Shown here piece after piece: positions 1 through 64,000 of a stretch of 64,000 nt of DNA. Each line of letters begins with the position of its first letter. The stretch's first letter is position 1. Source of the DNA: Octopus sinensis. Lineage: Eukaryota. The notes beneath the pieces are model-generated. The model was not told the DNA's origin. It worked only from the letters and a program-made list of their open reading frames with translations, and ran no database searches. Location: positions 15,252,001 to 15,316,000 of the forward strand of contig NC_043004.1 of assembly GCF_006345805.1 (NCBI RefSeq), in the 5' to 3' direction. Made by a program: the position numbers and the translations under genes.

Positions 1-1212
1 AACATGTGTCTACTGGAATGAGGATAATTAAGATCTGAATAACAATATCGAAGTCAAAACATAGTTTCTTGTTAATATCTTACAGGGATATGATTTTAGG
101 TGCAGGCATGGCTGCGTGGTTAAGAAACTTGCATTTCAACCAGAGTTTCTATAACCCTGGGCCATGGGGGGATTTAGGACACATAGACTGTTCGAATGTA
201 TATACGCATGCAAAGACACACACGAACACACGCACACACAAACAAACACACATACACACACGCTCATAAATATATATCAGATTTTGGATTGTTTATAGCA
301 TGCAGGCTCCAAAATCTGGCTTAGAGTCGTATTTAATCCTCGCACAGTCTATGTCTTTGTTTCTCTGTCATCTATATATTCTACCATTAAATCATATTTT
401 CTTAATAAATTTGCATTCATCTTGTAGCTAGGTTTCATAAATATACGGAATAAAAACTAAATATTACCTAATCAGAAATCTCGAAATGTGACTATCAGAA
501 TGAATTTATCTTCCGATTGATATTTGTGTTAGAAAGTTGATCTATACTCCATGTTTTGTCTTTGTTCACAGAGAATTGACGTCACTGACAACTCGCTGAA
601 AAATAGCATTTAATTAATATAGTATTTATGATGTGTGCTATCTTACAGTAGCTGAGTGTTAATGCCTTGACAACGACATTAGATGATTTTGCTAGTTGGA
701 GCATCGACAGAAAAAAAAAAGATTAAACAGTTTTTTCCTTGCAAGCATTTGATCAGAGATTTTGTGTATGGAATATCTATAGGATGCAATCACATATTTA
801 TTGACCGAGTTTTTAATATCTTCATAAATATACTAATTGGTACAGTTGCAGATACAAATAGAATTGGAGATAGAGCAATGAAGCATTAAATGATTGATTT
901 TTATATATTCTAATACTGTAGAACATATAATCGCATATTTCAAGTAAATGATGTTTTTAGTATAATATTCCACACCATTCTCTGATCAAAGTAGAATGCG
1001 CGTTAAAACCTTTCGATTCTGGCACTAAGCTTCATAGAACTCTTCCATATTTCCTATGGTTTAGTCCTACATATATTAACGACAGTACTTTGTAAGAAAT
1101 TTCAATGACCTCAGTATATTTGATCTTCTCTTATAATTATTCAGTCTGAATGTATCTATTCTCAGTGACCCAATGTTTCAGTGACCTAAGGGTATGTCAG
1201 GCTTATATGTGA

Positions 1213-1256
1213 ATATATACATGTGTATATATATATGCATATATATGCATATATAT

Positions 1257-1317
<61 letters not shown>

Positions 1318-1370
1318 ATATATACGTATATATATATACATGCATGTACATGTATGTATATATATATATA

Positions 1371-1435
<65 letters not shown>

Positions 1436-1662
1436 ATACGTATATATATATACATGTATGTTTATGTATATATACATATATATGTGTGTGTATGTATGTA
1501 TATATGTATGTATATATATATGGATATATGTATGTGTGTCTGTTTGTGCGTGTGTTTTGTAAGTATACATATATGCATATATTTGAACGCATATATATGT
1601 ACATATAGATATAACGCACGTGTCGCATGCACGTACGCACACACACACGCACACACACACAT
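1213..1662. repeat. Compound (TA)n/(TG)n/(TATG)n/(CA)n microsatellite block
   Basis: Directly visible repeat runs. Explains the overlapping YI/CV/HT ORFs at 1178-1660. Confidence 0.95.
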
Positions 1663-1664
1663 AC

Positions 1665-1935
1665 GGTCAGAAGAAGTGACAGAGATATCCGTTATCATAG
1701 TTTCTCTGTTGAGCTTTGTGTTGTGGACAAGTCTATTTATTCTAATAGCTTCAATCTTCGAATCGCTGCTCTCTGGTGCTCTGCTACAACCGTTGTCTTT
1801 TAATCTAACCGACAATATTCATTCTGTAAGGCTTCCAGAAACGACATGTTTGGAATACGTAGGGGCTCTCTTATTCAGTGTTTGCGAACGTTTTCGCTAC
1901 TGTGGTGGTTGCAAGCGTTGTTTGAGACAAAAAGA
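1665..1935 (-). pseudogene. Possible decayed C-terminus of a Penelope-type GIY-YIG endonuclease
   Basis: Minus-strand frame gives ...[20 protein letters not shown]..., resembling the E-A-x-x-I...L-N end of the Penelope GIY-YIG domain. Runs directly into a microsatellite. No GIY/YIG motif recovered. Confidence 0.3.
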
Positions 1936-3638
1936 TGTAGAAACTTAACTTGTCTCTGCTGCAAACATTTAAATAAAGCAACTACGCCTTGTATTTGGCT
2001 TGAAAGAAACGTATTTCACTTCTAGCCATCCATAACTCGCATTAATACTGTTTGCCTTATACAAGAAGGTATGTTACCAGGGTGTAGAATTTATGAATCT
2101 TTTACATACCTTGATTTCTACTCAAATGCGTAAATATCTAAATAAGCAAGAGGAAAATATTCTAGTTAGTTTTAGAAAATACCCTTAAATATGAGAGTAG
2201 CAAGTCCAGCTACCACCATCGACAAGGCTTACATGTATTTGATAAATAGCGTGAGCTCGTTAAAAATATGCTGTAATTTTTCTAGATTTACACGTTATCT
2301 AATGTTTAAGTTTTAAAACGGCTTTTTAAATATGGGCTTTATACGAACACTTTCTTTGAGAAACCATTTATCGATGACACCAGTTTCGTGTAAATATGGT
2401 GAAGAAGAAATAATTCAGAATCTTCTGGGAATTTACAAATTTGTCATTTATAACATTGAGAGAATTAAAATAAAATCTTTAAAAGCATTTTGAAAAATTG
2501 TTTTATGTATGGATCGCTTTAAAATTTCCTAGTTTAAAACGTATTGTTGAGAGAATTTGAATGTTGATGGCTTTTAGTATCTCCAAGAGAATGGAAAGAT
2601 GCAGAAAGAGGATAAAGGAATTTTAAATTATCGGATGATGGTAAATGTGAAATAAATTCTAAAATGGAACGTATAACAGCATTAGTCTTATTGTGCAGTA
2701 ATTTTCCATATGGTAATGCCATGTAATATATTCATTAAGATGATTGATATTTTGAAACACATAGTTGCTTGCTTTTAGTGGTTTCAATAATTTTAATTGA
2801 AGAAAAGATATTTCAAATGTTTTTCCTTCTCTGATTGGAATATATTAAATTATAAGAACAAAAGCTCTAGTGTCAGATTTTTACATTTTATTAATTAATA
2901 ATAAATTCAGATATTCTTGTCTGGTCCTGTTATATGTTAGCCACGCGTTTTATTTTAATTATTTTTTTGTATTTGAAGACATAACTAAAGTGAAGGTACT
3001 CTAATGCATTAGAGATAAACTTTATATTTCTAAAAGTTACAGAGGTAAACACAATATATATGCAGACTCTGTTAAATACCAATTCAAAACCCAGGAACTG
3101 TTTAATTTTCAGCTCTAAATTATTTTGCAATAGACGAATATGTTCTGATGTTGATCGATATCATAAATTAAATTTGAAATCGGTTTATTGGAAATTGGAG
3201 ACAGAACATTGCCTGTCAAACAATTGAGTGATACTGTGTTAGAATTCATTCAGTTGATAAATAGGTAAAAAATGTTGTAAGGGATGTATTTAATAAATTA
3301 TATGATATGCATCATCCTTACCATCTTCACAAATCTCAAAATCTCCAGATATATATCCTTTATTGAAAATATATTGATCTCATTATCGTTACCATTCTAC
3401 TGCTAGTTTTTGTTGGTGTTGATGAAAGTGTTGTGAAAAATGTTAAGGTTGATGATCTCCCACTACTGACGATAATTTTATCCATCTTTATATCTGAAGG
3501 TAAGCCGTGGTTGATTCTATAAGTTTTCGAAATATTCAGTGACAATGACAATGAATCTAGCAGAATTAAATCAATGTTTGCTTTACTCGTACAAATTTAT
3601 TGTTCTATATCAATGTCTTTCTTGTTGATGTTTCTTGT

Positions 3639-3899
3639 GATAGAGGCCGTCGCCCATTGCGCTACAATTAGTACAATATTTACTCATATCTTCCTATATT
3701 CTTACTTCATATTCTTTATATGCCATACTGTTAAGATATCACACTAAGTGCAGATCGACCATATATATGTGTGTGTGTATGGTCGATCTGCGACTCCTGT
3801 GATATGGTAAGTGTATGGCATATAAAAAATTTGAAGTGAGAATATAGAAAGATATGAGTAAATATTTTACTAATTGTAGTGCAATGGGTGACGTCTATC
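3639..3899. repeat. Long fold-back inverted repeat (~120-bp arms) around a short (TA)/(TG) loop
   Basis: gtcgcccattgcgctacaattagtacaatatttactcatatc...gcagatcgaccata pairs with tatggtcgatctgc...gatatgagtaaatattttactaattgtagtgcaatgggtgac, with scattered mismatches. Confidence 0.92.
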
Positions 3900-6210
3900 C
3901 CAAGTATATACAGGGGGAGGTGTAGTTAGCCATGGTAAGAATTAAAGCGAGATTGCTAATAATAAGCGATCATTGACACTCTGTACTACTTGAAACAGTT
4001 AGCCATAACCTGGAATATATTTGAGAGCTACCGCGATACCCTACCTGAATAACTTTATGTCTTTACATTCGCATTATATAGATATAATGAGCAAAAAGTA
4101 TTTTGATATTTGTAAATGTAAATGGAGACAAAAGTTAAATGCAATCTGAATATCGCTTTAAACTGTGTCACTATGTTATGAGCAAATGTTTATAATGTAA
4201 CGGACGCAATCATTTATCTTGAAAATTCTCAGAGAATGAAATCAATCAAGAACCATCGACAACAAGTTCTTTAATTCCGTAATGCTTCTAGTTGGTAAGA
4301 TTTAATGTTGTAGCTGTGGATAGAATAACACATTTTACAATATATCTTGTTCTGTATGAAATGTATAAATTTCATAGTTTAATCTATGCCGAAATAAAAC
4401 CTTTGAAATATACTAATATTCAACTATTATTCATAGATGTACGAGAACCTGGTAAGCAAACAGATTACTAAAATATATTAGATCACTTATATATATGAGA
4501 AAAACATTTAATTTTTAATAGCAAATTTCATTCTCTAATTTCTAAATCTTCTCAATTATTTAGACTCAGTCTTAAGGGTTGTCACTATATTTACGTAGTG
4601 AGACACTTGTGATTTATTAATCCGTAAATATGGACAGGATATAAAAACTGCCTGCTACTGTTCCGTGGCTGCATTACTCGTTCCGGATAAACTATAAAAG
4701 CTCTCCGATTCCGTTTCCGTCACCGAGTAAACCCAGATATATGGATAGTGATGGAACTGTACATGTTTTCCACTGTCCAATCATTATCACCATGTATAGT
4801 TTTATTTGCCACTTTATGCTTCTGAGCAAACGTTTCTAGCATATGTTTATTTTCTCCTCTCATAATTAAATACGAACTGAGCCCAAATTTCCACCGTTTC
4901 GTTATACTTTGGTGTATCAAGATGATTGAAGTGAAATGAACAATGTTTAAGAGTTTCGATTCTATGAATATTCATTCGAAAGATAATTTAAATTATGACG
5001 CCAGCATTTATTTGTGTATTCACAGAGCAATATCTTCCAATAGTCGCAAACCAAGCTGAATTCTATAATTATCTGACATGGTAAATGAAGTTTGGAAGGA
5101 ATTTGCATCTGTATGTAGTAACGGAAAATCACCGAATCTCGAAATATTATATATTCAATATAGCGCAGTTCTTTCAAATTGCTCTGGTTTTTCCACGTCT
5201 AAAAACGCTTCCAAGAACCAGTAGAGTAATATGTAAATAGTTTTCAGATATTATGAAGAAAAAAAAGTATTTTGAATGTTCAGCTATAATGGTGCTTGAT
5301 ATGGATTCACTGACTTACTCCTAGCAACAGCGGACAAACAGTAGTAATATATGGAGAAATAAAGAAATGTTATAGTAGAAAATATCAATTTATTGTGAAA
5401 ACATTTTAATGCAATAGTTAAATTGTATTAGGCATTCAGTCTACGATTTAGTATTTTGCAAACCTCGTCCTGTTACCCATACTCTCATCTTCTGTCTATG
5501 TATGCTTCTACAGTATTACGTAGCTGCACAATGTGCTTGCAGTGCTTTTGCTTTTATTGAAATTGATGGTGTAAGAGTTAGTACCGAAGATTTTGTTAAT
5601 AAATCAAGGAATTTTCAATAGAAAAGTTTGGTCTTTCTTCAAAACTTCTAAACTAACGCTATGTCACTGACATTTTACTGAGTGCAGTCATTACACTGAA
5701 AACTTTATATTATAATTAAAGACACATTTCCACAGACTCGAGAGTTTGAAATTTTCCTCAAAATAATGACTTCCTTTTTCCGTTTCGCCTGCAAATGTTA
5801 ATGTATTTCATTTAACCAATGAATATATACAGAATCTGTCATAGAAACTTTTCCACTATATATTACTTTGTCTCTTCACTGTCAACATTTCAAGATAATA
5901 ACTAGGTACATGTTAATTATTATTTAATCCCACCAATTAGCGTTATTCATTTCATATTAAATTCGTATAGTCATAAAGTGATCGGCAGGTGTAATAAACC
6001 ATAATTGATTAATGTTTATAATCAAAGACAAAGAGTTGAATAAAAATATTGAAACATTGACGAATAATTCAGAATTCTCTTGTCATATATGTCAGTCATA
6101 TCTGATTAAGAATATTTTATAATTTTGGAAGTAACAATTATCTCAAATATGAAATGCCGGCTTCACTTCAAACTGAAGACAATTTTGATGTAACACATTA
6201 TATTTTACAA

Positions 6211-6395
6211 GTATGGAAGGCGGTGAGCTCGCAGAATCGTTAGAATGCGGCATTTCTTCAGGTTTAACGTCCAGAGTTCAAATACCACTGAGGTCGACTT
6301 CACCTTTCTTCATTTCGGAGTCGGTAAAATAAGTTGCAGTTGAACACTGCCCTCCCATGAAATTTCAAGTCATCTACTTGTGTATGGCAAAATCG
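6211..6395 (+). mobile_element. tRNA-headed SINE (family A), internally deleted, with 14-bp TSD
   Basis: Head aaggcggtgagctcgcagaatcgttag, B-box-like gagttcaaatacc, central gaggtcgacttcacctttc...ggtaaaataagt. Flanked by attatattttacaa at 6197-6210 and 6396-6409. Confidence 0.85.
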
Positions 6396-6504
6396 ATTAT
6401 ATTTTACAAATATTGTAAAGTTTGAACATATAATGCATCTTCATATATATCAACAGCAGCAACAATATCTATAAAACTGAACATTGCATTACAAGTTCTA
6501 GATC

Positions 6505-6737
6505 TCATTGAGCTGGTTACCCGATTTCCTTTCTATATGAGTAACCGAGATCAAGACATTTCCCCTGCACGGAACGCCAGTCTACTTAGGGTTGTTTATT
6601 TCCAGCTGAGAAGTCAGGAACAACGTCGAATGAAGTATATTTCCCAAGCAAATACGAAGCAGCTGTTACAGGAACAAGCTGGTACAGAATCCGGGACAGT
6701 AATGTATGAGTGCCACGACCTATCCACTAGTCTATGT
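6505..6737 (-). mobile_element. Degenerate SINE-like repeat (family D)
   Basis: cccctgcacggaacgccagtc...cagctgagaagtcaggaacaacgtcgaatgaagtatatttcccaag resembles a CORE-type SINE body I recall. No second clear copy in the window. Confidence 0.4.
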
Positions 6738-8676
6738 TTTGTCACTGCAAATGGAAGCGAAAGGAAACTTAAACTTTTGTTAGTTTTGCAAAATTAACAT
6801 TGACGCATACAGTTGTTTATACAGAGAATACCCACGTGCAACACTATGAATATGTTTATATTAACTACGGCAAAAATGAACTACAGAGTAAGTAAATATG
6901 CCGATGTGGGTACAGTGGATATTAATAAATGAAACAAAAACAGAATACTTTAACTTAGATACCACATGCCTTTTTGCAGGCTTGATTCAATTATCCTTAT
7001 GAACGTAATTCTTGAAGCGTTATCCAATAAAATGATATTTAAATTATTTAAGTACTTCTGAGATTGCTGCCTTTTATTGCAACATTCATTCATACAAATA
7101 GGAGAAAATAATGGCCGATGTTTGACAGTTACGTCAAAATAATTGTTGATTCAGAAGAATATTTCATAATATATTGCAATTATTATTATTTCATACTCTG
7201 GCAATCCAAAATAATTAACGAGATTTCGATATTTCATTTAATAAGGAAACATTTGTGAACTATGTTCGATGATATCTTTTTTTTATTTCATATTCTCTTC
7301 AGATATTTAATATCAGAAGCTAGTTTTCGTGTGATAGGCGTGGATACCGTATGTACAATTTAATTTTCACCCAACATCTAGCATATAGTACCAAGCCAAG
7401 TTATTCGAATATAGAAATCAATTTTAGTCGATTTTCGAAGTTCAAAACTCAGGCCAGGGAATCGAATTTCTATATGCATATACAGTTTAAATTCGACACC
7501 ATATCATTTAACTAACAAATATAAAACGTATAAAGTATATATAATATGAATATTAGACAAACAAAAAATGAAATGTCGTTTATGAGATGGTTGTTTTTGG
7601 TTTATATCTTTAAGCTGAAAATCTCAGATTAAAATTACTATAACATTATGTGACATTTAGAGAATATTTTTGAAGATTGAATTAAAATTATGCAAAAGTT
7701 GTTCATTTGTAAACTACTTAACTTTTCGAAAGGTCAAACTTTTATGATACGAATTCGAAGAGTCAATATTGATTTGATTTTGGTATGGATGAAATTATGA
7801 TAAAAAGATAATACAACTGATTATTTATATAATGTCGAATTATAGTAAAGTTTCATTTTACATTATGTAAATGTAAAGCAGATAAAAATGTGTAATTTAT
7901 AACAGGCAGCATTGTATTCATTTTCCTTTGTTCGAATTGAAGCAAAAGTGTGTTCGTTTAAGATATATCTCATAACTGCCCACGTGTGCAATGTGCACAT
8001 TGTAAAGTGGAAGGTCACGTGGAAAGTTTAAGTGATTAAATTAATTAATACAATAATTTCATCTAAATACTAAACGCATCCAATCATGCATGCATACATG
8101 ACCCTCTCTCTCCCTCCTTTTTCTCTGTCTCACATTCTATGTATGTATACACATGTAAACATACGTCCACACAAACGTATTGAAACATGTATACAAACAT
8201 ACATAGGCAAATACACACATGCACACACACACATTCATACACACATACACATAGACACAAACACACTCACCCATGAGGAGTATATTAGGTATTCTGGTGT
8301 TCATTGTTTTCACTATGCGTGCCAGCTGTGATACTTTGACAGTAATATAGAAATTAGTGAAGCATAATTTTATTTTTTATACTTTTCGTCCCATGTAGAT
8401 TTCAATCCAAATGAAAGCGGGACAAAAATTACATATTAATACCATTTTCCTAATGCTATCTAGTTCGTCTACAAGCTAAATGATGGATCCTGTCGTGAAT
8501 TCAATTTGCAAAGAAAGGACATGCATGTCTCGAGATCTATATACAACGGGTTCACGATTTCAGCTTGCACAAATAATCTGACCTGTTACAGTCTTTCCTT
8601 TATGTATATTGATTTATATTTATATTAACTTAATAATTACTGATTGACCAGTTTCTACTATTTATGACTCAGATTA

Positions 8677-8923
8677 TGTCGGAATATCTCGCGTTTGGAA
8701 GATATATGTCTAGATATAATATTTTTGTGAAATTGGTTAGTAATTACTTCCTTAGTCTGATTGTTATCTGTTATTGTTTCATCGCCAATTGTTATGACTT
8801 TACATTTTTTACAGTATGACCGTGTAGTAACAATAAACATATAACGAAGCAGGGTAACAACAACATAACAATCCAACAAACTTTCTACGAGTTATACACC
8901 AGCCAAGAGACGATATTCCGACA
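8677..8923. repeat. Old, diverged fold-back inverted repeat
   Basis: 12-bp perfect outer ends tgtcggaatatc / gatattccgaca plus inner match gttatctgttattgtt vs aacaataaacatataac. Confidence 0.5.
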
Positions 8924-9057
8924 AACTACAAAAACGATACCTTACGACTTCCTGTGATTAACGCCTACTCACTACCATCTCCCTCATACCGCTAATATTT
9001 ATGGTTGTTTGGTCAGTCTATTCTAGCAGGATGCCGTGACTCTCGCCATGACAGTCA

Positions 9058-9111
<54 letters not shown>

Positions 9112-9215
9112 CTTATTACCTACCTACTAACCTACCTACCCGCCTCCCTACCAACCTACCTACATAGCTATCTGCATATCTATCTATCTATCAACGTTTC
9201 TACATACCTATCTGC
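9058..9215. repeat. (TATC)n followed by degenerate (CTAC)n microsatellite
   Basis: Direct. Confidence 0.95.
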
Positions 9216-11333
9216 CAACCTCTTTATCTTATCTAACCATTTATCAATCTAACAGTCTATTTATATATTACCCATTCATTTTTTTCTCTGATTGGTTGTG
9301 TATCTGTTCACACACATACATGCACCTATATACACATACATATGCATATATACACATATGTATGTTTGTGTATGTGCACGTGTTTGTACGTATTCATGGA
9401 TATTTATATACATGTGTCTCTGTCTTCTGTTCATTCTAATGAAAAGCATCTCTGTTTTGTAAATTTTGGCATGTGCAATTCTGTTCGACATTTTGTGAAT
9501 ATATTTTGAATTTATATTATCATTTTTTATTTCTGTTTCCCCATCGTACGAAAACGTGTTCAAAGCAAACGACACTTTACAATTAGTTTCCGTTTCTAAT
9601 TTTACTGATTGCGATATCAATGTTGTACGTAGGAAGAAACATAAATGAAATGACTGGTAAGGTATGCAGTAAGCTAAATTTCTGAAGACATGAGATCATT
9701 AATAAAAACATATACCGTATTTCCTACACAGAAGTCTAATTTTTCAGACCAAAATAAGTTTAGAACCAGCAACGTTGCGTTGACTTATACACGAAGATGA
9801 ATTTGAAGCACCAAAAATTCCATGTCAAATGTAACAGAATTTCGAAAGAATATAATGATTTTAGAATGTTTACACTCTATACAACGGCAACTTCTATGCC
9901 AGAAAATACGGTACAAAGAAGTAGTACAAAGGAGGAAGATGAAATAAATGATGAAAGAAATGAAATGACTTCTTTATACAATAGTCAAAGAAAAGACTAG
10001 CCAACGCCTGTTAAATACTCATAGTTCTTCCTAGACTGCTTAGATGTACGATCGCTTGAATAGAATGAATTAATTTCACAGGAAAGACGGATCTAACTAT
10101 ATTCTTTTCATATGAGTTCTGAGAATGAATAAACGAGAAAAGGGAGAAGAATCGATTGGAGGAGAGTAGTCATATCAGTTCTCAAAGCTTAACCAAAATT
10201 TGTATCACTGACGTAAAGAAACAACAAGAAAATATTCACATTATTATGCACGTATCTCAATAATGTCTCTGCATATTGCATATCCACTCACAAATAGAAA
10301 ATTAATAAAATGAAATCAAAGTTTCCCTCAAAGGTAAAAGAATTTTGATAGGTATAGTGATAAAAGCTCAAAGATTGTGGCTGCCACCAGCTATTCGATG
10401 TTTAGTTATACGAGTAACGATGAGAACACATTTACAATTTATTGGTATTCATATAAGAATAATTGATGCATTTGTTTTCTAATTGTACATTGTCCACTTG
10501 TTCGTGAAATAGACAATGACTCGTACACATCATTTTTCCTTTACATTAAATATTGTATTTCATAGATTTAAAAGCAGTTTGCTTTGTTCGACACAACATC
10601 CGATCATTGATTGCTGTTATAACATTTAATTAATTGAATTAACAAGATATCTACAATGTGCTGTATTAATTAGATATTTGAAAATGATCACTTAATTGTA
10701 TTTTGTTCGGAAAAACAAAACACATAGCCCGTTGTCATCGCAATTGTTATGCACACAATTTAAGCACAACATTACATTTTCGACAATGCCGTTTTGCGTT
10801 TTATTACAATTATACTGCTGTGTATTTTCTATATAGATCTATTAAGCAACATGTACATGCCATCTTCTTTAGCTCAATATTGCATCTGTAACTAAAGCTG
10901 AAAATAATCAATTGCCAACATTTATGCTTCTATTTAACGAAGAATCGTATGCTAATCAAGAATTCATCCTTCATTATATGTACATTTTGAATCTGGTTGG
11001 TTCACGGAATCAATGCATTTGATTACAGAGGTCAACTCGATTAGATTTTAAGTGGCGTTCAACATTAGTAAAAACCTGACCTCTAAACTATAATTGTACT
11101 AATTATTCTGAGTTCAGGTGCATAAATTGAATAACTTTGTGTGTAAAATATTTTACTAAAAAGGTACCTTAGACAGTATCGGTAACTTACACCACAATAT
11201 TATATTACTCGTCATGTATTCTGCGATATTTTAACTCTTAATTTTAGGAAATAGCTGTAAGTTTAAATATCATACACACGCGTCAGCGCAGCCACGCGTA
11301 CGTACATACATGCGCATAGAGAAGCATAAATAC

Positions 11334-11336
<3 letters not shown>

Positions 11337-11398
<62 letters not shown>
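11337..11398. repeat. (TA)n microsatellite
   Basis: Direct. Confidence 0.95.
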
Positions 11399-11402
<4 letters not shown>

Positions 11403-11504
11403 CTACACATATACTCACTTATAGGTAAATACATAGATACATACGGTACAGTCACAGCTCATAAGCTGAAACAGGCTCAATTCAATACATATAAATATAC
11501 ATAT

Positions 11505-11672
11505 AGGCACATGGCCAGCAAATTTGGGTCAGGTTTAAGCCGATTACATTGATTCCAATGTAATTATTTCATCGATCCTGAAAGGATGAACACCAAAGTC
11601 TACCTCGGTTGGATTTGAACTCAGAACGTAAAGATGGACGAAATCCCGCTAGCAAATTTGTCTGACCTTCCC
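11505..11672 (-). mobile_element. SINE family A copy
   Basis: atcgatcctgaaaggatgaacaccaaagtctacctcggttggatttgaactcagaacgtaaagatggacgaaat matches the copies at 33028 and 63284. Confidence 0.85.
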
Positions 11673-12829
11673 ATTAATATTAATATGTAGATACGGCACG
11701 ATAATCGTTTCCTCATACTTTTTGAGCAACGGTTCTATCAGTCTATGAATACAAATTTTTTAAGATAATAGGTGTGTCTTCTGTTATCTTATTTGTTTGT
11801 TTGGCTGTTTGCTGTTTTTTCTAATCCCAGAATAGACGAAATCTATTAAATGATATCTGTTTATCTAAAATCATTTTGAAAAAAAAGTAATATTGTTATC
11901 TTTATTTCAAACTCTCTCTTTATTAGTATGCTATTTACTCACGTTTTTACATTGTAGATCGATAATCAACATGCTTTGATTATTCGTCCAGTGGTTTAAA
12001 TGTTATAATGTTATCGAGATTGGTTTCATGGAAAACAATATGATAAAAACAATCTGTCAAACAAACATATGTAGCAACAATAGTTGTTTTTGAATGCAAT
12101 ACAGATATCAGTCACTATATCCTATATCAGTCTGGCGAAATACATTTAACTAGTAATCACTGATATAGAAAGAAGCTTTGTTTTGCTTGATCCGTTAACT
12201 ATTTAGTTAGTAATAAGATAAATATTATCACGTCTGTGTAACAACATAGGTAGTTTACACATCATACGTAGCCTGGTATCACGTATACTACAAATTACTA
12301 TTGAAGAGAGCACTCGAAATACATCGCTATTGCAAATATATAGAAAATGTAAACTTCTCAGGTTGATATTGAAACTTGTCGAAGTTTGGTCGGAAAGCTT
12401 TCATGTACATACAGAAATATATTTGAGACATTCATATATATGAGAAATAACGAAATTTCCAGTAAGTATCAGAAAATATAATTTGATACTGCAATTCTGA
12501 TACCAATTTCAATTTCAATATAATAAAATGTATTATTTCATTGTAAACTTTCCCTGGGCTATCTTTTAATATTATTTACATTAATCGATGAAATATTTGA
12601 GAGGGATATTGCCACATTGATTATTTTGAAGTGACGTTCGTTGAAACACTGATGCAGCAAGACAGTATGTTATTACTCCTCGGTAGTTTTCAATAAAATA
12701 TGTTTCTCGTTAAAAATGCGTTGGTACAACATTAGTTGAAATGGCAAGGGCGTAATGAAAATCATATTGCGAAGAAAGCAAGGTTTTTTTCAATATTCAA
12801 ATTCAAAATAATTTTACTCACAAGGCTCC

Positions 12830-13036
12830 TAACTGACACAATAGTTTGCTCTTGGAACAAAATGCTTAGCGACATTTCCCCACGCTTTGAGGTGAAATGT
12901 CACCAAGGTCGTTTTTACTTTTCATTCTTTCCGAGTAGATGGAATAAGTACCAGTTCTGCACTTAGGGCGATGTAATCGACTAACTGCTCCACGAAGGTT
13001 TCAGGTCACGTAACTATTTTAGAAAGGATTATTATT
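12830..13036 (+). mobile_element. SINE family A copy (degenerate) with (ATT)n tail
   Basis: aaaatgcttagcgacatttc...ggaataagtaccagtt...gatgtaatcgactaac...gaaaggattattatt. Confidence 0.7.
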
Positions 13037-13359
13037 AGGTGTCAATCCCCATGCCACTGGAGGATGTGTGAGGTGCCCTATAGACGAAAGTGTCTGAGCG
13101 ACGAAATAGCCCACATGAGCAGTTGGAAGGCTTTTAAAAGTTACAGGTTGAATTGTGTAGTGGAGGCTGTGTGAGTGCACGTTAGCTTATGATGTAACGT
13201 TCAGTATCGGAAGCAGTAATATCTGAGTCGCTCACGTACGTAATATGAAAATTAAAGTGTTTTCGATGTCTATATAATATGATGTGGAGTTGGGTTCTTA
13301 AAAAACATCACCCCAATCAATTCTATAAATACGTGATTGAATTTATACATACATTCAAA

Positions 13360-13361
<2 letters not shown>

Positions 13362-13424
<63 letters not shown>

Positions 13425-13447
13425 TAGATAGATAGATACGTAGATAG
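13362..13447. repeat. (TA)n + (TAGA)n microsatellite
   Basis: Direct. Confidence 0.95.
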
Positions 13448-14479
13448 AAACATACATTTATACATATAACATACACAATCTAAAACACGCTTTTCCTGCA
13501 TTTGTGCCTTTATACCTGTAAACAGTTCGAACTTATTGCGAAAGGTTGGACCAAGATAGCTTATGTGTATTACAACTCCAATGATCGTCAATATTTTCAT
13601 CGAACGTTGGAGCTAACTCATCTCATAAATTCTTCTTTTAAATACTTCGATACATGCCTCTAGTAGACATGTGGGGACAATTTTCCATTTTAAAATCACC
13701 ATTCAATAAAGGTTACATACACACATACATACGTGAGCGTACATATATAGTTTTTCAGTAAGCGTTGGTGTGCAAATATTTACCCATAAATGTGATCATG
13801 CACACATATATGCATATGTATGCATATGTGTGTATATCTGCAGACATATACATATATACGCAATCATCCACACGCCCACACTCACACATAAATTATACAG
13901 ATTATAGAATTAAATCAACAAATTGCTTTTTAATCATTTTTTTTATTTTGAGAATATTTTTTTTTATTTTTCGTAAAATTTAACTCAATTCTTCGAATAT
14001 ATTATCGTTTTATGCAACGTTATGGAATAACACTGTATTTAATTTCTTGTTGGGATATTCAATCTGATAACCGGTTGTCTCAATCTACATGTAACTAATT
14101 CCATACCTTGCCTCGAGATAGAAAGATATAACAGATCAAGTTTAACCGAGGAAATATTATCGAAATATATCAAAGACATCAACTTCTTACTTACACGTAG
14201 AAATAACGTGTAAACTGTGTAAATGTATAACAAGAAATCAGAACGACAATGCCGCTATATTTCATCAGAACTTGCTTGGAGCATTCTACTTCAAGCCCAA
14301 AACTCATATTGTGTTCTAGATATGATATATTTAAAACGTAACGAGATTGTGATTATTGATTTTTATAATTATATCGTTCTCTGCCGGGTTATGATTTGAA
14401 ATAATTATGAGATAATCAGATATTTGCTGTAACTATAATATCGACTTATTCATAATTAGTTCAAAGAATGATTCCGTAT

Positions 14480-14808
14480 ATATTATGTATGTGTGAATAC
14501 ACACACCTACACACACACAAACACACACACAAATACGCACACTCAGACGCATGCATGTATGTTTAAAAACACACACATATGTATACGTACATATATAAGT
14601 AGATACATATATATACATATATATACACACATATATATTTATATATATATAAATATATGCTCATACACATACAGTTCACATATATAAATGCATATCTATA
14701 TATGTGTATATATATATTATATATATATATATCAATAAATGCATATATGCGTGTATATATTCATGTATATATATATACACAATTTATATATATATATATA
14801 TGTGTATA

Positions 14809-14878
<70 letters not shown>

Positions 14879-14888
14879 ATATAATATA

Positions 14889-14939
<51 letters not shown>

Positions 14940-14966
14940 TACATACACACACATATACACATATAA
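14480..14966. repeat. Large compound (CA)n/(TA)n low-complexity block
   Basis: Direct. Source of the ORFs at 14433-15057. Confidence 0.95.
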
Positions 14967-14981
14967 ATCGCTAGATATCTG

Positions 14982-15156
14982 GCTAATGTGTATCGTTGGC
15001 GATTTTCCTTCTACGTCTTCCCTTCTTTGGACTTTTTCTATATTCCTCGAAATGTGAAACCATCTTTCTTATCTTTCCGTTTCTGAGCGTCCAATAACAC
15101 AGAACTTATTCCACGTCCTCGTTGTTTTTTCTTGCTTGTTCATATTTAGATTGACT
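14982..15156 (+). mobile_element. Short repeat between microsatellites, homologous to 46119-46223. Putative Penelope pseudo-LTR relic keeping only the 3' half of the HHR motif
   Basis: gtgtatcgttggcgattttccttctacgtcttcccttctttggac aligns with the reverse complement of 46170-46217. ctcGAAAtgtgaaac at 15046-15060. Confidence 0.6.
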
Positions 15157-15170
15157 ATATATATATATAT

Positions 15171-15245
<75 letters not shown>

Positions 15246-15290
15246 GATAGATAGATAGATTGATAGATAGATTGATAGATAGATAGATGA
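15157..15290. repeat. (TA)n + (TAGA)n microsatellite
   Basis: Direct. Confidence 0.95.
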
Positions 15291-16319
15291 ATATCAAAGC
15301 ATGAGTGTTTGTGAGTTTGTTTATGAAATATCTATTTGCATTCAGGTTTACTGCACAAATTGTCCTTATTACTTACACCAACATTTGTTTTCTGGCATTT
15401 CATAAATGGATATGCCCGGGAGTTTGAGAATGCTTTAGAAATGCGATGAAACAAGAAAACGAAAACATCTAAGAATATATTCTTGTGCTGCTGTGTGTGT
15501 GTGTGTGTGCCAGTATGTGTGTGTCCTTGTGTGTGTCTGTGTGCATAAAAAAATGGAATCTGTACAAACCTTAGAATATGTTTGGATGTTTGAATATAAC
15601 GTGTTTGTAATCTAGTATCTATATACGTATAAGTATGAAGGTTGCACATACTATATAAATGAGCACGAAGTGGTCCTTTTCCAACAAGTCAAAACAAAAA
15701 TGGCATCAACTGAAGCTACTTTATCAAATTATAAGATGCACATATTTCTTGAAAAAAAATTCTAAAGTACACGATACGAAATACGAAAGTGTAATCTACT
15801 CTAGGAAATTAAACTTAAGATTTGCAGCAAAACACATGAAACTCAATTAAATTATGATTCACCGTATATGAAATGAAGAGAGAAAATTTTCAAATGTAGT
15901 CTTTTACTTAAACGGATTACATCTACAAATTGTCACGCGCGTGGAAATAAACGCGCATACTGACATATGCTTGCATAACACAGTCAAAAATATATATTTA
16001 GAGCACTTACCTACATATGCATTTGTGCTTGTGTGTGACAATGTCCGCGTATGTTTTTTTTTTATTTTCTATAGTGTATAATTGTATTTTTGAATTTACT
16101 GATTATGTAAGAAAAGAAATGACATGTATGATAAAATAATTAACTGAAAATTCTAAGTTTGTTTAAATTGGTGATAAAAATATATGATGCATGACGTTGA
16201 TGGCAAATGTAAGTAAACATGTTGAAAATAAAGAAAAATGTAGAAGATAATTAAATTATTGATATTATGGTTGTTGCTGTCGTTTGTATTTTCAGCGTTG
16301 CTGCTGCTTCTGCTGTCGT

Positions 16320-16870
16320 AAGTGCGTTGGAATAGCAGAATCGTTAACGCGTCGGGTAAAATTTTTAGCGGCTTTTATATCTGGTTCATCTCTTGGGAAT
16401 GCGCCGAAGTCGATTTTACCTCCAACTCTTTCAGTGGAGGTACGTTAAATATCGGTTGAGCAGTAGTGCTGTTGTAGTCGATTTGCCCCCGTCCCTAAAA
16501 TTGCCGACGTTGAGCCAATTTCAAAAGTAGTATTGTCGTTATGTATACTGTCGTTTCAACGATGGTGAGTTGTCTGAATCCCTACAGTGTCGGACAATTA
16601 TGCTTTCTGGCATTATTTCCGCTCTTTACTAAGTGATCTCTAATCCCATCGTGATCAAATTTGATTTTGAACCTTTACACATCGTCCCCACAAAATTGCT
16701 GTCATGCCACCTAATTCATAAACAATCAGCATTATTATTAATATTTGTAGCAAACAACAATAATATTAATAATGGTTCTTTTAAATACACAAAAGACCGA
16801 CAATTTGTGTGGATCATGTAGGTGAATGAAATGGACAAGGCCGTTACGTTATTTTATCAATCATGGAAGG
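16320..16870. mobile_element. Cluster of two or three degenerate family A SINE copies
   Basis: gcagaatcgttaacgcgtcgggtaaaatttttagcgg...gccgaagtcgattttacc (+, 16335-16530), a second head gatggtgagttgtctgaatcc (+, ~16560) and a minus-strand tail fragment near 16770-16870. Confidence 0.6.
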
Positions 16871-19244
16871 GAGAATCAGTTCATTAAGTGCCTAAATAAA
16901 TACTGCAAAACATTTTGCCTGATATTCAAAAGATATCAAAATACAAATATTTACGATTTAACAAATTGTTATAATGAATATAAATACATCATACATCATA
17001 ACTGCTGTAAACATAAACCACAAGATTTTCCTATCACTGAAATACCTTTTGTATTGTTACTTTTCAATATCACATATTTACTGTTTGTAGTTTTGTCGCC
17101 AATATGAAAACTTGATTTTCATTATATCCATCAAAGGAAATAAAATGTTCATTGTATGTCATGCATCTCCCTAAATTTAACACGAAATATTAAAGGTATA
17201 CGAAAGCGAATATTTGTTTTAGGAAAACAGTTTATTATGGTAGAGAGAGAAAATTTACAAAAGACAAGTGTTTAGTCAGCTTGCAGAGCAGTAGTTTTGG
17301 AAAGTATGTAGGCTTTGCGACAAGTACTGATAGAAATAAAAACTTGATCGCAACACAAATATATGTTACTATCATTCCCGTATTGTTAATATTCGTAATA
17401 AAAAAAAAACCTGTCCGTTGCTTTCGTAGATGGCTGTAGATTCCATATCCACTTCAATAATGTAAAGAATTTCAATCAACTGATCTTATTAATGTTATCT
17501 TGTGTTCTTGGTTTTCGATTCCCATCTCTTCTAGATGAAGTGATTAATAATAGCTCACAAAAATCTTAATTGATCAAAGTGGCTTTTTAAAAAGAAAAAC
17601 ATAATCTTGCATGTGAGATACCATATTGAGTTTCAGCGCTAGATTGGCTAATATTTCGTCTAATAATTGTATGATGCTTGACCGACTACCGTAACTAGAG
17701 CAAATCATCAACAGTTTAAACAGCGGATTAAAAACAGAAATAAAAGGATTAGCGTTTTATTTGATCAAATTAATTTCTAATCATTGAGAATATCTGGAGC
17801 ATGGATTAAGAAAATATTTAAGATCAAATCATACTGTGATCTCGGGTGAGAAACCGATTGATCTCCAATGATGTGAGGTATGACAAAATAAAGCAAAATT
17901 AAACGTAGGTGCTTTCATTACTACATCTGATATTTACGACCTCGGCAAATGAATGTTTATGAAAAATAAAAGTAGAAAGCGTATTATAATATTAATATAT
18001 ACACAGAGACCTGCGATGAGGATATAACAAAATGAAGAATTAAAGACCCTGCATTATCAAAACTAGCGATCGGATAGTAAAGAAGCTACACAAACAAAGA
18101 AAATAATCAGGTGAAATTGAAAAGCATTGGGAGAACAAATAATTCAAAATAAAATTAAATGTAGTAATTTCTGCGTCATAAATCTGCTTTCATTTTCGTA
18201 CATTTCACATTGACGTAAACGTCTAAATAAGTTACTGAATTAACGAAATCTCCTGCAGTCCTAGAGCTATAAATAGTTTATATCGATTTATTCTATATAA
18301 TTTTTGGTATAGCATTCTTTAATTTTCCTCAATTTTAAAGAACGTTTCTACGAGAAACATTCAGAGTTAAACAATACGATAAAGAATTTTTTTTTTTTTA
18401 ATATTAAGAGAAATAATTTGATCAAGTAAATAATGAAAAGAGATACTGCAATGAATTCGGCTCTATCACTAGATAATAAGTTAATCGTGGGTTTTGGTAT
18501 TGCATATAATGTATTAAACTTAAGCAAGAAAGAAACTCATTCCTCCCCAGGCAAGTTTCCGCTCTTCTACAGAGCTCGTTTCTTATCACTAACTCATCTT
18601 TTCCAAAGCTCTGCATAATATTACATTGATTATTTAAAGTCAACATCAAATATTACTCGTATGTACATATATGTGATGCCATGGAAATGATTAAATGTTT
18701 ACAGATAACAGGGTAAAACGAAATAAACAAGATACGCATTTCTAGATAAAAATGAAGCATTATATTCTTAATCTGTTTGATTTCGAAAAATGTGGCGAAA
18801 AGTTTGAGTGGCAGACAGAAAAGAAATACAATATTGAATAAGAATAATTTATACCCAAGACATTAAATTCATTATTAACGGCGCATACATCTCCACCCTT
18901 CACAATGTATAATGTAATTCATTCATTCAAACAAATTAATCTAAAATCGTGTTTGCTGAAAAGTGCAAAGTTTTATGAAAGTCTAAGGTACATAAATAGT
19001 CAGAAATAATTGTCTGCATAAGGGGATTTATGCAGGTATAATATATAAAATCCGACGTATATGTCATTAAAAGTATGTCTAATAATATTTCCTGCTTCAA
19101 CAGACGCCACACATCAGATATTAGCACTGAATCGGTGAGAGTTTCATTACTTTAGCTACCACCACTTCATTTATCATTGTCGAAACTACAGCTTTAAACA
19201 GCAAACACTAAACATATGAGCAAATGAGTGTCTGTGAACGTGTG

Positions 19245-19475
19245 AATAGATAGATAAATACATACATATATATACACACACACACATACACACACATATA
19301 TATATATATACATACACACATGCATATACATATATATGTATAAATACATATATATATGTATATATACATATACATTTAATGTATTTGTGTGTGTATATAT
19401 ATATATTATATATATATATATATATACATATACATATGTGTATTATGTATGTACATACGTACATGTATGTATATA
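19245..19475. repeat. Compound (CA)/(TA)/(TATG) block
   Basis: Direct. Confidence 0.9.
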
Positions 19476-20194
19476 AAATATTAAAGTTGTAAATATAGCA
19501 TATATTTTCGATTAAGTCTGAACCGGATAGCTTAAGCGATTATTTAAATTTATTTCCTCCCTACATTGCCTGAAATCAAATCATTCCAATATAGACATGA
19601 CACGATTATTTCGGTGTTTATCTTTTCTACAATTTTGAGATAACATGATATCTTAGAAAAGTGATTCATGTAAGAAGAAAATAGAAACTTGTAGAAGACC
19701 GAAACCTTGAAGCCTCTTTCCACCACGATATTGAAATATGCCTGGACGGAAAATGCGAGGATTTCTATTGTTCTTGTTTGAAAACATTCTCTGATTATGC
19801 ATAAATGCCACAGAATATATAATTGTCTAAACGGAGATCTGTGATCAATTTTTAAAATGTCACTTAACTTTTGATTTTGTTATATCAATCGCATTATGAT
19901 TAGAATCATTATTTGTAAGAAAACCTACGAAAATAATGTTATGATCCACAATATGACGCCGTCAGTTATAACAGAAACTAAAATTGTTTAACCTCGAAAA
20001 AAGGTATTGAATTTGAACAATCTAAAACATCAAGTTTCATGCCCTGGTCAAATTTATATTGAAATAGTGTTGCGAATTTTCACATGGCTCACACACATTG
20101 GTTTTGCGCATTATTTTGGAGGTATGTTTACTCCATTACTTACATAGCTCCATGAAAGTACTACAGAAGAGGATTGCAACTTCATTGTGTTGAA

Positions 20195-20372
20195 ATATTG
20201 GCTTTAAATTTCAGCACAAGACCAACAATACCACGTTACGTATTTTATCAACTCCGAAATTATGAAAGGCAAAGTCGGCCTCAGTGGAATTTGAACTCCA
20301 AGGGTAAAGACGGAGAAAATGCATATGAGCACCCTGCCGGGAGTACTAACGATGTTACCAGCTTGCTACCTT
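20195..20372 (-). mobile_element. SINE family A copy (degenerate)
   Basis: atgaaaggcaaagtcggcctcagtggaatttgaactc...ctaacgatgttaccagcttgctacctt. Confidence 0.8.
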
Positions 20373-21157
20373 ATTATATTGTGATACTGCTAGCAAGTAC
20401 AATAACATTATCTCCTCGTAATTTTCTCAAACTAGGTTAGAGGAAAGCGCAGTCATATCATTAATGTTCCTCTTTAAAAGCTGTACTTTATCCTGAGGGG
20501 TAATTATGATCAAGGGAGATTCTAAATGCTTGAGGATTTGGAGAAAGAAACGTGTTCGGTGAATATGCGAAGGAATAGACATAGGGAGATTCATAAGACA
20601 TATGACTATTGGTACAAGAATGTCTGAAATGAGGCGATATGAGACCGGTCAGTTCAAAGAAGAGGGGATCATTATTACATTAGTAGAAAAGCCAGAGATT
20701 TAAGACACCAAGCCTGTTCCCCAGAGGTTGTCTGTCATTGTCTTTATACTAATCAGTCTGCTTTTTTTTCTTTTTTACCTGAATGTGGACCTACATATTT
20801 GTGTGCATAGCAACAGAATCGTCCAGCAAAGGGAAGCAATAATTCGTTCTAGGATTCACCTGAGGCCTCCTGGCTAATATCGTGGCAAAAATTGAAAGTA
20901 AGCTCATTCAGCTAATAATTCATACTTTATTTGATAGTTAACTGTCTATTTTGTTATTTGGTAACGAATGGGAATTACTATACAGCGGCGTAAAGAAAGA
21001 TAATCAGAACAGTCATTTTATCGACCACAAAGGGATGAAAGGTGGCATTTATTTTAGCAGACGGTTGAAATTAAATACTAAATACTCTATCACTTCATAG
21101 TTTCTGCTAATTTAATTGCCACTATACGAAAATAGCCAACAACAGATCAGAAGCAGG

Positions 21158-21496
<339 letters not shown>

Positions 21497-22058
21497 CTAT
21501 ATAGATATAATAATGCAATAAAACATAGTCTCTTATGATGTATTACGTCTAAATAAATGTTGCAATAAAGAGACATTTTAGATTTACCAGAAATCATTAC
21601 TGACATTTTCCAATATATCACTACAAGAATTTGTTGGTGGCATTTTCGAACATTAGCAGAAAAATTGCAATTTTGTTTTTAAAAAAAATTGAAAAATCTA
21701 TTGCAAAAAAACATAATTCATTGCTCTTCACATACAAATTAAGTATATGGAACAGGTCTATAAAAACAATTCCAATAATGCAAAACCATTCAAATTTTAC
21801 TACAAAAGATTTACATTTATTTAACGGTAGGCTAATCACGTGACAACTTGACTATTTCGAGCATATAAGAGCATATAAAATTTAATATCAGGAAATCTTT
21901 TGTGAAGTTATAATGTGCAATTTTTACTAAACTTAATAGTTACAAATTTTGATGGCATGTTTTTTGGCCACATTGTATTCTTTCTTTCTTTCTTTCTTTC
22001 TTTCTGTCTGTCTGTATATTTTGTATATTACATACATACATATATATATATATATATA

Positions 22059-22101
<43 letters not shown>

Positions 22102-22457
22102 ACACACACCACTGGCGTGGAGCGAGTTGCTCGGGCAAGCAAAATCTTCAAACAGCACAGTAACTATTGAGTTAGGATAATATTGATTACTTTATTCTCG
22201 TAGATTTGGTGTGTGTGTGTTGTGTGTGTGTGTGTGAATATGTATAGGTATATGTGTATATTAGTATATGTGTGTGTATCCCTTTGCACCCTTTTCACTA
22301 CGTTTTTTATCCTACCTCAGCTTGAGAACAGGTACAGGTTTCTTTACCGCCTCCTACTTCCGGAACAAGGGACAATAGTGTAAATACTATAACAAAATTA
22401 CTGAGATTGATTCATTCGACTAAATGTTTCAGGGCAATTTCCCAGCGTGATCGCATT

Positions 22458-22458
22458 G

Positions 22459-22548
<90 letters not shown>

Positions 22549-22635
22549 TATCTATCTATCCATCTATCTATCTATTATCTATCTATCATCTATCTATCTA
22601 TCTAATCTATCTATCTATATATCTATTATTATCTA

Positions 22636-22715
<80 letters not shown>

Positions 22716-22716
22716 T
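22458..22716. repeat. Compound (TATC)n-(TC)n-(TA)n-(GA)n microsatellite
   Basis: Direct. Confidence 0.95.
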
Positions 22717-22771
22717 ACCAACATATAGATATAGATATGCATATAGAAACATATATATATTCATATTCTAT

Positions 22772-23090
22772 TATTCTTTTACTTGTTTCAGTCATTTAAC
22801 TGCGGCCATGCCGGAGCACCGCCTTTGATCGAAGAAAGAAAACCTGGAATTATTTTTTGTAAGTCTAGTACTTATTCTATCAGTTTCGTTTGCAAAATCG
22901 CTTAGTTGCGGGGTCGTAAACACACCAACATCGGTTATCAAACGATGGTTGGACATACGCAGACATACAAACATATACACATACTTCTACCAAATCCACT
23001 CACTACGCTTTTGTTGGCCCGAAGTTGTAGCAGAACTATGTTGTTGGGAAGCACGTTTCATACTATACACCAACTCCTCCGCCTTAAAGA
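22772..23090 (-). mobile_element. SINE family B copy
   Basis: cttttacttgtttcagtcatttaactgcggccatgccggagcaccgcc...ctagtacttattctatc...ctaccaaatccactcac is the reverse complement of the 35196-35592 copy. Confidence 0.85.
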
Positions 23091-23100
23091 TACATAACGA

Positions 23101-23186
23101 TGGAGAGAAAGAGAGAGAGGGTGGAGAGAGAGAGAAAGAGAAAGAGAGAGAGAGAGAGAGAAAGAGAAAGAGAGAGAGAGAGAGAT
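23101..23186. repeat. (GA)n-rich polypurine tract
   Basis: Direct. Confidence 0.9.
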
Positions 23187-23662
23187 ACATGTTTATTAGC
23201 ATATATCAGCATATATCAATTTATATGTATATGCGTGTATATATGTATTTAGCCTGACTCTTTCCCCTCTAGCTCTCTTTCACTCTCCCTGTCTTATATA
23301 TAATATATGTATAGTTTTTTCTCTACTCTTGATTTATATGTTGTATAGTTTTTCTTTTCGTATGACGTGTAGTTTATATTTACATATCCAATTAGGCGTA
23401 TGCTGAGGAAGACATCAAACTTTTAAATATATATTACAGAGAAATAGCTATGGCTAGCCACATAAAAAAATGTTCTATTTTGTAGAATAATAATCCTCAC
23501 AAGGAAGTTATTGATGTGTGTGATTGTATGGAAGCATCTGAACAGGCAGTAATTCCAAGGAAATACATGTTTCTTAGAGATATACAAACACGGGTATGTA
23601 TCTTTATAAATATATATGTGGACAAGGATATACGCACGAATATAAGTGTCTACATACATACG

Positions 23663-23710
<48 letters not shown>

Positions 23711-23927
23711 TATAAATTTCTGTATGTGTGTGTGTGTGTGTTTGTGAATACGTTTGTAAATGTGCATGCATTCATACTCACATACACACACATATCCACA
23801 CATATACTCATATATTTATCATTTACTCAATCCCCTGCAATTACTCACCAGAGCCATTACAGCGTTTCGTAATTGGCTTTCCTTTTCTTTCTGCTATCGA
23901 TTAAGACAGTAGTTGATTATGCATCAA

Positions 23928-24058
23928 TTTACTCTTTTATTCTTAGGATTGTTTCAGTCATTTGTCGGTACCCATGCTAGAGCACCGCCCTGAAGTATTT
24001 CAGTTGAACAAATCGGCACCAGGGCTTATTTGTCAAGCCTAGTACTTATTCTATTGGT
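23928..24058 (-). mobile_element. SINE family B 3' fragment
   Basis: ttgtttcagtcatttgtcggtacccatgctagagcaccgcc...aagcctagtacttattctattgg matches 22782-22882. Confidence 0.8.
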
Positions 24059-24140
24059 TCAGGATTCTAAAGTACGTACTTATGGATATTGGAGATCAGT
24101 ACGTTTAACTATTCCTTATTCTTCACTATGTGGTTTTATA

Positions 24141-24945
24141 CGAGGTCTGATAAATTAGTATCCGGACTGTTGCCATACTAAAGAAATTAAAGTACACAAA
24201 GTAAAGCGGCTGGGAAAAGATTGACCTCGAGCTCTGCTGTGCATGCCCACTAAGGTTTAGCATTGCAGCTTATTGTCGTGTCAATACCTGCTGTGAAGCC
24301 TACGCAAAGTTGCAGAAAATGTACAGAGAGGAGTGTATGAGCCACACACAAGTGTACGAGTGGTTCATATGTTTCCAAGATAGCAGAGAAAATTTCGATA
24401 GTGACAAACGTTCTGGGAAACCTGCAATCAGCAGAACTGAGAAAAACATTGCAGATGTACATGCAGCTGTGAGGGTAAATCGTCGAACCACCATCCATGA
24501 TTTATCAAAAGATGTGCATATTAGTAACGGTTCACTTGAGTTCATTATCATTGCAGATTTGAGTATGAGATGTGTGTCTCTCAAGTTTGCACCAAAACTG
24601 CTTTCGGCAGACCAAAACGACAGTCGGGTTTCAAATGTACAACATCGCCTTCATTTTGGCGAGAAGGATGAGAACTTTTATAAAACATTGCGAAGGCCTC
24701 TGAACAGGTACCGCAGGCTTTTGGCAAATTCTGATGCAGATTCACTACTCAACTTTCTCTGTCATGGTTAATGCGATGATCACACGCTATACAGCGTCCT
24801 TCCAAACACTGCTGTAAATAGCGGAAGTGAAGCTAGAACGTAAAACCTTAGTGCGCATGCACAGCGGAGTTCAAGGTCAATCTTTGCACAGCAGCTTTGC
24901 TTCGTTACTATGCCGACAGTCCGGATACTTATTGATCAGACCACG
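24141..24945 (+). mobile_element. Non-autonomous mariner (Tc1/mariner) element with long TIRs and TA TSD
   Basis: TA|cgaggtctgataaattagtatccggactgt ... acagtccggatacttattgatcagaccacg|TA. Inverted similarity extends over 24141-24271 vs 24830-24945. Contains a transposase fragment. Confidence 0.93.
24310..24771 (+). pseudogene. Truncated mariner transposase: N-terminal DNA-binding region (HTH1-linker-HTH2), no catalytic domain
   Basis: MSHTQVYEWF..F, DKRSGKP (RSGRP-like linker), NRRTTIHDLSKDVHISNGSLEFII..DLSMR (second HTH), FAPKLL (WVPHEL-equivalent). Similarity stops at DENFYK, just before the expected first catalytic Asp. ORF begins at a TTG, not an ATG. Confidence 0.9.
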
Positions 24946-25192
24946 TATATCTATATCTATTTTTAATAACCTGAGTTAGTAGAGAATTCACTACACCTTT
25001 ACACATTTGACCCTGTTGTTCTTATTATTGTTGTTGTTGCTGCTGCTGCTGCTGTGGTTGCTTTCTACCTGTAGCCAAATGGTGAAGTAATAGATGTGCG
25101 ACCAAAAGCGTTTCCTGCCATCATTTGCTTAACTGGTACTTTTATTTCGGTTCTCTTCTACCTTTCTTTTAGACTATTGTTTTGTGAAAAAA

Positions 25193-25679
25193 ATATTGCC
25201 AGAGATATTAATAGTTATCACCAAGCTAACATAGCAGTTCAGAAAAATATGACGAATGCTGTCATTAATTAGCTCCAAAAGACCATCGCCTCTAGCTAGT
25301 AATGTGACACAGAAAACTGTGTCCATCATAACCTTCGAACAGGAGAGGTCGGCAGCTTCTCCTTGCTGGTCTGGCATCCACAGACTAGTTTCGAGGTGGT
25401 TGCCTCTTATGAATGTAGAGTAGCAGAACCCACCCAGCGTCGCTGCTGACCGACTGTTCGAAGGATTATTTACCTAAATTTAGTGGAATACATCCACTGG
25501 ATTTCAAAAATAGAAATATCATCATTTCTAATTGTCTTTTATGGAGACTACGGCATCGGTATTGGATATTAATAGTTATCGCCATGTTAGCTTGGCGATA
25601 ACTATTTATATTCAGTACCGCTGCCGTAGTCTCCTTTAGAGAGAATTAGAAATAATAATATTTCTATATTGCCAGAGAT
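25193..25679 (-). mobile_element. TSD-flanked ~460-bp insertion with an HHR-like motif and a terminal fold-back (Penelope pseudo-LTR or retrozyme-like)
   Basis: Identical 14-bp direct repeats atattgccagagat at 25193-25206 and 25666-25679. Direct redundancy at 25204 and 25565 (361 bp apart). Hairpin 25510-25584 / 25593-25667. HHR-like motif at 25378-25418. Confidence 0.75.
25378..25418 (-). ncRNA. Degenerate minimal type-I hammerhead ribozyme motif
   Basis: Minus strand: CUACA-uUcAUaA-GAGG caacca CCUC-GAAA-CUAG-UC-UGUGG. Stems I and II pair, stem III is the palindrome ACUAGU, triplet GUC. The CUGANGA box has 3 substitutions. Confidence 0.6.
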
Positions 25680-26171
25680 TTTAAAAGAATGGTTCCCATG
25701 TCTATACACTTAATCTAATATCTACAAACTTACCTAATGGCTTGACAAATTATAGGTTAATGTAATAGACCTGTATCATTGAAAGACTGTTGATATCCAA
25801 AAGTGAGGTATATGACTCGGCTCTGTTTACAACACAAACTAAACAATGATGCGGAATAACGCAGTTTCAGGAAAAATAATTCGCATGTTACGATTCACAC
25901 CGTAATAGTTGATGTTATTTTTGTTGTTATTGTTCCTATTGTCATCGGTGGTGCTGTGTTTTTATACATTTGTATTTACCCGCAAACCTTTTCAGTGAGT
26001 GGATAATATGACCATTCTTTTTTTTTTTTTTACGAGAAGTGGAGGATGTAATATTTTTTTTATGTACAATTATTAATCTGTTGGTTTATTATGTTGAGAT
26101 ACTTCCGTTGGCTATATTTGGCCACTCGACAAAACAAAAAAATCCCAAACACAGTGCTAATGGTTTTCTAC

Positions 26172-26245
26172 GCACAGAGACACACACGCAAGTACACACA
26201 CACTCGCAAGTACACACACACACATACTCACACACGCACACACAC

Positions 26246-26333
<88 letters not shown>

Positions 26334-26345
26334 ATATATATATAT
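26172..26345. repeat. (CA)n + (TA)n microsatellite
   Basis: Direct. Confidence 0.95.
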
Positions 26346-26552
26346 GATATTTGTACTGATATCGCTATTGATAGATAAATATTTAATCTGCATCTATCGT
26401 TTCGTCGTGTATTTCAATTGAAATATATTCTTGTTCATCATCTACTCTTAATTTTAATTTTCTGTTAAGAAGATCAATAAAACTTCTTCAAAAATTTGTC
26501 TGCTCCGATCACATGATATGTAATCATTGCCGACAGTATGTCTCTTCAGATG

Positions 26553-26586
<34 letters not shown>

Positions 26587-26714
26587 CATCTCATACTAGA
26601 CTATTCTCAAATGAGCAATTAGACAATAGATATTTCGAAAAAGTTTCAGTTAAATCCCATTTAAATGTTGAACCCGGAGGTATAGAAGATTAATCACACA
26701 CGCGATTGCACACC

Positions 26715-26777
26715 AACTCACACACACACACACATATATATATAGAGATATATGTATATATACAAGCTTAAGCATAT

Positions 26778-26864
<87 letters not shown>

Positions 26865-26884
26865 ATGTATGTATGTATATATAC
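26715..26884. repeat. (CA)n/(TA)n/(TATG)n block
   Basis: Direct. Confidence 0.92.
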
Positions 26885-27894
26885 GTTTGACAGTTGATTA
26901 TTTACTCAGATATCTTCCTGTTCAACGTTAAGCAGTGTACGCGAATTTTGATAAATGTTAATATATGTGTCGTTGTTTCTATGTGTTCATGTGTGTGTGT
27001 GTGTGTGTAAATGTGTGTGCATGTTTATATGAGCGAGCGTGTATTTATATGTACATACATTTGTGTGGGAGAATAATTTTGTACACAAAGCATGGTGTAT
27101 TCACAAATCAACCACAATGACAAACAAGTTTATGGCTTTTGACTTTATGGCAGCATCACTCCGTTGTTGTTTCGTTTGTGTGCCAAGCTATTTATACTGA
27201 ATTATATGGAATCTGTCATGGGATTTGTTTGTGCTGTGCAATATAATTTTTGTTGACACAAAAATCTGATCTTCAACCAGTCAGACAATCCAGGACAACC
27301 ATCATTTGCCTCTCCGTGTCTGCTTGATATCGATTATTTTTGCCCAAAGAAAACGTAAGCAAATTCTTAATGGCTTACTATAAGATTGCAAAAATATATA
27401 TTATATTAGGAAATATTATAGTTTTTCAGCATGTGAAACGTAATGTCAGCAGCTAGCGTGAAACCTGCCGACAATAATGCCGCACCTGATTCTGTTCATA
27501 GTGAATGTGAAAATGACTTATTATATAACTACAAAACTACCAGCTTCGATCAACAGACATCAACTATTATGCAGAGATGACATAAGCATTTCCACCGGTA
27601 GTAGCTAGGAGTTTTCCTAAGTTAAAAAGTAAAATTGCAGCAAAGGGTTTAAGGAGATCATAGAGATCTTAAATGACAAACTTCTCATAATTAGTAGAAG
27701 TGAGATCTTGTGGCAATGTCTACATTGTTTTCCGTTAGGAAGACATACAGACTTGTCAGTTGAAAGTGGTAATGACTACAATGTCGGAGTATATAAGGCT
27801 GCTAAATTCAATTGTCACTCGAGATTTATCTCATGCAACGTATGAAATCCTCCCGTAAAGAAAAACACACACCTAGGACAGTGATTGTGACAAT

Positions 27895-27897
<3 letters not shown>

Positions 27898-27953
<56 letters not shown>

Positions 27954-28006
27954 ATATATATATATATATACAGAGAGAGAGAGAGAGATATCATGCATAT
28001 ATACAC

Positions 28007-28052
<46 letters not shown>

Positions 28053-28084
28053 ATACGTAGACACTGCATTGCGCCAATGCTTCG

Positions 28085-28118
<34 letters not shown>
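27898..28118. repeat. (CA)n/(TA)n/(GA)n microsatellite cluster
   Basis: Direct. Confidence 0.92.
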
Positions 28119-28121
<3 letters not shown>

Positions 28122-28220
28122 TTCAGCAAAAATTTACATTCAAATGAATATGGTACTTAATTTAGATGCACCAGAATTCCGTATAATGTTATCCATATAA
28201 ATCCGTGGGGTGATTATAAT

Positions 28221-28472
28221 CAAAATAAGCAACAAGAATGACTCCGGTAATTACCGGGATCATTCTTGTTGCTTATTTTGTGCGTCTTATATTATTTAAC
28301 ACACACACCGGTAACATTTCCACTTATTTCTTTTTTATTTTTCTAAAATTTTCGTTGCGCCTTGCAACCTTTTCGATAGTTTTGAGAGTCGAAACACAAT
28401 GAAAATTTAGAAAAATAACGAAAGAAATAAGTGGAAATTTTACCGGTAAGTGTGTAAAAATTTTAAGGCACC
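28221..28472. mobile_element. Double fold-back (60-bp palindrome + ~75-bp-arm hairpin) with an HHR-like motif, between two (TA)n tracts
   Basis: caaaataagcaacaagaatga...ccggtaattaccgg...tcattcttgttgcttattttg (28221-28280). Then accggtaacatttccacttatttc...ctaaaattttcgttgcg pairs with cacaatgaaaatttag...gaaataagtggaaattttaccggt. Motif on the minus strand at 28343-28379. Confidence 0.8.
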
Positions 28473-28535
28473 AAAAGAGAATGACTCTCCCCAGACATAA
28501 CAGATTATACTTCAACACACGAACTCACATAAACG

Positions 28536-28537
<2 letters not shown>

Positions 28538-28585
<48 letters not shown>

Positions 28586-28870
28586 TATATATATTTCGTT
28601 ATATATATATATATGTATGTATAAATATATAACTATATTTATATATATACTTTTAAACACGCATACATATATACAAACACTTATATATACTCCCATATAT
28701 ACATACATACATACATTGATATATATATATATATATATATACATAGACACACACACATGTGTATGTATATGTATATATATGCATATACCTGTGTGTAAGT
28801 AAGTGTCTGTGTGTGTGTATATATGTGTGTGTGTGCTTGTGTGTGTGTGTGTGTGCGTGCGTCTGTGTAT
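28538..28870. repeat. Compound (TA)/(CATA)/(TG) block
   Basis: Direct. Confidence 0.92.
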
Positions 28871-29696
28871 GTCAGAGTTTCCTGAAGCAAGCGTGTTGAA
28901 AATGTTATTCATGTCTCATTCTGAAGTTCTACAGCCCAAAGAAATATTTCGAAGCTCTATTGACTATCGCTTCAGCATATACACCGAGAAAATACCGGGT
29001 TCATGTTTTGGAGCAAGGTCAGCCATTTTGGAGTTAGTATTAAGCTAATTTCATTGATCTCAATGTTTAACTGATACTTATCTTATTGACCCCAGTACCT
29101 AAAGTCAGATAAAATATGAGCGTGCCAACAACTTTACCAATTTGCCGCCTGGCGATGGGAAAATATTGAAAAGTAATATCACAAAGAAAATTTTCACTGG
29201 ATATGGAAGTGTACAAATTTTCTTGCAACACGAATTCGTATCAGAAACTGATGATTGTTATGATGAAAGTAGAAAATGTGTTATCAATATTTACATTTGA
29301 CAAAAGCGTTGCTATCAGTAAACTTATATAATACTAAGACTTGAAAAAAAAAATCAGGAGGCTAGCATGATGCCAGTGAGCTATTTAACAAGCAGTTGCT
29401 TGACATCCCACTATGAAAACGCACTATGCGGCAGTGAGTGATCGAATAAATGACATTTTGAGAGGATATCATGTTGTTAATAATCGAATAATTAATTCAC
29501 AGAGATAAGTAATATGTTACGCATGAAAGTAGTACAAGTAGAAGTTTTAGAAGTTCTCTAATTATATTTTCGATAACATTTTTGAATTATAATTTGTTTT
29601 ATTCTAGGAATTAAAATATGAGACAATTTCATGTAATGCCATTTGTATAGTCTTTCGATGTATAGCTATTCATATCTATCCAATTATATATGTTTG

Positions 29697-29757
<61 letters not shown>

Positions 29758-29937
29758 ATATATATAAAACTTATTTAAACACCATATATATATATACACA
29801 CACAGGCAAATGTCGACCGATGTGATTCAGCAGTCAACACCGCATTGTTGTATATATAGAATTTCTTTATTTGTACATTAAGTCTACCATTGTTTTCATG
29901 TTAAGAAAAAAAATGTCTTAATATATTGACATTCGAA

Positions 29938-30280
29938 GGTAGAATACATTTGTCTATGGTGCCACGCTGTGGGACTGAACCCGGAATCATGTGGTCTTGG
30001 AATTAAGCTTCTTACCACACAATCACACGTGTAGTGTTTAAGTCACATAGCTGCAGCAGACATGTTAGATCACTGCTTTGACGATGCTTTAGTCGAATGA
30101 ATCGACCCCAGGACATACTTGTAAATGCTGGTACATCTTCTCTCTGTTCCTTCTTTACGGAACCAGTAGAATACGCGGACGCAAACACACGAACACCACC
30201 TGTGAACAGGTGGTATGTGTCAAACACACGCAAGCACACATGCACACACAGACACACAGACATATACACACACATATTTG
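29938..30280 (-). mobile_element. Two SINE family B fragments (head 29938-30030, body 30070-30280)
   Basis: ggtgccacgctgtgggactgaacccggaatcatgtgg...cttaccacac (tRNA-like head on the minus strand) and ctttagtcgaatgaatcgaccccaggac...ggacgcaaacacac. Confidence 0.75.
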
Positions 30281-30407
30281 AAATGCTTTACAGTAATCTC
30301 TCGTCGCTTATATCAGTGTTATAATAACAGTAGATCTACCTACCTAATTTCTTTTAAAGTTTCTCCTAAATTGGTTTGATTTTACCGCGTATGTAAGTGT
30401 GCTAAGT

Positions 30408-30462
30408 CATATACATATTTATGTGTGTGTGTGTGTGTGGATATATGTAAGTGTGCTTAGTG

Positions 30463-30501
<39 letters not shown>

Positions 30502-30625
30502 TATATGTATATATATGTATGTATATATGTATATATGTATATATGTATATATATATTTATATTGTGCGTATGTGTGTGTGTATGTGTGTGTGTGTGTATG
30601 TATATATGTATATATGTTATATATA

Positions 30626-30665
<40 letters not shown>

Positions 30666-30700
30666 ATGGTATATGAGTGTGTATTTATGTATATAATAAA
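30408..30700. repeat. Compound (TA)/(TG) block
   Basis: Direct. Confidence 0.92.
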
Positions 30701-33027
30701 TATTTCTGGTTATTAGAAAGTGCTCGGTGTAGTAATATTGATTTCATAATCCGCATATCGGCCAACATGTGAGTATTTAATGACATCGTTATAGCAAGAA
30801 CAAAGATATTTCCATGCAAACTGACTCAAAATTGCACCATAATATTGATCTCTTTTCAGTAAGCACATATCTAATTTTGATACAATAGACAGTTTCGACT
30901 AAGCTGAGGGATACATTCACAGGTTTTTATATTACCAACGCTAGACCATTGAAAATATAACCCATTCAGATATAAACAGTATCAGTATTTCAAAACAAGA
31001 TTGATACATAATACGATTCACTCAAATAACACTAATACAAGAAATAGCTATGCCTGAATTTATACTAGTCTGTTACTCGTCAAATTTCAGTAAGCTTTAT
31101 AGTACAATTTACCCACCATAATTAATATCAGGAATTATGGCATCAATGCAATACGCATATTTTTGTCTTTTCTCAAATATATTGGTTCTCATGAAATAAT
31201 AAAATGAATACAGTTTTGAAAACAACAATATTTATTACCTTAATCTCATTCCCCACGAGGTTTCTATAACACTCTTACCCAACACGTCGTAAGTAGAGGT
31301 GCTAGAGATTTGTGGCTTAGTTTAAAACGGTTGTAGCTCGTTGAAGCGTTTTTCATGTTTATGCATTCGTGCTTCAGATTTTACAGATCTTTAAAGTTTG
31401 GCAAGCAGGAAATCTTACTTTCCAGAATGGAAATTGCATCCGTGTGTATGCTGCCTATTACTACATGTGCGATTTTATTTGCACTGTCCTACTAGACTGC
31501 TATAAGGTCAACACTAGAGAATTGCTATTACGTGTTTGCTATTACCTGTATATTTGTGAAACTCTCATAAATTTCCATTTGAAGAGAATCAGCTTTCATT
31601 TCATTTAACAACGTGCCGAACCCCGCAATAACTGTCTTTTTATTAGATGAATCATATAAATTTGACTAGAAGTACCGTACATAATATTATAATATATTTC
31701 CAAGCGCCATTTAAACATTTCTAGGCGAATTTAAATACGCGCATATGAAAGGTAGCAAATTTACGGTCACATTTTGACATTTTCAGAACGTATCCTAGAA
31801 ACACTTGCGTCACAGTAGGAGTTCTGACGTCACAGTAGGTAATTCAATACAAGAACTAAAATTACTTGCATTGACCACCATATGAAATTTAAACTTTGTA
31901 CCAATCGAAAGTTAGTAGGGAGAGATCAGATCAACATGACACACCGCTTCCCGGCTGACATTAGCCTGTGGGGAATAGGTCTAAGATGTAATTAATTAAT
32001 TGAAATTTCTCATTTCTATAACTCTCCTTATAACATGCGTCGCACGACAATTCTTTATCCCACTCATTCTTAACCTCATGTTAGCATTCTCTTTACTGTC
32101 ACTGTGCGATGTAAATTTTGACTGGAGACTCAACCAACCAGCCACCCAAGATTTGAACGGAATTTTTCTTACATAGAGGTGACACGGTGAATAAAATTTC
32201 TTTATTTGTGTATTAAGGCAGACGGACATACAGGTAGACAAAGGTAGAAAGAAACCGAGTTTAACATTGAAAATGAGAGATGGATTTGTTTAAAAAGAGA
32301 CGTTGAGCAATGGCTAGAGAAATAGTCAGCTTTATTTAATAACCAGTTGATCTAGCAAGTGGGGACTCATATCAAGTGTATGGTGTCAAGTGATGCTGTC
32401 AAGAGGTAGGCTCCGAAATGGCGTGCATTCTTTCCTGATAATCCCATACACTTGCTGGCTTCCGGTATGCGGAGTTCTCGACTGGTAGCACTTGCATGTG
32501 CAAGCTGTTTGCAAGGCATCTGAGAAAGAGACTAACACTAAGAGAGATATTGAACTGTTTAACATCTGTGATTAGTCGCACGGACGTCTCTTTCCCTATG
32601 GTGAAAGATTGTTAAATCAGGTCAGTTGATATTTCACATCTGTGAAGTGAATAACGATATGGAACCTATATCCCACAAAATAGTATCAACATGCACTCTC
32701 CCTCAGACACAGATTGTCACGCACACATACATGAAGCTATCATATTTCTCAAAGTTGCAATGTCAAAATTACTTGCTATCAATATGAACCAAAGACTCGA
32801 GCCTGGGGTGAAAATCATTTTGTACAAGAGCAGATTTTAGTAAATTGCATGCAGACATAAATTGTTGATTTAAACAAAGAAAATAGAACACTGACTAAAT
32901 GCTACACCCATTTCTCTCTATCATTATGTCTAGATATATACGTGAATGTGATCGCCTGTACGCTGCATTGTTTACTCCATGCACATTCAGGGATCGTAGA
33001 ATCGCTAGAACATGTAATTTTCATACC

Positions 33028-33259
33028 TATTTATTTACTACCCACAATGGGCTAAACACAGAGAGGACTACCAAGGACAGACAAACGTATTAAGTCGATT
33101 ATATCGACCCCAGTGCGTAACTGGTACTTAGTTAATCGACCCCGAAAGGATGAAAGGCAAAGTCGACCTCGGCGGAATTTAAACTCAGAACGTAACGCAG
33201 ACGAAATAAGGCTACGCATTCCGCCCGGCGTGCTAACGATTCTGCCAGCTCGCTGCCTT
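33028..33259 (-). mobile_element. Well-preserved full-length SINE family A with 18-bp TSD
   Basis: Minus strand starts aaggcagcgagctggcagaatcgttagcacgccgggcgg (A-box-like), then gagtttaaattccgcc (B-box-like), then ggtcgactttgcctttcatcctttcggggtcgattaactaagtacc (resembles the MetaSINE central domain, from recall). TSD acatgtaatttt(c/a)atacc at 33010-33027 and 33260-33277. Confidence 0.93.
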
Positions 33260-34659
33260 ACATGTAATTTTAATACCATCGAGGTCAATTTTACGTTTCG
33301 TTATACCACAAAGTACCACGCAAGTAGATACTAGCTAATACTTGCTAGCGTAATGTCTAAAGAAGAAAACTTTTTTCTTTTTTTCTTCTTTTCCTTTTGC
33401 CTGATTTTCTTAAAATGATAGACAGTGAGTTCAAACTTTTGTGACAGCGGATTCAATCACTTTTGCGTGCAAGTAAGACACACAAAAAAAAACGGGCAAA
33501 GAAAATGTGAATGAAAGACGAATGGTGATGTTACCGATAATATCTAGGAAGAAATTTCAATTAAAATCGACACATAGATTAATTATACACATATGCTTAT
33601 AAAATAAAATATTCCCCGAGCTAAAATACAAGCAGGAGTGAATTCATTGTGTACTGACTCTTTCAAATGTAAATTGTTTGTATGTTAAGTAAATAAACTT
33701 TTTCAAAGATAGAGCATCTATCATATTCCTCAAATTTGTTTTTCTCATATTCTCTAAAAATAATTTCATCTGCACATTATATTTCTATTCAATAATGAAA
33801 TGTCACTCAGTGCATTTATGCACACTAATTCCAATGATTCCTTTGTGAGGTGCATTTAGTATATTCATTGAACAAAGATTTTAAAAAATTAAAAGAACAC
33901 AACAATATATATTTATAATTCATTTATTGATTACTTAGAAGACAAATACGAAACAGCAGTGGTTGATTCAAAAATATTGTAAAAGTTAGATTTGAAAGAT
34001 TGTGAGTGATTCTTTCAATCCTAGCAGCATATACATAGAAATATAATTAGCAGCTAATTTTTTTTAAGTCAGTAAAATTTCAACATACATATCCATATAC
34101 ACTTTCACTTATATTTGTGCTTGCATATTTTACTCATGTACATATGTGTGTGCATATAATACTGTATTTGCATAGGTGTGTTGCATACGTTTGTGCTTAC
34201 ATGTGTTAAGATTGAGAGAGAGATTACTCAGGTTAGGAGAAAGGAGAGTAAAGAAAATGTGGATGATAAATCAACAGTTTCGAGCAGTTTGTGCACTGAA
34301 TTTTTTCCTTTTTCAATACAAAGTTGTATCAGGTTTCTCTAAGCAAAGCAAATATGTATTCGGAATCTAGAGATCATAGGAGACGAAATATCATACTGAA
34401 TGCATTTGAATATAGAAGAGAGATGCACACATAAGTAGAACTGGTACATAAATACATAACTATTATAAGCATGGGAACACAGTTAAATATACATACTACA
34501 TACATAATACATACACACACACACATATGTATCTATCTATCTATCTATATATATATACATATATATAACTTAGATGACACATGTCGCATAAAAGAACAGA
34601 CATATCTCATAGCAGATTAAAATCTGCCTACATCACGTAATTTCAGTGTACTACACATC

Positions 34660-35060
34660 TTCATTCCCAGGGTTCTGGTGCTTCCATACCAGCCAAATCG
34701 CCACAGGATATATTTTAACAGTGTTCTTTCAGCCATTGGTGTTGCAATTAGCAACCAGGTTTCTTTATTATGACTATTACCAACATATTTGCAACATCAG
34801 TGACCGAAAAGTTTAACTTATTCTATATACTGTGGCAGCGAGATTCGGCTGGTATGCGATCAACGCACGGACATCTGCCTCTGAAGACGTGCAGTACAAT
34901 GCTCAATATAGTACCATTGCGGCCAATTATATTATGGTGCTGTATATCTTTATATTTGTAGATCTATGCACCTTGCGTCTGTAACAGAGTATATCGTATG
35001 GCAAATAGCACAGATTTGGGTTTTCATACAAGTCATCTACGTCAAATCGGACAAAATGAT
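34660..35060 (-). pseudogene. Decayed RTE-clade non-LTR retrotransposon, reverse transcriptase C-terminal region
   Basis: Manual minus-strand translation ILCYRRKVHRSTNIKIYSTII*LAAMVLY*ALYCTSSEADVRALIAYQ...VYRIS*, then frameshifted SVTDVA and ILWRFGWYG. This is collinear with the RTE pattern TKxxIYxxxV..LLYG.ETW.L...D...L.AF....LRRI..I.W.D.VTN...RLRWxGH. Confidence 0.65.
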
Positions 35061-35106
35061 TGCCTATTGATAGTAATACTACTACACTCGGTAATGATTA
35101 TGTATT

Positions 35107-35195
<89 letters not shown>

Positions 35196-35196
<1 letters not shown>

Positions 35197-35354
35197 GGGG
35201 CTGAAGTAATGGTAAGTAGTTTTTTTACCAACCACATCGTTCCGTGTTCAGCACTACTGCGTGGAACCTTGGGCAAGTGTCTTCTACTATAACATCACGT
35301 TGACCAAAGACTTGTGAGTGGATTTGATTGACGGAAATTGAGAAAATCCAGTCG

Positions 35355-35388
<34 letters not shown>

Positions 35389-35592
35389 ATATGTTTGTGT
35401 ATCTGTGTTTCTACCCCCACCTTCGTTTGACAACTGATGTTGGACTATTTACGTCCCCGTAACTTACCGATTCGGCAAAAGAGAACCGATAGCATAAGTA
35501 CTAGGCTTACAAAAAGTAAGTCCTGGAGTCAGTTTGTTCGAATAAAGGCAGTGCTACAGCATGGCCACAATAAAATGACTGAAACAATGTAA
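35196..35592 (+). mobile_element. Full-length SINE family B with internal (TA)n
   Basis: tRNA-like head, CORE-like ggaaccttgggcaagtgtcttctactata, internal (TA)n at 35355-35392, 3' part ...taagtactaggcttac...cagcatggccacaataaaatgactgaaacaa. Confidence 0.88.
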
Positions 35593-38500
35593 GTTTTTGT
35601 GTATGGAAGAATAAACTTAATTTATCATTTCCCTTTCGAGAAAATTTATTAAAATATATTTCACATATTCATCATGTCTCTCCGTCTCTCTTCTACTTTG
35701 TATCTGTCTTTCCTTACATATAAATATGTATGTGCATTTGTGTAAGTGTCTCCTCTCTGTGTGACTGAGAGTGTGCCGTGTGTGCATGTGTGTGTTTGTT
35801 TATTTGTGCGCGTTTGTATGTACGTTTGTATTTTCTTGACCTACCATAGTTCGTATTCCATCTGTATTAAATCCATTCAAACATATTTTCTCATGTTATA
35901 GTTTTGTGATACATCAGTATAACGTTAAAGACAAAGCTTTCTTTGTATTTCTACTAAACATACTAATTCTGATCCTCTACGGTTGTTTCATATCAGTTAT
36001 GGTGTAACTTCTTAGAAAGTAAAACAGTAAATTTAATTTATTCAGATGGCAAGTGCATTAGAGACACATATTTCCTAAACTGAATTCATATCTAAAGTTT
36101 TTCAATAATCATCGCTATCGTCATCATCTTCATCGTCATCATCATTTTGTTTCTCTGTTCATTACCAACATCCTATGGAAATACACAACATTTCCTTCAT
36201 AACATGTCTTTATTTATTTCTTTCAAGAAAATTGTGTATATAACTTTCTTTAACATCTGCGGAAACTGTTTGAGTTTTCTTTCATTTACGTAAATACATT
36301 CTTTTATAAATTTGTGGGTAGTTTCATTTCATATCACCAAGTTACTTCCTGTATTTACATAATTATAAGTTGCATAATTCATTCGCAGAAAAATAATACC
36401 GGAAAAATAACAAAATCAACAAAATATTAAATAAATATACCATTAAAATTCTTACAAGGAGCATTGGTCACTATCTTAGTCGTACATTTTTTCTTTCTTT
36501 TTCTCTATCAAGCGATCTCTTCTGCACATTCCCTCTCTCAGCCTGTATACTTCCTTAGACTTAACCCTCCTTCCTCCATTTCTTCTCCGACTCGTGTTAC
36601 ACAGGAAGCAGATTTATATTATTTAGTTTGCAATGAATAAAGAAGAAATTCCAGTGAGGGCGAGGTTGGTAGGTCACGTAGACAAGTGTGTGCACTCGTT
36701 GCCAATATGGTTCATTTAGTGTTTAACATGAGCGCTCCAATTCAATTGCTGTTGTCAGAATGAAAATAAAGTAATTTGGAAAGAAAAGAAAAATCAAATA
36801 TATAATAAGGCGATTGGAAATGAATAAAAGAAAGGAAATAAGAATAGGCGAAATAATGAATGGGTAACTGAATGAAAGAATAAATGAATAAATAAATCTA
36901 AGGAAATAAATGATTTGAATGCTACTACGAAATATAAATTGATTTGTTGTTCGGGTTTACAGATGAATATTTAACCTATATTCAGAAATCTTTGTAGAAT
37001 TGTTGGTGAAGGAAGGAACCTAAAATTGATCTCGAGAGAAATAGTGAAGTAATGTAGATATGTGAGAATATGTGCGTGCACTTAAATGTTTTGAGTAATT
37101 GTGCATGGGAGTCTACGTATGTATGTGTATCTCTGTTGCATAAATATATTTATTCTTATTGTAATGTATAGTCCTACGCATATGCATGAGTAAGAAATAG
37201 TCCAGACATCATATTGTATTTAAACGTTTAAACGAGGAGTCTGGAGTGATATTGTAATGGAGAAACAAATATAGAAAAGCAGAGAGAAACTCCTACGAAA
37301 GTGACAAAAAGAAAATTTAACTCTTTTCCTGTTCGATAGATATTAAGCAGAATAGCATGACTCTTAACTACGTGAGTGTATTGTTAGAAATCGAGAAGCG
37401 ATGTGCAGAGATAATGAATATGGTGAGAAATGTGTGAGCATAAATGAACAATTCAACAAAGAACTGGAGGTGGAATTGGTTATTTTCTTTCAGAAATTTG
37501 GTAAGAAAACAAAATCATAGCAAAATATAAAACCGATTATTTTATAGATATCTCAGCTAGACGCAAATCAAATAGAACAAATTGTAGTCGGTTCTAGTCA
37601 TCTTTAACTTCAGTTCAAACAATCAATTTTAGATGTAAAATTCAGGAGAGCTATATACTGATATCTTCTTTTTTTTTGTATGTAAAAAACTTGATACAAA
37701 AATCTTGAGACGTAGCAAAGAAACTACTCGTACACTGATTGTATTCAGTTACTACTTAATGGCGGAGCATTCTACATATCAATCTATATAATTACATATA
37801 CAATGCAAGCTACTGCAATATTAAATCGATCCAAGCATTAAGTACAATTTTATGAGATAGATAGATAAATAGATGGATAGATAGATACATATGTAGAGAG
37901 AAAGATACAGTGTGAGAGAGAACAACTGCATACAATATAATCAGATCTATTAATAAAAAATTACTGTTAACAAATTCCAGTTCTTTATGGATTTGATTGA
38001 TTATTGGCGGTATAAAATTTTGTTAAGAATAAGAATACCTGTAAACCTACTTTTAAAAGTGGTCTGTTATATTATGATTTTAGTGTATTAGCTGACATTC
38101 TTTCGAAACTTCGCTTTAATTTTTATATATATATTCCATTATTCCATGGTACAATCTGATGTACATAAGCAATATTAAGTAGATTTACATAGACTATTTA
38201 TTTGGTGTGATGAATGGAGCGATTTAAACTTTATATATCATGACTAATACACTTTTTCATTGTTATATATCTACACCTATTCTCTTAAATTTTAAGTTTC
38301 CGGAAAGGTTTTCTATATGTAGGTCTTAACATTATGCACATTAATATAATATAAAGGTAAAGATTTCTATGTGCTTCGTCTACATATACTGTCACGTTTT
38401 TTTTTTCATTATTATATATTTTCATTTCAAGTTCATATACATGTAACAGAAAGGTGAAAAATTTCAGCCTTGGCCTATTATGCAGTTGATATAAGCACTG

Positions 38501-38899
38501 AAATTTATGTAAACGTGCAATCGAACAGCTTAAAAGAACAATATTGGGTGTAATCCGTATACGTTGGCCGCCCAATTCAGCAATGATAATATAATTAAAA
38601 ATTTAAATCTTTAGTGCGTCTTAGTACAAATAATAAAATACATGTTATGACATTATCTTTTTCGATAAAAAAAGGTAATGTAATAACACGAACCTTTAAT
38701 TGTTTCAATGTTCGAGCCTGTATCAGGGAAATAAGTTTCAGAGGAAATTAGAAAATATTGATGTTGCAAAAAGAAAATGTATCATGCAATCAATTCACCG
38801 ATGATCGTAGGAATTTGTCAAAAATGGCGATATTTTCCTTCTGCATGTGAGTGTTAGTAATCTGTATATACGATTCCGTATGTCTTCGGAACTGCTTAT

Positions 38900-39065
38900 T
38901 TTCATTATTTACATTATTTACATTCGATGGATATTTGTCCTCATGTTGGTTGTTGTTAACTCAACGATTCGGCTGATATACGCTCCATCATTCTTCAGGT
39001 GTCTTGGGGAAATTTCGAACCTGGGTTCTCATTTCCTGTGCTCGAAATATCCCCAAGTCACCTGA
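38900..39065 (-). mobile_element. Penelope pseudo-LTR-like relic with HHR-like motif (38958-39003) and 24-bp inverted repeat
   Basis: Minus strand GACAC-CUGAAGA-A-ugaug...cagcc-GAAu-CG-UU-GaGUU. Inverted repeat 38995-39018 / 39042-39065 (22/24). Confidence 0.65.
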
Positions 39066-40070
39066 TATTGGATTGTTGTGAGTTCTGACGAAAAATTCTA
39101 TTTCGAGAAAACTGCTCACAACAGCAGTTTTTTTTTTTTTTCAACGTAATGCTCATTCTTGTCCACTTTCAAACATAAGCCACTTGATGTTTTGCAAAGG
39201 TTGAGACACAAATATCCTGCTTCATTTATTATCCTGTCTCTACCACTCTGATAGCGCATGTCATTCTAAGCTAGCAGTAAACTTATCACATAACTTACAA
39301 CAATCCAGTACGGTTTTTAAGTGGCATGAAGCTAAATCCGCTTGGGTTCAATACAAAACGAAGATTAAATAATTTATTGAGTCCTTCACATTATTTCATA
39401 CTTTTTGAAACCTCAGCCTGTTCCAACTCCCCTGCTATAAATCTAAACCAATTAAACTGAACTTCACAGGTAGTCAGCAGCGTAAATGATCTCAAAATAT
39501 CACAGAAGATTCATGATTTTGCATATCGAACAATAAACTAAATTATATATTCCACGAATTACAATCTGTTTGACCACTAAACATTTAATTAAGCGATATA
39601 GAGTTGAGTATTATTTGCTGTACGGACGCTTGCATATATGTGTGTGTCTGTGTGTGTGTGTGTGTCTGTGTGTGTGTGTGTCTGTGTGCGTGCCCATGCA
39701 TAGACATATACATAAATACGTTTGATGAAGCTATAGGATGATACCCAAAATTTGGACTATCAGTCTGCCGCATCTTAAGGCAAGAACAACTGTAAGCTAA
39801 TAAAGTTTGTTTTTTGCGGTGTCATCTTTTATGTTTCTATTCCACTAATACTGTGTTCCGGACCATATGTATACTGAGTTCTACACCAGGTTATTAGTCT
39901 CGCTCATATTAAAATATATTCATTCATACATATGTGTGCGTATGTGTATATATATATCATCAAGATCTGATGCTTGACTATTAGAATCTTAGTTATTTTG
40001 GATTTAAGTAAAATTGATCGCCATATAAGCAAATGACGTTAACATCATAATATTACAAGTCCCGTAAGAT

Positions 40071-40072
40071 AT

Positions 40073-40164
<92 letters not shown>
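40071..40164. repeat. (CATA)n(CA)n(TA)n microsatellite
   Basis: Direct. Confidence 0.95.
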
Positions 40165-40167
<3 letters not shown>

Positions 40168-41356
40168 TTACTGATCTGCGTTGCAGAAGTGTGCTAAGTC
40201 TATGAGAGCTTTTGGTAATTGTATCGACATGCTGTTATCTAGTTACGGTGGATTACATCCGTAACTGAAAATCAACTCCCATTGATGACGAATTGATTTT
40301 CATCTTTCAAGGTTCGATGAAATGCAGTATCAAGAAAATAACACCAACGATAATATTCCGTACATCCTTAGTTCTATTGTTTAAGTAAGCAGTTATCCAA
40401 TCGTAAGGAAATAGAAATGATAGAAATTTAATGAAGTTTTAAATTCCACCCCACAAACAGGTTTTAGTTTAACATGTCGAGTGGGGAAAAACAGTAAATT
40501 AGAAATTATTTTAACCTCGAAACGCATTAAACCAGAATATTTAAATTAATTTTTTCAAGCAATTTCTTTTAAAGAAAATGCTTGTGGCACAATGATAAAA
40601 GGAATGTCATCACTTCAGACCTTTTCAAAGAGTTTCATTTAAGAAGGAGTGAAATCTTTAAGACCATATTGTAAACGTAGTTATAACGTTTGTGAAAAAA
40701 AAGATGGTTACAGTTAATGAAGCACAAAGGTCACTTGATGGGGTCAAACCGAGCGATTGTTGTCGTCTATTAAGCAAGAACTTGTAGTCATAAATGAACT
40801 TCCTTACAGTTTCCTTTAGAGAATTTCATTCACGAGTGTTTATTATACCAAATTTATGGTAAAAACATACTTGTTTAATGTCGGTTAGGAGCAAGCTCAT
40901 AAAGGTACCGTTCTTTTTAATCACAATATCACAATAGAACACGGTGCCGACATGACTATAATAACAACGAGGCGAAGCTCCTTTAATTGTACATACAATT
41001 CCGTGACATGTAACTTCACAAACGACTATTCAAATTAATGTACAACTTGGAAAGGAATTAGTTAATATATTGACTGTTTAACTGAAATATTTAAACATCT
41101 CTTATCACACTTAGAATATTCTCTTATTAATGGCTTCTCTTATTTAAATTTCTTAGGTGAAGTGTCAATGCTTCTGATAAACCAATTTAATTTAATTTTC
41201 ATTGCATTCCCACCTTATCAGTGCAGTATGCTCTCACATTGCGCTGCGTTAATTAGTATGTAGAGAACTTTACTGTCAAGTGTATACATTCATGTATATG
41301 TAAAATAATTGGCGGTTCGTTATCGACATAGGCACAGACTTAAATTCACAATAAGA

Positions 41357-41410
<54 letters not shown>

Positions 41411-41419
<9 letters not shown>

Positions 41420-41586
41420 CCGTACACTCACACACACACGGATTTACATATTACATCTATACTATATATAAGTTATTTTTATATCATGCATGTGAGTATA
41501 TGTAAATATGTATACACGTATATAGATATGTACGTATATATCTATATGTATATTTGTGTATATATATTTATACATATATATATATA

Positions 41587-41625
<39 letters not shown>

Positions 41626-42003
41626 TATTTTATATATATTATTATTATATATATGTATATATACATATATATATAAAATGAGCTGACATTTATCGATCAT
41701 ATGTTATTACTCATTGGAGTGTATATATATATATATATACACACACACTTATATACATATATATATTTATATGTATATGTATATATATGTATATATATGT
41801 ATATATATATATATATATATACACATATATATATATATATGTATAAATATATATACACAAATATACATATAGATATATACGTACATATCTACATACGTGT
41901 ATACATATTTACATATACTCACATGCATGATATAAAAATAACTTATATATAGTATAGATGTAATATGTAAATCCGTGTGTGTGTGAGTGTACGGATATAT
42001 ACA
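41411..42003. repeat. Near-perfect inverted duplication (41411-41595 vs 41821-42003), extending into flanking (TA)n
   Basis: By eye the arms differ by one substitution (41522) and one TA unit over ~185 bp. Confidence 0.93.
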
Positions 42004-42009
42004 TATATA

Positions 42010-42065
<56 letters not shown>

Positions 42066-42081
42066 TATATATATATGTATA

Positions 42082-42425
42082 TATACTCAAAGGAGTAATA
42101 ACAGTCGATCGATAATTGTCAACTCATTACAGCTGTTTCTCGCGCACCCTTTTCATAGAAGAATGAGAACATTACTGCATTACAAAAAAACCGTAATCGA
42201 TGAAGCATAATTTTACAAGCAACAGAATATCCCAAGAATACAGCAGGGACAGAATACAGCCGAAGTCTGTTGAGGCCATCTATGACATGTTTGTAAAATT
42301 ACGCTTCATCGGACGATTACGCTTTTTTTTTAATGCAGTAATGTTCTCATTCTTTTATTAAGAAGATGCGTACAAAACAGTTGTAATAAGCTGACAATTA
42401 TCCATCATATGTTATTATTCACTTC
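42082..42425. mobile_element. Fold-back element (~135-bp arms) with HHR-like motif at 42278-42317 (-)
   Basis: agaatgagaacattactgcatta...gatgaagcataattttacaa pairs with ttgtaaaattacgcttcatc...taatgcagtaatgttctcattct. A third, inverted copy of the terminus lies at 41677-41725. Confidence 0.82.
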
Positions 42426-42624
42426 ATTATAATTCACTTAGGAGATTTACGACTTGTCGGATAACCATCTTTTATCTATGCACCCGTTTGATTATTATTT
42501 TATTCTGGTAGACCTCCATAGAAACTTATTTCAAAATTCTTTGGTTGAACTATGTTAATTGCTTGGGTAAGAAACCTAGCTGTATGTACTACATCGTACA
42601 TACATCTAAAGCCAAATTTTTGCA

Positions 42625-42734
42625 GCAGCCCTCAAAATCTATTGTGATTTCTCCAATCTATTTTGTTACATAGAACCCACCAAACGTCTTATGTGGATTC
42701 TCAGAGGCATATGGATACTGCTTGAGAACCACTA
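42625..42734. mobile_element. Possible hAT-type MITE end fragment
   Basis: Ends in ttgagaaccacta, the reverse complement of the CAGTGGTTCTCAA-type terminus of Charlie-like hAT MITEs. Partner TIR not found. Confidence 0.3.
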
Positions 42735-43630
42735 CGCTAGAGCATACCAAGAACGTACTATTCAACGTAACGCGTGCGTTGACCAGCCCCTAGGCACATA
42801 ATAATCATAGGAATGGTTTTCTCTCTGTACACATTGGGAATATCCAATTTGATACTTACGAGCCATAGGGTGGAACCACACGTTTATCCAACCCTACCTG
42901 GTGCATATCATATCATACTAACATATTTACATATTTATTTATTATTGAAGCATAAATTTATAAACGTTTCCTCATAAATGTTTTTTTTTTTTATTGTAGG
43001 TTCGCTTCTCTATTTTCAGGCTTCTATCAAATCCTCTGCAGTGCAGGTTCCTAAGAAAGGAAGCAGTGTTTTTTATTGATTGGAATATAAAAAGAATTTG
43101 AATTTTCTCAATGAAAGAAATATGCAACTATATTTAAATAGAATTCATTACTGTTGAATCCTAAATTCAGTGGTGAGTAACATGAGATTATTATTATTAT
43201 TATTATTATTCTTTACTATGAGCTATCATTTATTCCACTGTTGTATATTTTAAGTTAAGCATGATATATGCGTGTGTGTATAAAGATGCTACAAGTCATC
43301 CGGTTCAACTTATATTTCACAACACGCATGCCAAAACGGAAATTGACATCATGCTGCCATAGATAAAGCAAAACCACGCACCTAATCACCTTGATTTCAA
43401 GTATGCAGGATTTTCAAGTGTTTAGTAAGACACAATCAAATGTATGTAGTATATAGCTATGTATATACATACATATATATATATATAGATAGATAGATAT
43501 ATTCATACATATATACATATATATATATATATGTGTGTGTGTGTCTGTGTCTGTGTGTCTGTGTGAATATAATATATATATACAAACACATATTTATATA
43601 TAAATATATACATAAAACTACTTACGTATG

Positions 43631-43681
<51 letters not shown>

Positions 43682-43852
43682 AAGATTGTACTTACATGTT
43701 TATTCATATGTATATGTATGTCTATGTATAGTCATACAGATGCAATGTATACCTATGTGCGTCGGTTTATCATACACGTACATATATGCATGAGTGAATA
43801 TGCATGTATTTGGGTATATATATATATATATATATACTCAAATACATACATG

Positions 43853-44216
43853 CACCGTCCAAGCGTGATCGTTGCCAGAGCAGCCAACTGGCTTCCGTGC
43901 CGGTGGCACGTAAAAAAGCACCATTCGAGCGTGATCGTTACCAACGTCGCCTTACTGGCACCTCTGCCGGTGGCATGAGTAAAAAGATTCGAGTGAGGTC
44001 ATTTCCAGTACCGCCTGACTGGTCCCCGTGCCAGAGGCACGTAAAAAGCACCCATTACACTCTCGGAGTTGTTGGCGTTAGGAAGAGCATCCATCTGTAG
44101 AAACTCTGCCAGATCAAGATTGGAGCCTTGTGCAGCTATCTGGTACGCCAGCCCTCAGTCAAAATCGTCCAACCCATGCTAGCATGGAAAGCGGACGTTA
44201 AACGATGATGATGATA
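43853..44216 (+). mobile_element. SINE family C 3' portion with three internal ~65-bp tandem units and a (GAT)n tail
   Basis: Units start at 43862, 43928 and 43992 (agcgtgatcgttgccag...ggtggcacgtaaaaagcacc). Followed by ggcgttaggaagagcatcca...cccatgctagcatggaaagcggacgttaaacgatgatgatgat. Confidence 0.85.
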
Positions 44217-44246
44217 TATATATATATTATATATATATATATATGA

Positions 44247-44479
44247 AGGGTGACCCAAAAGTACGTTTACATTTATCACGTTGGCACTTAAAATTTGTTT
44301 TAAACCATTTTATTATATTTAAATTTCTATCTTACAAACTGAAAAGAGAGCTTGACAAAATTAACTAAATTAGCATAGAATAAGGGTTTCCTTTTTTTCA
44401 TAAGTAGGACCTAAGCTGATAATATATGAATGCGAAAGAGATAGTTGAACAACTGTCACCCTACGTTTGGCCGCATCCT
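44247..44479. mobile_element. Possible degenerate Tc1/mariner-type MITE between two (TA)n tracts
   Basis: Weak TIR pair agggtgacccaaaagta / tacgtttggccgcatcct. Confidence 0.3.
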
Positions 44480-46043
44480 ATATATATATATATATACACA
44501 CACATATACAGCCCTGCAAAGAATGTGTTACGTGATGCATTACAATTTACATTCTAAAATCTAGATTTTCAAATGTTTTCCTCGAAATATGTAACTGGGT
44601 GAAATACTTATCGGGGTCGATAGATTCAACCAAAGACTTAAATGTGTTGCACCCGTATCTCAGCTGTCCAAAGACTGAAATTAGTAGTTTTCAAATACTG
44701 TACGTGTTTCTGTTATGTGTAATTATGATTCGAACACTGATAAAGCAATTTCACTTTACCCCCTCATTAAGTGCATTATATAAGGCAAATATTTGATCGC
44801 TAGACTAGTCTAAGCAATGATAACAACAATAATAATAATACGATCAACAGCGGTGTTGGGAGCAAACAGTTGCCTTTATGTCTAACCCCAGTGCTATCTC
44901 GTCATGAACTATGAGATATCATAAAGTCTATGTTATCAAAATAGAAAGGTGTGTCTGTGTCTAGTTGTGATTTTAATTATCCTATGATGATGAATTATAT
45001 TTCAACTTAGATGATAAGTATTGCACACTGAATATACACTGTCAGAATTATAGTCATTGCGAATAAATCACTGATTTGTTCAATGTCCCGTATACGACAA
45101 GTTTTGCGTGTATATCTGTATATTAGCGTTGATGTGGATATCATACTGTGCAGATATTTCTAGAAATAAACATAAATGTGTGTGCATGTGTGCGTGTGTG
45201 TCCGTGTACGTTAGTTCTCTGTTCTCTCTTTCTCCCTTTCTATCATTCTCTTTTTTTCTCTCTAGCATATTTTCTCTCTCTCACTTTATTCACAAGCATT
45301 ACTAATATTGACTTAAAGATAATTACACAGATAAACACACGAATATAGCTCATTTACACATTAACGCCCGCATTATGTTTCTATGCAATATTGACACCCG
45401 TATATAAGATGATTAAATTTGGTAGCATACTTTTGCCATCATAAGTAATATCAGGAAATATGACAGACAACAATTGAAATTAAACTTTTATAAAATGAGC
45501 CGTGCTCTTTGCTGTGTTTCTTGTTTCTGCCCCTGCTAATCCCTGCTAAAACAATTTATTGTAGAAAACTTTAACCATACATTTGAATGAAGCCCTCTCG
45601 ATTTCACTTAACAAGTTCCAAGTATTATAAATATGATTGCTTAGATTTTATCGCTGTTAAGAAAATAACGATTTCTTTCAGTTTGAAAGGAAAGCAAATG
45701 TCGAAAGGATGAAATGTTTACAACTTTCCTTCTTTCTTTCTTTTTTGTTGTTATATCTCTTGATCAGTACACAACAATGTAAACATTTTACATCAGCTGC
45801 TCTTAAATTCATGTGTCACTGGAACCTCATCTGTAATCGTCTACGCGACTGTAAGACGCATCTCATATAATTATTTTATTCATTGATTTTAATCTATTTA
45901 AAAACTGATAACATCCTTTTTTCCAATGAGGTGTATATCAAGATATGTGCGCTTCTTTATGCACTTCTTGACCTTTTTGAATTGTTAGTCTGACGCAGCA
46001 ATGCTTATCTTTTCTTTCACCATCATGTGTGCGTTATATATAC

Positions 46044-46118
<75 letters not shown>

Positions 46119-46223
46119 TAGTGAATTCAAACACAGAACAAACACGCTCTTCTTCAGAAATAGAGGAATGTCCAAAGGAAGGGAAGACAGAGGAAGAAAA
46201 TGGCCAACGATACACACGGGCTT
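46119..46223 (-). mobile_element. Homologue of 14982-15156 keeping only the 5' half of the HHR motif
   Basis: Minus strand gtgtgtatcgttggccattttcttcctctgtcttcccttcctttggacattcctctattt-CTGAAGA-A-GAGC-gtgtttg. Flanked on both sides by microsatellites. Confidence 0.65.
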
Positions 46224-46246
46224 ATATATGTATATATACATGTGTG

Positions 46247-46281
<35 letters not shown>

Positions 46282-47384
46282 ATGTGTGTGTGTGGTGTGT
46301 GTGCGTGTGTGTGTGTGTGTGTAAGTATGTATATATATATATATGAATTTTTGGCGTAATAAAATAAAAAGCAAAGGTTGTATAGATATTAGAGCATTTA
46401 TAAATAGGTCTTATATACACACGCTCACATAGAACCGACGTTGAACCATTTATTCGTATTATTACCCAATCTGGAACTCCACTATGGTCTATCTATAGCA
46501 CTTATTCAGCATTACCTGACACCTTTGAGTCTCAATGACACCATTATCTCTTATAATCTCAACTTCTCGCTTATATATATATATATATATATATATATTC
46601 ATATTTATATGCGTGCTTGTTTTATATTTGCACTGTGAGTGTGGGCATACTTATATATATACTTATAACCGCAGTTATAGTACTGATATCACTTACGTTT
46701 TGTTTGTTGATACAATTATATTACTTCTTTGCGTTCGTCTTGAAAGTGCGCTTGACACTTACCTGAATTTATTTAGTTGCTAAGCGGCAGAAGCAAAACA
46801 GTTTCAATAATTTATCGTCGTATCGTATTATGGATATAGTGTAAAACCAAGAATAGCCTTAATTAAATGCCGCGACAAAGAATCAATACTGCTGCTGCCT
46901 AGTGAACTTAAATCAAGTTCATCGTATGTAGTTTGTCATCAAGAAAGTAGGAATAGATATAATTTTCATCTATATACATCAGTAATATTGACAATTTATG
47001 AGTGATTCATAGTACATTAAACGTCTCCATTTCAATTTCAATTCCTCTTTTGGAGATGGATACTGAACTCAAATTTAACATAACAAGAAAAAAATATTAA
47101 ATAATGCTGATATAGTTTAAAACTAAGAACCAACAAACTTAATAATGCGAATAAATGCTTCAACGTTGGTTCTATGTCAGCGTGTGTATATAAGAAGCTA
47201 TAAGACCTTCTATCTATAAATCCTCTAATATCTATACAGCCTTGGTTTTTCTATCTTATTATGCAAAAAATTCTGATATATATAAGAACTGTTTAAATTA
47301 TTATTTTGGTAAGTTTGTATTAACTCCATTCTAGAGAAGTTAAACAACTAAGATTGTAAGTTATGAACAATATTTTAATATCCT

Positions 47385-47580
47385 CTAAGCAGTAAGGAGG
47401 CGTACCAGGAGAATAATTAGTACGCCGTGCAAAAAGCTTAATGGCATTTTGTCCGTCTTTACGTTCTGGGTTCATGTTCCGTCGATAAAATAAGTACCAA
47501 CTGAACACTGAAGTCGTTTAAATCAGCTAGCTCCATCCTCCGAAATAGCTAGCTTTGTATCAAAATTTGAAAACAATACT
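47385..47580 (+). mobile_element. SINE family A copy, internally deleted
   Basis: ggcattttgtccgtctttacgttctgggttca...gtcgataaaataagtaccaactgaacactg. Confidence 0.75.
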
Positions 47581-48726
47581 CCTATAAACAATTCCACACA
47601 AATAATTAATAATGCTTGTAATGATTATCTTAAGTATTATAGTGAGTCTTTGGGCTCTGAGTTCAACTAGTAGCTAACTCAGTGTTACATTCTATATTTC
47701 ATGGTTTGTTAAAATAAATACTAGCCAAATACAGAAATTGATTTAATTTAATTTCCGATCATACAAAATATCTGGCCTTGAGCCAATTTCAGAAATCAAT
47801 ACTCCCTTACTATAAAGGAATGAATTTCTCAGAAATGGTAGAAAGAAGTATTATATGTGGTATTTCAGCTGCAACATGAACACGAATAGCTTTTAAGAAA
47901 AGCAGAACCCATAACAAAAAATAACAATATTACTCCGCTCCACAATCCCTAACATCTCGAAATCGATCTCCCATAGCTTTTATAACGGCAATTGTATCGA
48001 CAATTAAAGAATCTCTACGTGAACAGCAAAATACAACTAATACATCAACACTGGAAGTTTTATTAACGATAACAGTTACAATAAAAAAAATAGAAAATTA
48101 TGTCTTCATAAATATACAGCTTGCTATTTTCCATTTGTAAATTCAACAATCTTTCATTTAATACAGAAAGCCACGCTCCATTTTGCATTCACAATGGGGA
48201 TATCTCAAAAGCAAAGTTATTCAACAAAACAGATCGATGATAACAAAGCACCCACATCAATTTATATTATCCGTACCTAATAAATCTTCATGTACACAAT
48301 GAAATATTATTTCCCCAGTCCCTGATATCTATAGATATAAAGTACATGCGTCGTAAGTGAGATACAATAGTAGCATTTCGGAGAAAATCTTCTGAGACTA
48401 TTGACGGATCATTGGAATAAAAATTGCTGCTCTCTGTGCATTACAAATCATAATTTGCAACGTGTTGTAAAGTAAACTTGGCATGTTTATATTTATCCTA
48501 TATCATACGAAATTCAAATGGTACTTTTTGCTATATTACATATACGGGAGGAGCGGCGTGAGATTTAGTATAAGCTGGAGTCAGCTGAAAAGTGAAGTAA
48601 AGAAAGAAGTCAAAGAACCCCTGAAGCTGAAAAGTACTGATGGATGGCTGATAAAATACTAGATGTTACGTAGTTTATATACGTTAAAACATAACAAACG
48701 CTAGCGAAATACAAACTTCTGCTATC

Positions 48727-48728
<2 letters not shown>

Positions 48729-48792
<64 letters not shown>

Positions 48793-48892
48793 GTGTGTGT
48801 GTGTGTGTGTGTGTGTGTGCATGTGTGTGTGTCTGTGTGTCGGTTTACTTATATGCTTATATGCATGTGTATATATATATATATATATGTAT
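48729..48892. repeat. (CA)n(TA)n(TG)n block
   Basis: Direct. Confidence 0.93.
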
Positions 48893-49523
48893 GAGACGAA
48901 ATAGGAGCTGAGAGAAATATGTAGATAGACAGATAGAGAGAGAGGGGGGACCCACATCTCATGTGCACACATACTCAGGTTCTACAGCAGAGATTTTGCA
49001 AGGTGGAACATGAACGGCTTTGATCACCATCAGGTATTCATTGATCCTTCTTTGCTCTCTCGTCACCACCCCGACGTGGCAGCTGAACCGCTTCTCTTAG
49101 ACACTGAATATAATCAGAGCTCTAATTTATCCTTAGTTCTCCATAGATGTTCATCTCTAGTTTTAATGAGCCGTACGCTTTCACTGGATAGCTGGTGTAT
49201 ATAATTGTCTGTGAATATTTCGAATCCAATAGAAAATCTATTTTTTTGTTTCAACCATGTAGGAATTTTCATTGAAATCTGAAACTTGTACCACTTATTT
49301 TAAATTTATATATGCGCCTGGGTCCTGGTGTACGTTTGAAAAGCAAACATTCTTGTGAATAGCATTTTAAATGGATTTGGCAATTCTTTGATCACTCATG
49401 AAAATATATTAGCTCGCGGCATATTAGGACAGTTGCTAAAGATTACACAATCGACATTCATTTTGTATCACCAATTGGATAGGTTCCTTATCTCTTCCTC
49501 TTTTCATGATGAAATATTTAGTA

Positions 49524-49944
49524 GCAATAGATGAGGTATTTAGTAGGTGCACCTGAACAGCAAAATACGCACTTCTAAGTGTGAAGAAATGTAGATTCCA
49601 CTTTCGTATTTTGGCATCCATAAATTATGTATTTCAAGACAAGAACACTCTACTATTTATTGTCATCAATACAGCATATCAAGTTTTACTGAGTAAATAA
49701 TACTATATCATAGAACATACGTTACATTTAAGGCAATAGATGAGGTATTTAGTAGGTGCACCTGAACAGCAAAATACGCACTTCTAAGTGTGAAGAAATG
49801 TAGATTCCACTTTCGTATTTTGGCATCCATAAATTATGTATTTCAAGACAAGAACACTCTACTATTTATTGTCATCAATACAGCATATCAAGTTTTACTG
49901 AGTAAATAATACTATATCATAGAACATACGTTACATTTAAGGCA
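49524..49944 (+). repeat. Perfect 209-bp tandem duplication with GCA junction microhomology
   Basis: Copies start at 49524 and 49733 (gcaatagatgaggtatttagtagg...gttacatttaag). No difference seen by eye. Confidence 0.95.
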
Positions 49945-49984
49945 TCGCATTGTTCTTTGCTACACTTGCCGCAGGCTATATACT

Positions 49985-50201
49985 GCTTCAAAATTTTGAC
50001 ACAAGGCCAGCGATCTCGGTAAGGGATCGCTGATATCAATTATTTCAACCCTCTCATCATTGGTATTTTAATATATTAACCCTGAGATGAGAGGAAAGGC
50101 AAAGTCGACCTCGGTGGTATTTGAACTCAGAACATAGAGATGGACAAAATATTTCTAAAGCTTTTTCCCAGCGTGCTAACAATCCTGCAAGCTCTTCGCC
50201 T
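49985..50201 (-). mobile_element. SINE family A copy
   Basis: gaaaggcaaagtcgacctcggtggtatttgaactcagaacatagagatggac...cagcgtgctaacaatcctgcaagctcttcgcct. Confidence 0.88.
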
Positions 50202-51842
50202 ACTTTCGGCTACATATCAAATTGTATACAAAGTACTATTTGTAAAATATTTTTCAAAATTTGAATTAATGAATGTTAAATTGAATATTCTGTAATTTTA
50301 AATTCTAACTGCAGTCGTCAAATGAACAATAACTGAGGGAGTATATCGCATGGATATATGCACCTTTACGAATATATTGAGATTATTTAGGTGGAACCTG
50401 GATAAAGATTTGAATTATAGCAGGCACTTCTATTTTTCTTAAACTGATATAGGAAAATATTTTTTTAAATACTATTTCATGACTCCAAACCAAGAAATTA
50501 TACAAGTATGAACATTGAAAACTTCGTAAGATTGGAGATTTTACCGGTCAACACATAATGTAAATCAACATGTCAGTATTGATTTATAACAGTCTTAGTA
50601 AGGTAAACATTTATGTAGTTGGTAATATATCAGCAAAATACATAAAAGAAATATGGGCCTCCTGCACGAGCTTCTGACACATTTCGACAAAGTCCATTAA
50701 TTTAGTGCCTGAGTGCTTATATGTACATTTAAACATACATACACATGCACACGTACACACACATACACACACACGCAAATACACACTCATATATTCATAT
50801 ATACAAACATATGCTTATATGTATATATAATACATGTCTGCGTACATACACTGTGGTTTTATCGTGTGTGTAAATACATAGACAAATATATATGTATGAG
50901 TATATGTATTTTCGTATGTAGACATCCTATCTTTGTGTGGCTATATCCTTATATATGTGCCTCACTATGCGTGATAGTAAACACATTCATTGATTTTAAA
51001 GGTGACAAGTATGGAGTTTGGAAAAAAAGAGGGAAAAAATCTGTCGATATAATTGAACGTAACTTATATATGGAAGGCAACAATGATACAGAGCCTGTGG
51101 ATACGGCATTGAGCATTCTATTATTAAATGTTTTAATAATAGTTTCACGGTAGATTATTGATTTTTCTTCCCTTCCATATAATAAACACTTTAGAATTGA
51201 AATACTTTTGCACATTATTTATGGAGGAAGATGTTTCAATTTGATTTTGTGTTTATTTTCATTTTTGTTAATTCTTTTTTATCTCTTGATTTTTTTAACT
51301 TTATTTTTTTATTCGTTTATTTATATATTTGCTTTAAATTCCTTCGGGATATCTTTTATGAATTGATCACAATTACTCACCAAAATTATGGAAACTAAAG
51401 TTTATAGTTTGCCAAGAGGTATTTTGTTATTGTTTGAGATATTTTGCCTCAGATTTGTGTATATTAATTTTTTTATATATATATAAAGACACCAACAATA
51501 GCAAAACGAAAACCTATCAAATAACAGAAATAACCTATTTTCTCTCAAACACATCTTAATATATGATTCTCTTCAATCCTTTCGCTAAAGAAAGATACAG
51601 AAAATCTTTCATGTGTTTTATGACCGCCAATATGTGTTTCTAAAGGAAAGTGGCTGCGTGTGAAAATGTTCGGAAATTTATGTACCTTTGTCCATACACT
51701 TGTAACTCAAATGCTGATCTTAAGTACACGCACTCGCGCACACGCACGCACACACATTTACACATATATGTATATTTCTATGAATACATACATATACGTG
51801 TGAGTGTGTGAGTGTTTGTGTATATATACACACACATATATA

Positions 51843-51877
<35 letters not shown>

Positions 51878-54739
51878 CAGCAAGTGATTTACCTATGTAG
51901 CATTAATATTTGTATGTTACGAGTATTTGTTTTTAGTTAGGTATATAAGTAAATAATATGTAACTAGATACATTATTGGGTGTATGCTTATATATATATA
52001 TATGCATCGATACACACGCGCATGTACAACTATGCACATACACTCATATATGAGTGTGAAATATGTTACTACTCATCGTATCAAAATATTTCTATCTGTA
52101 ATTGCTTATAGCAGCCCAAATGATATTTGTTAGTTATCTGAAAGGATACATTTGTTAATAACACTGAACGGTTTCACAGATACGTAAATGCTTCATTTAA
52201 CCTCACCCTTACAATTGCTCTCTAAAGTTAATCTCTGTAGTGTTCTGAATTTCCAAATCAATAAGTAGTGCGCTGTTCATCCGAACCACGCTTTTGCTTA
52301 TTTCTGTTTACACTTTGTGATATGCTTGTTCATGTGCCTGTTCTCTGCCAGAATTTATAGGATGTCGATAATAGCAGAGAGAAAGCTGTCATTATTATAC
52401 GACATAATTATTGCATGTATCCTATGTAAAAGCTTCTTCTTTGAAAATGAAGATCGTTGTTCATTGATGATTGATATTATTTGTAATTCATTTTCTTCTG
52501 AAAGTACAATAAAGAATTCGAAATATAGTTTGCTTCACATTTTTTATGCTTCTACAGAAGTTTGGCGACAATATGACGTATCATCCTGCTACTAAGTATA
52601 GCTAAATGCATTATTCTTGTCTTAGAAAACTAGATTTGTTTCAAAATGTAATATTTCAGTAATACCATTGCAACGTTAAATTATACATAACTGTATGCAA
52701 GCTTATTTGACGCATTAAACTGCATCAATTACATATCATGAGAGAACAGGAATATTAGCAATTAAGTAGAATATAATTTTCTAGTTTCTCACGCTTTTAT
52801 AGGATATCCCGTTGCATAGAAATTACTTTACCTTCATCAGAAACGTATAATTCCGCTGATATTCACTAAGATATAGTGCACAGCACGTTAGGTATATACA
52901 GAAATTCATATATATTGGTAAAGGACATGGTTACGTTCTTCCACAGTTAATAAGCTAAGATACAAATGAATATGTTTATTAAGACTGGTTCGAAGATAGG
53001 TTTCTTTCGTGACTGCGCATAAGTTATACATGTCACGTTATTACTAGAACCTAACGCTACGAATACACACTGAGCTTTTTAACTCTTTTTCAAGCCTGTT
53101 TTCTCAAATATGTAGAGAGCACTTGACTTTTTGTTGACTTACGTTAATTTAACAAGACACGAAGTCAATTGCAAATAAATGCAATGGACGTATCTGTAAA
53201 ATATGTGTCCTGGTAGTATTACTTACGTCATCGCTGATAATATTCATTTGCACACTAAAATATTTTGTTTGTTCGATTTATTCCCTATAATAGATTATAT
53301 GCCTTACAATAGCCTCATTCTGCGATACAATTCAAATCCATTTAATCTTAAATACACAGGGAGTGCAGACAACTATAGCAGAGACAAATATTTATTTCTT
53401 TTTGTTCCATATGTCCTGTCTAGTTTTCTCAGCCATTTGTTAATCTTTTATATCCTATTCATTAATATTCATGATTTTATTTGCTCTTGTTAGCAGTGAA
53501 TTACTATTCCATGTAAGCTACTCTGTAAAAGTTAAGCTTCTATGGCTAGTTCGTAAATGCTTTATATCCTAATTACATCAATAGAATATGTAGTGCATTA
53601 TAAAAATTTATTGATTCCAGATATACATCTTGACGTTAGGCATGTCAAGTAGCTTCAGGCCAATGCAATGTCTCTGTTTAAGTAGTTAATTCATCTATAC
53701 TCAAGTTCATCTACTCAATTTATTGTGAATGTTGCTACCAAGAAATTCCATTAAACATAGAGGTATGTTATACAACAACAACAACAGCAAGGACAACGTC
53801 AACAAGAACAACAATAAAATCATGACTACTACCGTAGAAGTTTTACTGTTAATACCACAATTACTACTAAATAATAAAAATACAAAATTCATATAATTCA
53901 AATATAATAACGATAATAGTGGCAAGCATACACACACACACAAACACACACAAACACACACACAAACACACACACACATACACACACACACATACACATA
54001 CACATATATATATATATATATAAAGGTGATAGACTGAGTTGCGCACTTCCTAATGGGAAAAATACGCACACACATACCCACATACACAAACACACACATA
54101 TATATATATACAAAGAGAGAGAGTTAGGGTATATTCTGTTTAAGAATGTAGTAGACTAGATAATGCTCATCCACCTTCAGATTTACCCTGTGATATACGT
54201 ATTCCAGGTTTGTGTTTGGGCATCTGTCGTGTGTGAATATACATTTGCAAAAATTGGAGTCAACAAGAAGCAGTGCGGTTGGACATTTATTTTTTAATCA
54301 CTACACTTGATTCAACACAACGTAGTTCTCCATGTGTGCAGGTACTTGATAATGCAAGTGGTACCCTGCATTAAGAGATCTAGTTGTGTTTCGTCGGGTG
54401 ATATGTAAATATTGTCTCCGTAAGTTCAAAATCCTCGGCTTCAAGAACATCCCCTCCGTCTGTCGTGGCCTGAATTTAGTAGTAGACACTAAGCTTATCA
54501 GGATATGTTGTTACTGAAAAAACTGCTTTGAATGTGTAGATGTAGTGGGATGGTGATTCTCTTATTGTTTAAGTGGTTTCCGTTTGAAAGGGATTGCTAT
54601 CTGATTTTTATTTTACTGTTGATTTTTTCTTCATGATTGGTTACACATAAGATTGTCCTTAGCTGACCTTTAAGATTCGGCCTATATGTAGTTACTTGTT
54701 GGTTCCATATACATATACGGACCGATGCACACATCTATG

Positions 54740-54770
54740 TATATGCATACATACATATATACATACATGG

Positions 54771-54839
<69 letters not shown>
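54740..54839. repeat. (CATA)n + (TA)n microsatellite
   Basis: Direct. Confidence 0.93.
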
Positions 54840-54843
<4 letters not shown>

Positions 54844-55707
54844 ATCATATCAGGGTATTACAAATTTTAGAAAATTTTACTACCAGTGGCATAGCGTGTA
54901 GAAAAATTAGTCAATAGACTATATATTATTCATATAAATACAGTGTATTTATGGATATCTCTTATGTGTTTAAATGTACACTGTATATATATATATATAC
55001 CTACACACACTCACACATATACGGAAATGTATGCACACTCACATATATGAATATATGTACATATACATGCACATATGCATGTTCATGCGTCTGTATGTAC
55101 GTTCTTTAATGTATTTATACATATGCGTTTGAAAGTTTATATCTATCTTTACGCAGTGTATATTGTCGGAATATCTAAACACCAGGTAAAACCCATGAAC
55201 TCGGTGGGAATCCATTTGAGGGAAAGAATACCGAATGATATCTAACGAAGAAAAGTGGCTTCATACACTTCGGTTGTAGCGCATTGCCCATTATGTTCAA
55301 TGCTAGATTTCGACACATACTTAATTTATCGATTGGGAAAATATGAATGAAAGACCGTGTGAAGTCCGTGGGGAATATAGTTCAGAATGTAAAGTTTAAA
55401 TCCCATCAGACAGCAATAATAAAACTGTAACAATAATAATGATACAAATCTGCAAATATATAGGACAGAAATTATTACTTGATTCAATCACCCTCTACTA
55501 CTTTGCACAAATGACATCTAGTTTATTTATTTATGAGGTGCGAAAATAATCTGGCATCGTTTCAACAAAGAAATATTGTAAACTTCAGTTCAGATATACG
55601 AAGCTCAAGCAGCTAGCTGAATTGATAGTTCCATGAAATACCCTGTGGTATTTAGTTATGTCCCTTTAGTGTCTGAAATTCTATCTCAGCGGAGTCACTC
55701 CTTTGTA

Positions 55708-56137
55708 ACGCACACACGCACATATACACATGAGCACACACACACAACACTCATACATACACACTCACTCACACACGAATGTACAGAGATACTTGTAATA
55801 CATATATTCAATGATGCATACATACGTTTCTACATACATACTTATATACATACATGTACACGCACATATATATATATATATATATATACACACAGGCACA
55901 CATACATACATATATAATATATATATATATATATATACACGCAAACATACATATATATATACACGCAAACATACATATATATATACGTACATATATGTAT
56001 ATGGATGTACGTATGTATATATTCAGTAAAATCTTATACTAAAAGTTATATAATTTAAAATTTTTTAATTCTTTTCACCCTAATTCTGTGTGTGTGTATG
56101 TGTGTGTGTGTGTATTGTGTATGTGTGTATGTGTGTG

Positions 56138-56222
<85 letters not shown>
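55708..56222. repeat. Compound (CA)/(TA)/(TG) block including a 24-bp tandem pair
   Basis: Direct. acacgcaaacatacatatatatat occurs twice at ~55937-55984. Confidence 0.9.
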
Positions 56223-56225
<3 letters not shown>

Positions 56226-57105
56226 AAATAATGCGATTAAAACTTTTTTCCTCCATCGAAGTTTTCAGATTCCTTAGAGTGTTCGAAAGAAATGAGTAAT
56301 GCCTTGTGGAATTTAACTAAATTCTACATTCTATTTTCAAGTAACATCGTGGCTATATTGGGATTTGTTATTTTTCTAGCAATACTGAAGAACTAGAGTT
56401 AATGATCTCAACATGATCTCTCACCTGAATATTCTTTAAATTAGAAACTGTTATCACTTCCGGATCTTTACGCCCTGAATTCAAACGCTGTTGATATCAA
56501 TTTTGAATTTCTATGTTCATGGTTGATAAAACTAAATATTAATCAAGAACCGGGGTGGGGTGACGAAATCAAAGGATCCCCTCCTCTCAACATTTCGGGC
56601 ATTGTTCCTTTATCGAAACTGTTAGAAAACACAGTAAAGCAAAGATGTGAAAAAATCAGTATATCTTTTAGTAATTACTTGCTGCAGGAAAACTTCGATT
56701 TTTACATCCACATCTCTCTGACATCCTGTTGTACGAAAACATGAATATATACGAAATTAGATGAGGAAAAAAAACATAAAGTGACAAAATTAATTAATTT
56801 TGCAATTAAATAAATCAACCAAAATTAGTCGAAATTGAGGCTATAGTAATAAATGAAATGAAGAAAAATATTCATTTTCACGAAACTACTTTGTACTATG
56901 CTATGACAATAATAAACTCAACGACGGTATCTGTTAATAATTAGATATAACTATGGTAGGTGTCAGTCTTATGTTGAATGGTATTATGTATAGTATACTG
57001 GTAATATTCGTGAGAAGACACATACCAGCCCGGAATGTATTTAGAAACCTACGTAATGTATCTCTGGAAAACATTTCTCTGGCATGTCCCAGTTATGTTT
57101 ATATT

Positions 57106-57314
57106 CATTTCAAATTTTGGCATGAGGCTAGCAGTTTCAGGGAAGGGGGCAAGTCGATTATGCAGATCCCTAGTACTGGTACTTATTTTATTAACCTCTA
57201 AACGAAGAAAGAAAAAGTCGACCTCGGTAGACTTTGAAATCAGAATGTAAAGATGGACGAAATGCCGCTAAGCAGTTTGCCTGGTGTGATAATGATTGCA
57301 TCAGCTCACTACCT
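57106..57314 (-). mobile_element. SINE family A copy with degenerate 14-bp TSD
   Basis: aagtcgacctcggtagactttgaaatcagaatgtaaagatggacgaaatgccgctaagc. Flanks gttatgtttatatt (57092-57105) and gttacgtttacatt (57315-57328). Confidence 0.88.
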
Positions 57315-60300
57315 GTTACGTTTACATTGTCACCATTAGTTAAAAGTGCGGAGTGCCCAAAAATTTTCTGATTTAAGAATGATAACTTGCAAGATCTCAT
57401 TATTGCTATTTGCTTTCGTTATTCATATGTTGGATTCGTTACCTGAGTCCATTTATTCTTATATAATTTGAATTACGTAACAGCTAACTATGTTCAAAAT
57501 TAAGGTGTGCACACTCTCAAATATCTAGCTGTGTGCTTTAGTTAGAAGTCATTATTAGTATTTATAGTTAGAACGGCGGAGTGGCATCAACATAAGAGCA
57601 CGTGTCAAAATGACTTACAGTATTTAAAATCGATAACATCAGTATGACCTTTTACTCTTCTGGGTTATATAACAGGCGGAAGCCGTCAACTGCCGATTTC
57701 GATTTAATCCACTATGCTATTTTGTGTCACAAATCCACATGGAATGTGTCTAAGCAAGTAATCAACATGAACATAATTAATTTCCAAACATATCTGAATT
57801 GTAAAAAGCACGCGTTACTCACATGACGATATTTGAGTTTCGGAACTGTTCCTCGTGAAGAACAGAAACCTACATAAATCTCTCTTTCAAGTTATTTTAA
57901 CCGTCTAAAGACTGGTGTTTATACTATTCACTTCTATATTTCTTATGGTATTTAGCAGCAATTATCCTAGTTATGACCATGTTCATATTAATATTCAAAT
58001 TCTTGCGTAGTTACTAGATATATACCGGGTTCGATCGAATCTACTGTAACCCTCTATAAAGTGTTTCATTGTTTGTCCATTTAAAATAATGTATATTAAT
58101 ATTAACCCTATAGTTTTCTTCCAACTTCCTGCGTTAGCTTCAAATTCAAGATTACATTGACCGCTCTCAAGTTAAAATAGTCAGAAGCATGCATAAAATT
58201 TGTAAATATTCTGCTAACACTAGTGTTGCTAATATTTCCCATACAGTTATATAAAGGGATGCCAACAGTATTATCTAACATAATTCACTATATCCAAATA
58301 TTGTACGAACTAATATGTCCTGCGTGATATATAGAGATTAAATTCCGTGACAGCGTTATATCTATAAACAACGCCAATTCTATGATCTAGCGCCAGGAAG
58401 ACCATCTGGTGACCAGCTCTACAACTACCACACTTACAACCCCACCTCCAAATCTCCATTGTTAATCCCCCAACAACTGTTCAGATTGTCAACGTTGTTG
58501 CTGGCAATTAAGAAATGTAGTTAACGATGCTGAATCACATCTATCAAACAGATGACGGAGATATTCCTGATAATTTTTTTATCGATCGCTTCTATTACAT
58601 ATTAGATAGAATAAAGATGCGCAGTTGTTATGATAACGACGATAATGACAGAAGAAATTACCATAGCAGTAACCATAATGGCAATGATGATATCATTTCT
58701 TTTAATATTTTGCAGTGGGACAAACCCATTCTACATGGCAAAGTTTACACTACATCAGACCCACCGGAGTAATAATTTTTCGTTTGTCATATCGACCCAG
58801 AGGAAATTTAAAAAATCGAGTTTCTGAATGAACTCAATAGAATACTGCAACATTTTAACCAGCATTCCACTGAGAAGCCATGCCTTAACAACCTTATTGT
58901 TTATATTTAAAATGATTTTAAAGAAATATACCTCTTACTACTGTGTTTATATTATCAGTAGCATTTCATAAAACCAAAGATGGATACAATTAGCAGTGAA
59001 GAAATGTTTTCAGATGGAAATGTGTTGTCAGTGTACAACACATTTTTCGTTTATTGACAACTCGAGCTATTTACTAAGAATAAACATTGAAATTAATATT
59101 TTCGTCGTCCTGATTTTAGATAGTTCTTCTAAACATGTCAAAATTGCATTCGACAAATAACAGTGTGAAACGTTGATGATTGAAAAATCGATAAATGTAA
59201 GCGTGGCCTAGCAATTAACAGCATGCAGCAAGAGCTGTGGAATACGAATGTCGTCAAAACGCTGGAATAATATAATGTATATAGTTTCACAGAAACATGA
59301 TGTGAGACGGTAAGATAAGATGCGCAATTGCAAAGTCAGAATGAGCATTAGCACCACTCGCTACATCAGAGTTCCGGAAAGCAAAGTAGAAAAATAGAAA
59401 ACACACACACAAACACACACACACACACACACACACACGCATCTGTGTGTGTATGTGCTCGCTTTAGTGCAATTAAAAGCTGAAATTGTTTGACAAACAA
59501 CCAATATTAACTCATGTGAATTTCCGTTTCTATATTATAATTTTATCCCGTGTAGGTAAATCCCAGATTTGTTTATCCACAGTATGTATGTATGTATATA
59601 TGGATGGATGCATGTATATATGTATATATATGTGTGTGTATGTATGGGTATATATATATATATACATACAAACACATATATATATAATATATGTATGCTT
59701 ATATATATTATACATATATAATACATACGTATGTATGTACTCATATACACACACACACATATATACATGTATATATGTGAACATGAGAGGTTGAATATCA
59801 GATGTTTACTTAGAGTATTTTACCAAATTTTTATTAACGCAAACTGTTTATTGTTAGAATAAAGCAAAATTACAAAATTCGGAATCAGCATTTGCTACCA
59901 AATAATCGGAGACGTTTAAGAATGAAAAGTAATGAACTTAGAGTACACATGTGCTAGTAGGAGCGATCACTGGGAAATGATTCGTGGCCATATTAAATAC
60001 CAAGTGGCGGTAAAACTACATTTTCAAGAAATAATGAAATAACACAGCAGATATTTTACAACAATATGATAAAACATATATCAGGAGTGTTTTCAAGACG
60101 TCTATGAAGTATATGTGATCATTTTCTTAGTGACAGTTTTATTGTTGTTGAGTGTTTCAAACATTCTCATCAAACGCTTTCTTATACTTTTTGTCGTTTT
60201 CCGCTGTGACAATTTATAGCACGCCCCGCCAACTACCGATTCACTACTCTCACGATCTATCTTGTCGATCACCAGTACAATTGTCACATGTTTTCTCTAA

Positions 60301-60329
60301 CTATATATATATTATATATATATATATAT

Positions 60330-60492
60330 ATTCCTCTCCATGTTTTTTTTTTCTCTCCTTGTTTTTTTCTGTGTCCCTTTCTGTAGAAGAGCGTAGGCTC
60401 GAAACGTAAAAGAGCGTTATACTAATACATCTGTTTGTTTTGTACACCACCTGTCTTCGTCTTTTATTTTTTTTTTTCGTAAAATCACACTG
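60330..60492 (+). mobile_element. Penelope pseudo-LTR-like relic between (TA)n tracts, carrying the best-preserved HHR-like motif
   Basis: Motif at 60377-60412. Downstream gagcgt..aatac..cacctgtcttcgtc resembles 15086-15125. Confidence 0.65.
60377..60412 (+). ncRNA. Minimal type-I hammerhead ribozyme-like motif (variant core)
   Basis: CUUU-CUGuAGA-A-GAGC guag GCUC-GAAA-CG-UA-AAAG. Stem I CUUU/AAAG, stem II 4 bp, palindromic stem III ACGU, triplet GUA. A6 is replaced by U and there is one extra A. Confidence 0.65.
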
Positions 60493-61124
60493 TATATATA
60501 TATCATCCAAGCATTTTATTTCTCTGGCAATTTCACAGCAGGTATGGTTTACACAATTTGTAGTTTTACTTTATGTGAACAATAAATAATCCCCCTATGC
60601 TAAAGAGAAGTGCGTTAGATGACACGCACAACCTGTCATATTTTGTTTTCTTTCCCATATATGTATATACGTATGTACACACACACACATATATATATAT
60701 ATATATGTGTGTGTGTGTATATATAAATATATATGTATATTTATATATATATATATATATATGTCTATATATATATATGTGTGTGTTTATATATATATAT
60801 AGTGTAGAATTTACGAACCGTTTGACCATCATCACAAACTCCTCGAAGTGTGTAGATGGATAATTTTGACGTAGTGGTAAATAGGTTAATAAACCTTATA
60901 CTGTTTCGTATTCAAGGAAGCGTCCAATTTCAGCCAAATGTTGTGATACAAATTACTTTTAGATATGTGTAAATAAATCATAACTTATAAAGAGACAAAG
61001 TAATATTTGCTTATAATTTAACTACGAAGCCAGCAACTTTCCAGGATTTGGTACCACAGGATTTTTTACTTGATGCTTTAGATTCTATCAATCTGCCGCC
61101 GCTAAAAGTGAAACATTAGTAGTA

Positions 61125-61347
61125 CAGTAAGCCCGCGCCATATCGCGGTTCACCTATCGCAGTTTAATTTTTAAACTTACGTCGATTCCTCTGTGGTGTT
61201 CTTTTGCATTCATGATAAAATATATATATACAAATTACAAAAATAATGTTAAAGAGTATAGTGTACAGTACTGTTTCGGCTTCCCGAATTTTCACCTTTT
61301 GCGCAGGGTTTTGGAACGTAACTCCTGCGATAGTTGGGAGATTACTG
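61125..61347. mobile_element. Tigger/pogo-type MITE (223 bp) with TA TSD
   Basis: TA|cagtaagcccgcgccatatcgcgg ... ctgcgatagttgggagattactg|TA, plus a subterminal ggaacgtaactcc motif typical of Tigger-like ends. Confidence 0.8.
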
Positions 61348-62052
61348 TAAACGAAATTGCGTAAACTTTCCCAATGTCTTGATAGATTTTACAACATTAA
61401 ACTGTATTTGTGGAGATGTAAGTTGGAAATGTCCGTGCAAAAAGTTGCCCGGAGATTGGATTTCATTACAATAAGAAAACCTTATACCAAATTTCATAAG
61501 GAAATGGTTCATATAGCAAAGGAAAATAAATGCTTTCAAAGTATGATAAAAAAAATTACATATTTTTTAAATGTGAATAACTCGAATAACAAGTGTAAAA
61601 GGACTTGGATATAATCCGGCTTATCGATTTTATTCATTGTCACTAGTGAAAGCTAAATCAGATTGATGTATGTAACAACAGTATAGACACTTGGTAGCGG
61701 ACTTCAAAGACCTCATAAAAAGATAATTTACGTGTGCTATGAATACGCATAGATTAAAAGGAGAACATATACACAGGTACTAGAAAACAAAATGAACGAC
61801 GATATATATATATTCTGTTTATATATATTTATATATATTCTGTTTATTTATCATTTCGTACTTTATTTAGTTCTAGGTAATAGTTTTATCGAAACTTTAA
61901 TTTTTTTTCTATATGGTATGATTTAAACATATCATTGTTGAGTTGCTACATGGGGGTTCTTCTCTAATTTATATACATGTATTATATATTGTGAAATTTG
62001 ATTTAGTATTATTAAATTGAATTTTTCCCTGTAAGTTTGGAATCATATTCCC

Positions 62053-62179
<127 letters not shown>

Positions 62180-62613
62180 TGCATTGTAAATAAACAACGA
62201 CTGATAAAAAGCGTATACGTTACTGAGTGTAGAACCGAACGGTAGACAGATATAGTGGATCCCTAATTCTTCAACAGTTATGAACCAAACTTGTAATACT
62301 TAGTTTCACACCAACTGGGTATTACCGTTTGGTTGATAACTGGTAGAGAATTAAGGACCCTTTGTGTCTATCGCCCATCCAGTTGTACACTCAGTATACG
62401 TATACGTTTTCTTTCTGTCGTTCTTTATTTACAATGCATTTTATTTCGTATATTAAGAAGAGGTAGGCAACGTACATCCGATTTAGTCCTCAAAATGGGG
62501 AAGCAATTTGAACCAACTGTAAACAACAGATTTATGCGGTTGCACCGAGCTGTGCTGATATGATGTACGATAAATATTTATAAATTCTATTCATGGATTA
62601 TGCATATTCTATT

Positions 62614-62616
<3 letters not shown>

Positions 62617-62673
<57 letters not shown>

Positions 62674-62726
62674 GGTAGATCTATATAAGTGTATGTATGT
62701 CTGTATATATATATATATGTATGTAT

Positions 62727-62775
<49 letters not shown>
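62617..62775. repeat. (TA)n/(TATG)n block
   Basis: Direct. Confidence 0.93.
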
Positions 62776-62776
<1 letters not shown>

Positions 62777-62998
62777 AATGTTGCCCAAAAGTCAACCGAT
62801 ATTAATAAAAATTTCCGTAAATACTTAAATCTCAATTTTATTTATTCATTCCAATTATGAATGCCTGATAATTGAATGTTGTGAGTTAAAATCACCGTTT
62901 TGTTTTTCAAAATTTGATTAATATAAAATGTTCTTTTATTTTAATCTTGGAATTAAATGGATTTCAATCTACTGCCAGGTGACTTATGTCACTTGGCA

Positions 62999-62999
<1 letters not shown>

Positions 63000-63092
<93 letters not shown>

Positions 63093-63175
63093 GTTTGTAT
63101 GTATGTATGTATATATGTACGTGTGTATATATATATATTTATGTATATGTATAAATATGTATGCATGTATATGCC
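63000..63175. repeat. (TA)n/(TATG)n block
   Basis: Direct. Confidence 0.95.
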
Positions 63176-63283
63176 TATGAGTATTCGGTGTCATTAATGT
63201 AAATCAATATTATCGGTACTAGATTATCATCGTTTTGTGTGTGACTCCTTCAAAAAAGCGAAAACTACTGACTTTATGTTATT

Positions 63284-63517
63284 TCTTTATTTCCCACAGG
63301 GGTCTAAATATAGATGGGATAATCAAGGACAGACGAAGGGATTTAGTCGATTACATCGACTACAGTACTTAACTGGTACTTATTTAATAGACCCCTCCCT
63401 CGAAAGAATGGAAACCAAACTCGACCTCGGTGGAATTTGAACTCAGAACATAACGGCACACGAAATACCGCTAAGCATATCACCCAGCGTGCTAACGTTT
63501 CTGCCAGCTCGCCGCCT
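63284..63517 (-). mobile_element. Full-length SINE family A, same subfamily as 33028-33259, with ~18-bp TSD
   Basis: Head aaggcggcgagctggcagaaacgttagcacgctggg on the minus strand. Shares the cccaca..gg.ctaaa.a.aga..gga...caaggacagac tail. TSD tactgactttatgttatt (63266-63283) vs tactgcctttatattatt (63518-63535). Confidence 0.92.
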
Positions 63518-64000
63518 TACTGCCTTTATATTATTGATTCTTCCGCATGTTCTCTTTTTCTAGCACAAAGGCTATCATATAAATAGCCATTTCTTTTCTC
63601 TAACAATAGGCAAGTTTTACATATCCAATAACCATACGATTCAGCAATGCCAGGGTCTTTCCAGATTGATATTTCATTGCCTTGTATATTTATTTGCTCT
63701 TCTGTTATTACGGTTCTGGTTGGTTAGTATTGCTTACACTTGCAATATATAGCAACAATCAGAATTTCTCCACTGGGCTGTTGATTGCTAAATATCTCGT
63801 TCTGATAATGTTTGCCTTATTCGGCATTTGGTCGAGACCTTTGCATCATTTCCGTCACCGTTTATCTCTCGGGAAAACCGCCTTTGATCTGCTTTGTTAC
63901 AACCTTTGTTGAAAAGTTCTAAATTCGATTCTTCGGTTCATGAATCTAAAGTAAACGTCTCTTGTAGCTGTGTGGAGTGCTATGTTTTTCATGCAATGTT

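What the first reader, a model, noticed from the sequence alone, without database searches (positions are those of the whole stretch)
25193..25679. TSD-flanked ~361-nt hammerhead-containing unit with terminal redundancy and inversion: possible retro-copy of a circular or tandem RNA
Seen: perfect 14-bp direct repeats (atattgccagagat) bracket the insert. gatattaatagttatc(a/g)cca occurs at 25204 and again 361 bp later at 25565. It is followed by an inverted segment (25585-25667) whose reverse complement reads across that junction (...gttatcgccaagctaaca, as at 25214-25229). The HHR-like motif sits near the middle of the unit, not at its ends. No coding similarity is apparent. Established: animal non-LTR retrozymes are small non-coding HHR units that yield circular RNAs, and Penelope pseudo-LTRs occur as tandem and inverted copies. 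Inference: reverse transcription passed more than once over a circular or multimeric template, with a strand switch.
Basis: partly seen in the sequence, partly recalled or inferred. Interest (0 to 1): 0.75.

Follow-up and report, generated by a model that had tools for sequence, protein, structure and literature searches.

The report
Penelope-pasted hammerhead retrozyme, head-to-head copy
This 487-base insert is an old, mutated copy of a many-copy, protein-less 361-base repeat with a hammerhead-ribozyme motif, joined head to head with a short second copy in the pattern known for Penelope-type jumping genes, whose enzyme likely pasted it in; such parasites (animal retrozymes) are known, and whether this one travels as an RNA circle is untested.

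Summary
Confirmed: 14-bp duplication, 20-nt redundancy, inverted arm. The insert belongs to a dispersed non-coding family (361-366 nt unit; 2,045 candidate places) whose sense is the minus strand. The family hammerhead has a U3-A8 core, compensatory changes in stems I and II, and a palindromic stem III that changes ACTAGT>ACATGT>ACGCGT; this copy has G5>C and is probably dead. Copies end at two fixed 3' sites 56 nt apart (the Penelope 'tail'), have ragged 5' ends, form partial tandems up to 3.5 units and never carried their own ORF in 161 loci. Head-to-head pairs join one short-ended and one long-ended arm (40 of 43; 16 of 16 in a position-ordered sample; repeated in a sister family). So the inversion is best read as a second cDNA primed at the other nick, not a strand switch, and the 'junction' is no real junction. 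The template was longer than one unit and uncut or re-ligated; circle versus tandem read-through is open, and a mild pile-up of 5' ends before the ribozyme leans linear. New member of a known kind (non-LTR retrozyme, non-autonomous Penelope-like element); this scan has noted the same kind on other genomes.

The parts
25193..25206 (.). Target-site duplication, left copy (14 bp); its last 3 nt also match the element's short 3' end
   Evidence: family duplications of 8-14 bp
25204..25584 (-). Main arm: 381 nt = one 361-nt unit plus 20 nt; 5'-truncated at 25584, 3' end on the family's short site (unit position 19-20)
   Evidence: 32 differences from the family majority over 361 nt
25204..25223 (-). 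Terminal redundancy, second lap (19 of 20 identical to 25565-25584)
25377..25419 (-). Type I hammerhead: stem I 25419-25414 with 25382-25377, core 25413-25407 (U3-A8 variant, G5>C at 25411 in this copy), stem II 25406-25403 with 25396-25393, palindromic stem III ACUAGU, predicted cut after 25383
   Evidence: other copies read the intact base at 25411 (table 3)
25332..25464 (-). Long rod that encloses the ribozyme (outer helices 94% and 89% paired in 50 family sequences)
   Evidence: unit fold z = -4.5
25585..25667 (+). Inverted arm: 83 nt, unit positions 354 to 75, 3' end on the family's long (tail) site; last 2 nt shared with the duplication
   Evidence: 3 differences from the family majority over 75 nt
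25666..25679 (.). Target-site duplication, right copy (14 bp)

Best explanation
This is a decayed copy of a many-copy, non-coding 361-nt hammerhead repeat family, made of two 5'-truncated copies joined head to head between a 14-bp duplication, and it was likely inserted by the reverse transcriptase-endonuclease of a Penelope-like element acting in trans. Shown: the family, its two fixed 3' ends 56 nt apart, ragged 5' ends, partial tandems without an ORF, the short-plus-long pairing of arms, and ribozyme covariation. Inferred mechanism: the enzyme cut the AT-rich target with a 14-nt stagger; one 3' end (ending GAT) primed on the RNA at the short site and was extended 381 nt, through the uncut or re-ligated ribozyme site and 20 nt past one full unit; the other 3' end (ending AT) primed at the long site and was extended 83 nt; repair joined the two cDNA ends. 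The template was a more-than-unit-length RNA: a read-through of a tandem copy, or a circle made by dimeric ribozyme cleavage and ligation. This copy's ribozyme has since lost G5 and is predicted inactive.
For: Family: 2,045 first-look candidates, 40 scored, best other copy 89%; 565 exact matches to the intact ribozyme of younger subfamilies, 0 for the reversed control. 3' ends: 86 short, 65 long, 40 other of 191 pieces in 111 loci. 64 of 111 loci are head-to-head; where both arms end on a site, 40 of 43 are short+long (p 1e-9), and 16 of 16 in 24 loci taken in genome order. Sister family of 352 nt: 11 short+long, 1 long+long, 3 with another end in 26 loci. Duplications of 8 nt or more in 10 of 15 pairs outside simple repeats (one of the 10 is a TTA run the filter missed) against 8 of 210 mismatched flank pairs. 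Arms longer than two units in 7 loci, up to 3.5 units. Ribozyme: both-side changes in stem I (UA22/CG20, AU33/GC13), stem II (GC22/AU20, GC30/AU9) and stem III; 128 of 148 stem III hexamers are palindromes of three kinds. The genome holds RT + GIY-YIG elements, the commonest with the same UUGAUAA core, an ACATGT palindrome and two alternative 3' ends. Two internal initiation sites, extension of both strands and uncut RNA as substrate are reported for a Penelope-like enzyme in vitro (PMC11167929); inverted 5'-truncated copies and a tail at one end are described in PMC8557442.
Against: No autonomous element sharing this unit was found: 0 of 50 GIY-YIG loci carry it as their terminal repeat (one holds an unrelated neighbouring copy), out of 5,029 candidates. 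No empty site was seen. The tail here is 56 nt, longer than the 30-40 nt in print. In this copy the two arms share no derived base, so a common template is not shown for it. Covariation counts are inherited changes among related copies, and the number of pairs with both-side changes (12) does not beat the shuffles (94 of 500); 29 of the loci in the census were picked by a pattern that demands an intact core and one palindrome.
Confidence: 0.87

Rival explanations
1. The unit is only the pseudo-LTR of an autonomous Penelope-like element not yet found, and these are dead-end stubs of it.
For: Same ends, tail and inversions as autonomous elements (PMC8557442); only 50 of 5,029 GIY-YIG candidates were examined.
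Against: The unit wraps onto itself with a 361-366 nt period for up to 3.5 laps with no ORF between; 77 of 151 site-ended arms exceed one unit by more than 25 nt (many picked by long queries); a natural 775-aa Penelope-like ORF hits only 1 of 161 family loci, and there beyond a 400-nt microsatellite; three subfamilies evolved in the ORF-less form.
Confidence: 0.06
2. One reading: one reverse transcriptase ran more than once round a circular RNA and then switched strand or folded back to make the inversion.
For: Arms run through the predicted cut site: 0 of 18 unselected arms that reach it stop within 6 nt; laps and arms of one insertion share alleles found at no other locus about ten times more often than pairs of loci do.
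Against: A switch or fold-back gives no reason for the inverted arm to end on the other fixed site in 40 of 43 and 16 of 16 pairs; the 8-nt spacer belongs to the inverted arm, not to the first cDNA. 0 of 18 is also what the background stop rate allows (P 0.26). 5' ends pile up mildly just ahead of the ribozyme core (13 of 59 within 20 nt, 6.4 expected, p 0.009; counted by eye from the printout), which suggests a linear start or a stop signal. The circular-template half alone stays open at about 0.35.
Confidence: 0.05
3. Redundancy, tandems and inversion arose in DNA after insertion (local duplication, fold-back repair, gene conversion).
For: In L126 the laps differ by 0.6-1.4% but the inverted arm by about 3%, as later duplication would give.
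Against: In L123, L129, L135 and L138 laps and arms are about equally diverged; the duplication brackets both arms; DNA events would not respect two fixed RNA positions.
Confidence: 0.02

Closest known systems
Animal non-LTR retrozymes (Cervera and de la Pena 2020, PMC7229834, passages read; Li, Clavereau and Pollet 2026, bioRxiv 10.64898/2026.07.22.740005, parts 1-3 of 5 read)
   Same: Non-coding unit of about 300-350 nt, low GC, one type I hammerhead per unit, monomers and short tandems, duplications longer than 4 bp, proposed to depend on Penelope-like elements.
   Different: Here mostly dispersed 1-2 lap insertions with Penelope end signatures mapped copy by copy; core is U3-A8; no circular RNA or cleavage shown; no parent pseudo-LTR found.
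Insertion units of endonuclease-bearing Penelope-like elements (Craig et al. 2021, PMC8557442, passages read; Frangieh et al. 2024, PMC11167929, parts 1-2 of 4 read)
   Same: 5' truncation, partial tandem, adjacent inverted 5'-truncated copy, tail at one end, two initiation sites, AT-rich and microsatellite targets (14 of 29 pairs have a simple-repeat flank).
   Different: No RT-GIY-YIG ORF; tail 56 nt (43-46 nt in the sister family) against 30-40 nt; the unit repeats on itself.
Type I hammerheads with palindromic helix III and the U3-A8 core variant (Cervera and de la Pena 2014, PMC4209133, passages read)
   Same: 6-bp helix I, 4-bp helix II, 2-bp helix III with palindromic loop thought to need a dimer; U3-A8 covariation described in Schistosoma Penelope-like elements.
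   Different: Here three successive palindromes in one family; this copy has G5>C.

Membership tests
Animal non-LTR retrozyme | Short non-coding unit without LTR, PBS, PPT or ORF | tested here: met
   361-nt unit, longest open frame 80 codons; no tRNA in 5 loci; no own ORF in 161 loci; PBS and PPT not searched as such
Animal non-LTR retrozyme | Type I hammerhead in each unit | tested here: met
   Family level. This copy: motif present, G5 mutated. Rfam models do not score it
Animal non-LTR retrozyme | Tandem copies with at least two ribozymes | tested here: met
   L086 2.6 units, L126 3.5 units with three exact intact motifs in a row; no long satellite array seen; the window copy has one ribozyme
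Animal non-LTR retrozyme | Self-cleavage of the RNA | not testable with these tools
   Covariation only
Animal non-LTR retrozyme | Expression as unit-size linear and circular RNA | tested here: inconclusive
   No RNA holder on record; runs guessed as RNA hold family pieces as contigs only
Penelope-like element (insertion type) | 5' truncation, partial tandem, inverted 5'-truncated copy | tested here: met
Penelope-like element (insertion type) | Two alternative 3' ends (tail), tail at one end | tested here: met
   unit positions 18-22 and 71-80; 40 of 43 and 16 of 16 pairs mixed
Autonomous Penelope-like element | Own RT + GIY-YIG ORF | tested here: not met
Non-autonomous derivative of a named Penelope-like family | Sequence shared with the pseudo-LTR of an autonomous element | tested here: inconclusive
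   None in 50 GIY-YIG loci of 5,029 candidates

The most novel reading that the evidence does not exclude
The family travels as a circular RNA, and one dimeric Penelope enzyme bound to a single RNA primes the two target nicks at two different fixed sites, one protomer at the short site and one at the long site. That would explain the near-strict short-plus-long rule and the shared alleles of the two arms, and would make these mini-elements a simple substrate for working out the unresolved second half of Penelope integration.
Probability: 0.25. Interest if true: 0.62.

Novelty: new member of a known kind. Interest (0 to 1): 0.3.

Why it matters
As a locus it is an ordinary dead repeat. The family adds an invertebrate case in which a retrozyme-type unit carries Penelope integration marks copy by copy, which backs the proposal that animal retrozymes are moved by Penelope enzymes. 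Two details are usable: the counted short-plus-long rule (in print only as 'tail often at one end', in the passages I read) constrains how the two target nicks are primed, and the three successive stem III palindromes are natural evidence for selection on the dimeric ribozyme.

Tried and rejected
Rfam: no hammerhead or other real match; the miRNA hits only reflect the inverted repeat and lie far below their cut-offs. Autonomous partner: 30 + 20 GIY-YIG loci compared with the unit; the 65% match next to the ORF in L162 turned out to be an inserted copy of a sister non-coding family; the Penelope-like ORF piece in L133 is a neighbour beyond a microsatellite. Shared flanks that would mark a longer element: none reaching the element edge convincingly among 206 flanks. 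tRNA head: none in 5 loci. RNA: no RNA holder listed; four runs guessed as RNA, contigs only, cannot show ends, strand or circles. Empty site: not seen; run X17 has no cover of the flanks. L1-type twin priming on one linear RNA was considered and set aside, because the inverted arm ends on a fixed site and not next to the main arm's 5' start. Look-up of earlier findings by sequence gave nothing. The organism was not identified; one literature search used 'Octopus' as a guess and none of the 12 listed papers tied the term to retrozymes.

Full report
Observation. A 14-mer stands at 25193-25206 and 25666-25679 and nowhere else in the window (chance 6e-9 at a given place). The 20-nt redundancy is 19 of 20 identical at a distance of 361 nt, and 25585-25667 is an inverted copy. 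The ribozyme motif is on the minus strand, so that is the sense of the main arm. In sense orientation the insert reads: duplication, 83-nt arm in reverse, 381-nt main arm, duplication. Rfam scores no hammerhead here, and this copy's core is UUCAUAA.

The family. A search of the own genome (2.7 Gb, an animal by its content; not identified) gave 2,045 candidates, 40 scored, best other copy 89%. The window copy differs from the majority of 30 copies at 32 of 361 positions, so it is old. Near-identical contigs of this very copy occur in runs X15 and X16, which carry different species labels but belong to one study, and X15 may be the assembly's source; contigs joining flank and element carry only 26 element letters, below the tool's 31-letter bar; no empty site was seen. 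Younger subfamilies exist, with 565 exact matches to their intact ribozyme pattern against 0 for the reversed control. The unit is non-coding, has no tRNA head in 5 loci and folds stably (z -4.5 and -3.5).

The ribozyme. The family core is UUGAUAA: the C3-G8 pair is replaced by U3-A8, a variant described in Schistosoma Penelope-like elements (PMC4209133, passages). On 50 of 62 available family sequences, stem I shows UA22/CG20 and AU33/GC13, stem II GC22/AU20 and GC30/GU10/AU9, and the stem III loop UA40/AU6; cells with a change on both sides number 77 against 34.5 in shuffles and 10-24 in slid controls, while the number of such pairs (12) does not beat the shuffles. These are a few inherited events, not independent ones. 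In a census of 148 ribozyme contexts 128 stem III hexamers are palindromes: ACTAGT 72, ACATGT 45, ACGCGT 11 (29 loci were picked by a pattern that demands the first). A short helix III with a palindromic loop is thought to need a second ribozyme to fold (PMC4209133), so keeping palindromy through two changes suggests selection on a dimer in the source elements (inference). The window copy has C in place of G5 (other copies read the intact base); that G5 is essential is recalled knowledge.

The ends. 3' ends fall on two sites, unit positions 18-22 and 71-80: 86 short, 65 long, 40 other among 191 pieces in 111 loci. 5' ends are scattered. 64 of the 111 loci are head-to-head pairs. Where both arms end on a site, 40 of 43 pair a short with a long end (p 1e-9 against random pairing). 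Those loci were chosen by similarity searches; in 24 loci taken in genome order from a pattern search (6 of 30 dropped as second hits in one insertion or a duplicated block; 4 of the 24 are places seen in earlier sets) 16 of 16 such pairs were mixed, with 7 single arms and 1 pair with other ends. A 352-nt sister family, 65% alike over 145 nt with a C3-G8 core, shows the same two-site pattern 43-46 nt apart: 11 mixed, 1 long+long, 3 other in 26 loci (its query forced one arm to be long). The window copy is such a pair: main arm short, inverted arm long. Duplications of 8 nt or more flank 10 of 15 pairs outside simple repeats (one is a missed TTA run) against 8 of 210 control pairs, and 14 of 29 pairs sit by simple repeats. 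In the window both inferred primer ends finish in AT and overlap the element by 3 and 2 nt.

Comparison with print. Penelope-like insertions are 5'-truncated, form partial tandems, often have an inverted 5'-truncated copy at the 5' end and a 30-40 bp tail often at one end only (PMC8557442, passages; PMC8969392, passages). A purified Penelope-like protein cut and extended both target strands, started at two internal RNA sites that bound the tail, used uncut RNA, and was predicted to be a dimer (PMC11167929, parts 1-2 of 4). Animal non-LTR retrozymes are 300-nt tandem units with type I hammerheads, expressed as linear and circular RNA (PMC7229834, passages), and a 2026 preprint argues that they derive from Penelope pseudo-LTRs (10.64898/2026.07.22.740005, parts 1-3 of 5; supplements not seen). 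I did not find a count of the short-plus-long rule in these passages or in four searches, which cover open-licence papers only.

Autonomous or not. Arms exceed two units in 7 loci and reach 3.5 units with no ORF between laps. A natural 775-aa RT + GIY-YIG frame hits 1 of 161 family loci, as a neighbour beyond a microsatellite. The genome has 5,029 GIY-YIG candidates; the commonest family among 30 loci ends in a UUGAUAA ribozyme with an ACATGT palindrome and two alternative 3' ends, but shares no alignable sequence with this unit. None of 50 loci is the parent. An enzyme source is therefore on hand but not named.

Template. The main arm crosses the predicted cut site, so a cleaved linear monomer cannot have been the template. 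0 of 18 unselected arms that reach the cut site stop there, which the background rate also allows (P 0.26); 3 of 32 selected arms stop at the second cut site. Laps and arms of one insertion agree at polymorphic sites (83% and 87% against 56% between loci) and share alleles seen at no other locus about ten times more often than pairs of loci (6 in 17,705 and 6 in 15,655 positions against 209 in 6.2 million): same source, though on small numbers and with gene conversion as a rival. In the window copy the arms share no derived base, and in L126 the laps are closer than the arms. Against a pure circle, 5' ends pile up mildly just ahead of the ribozyme core (13 of 59 within 20 nt, 6.4 expected; 6 within about 4 nt, 1.7 expected; counted by eye, a test prompted by earlier notes). 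RNA data decide nothing. I put a circular template at about 0.35 and tandem read-through at about 0.65.

Verdict. Real feature; new member of a known kind: a non-LTR retrozyme-type, non-autonomous Penelope-like element, here a dead head-to-head copy. The scan has noted the same kind in other genomes (43 findings in at least 18 genomes, unchecked notes). Interest 0.3.

Noticed in passing
window 24205-24771 (+): 188-codon frame resembling the start of a mariner/Tc1 transposase (HTH_48, E 3e-4, below the curated cut-off); a remnant unrelated to the insert.
   Followed up: partly
L192:1140-2275, L162:6453-6773, L057:47-439 and loci L182-L211: Sister non-coding hammerhead family, 352-nt unit, C3-G8 core, stem III ACTCGAGT or ACTCGGGT, young (96-99% alike), 2,112 candidates, same two-site head-to-head pattern, mostly in TA repeats.
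   Followed up: partly
L035, L037, L038, L047, L050-L060: Abundant Penelope-like family with 780-880 aa frames, a CxxC motif before the GIY-YIG domain, a U3-A8 hammerhead and an optional 3' extension of roughly 35 nt; may still be active.
   Followed up: partly
L126:1501-3154: 3.5 laps at 99% identity with an inverted arm about 3% away: either later local duplication or two templates.
   Followed up: partly
L220, L237, L092, L100, L101: Arms whose 5' end falls right at the first bases of the ribozyme core; a possible transcription start or reverse-transcription stop.
   Followed up: partly
L017:1136-1866: Complex insertion with three family pieces and about 230 nt of other sequence inside one apparent duplication.
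   Followed up: no
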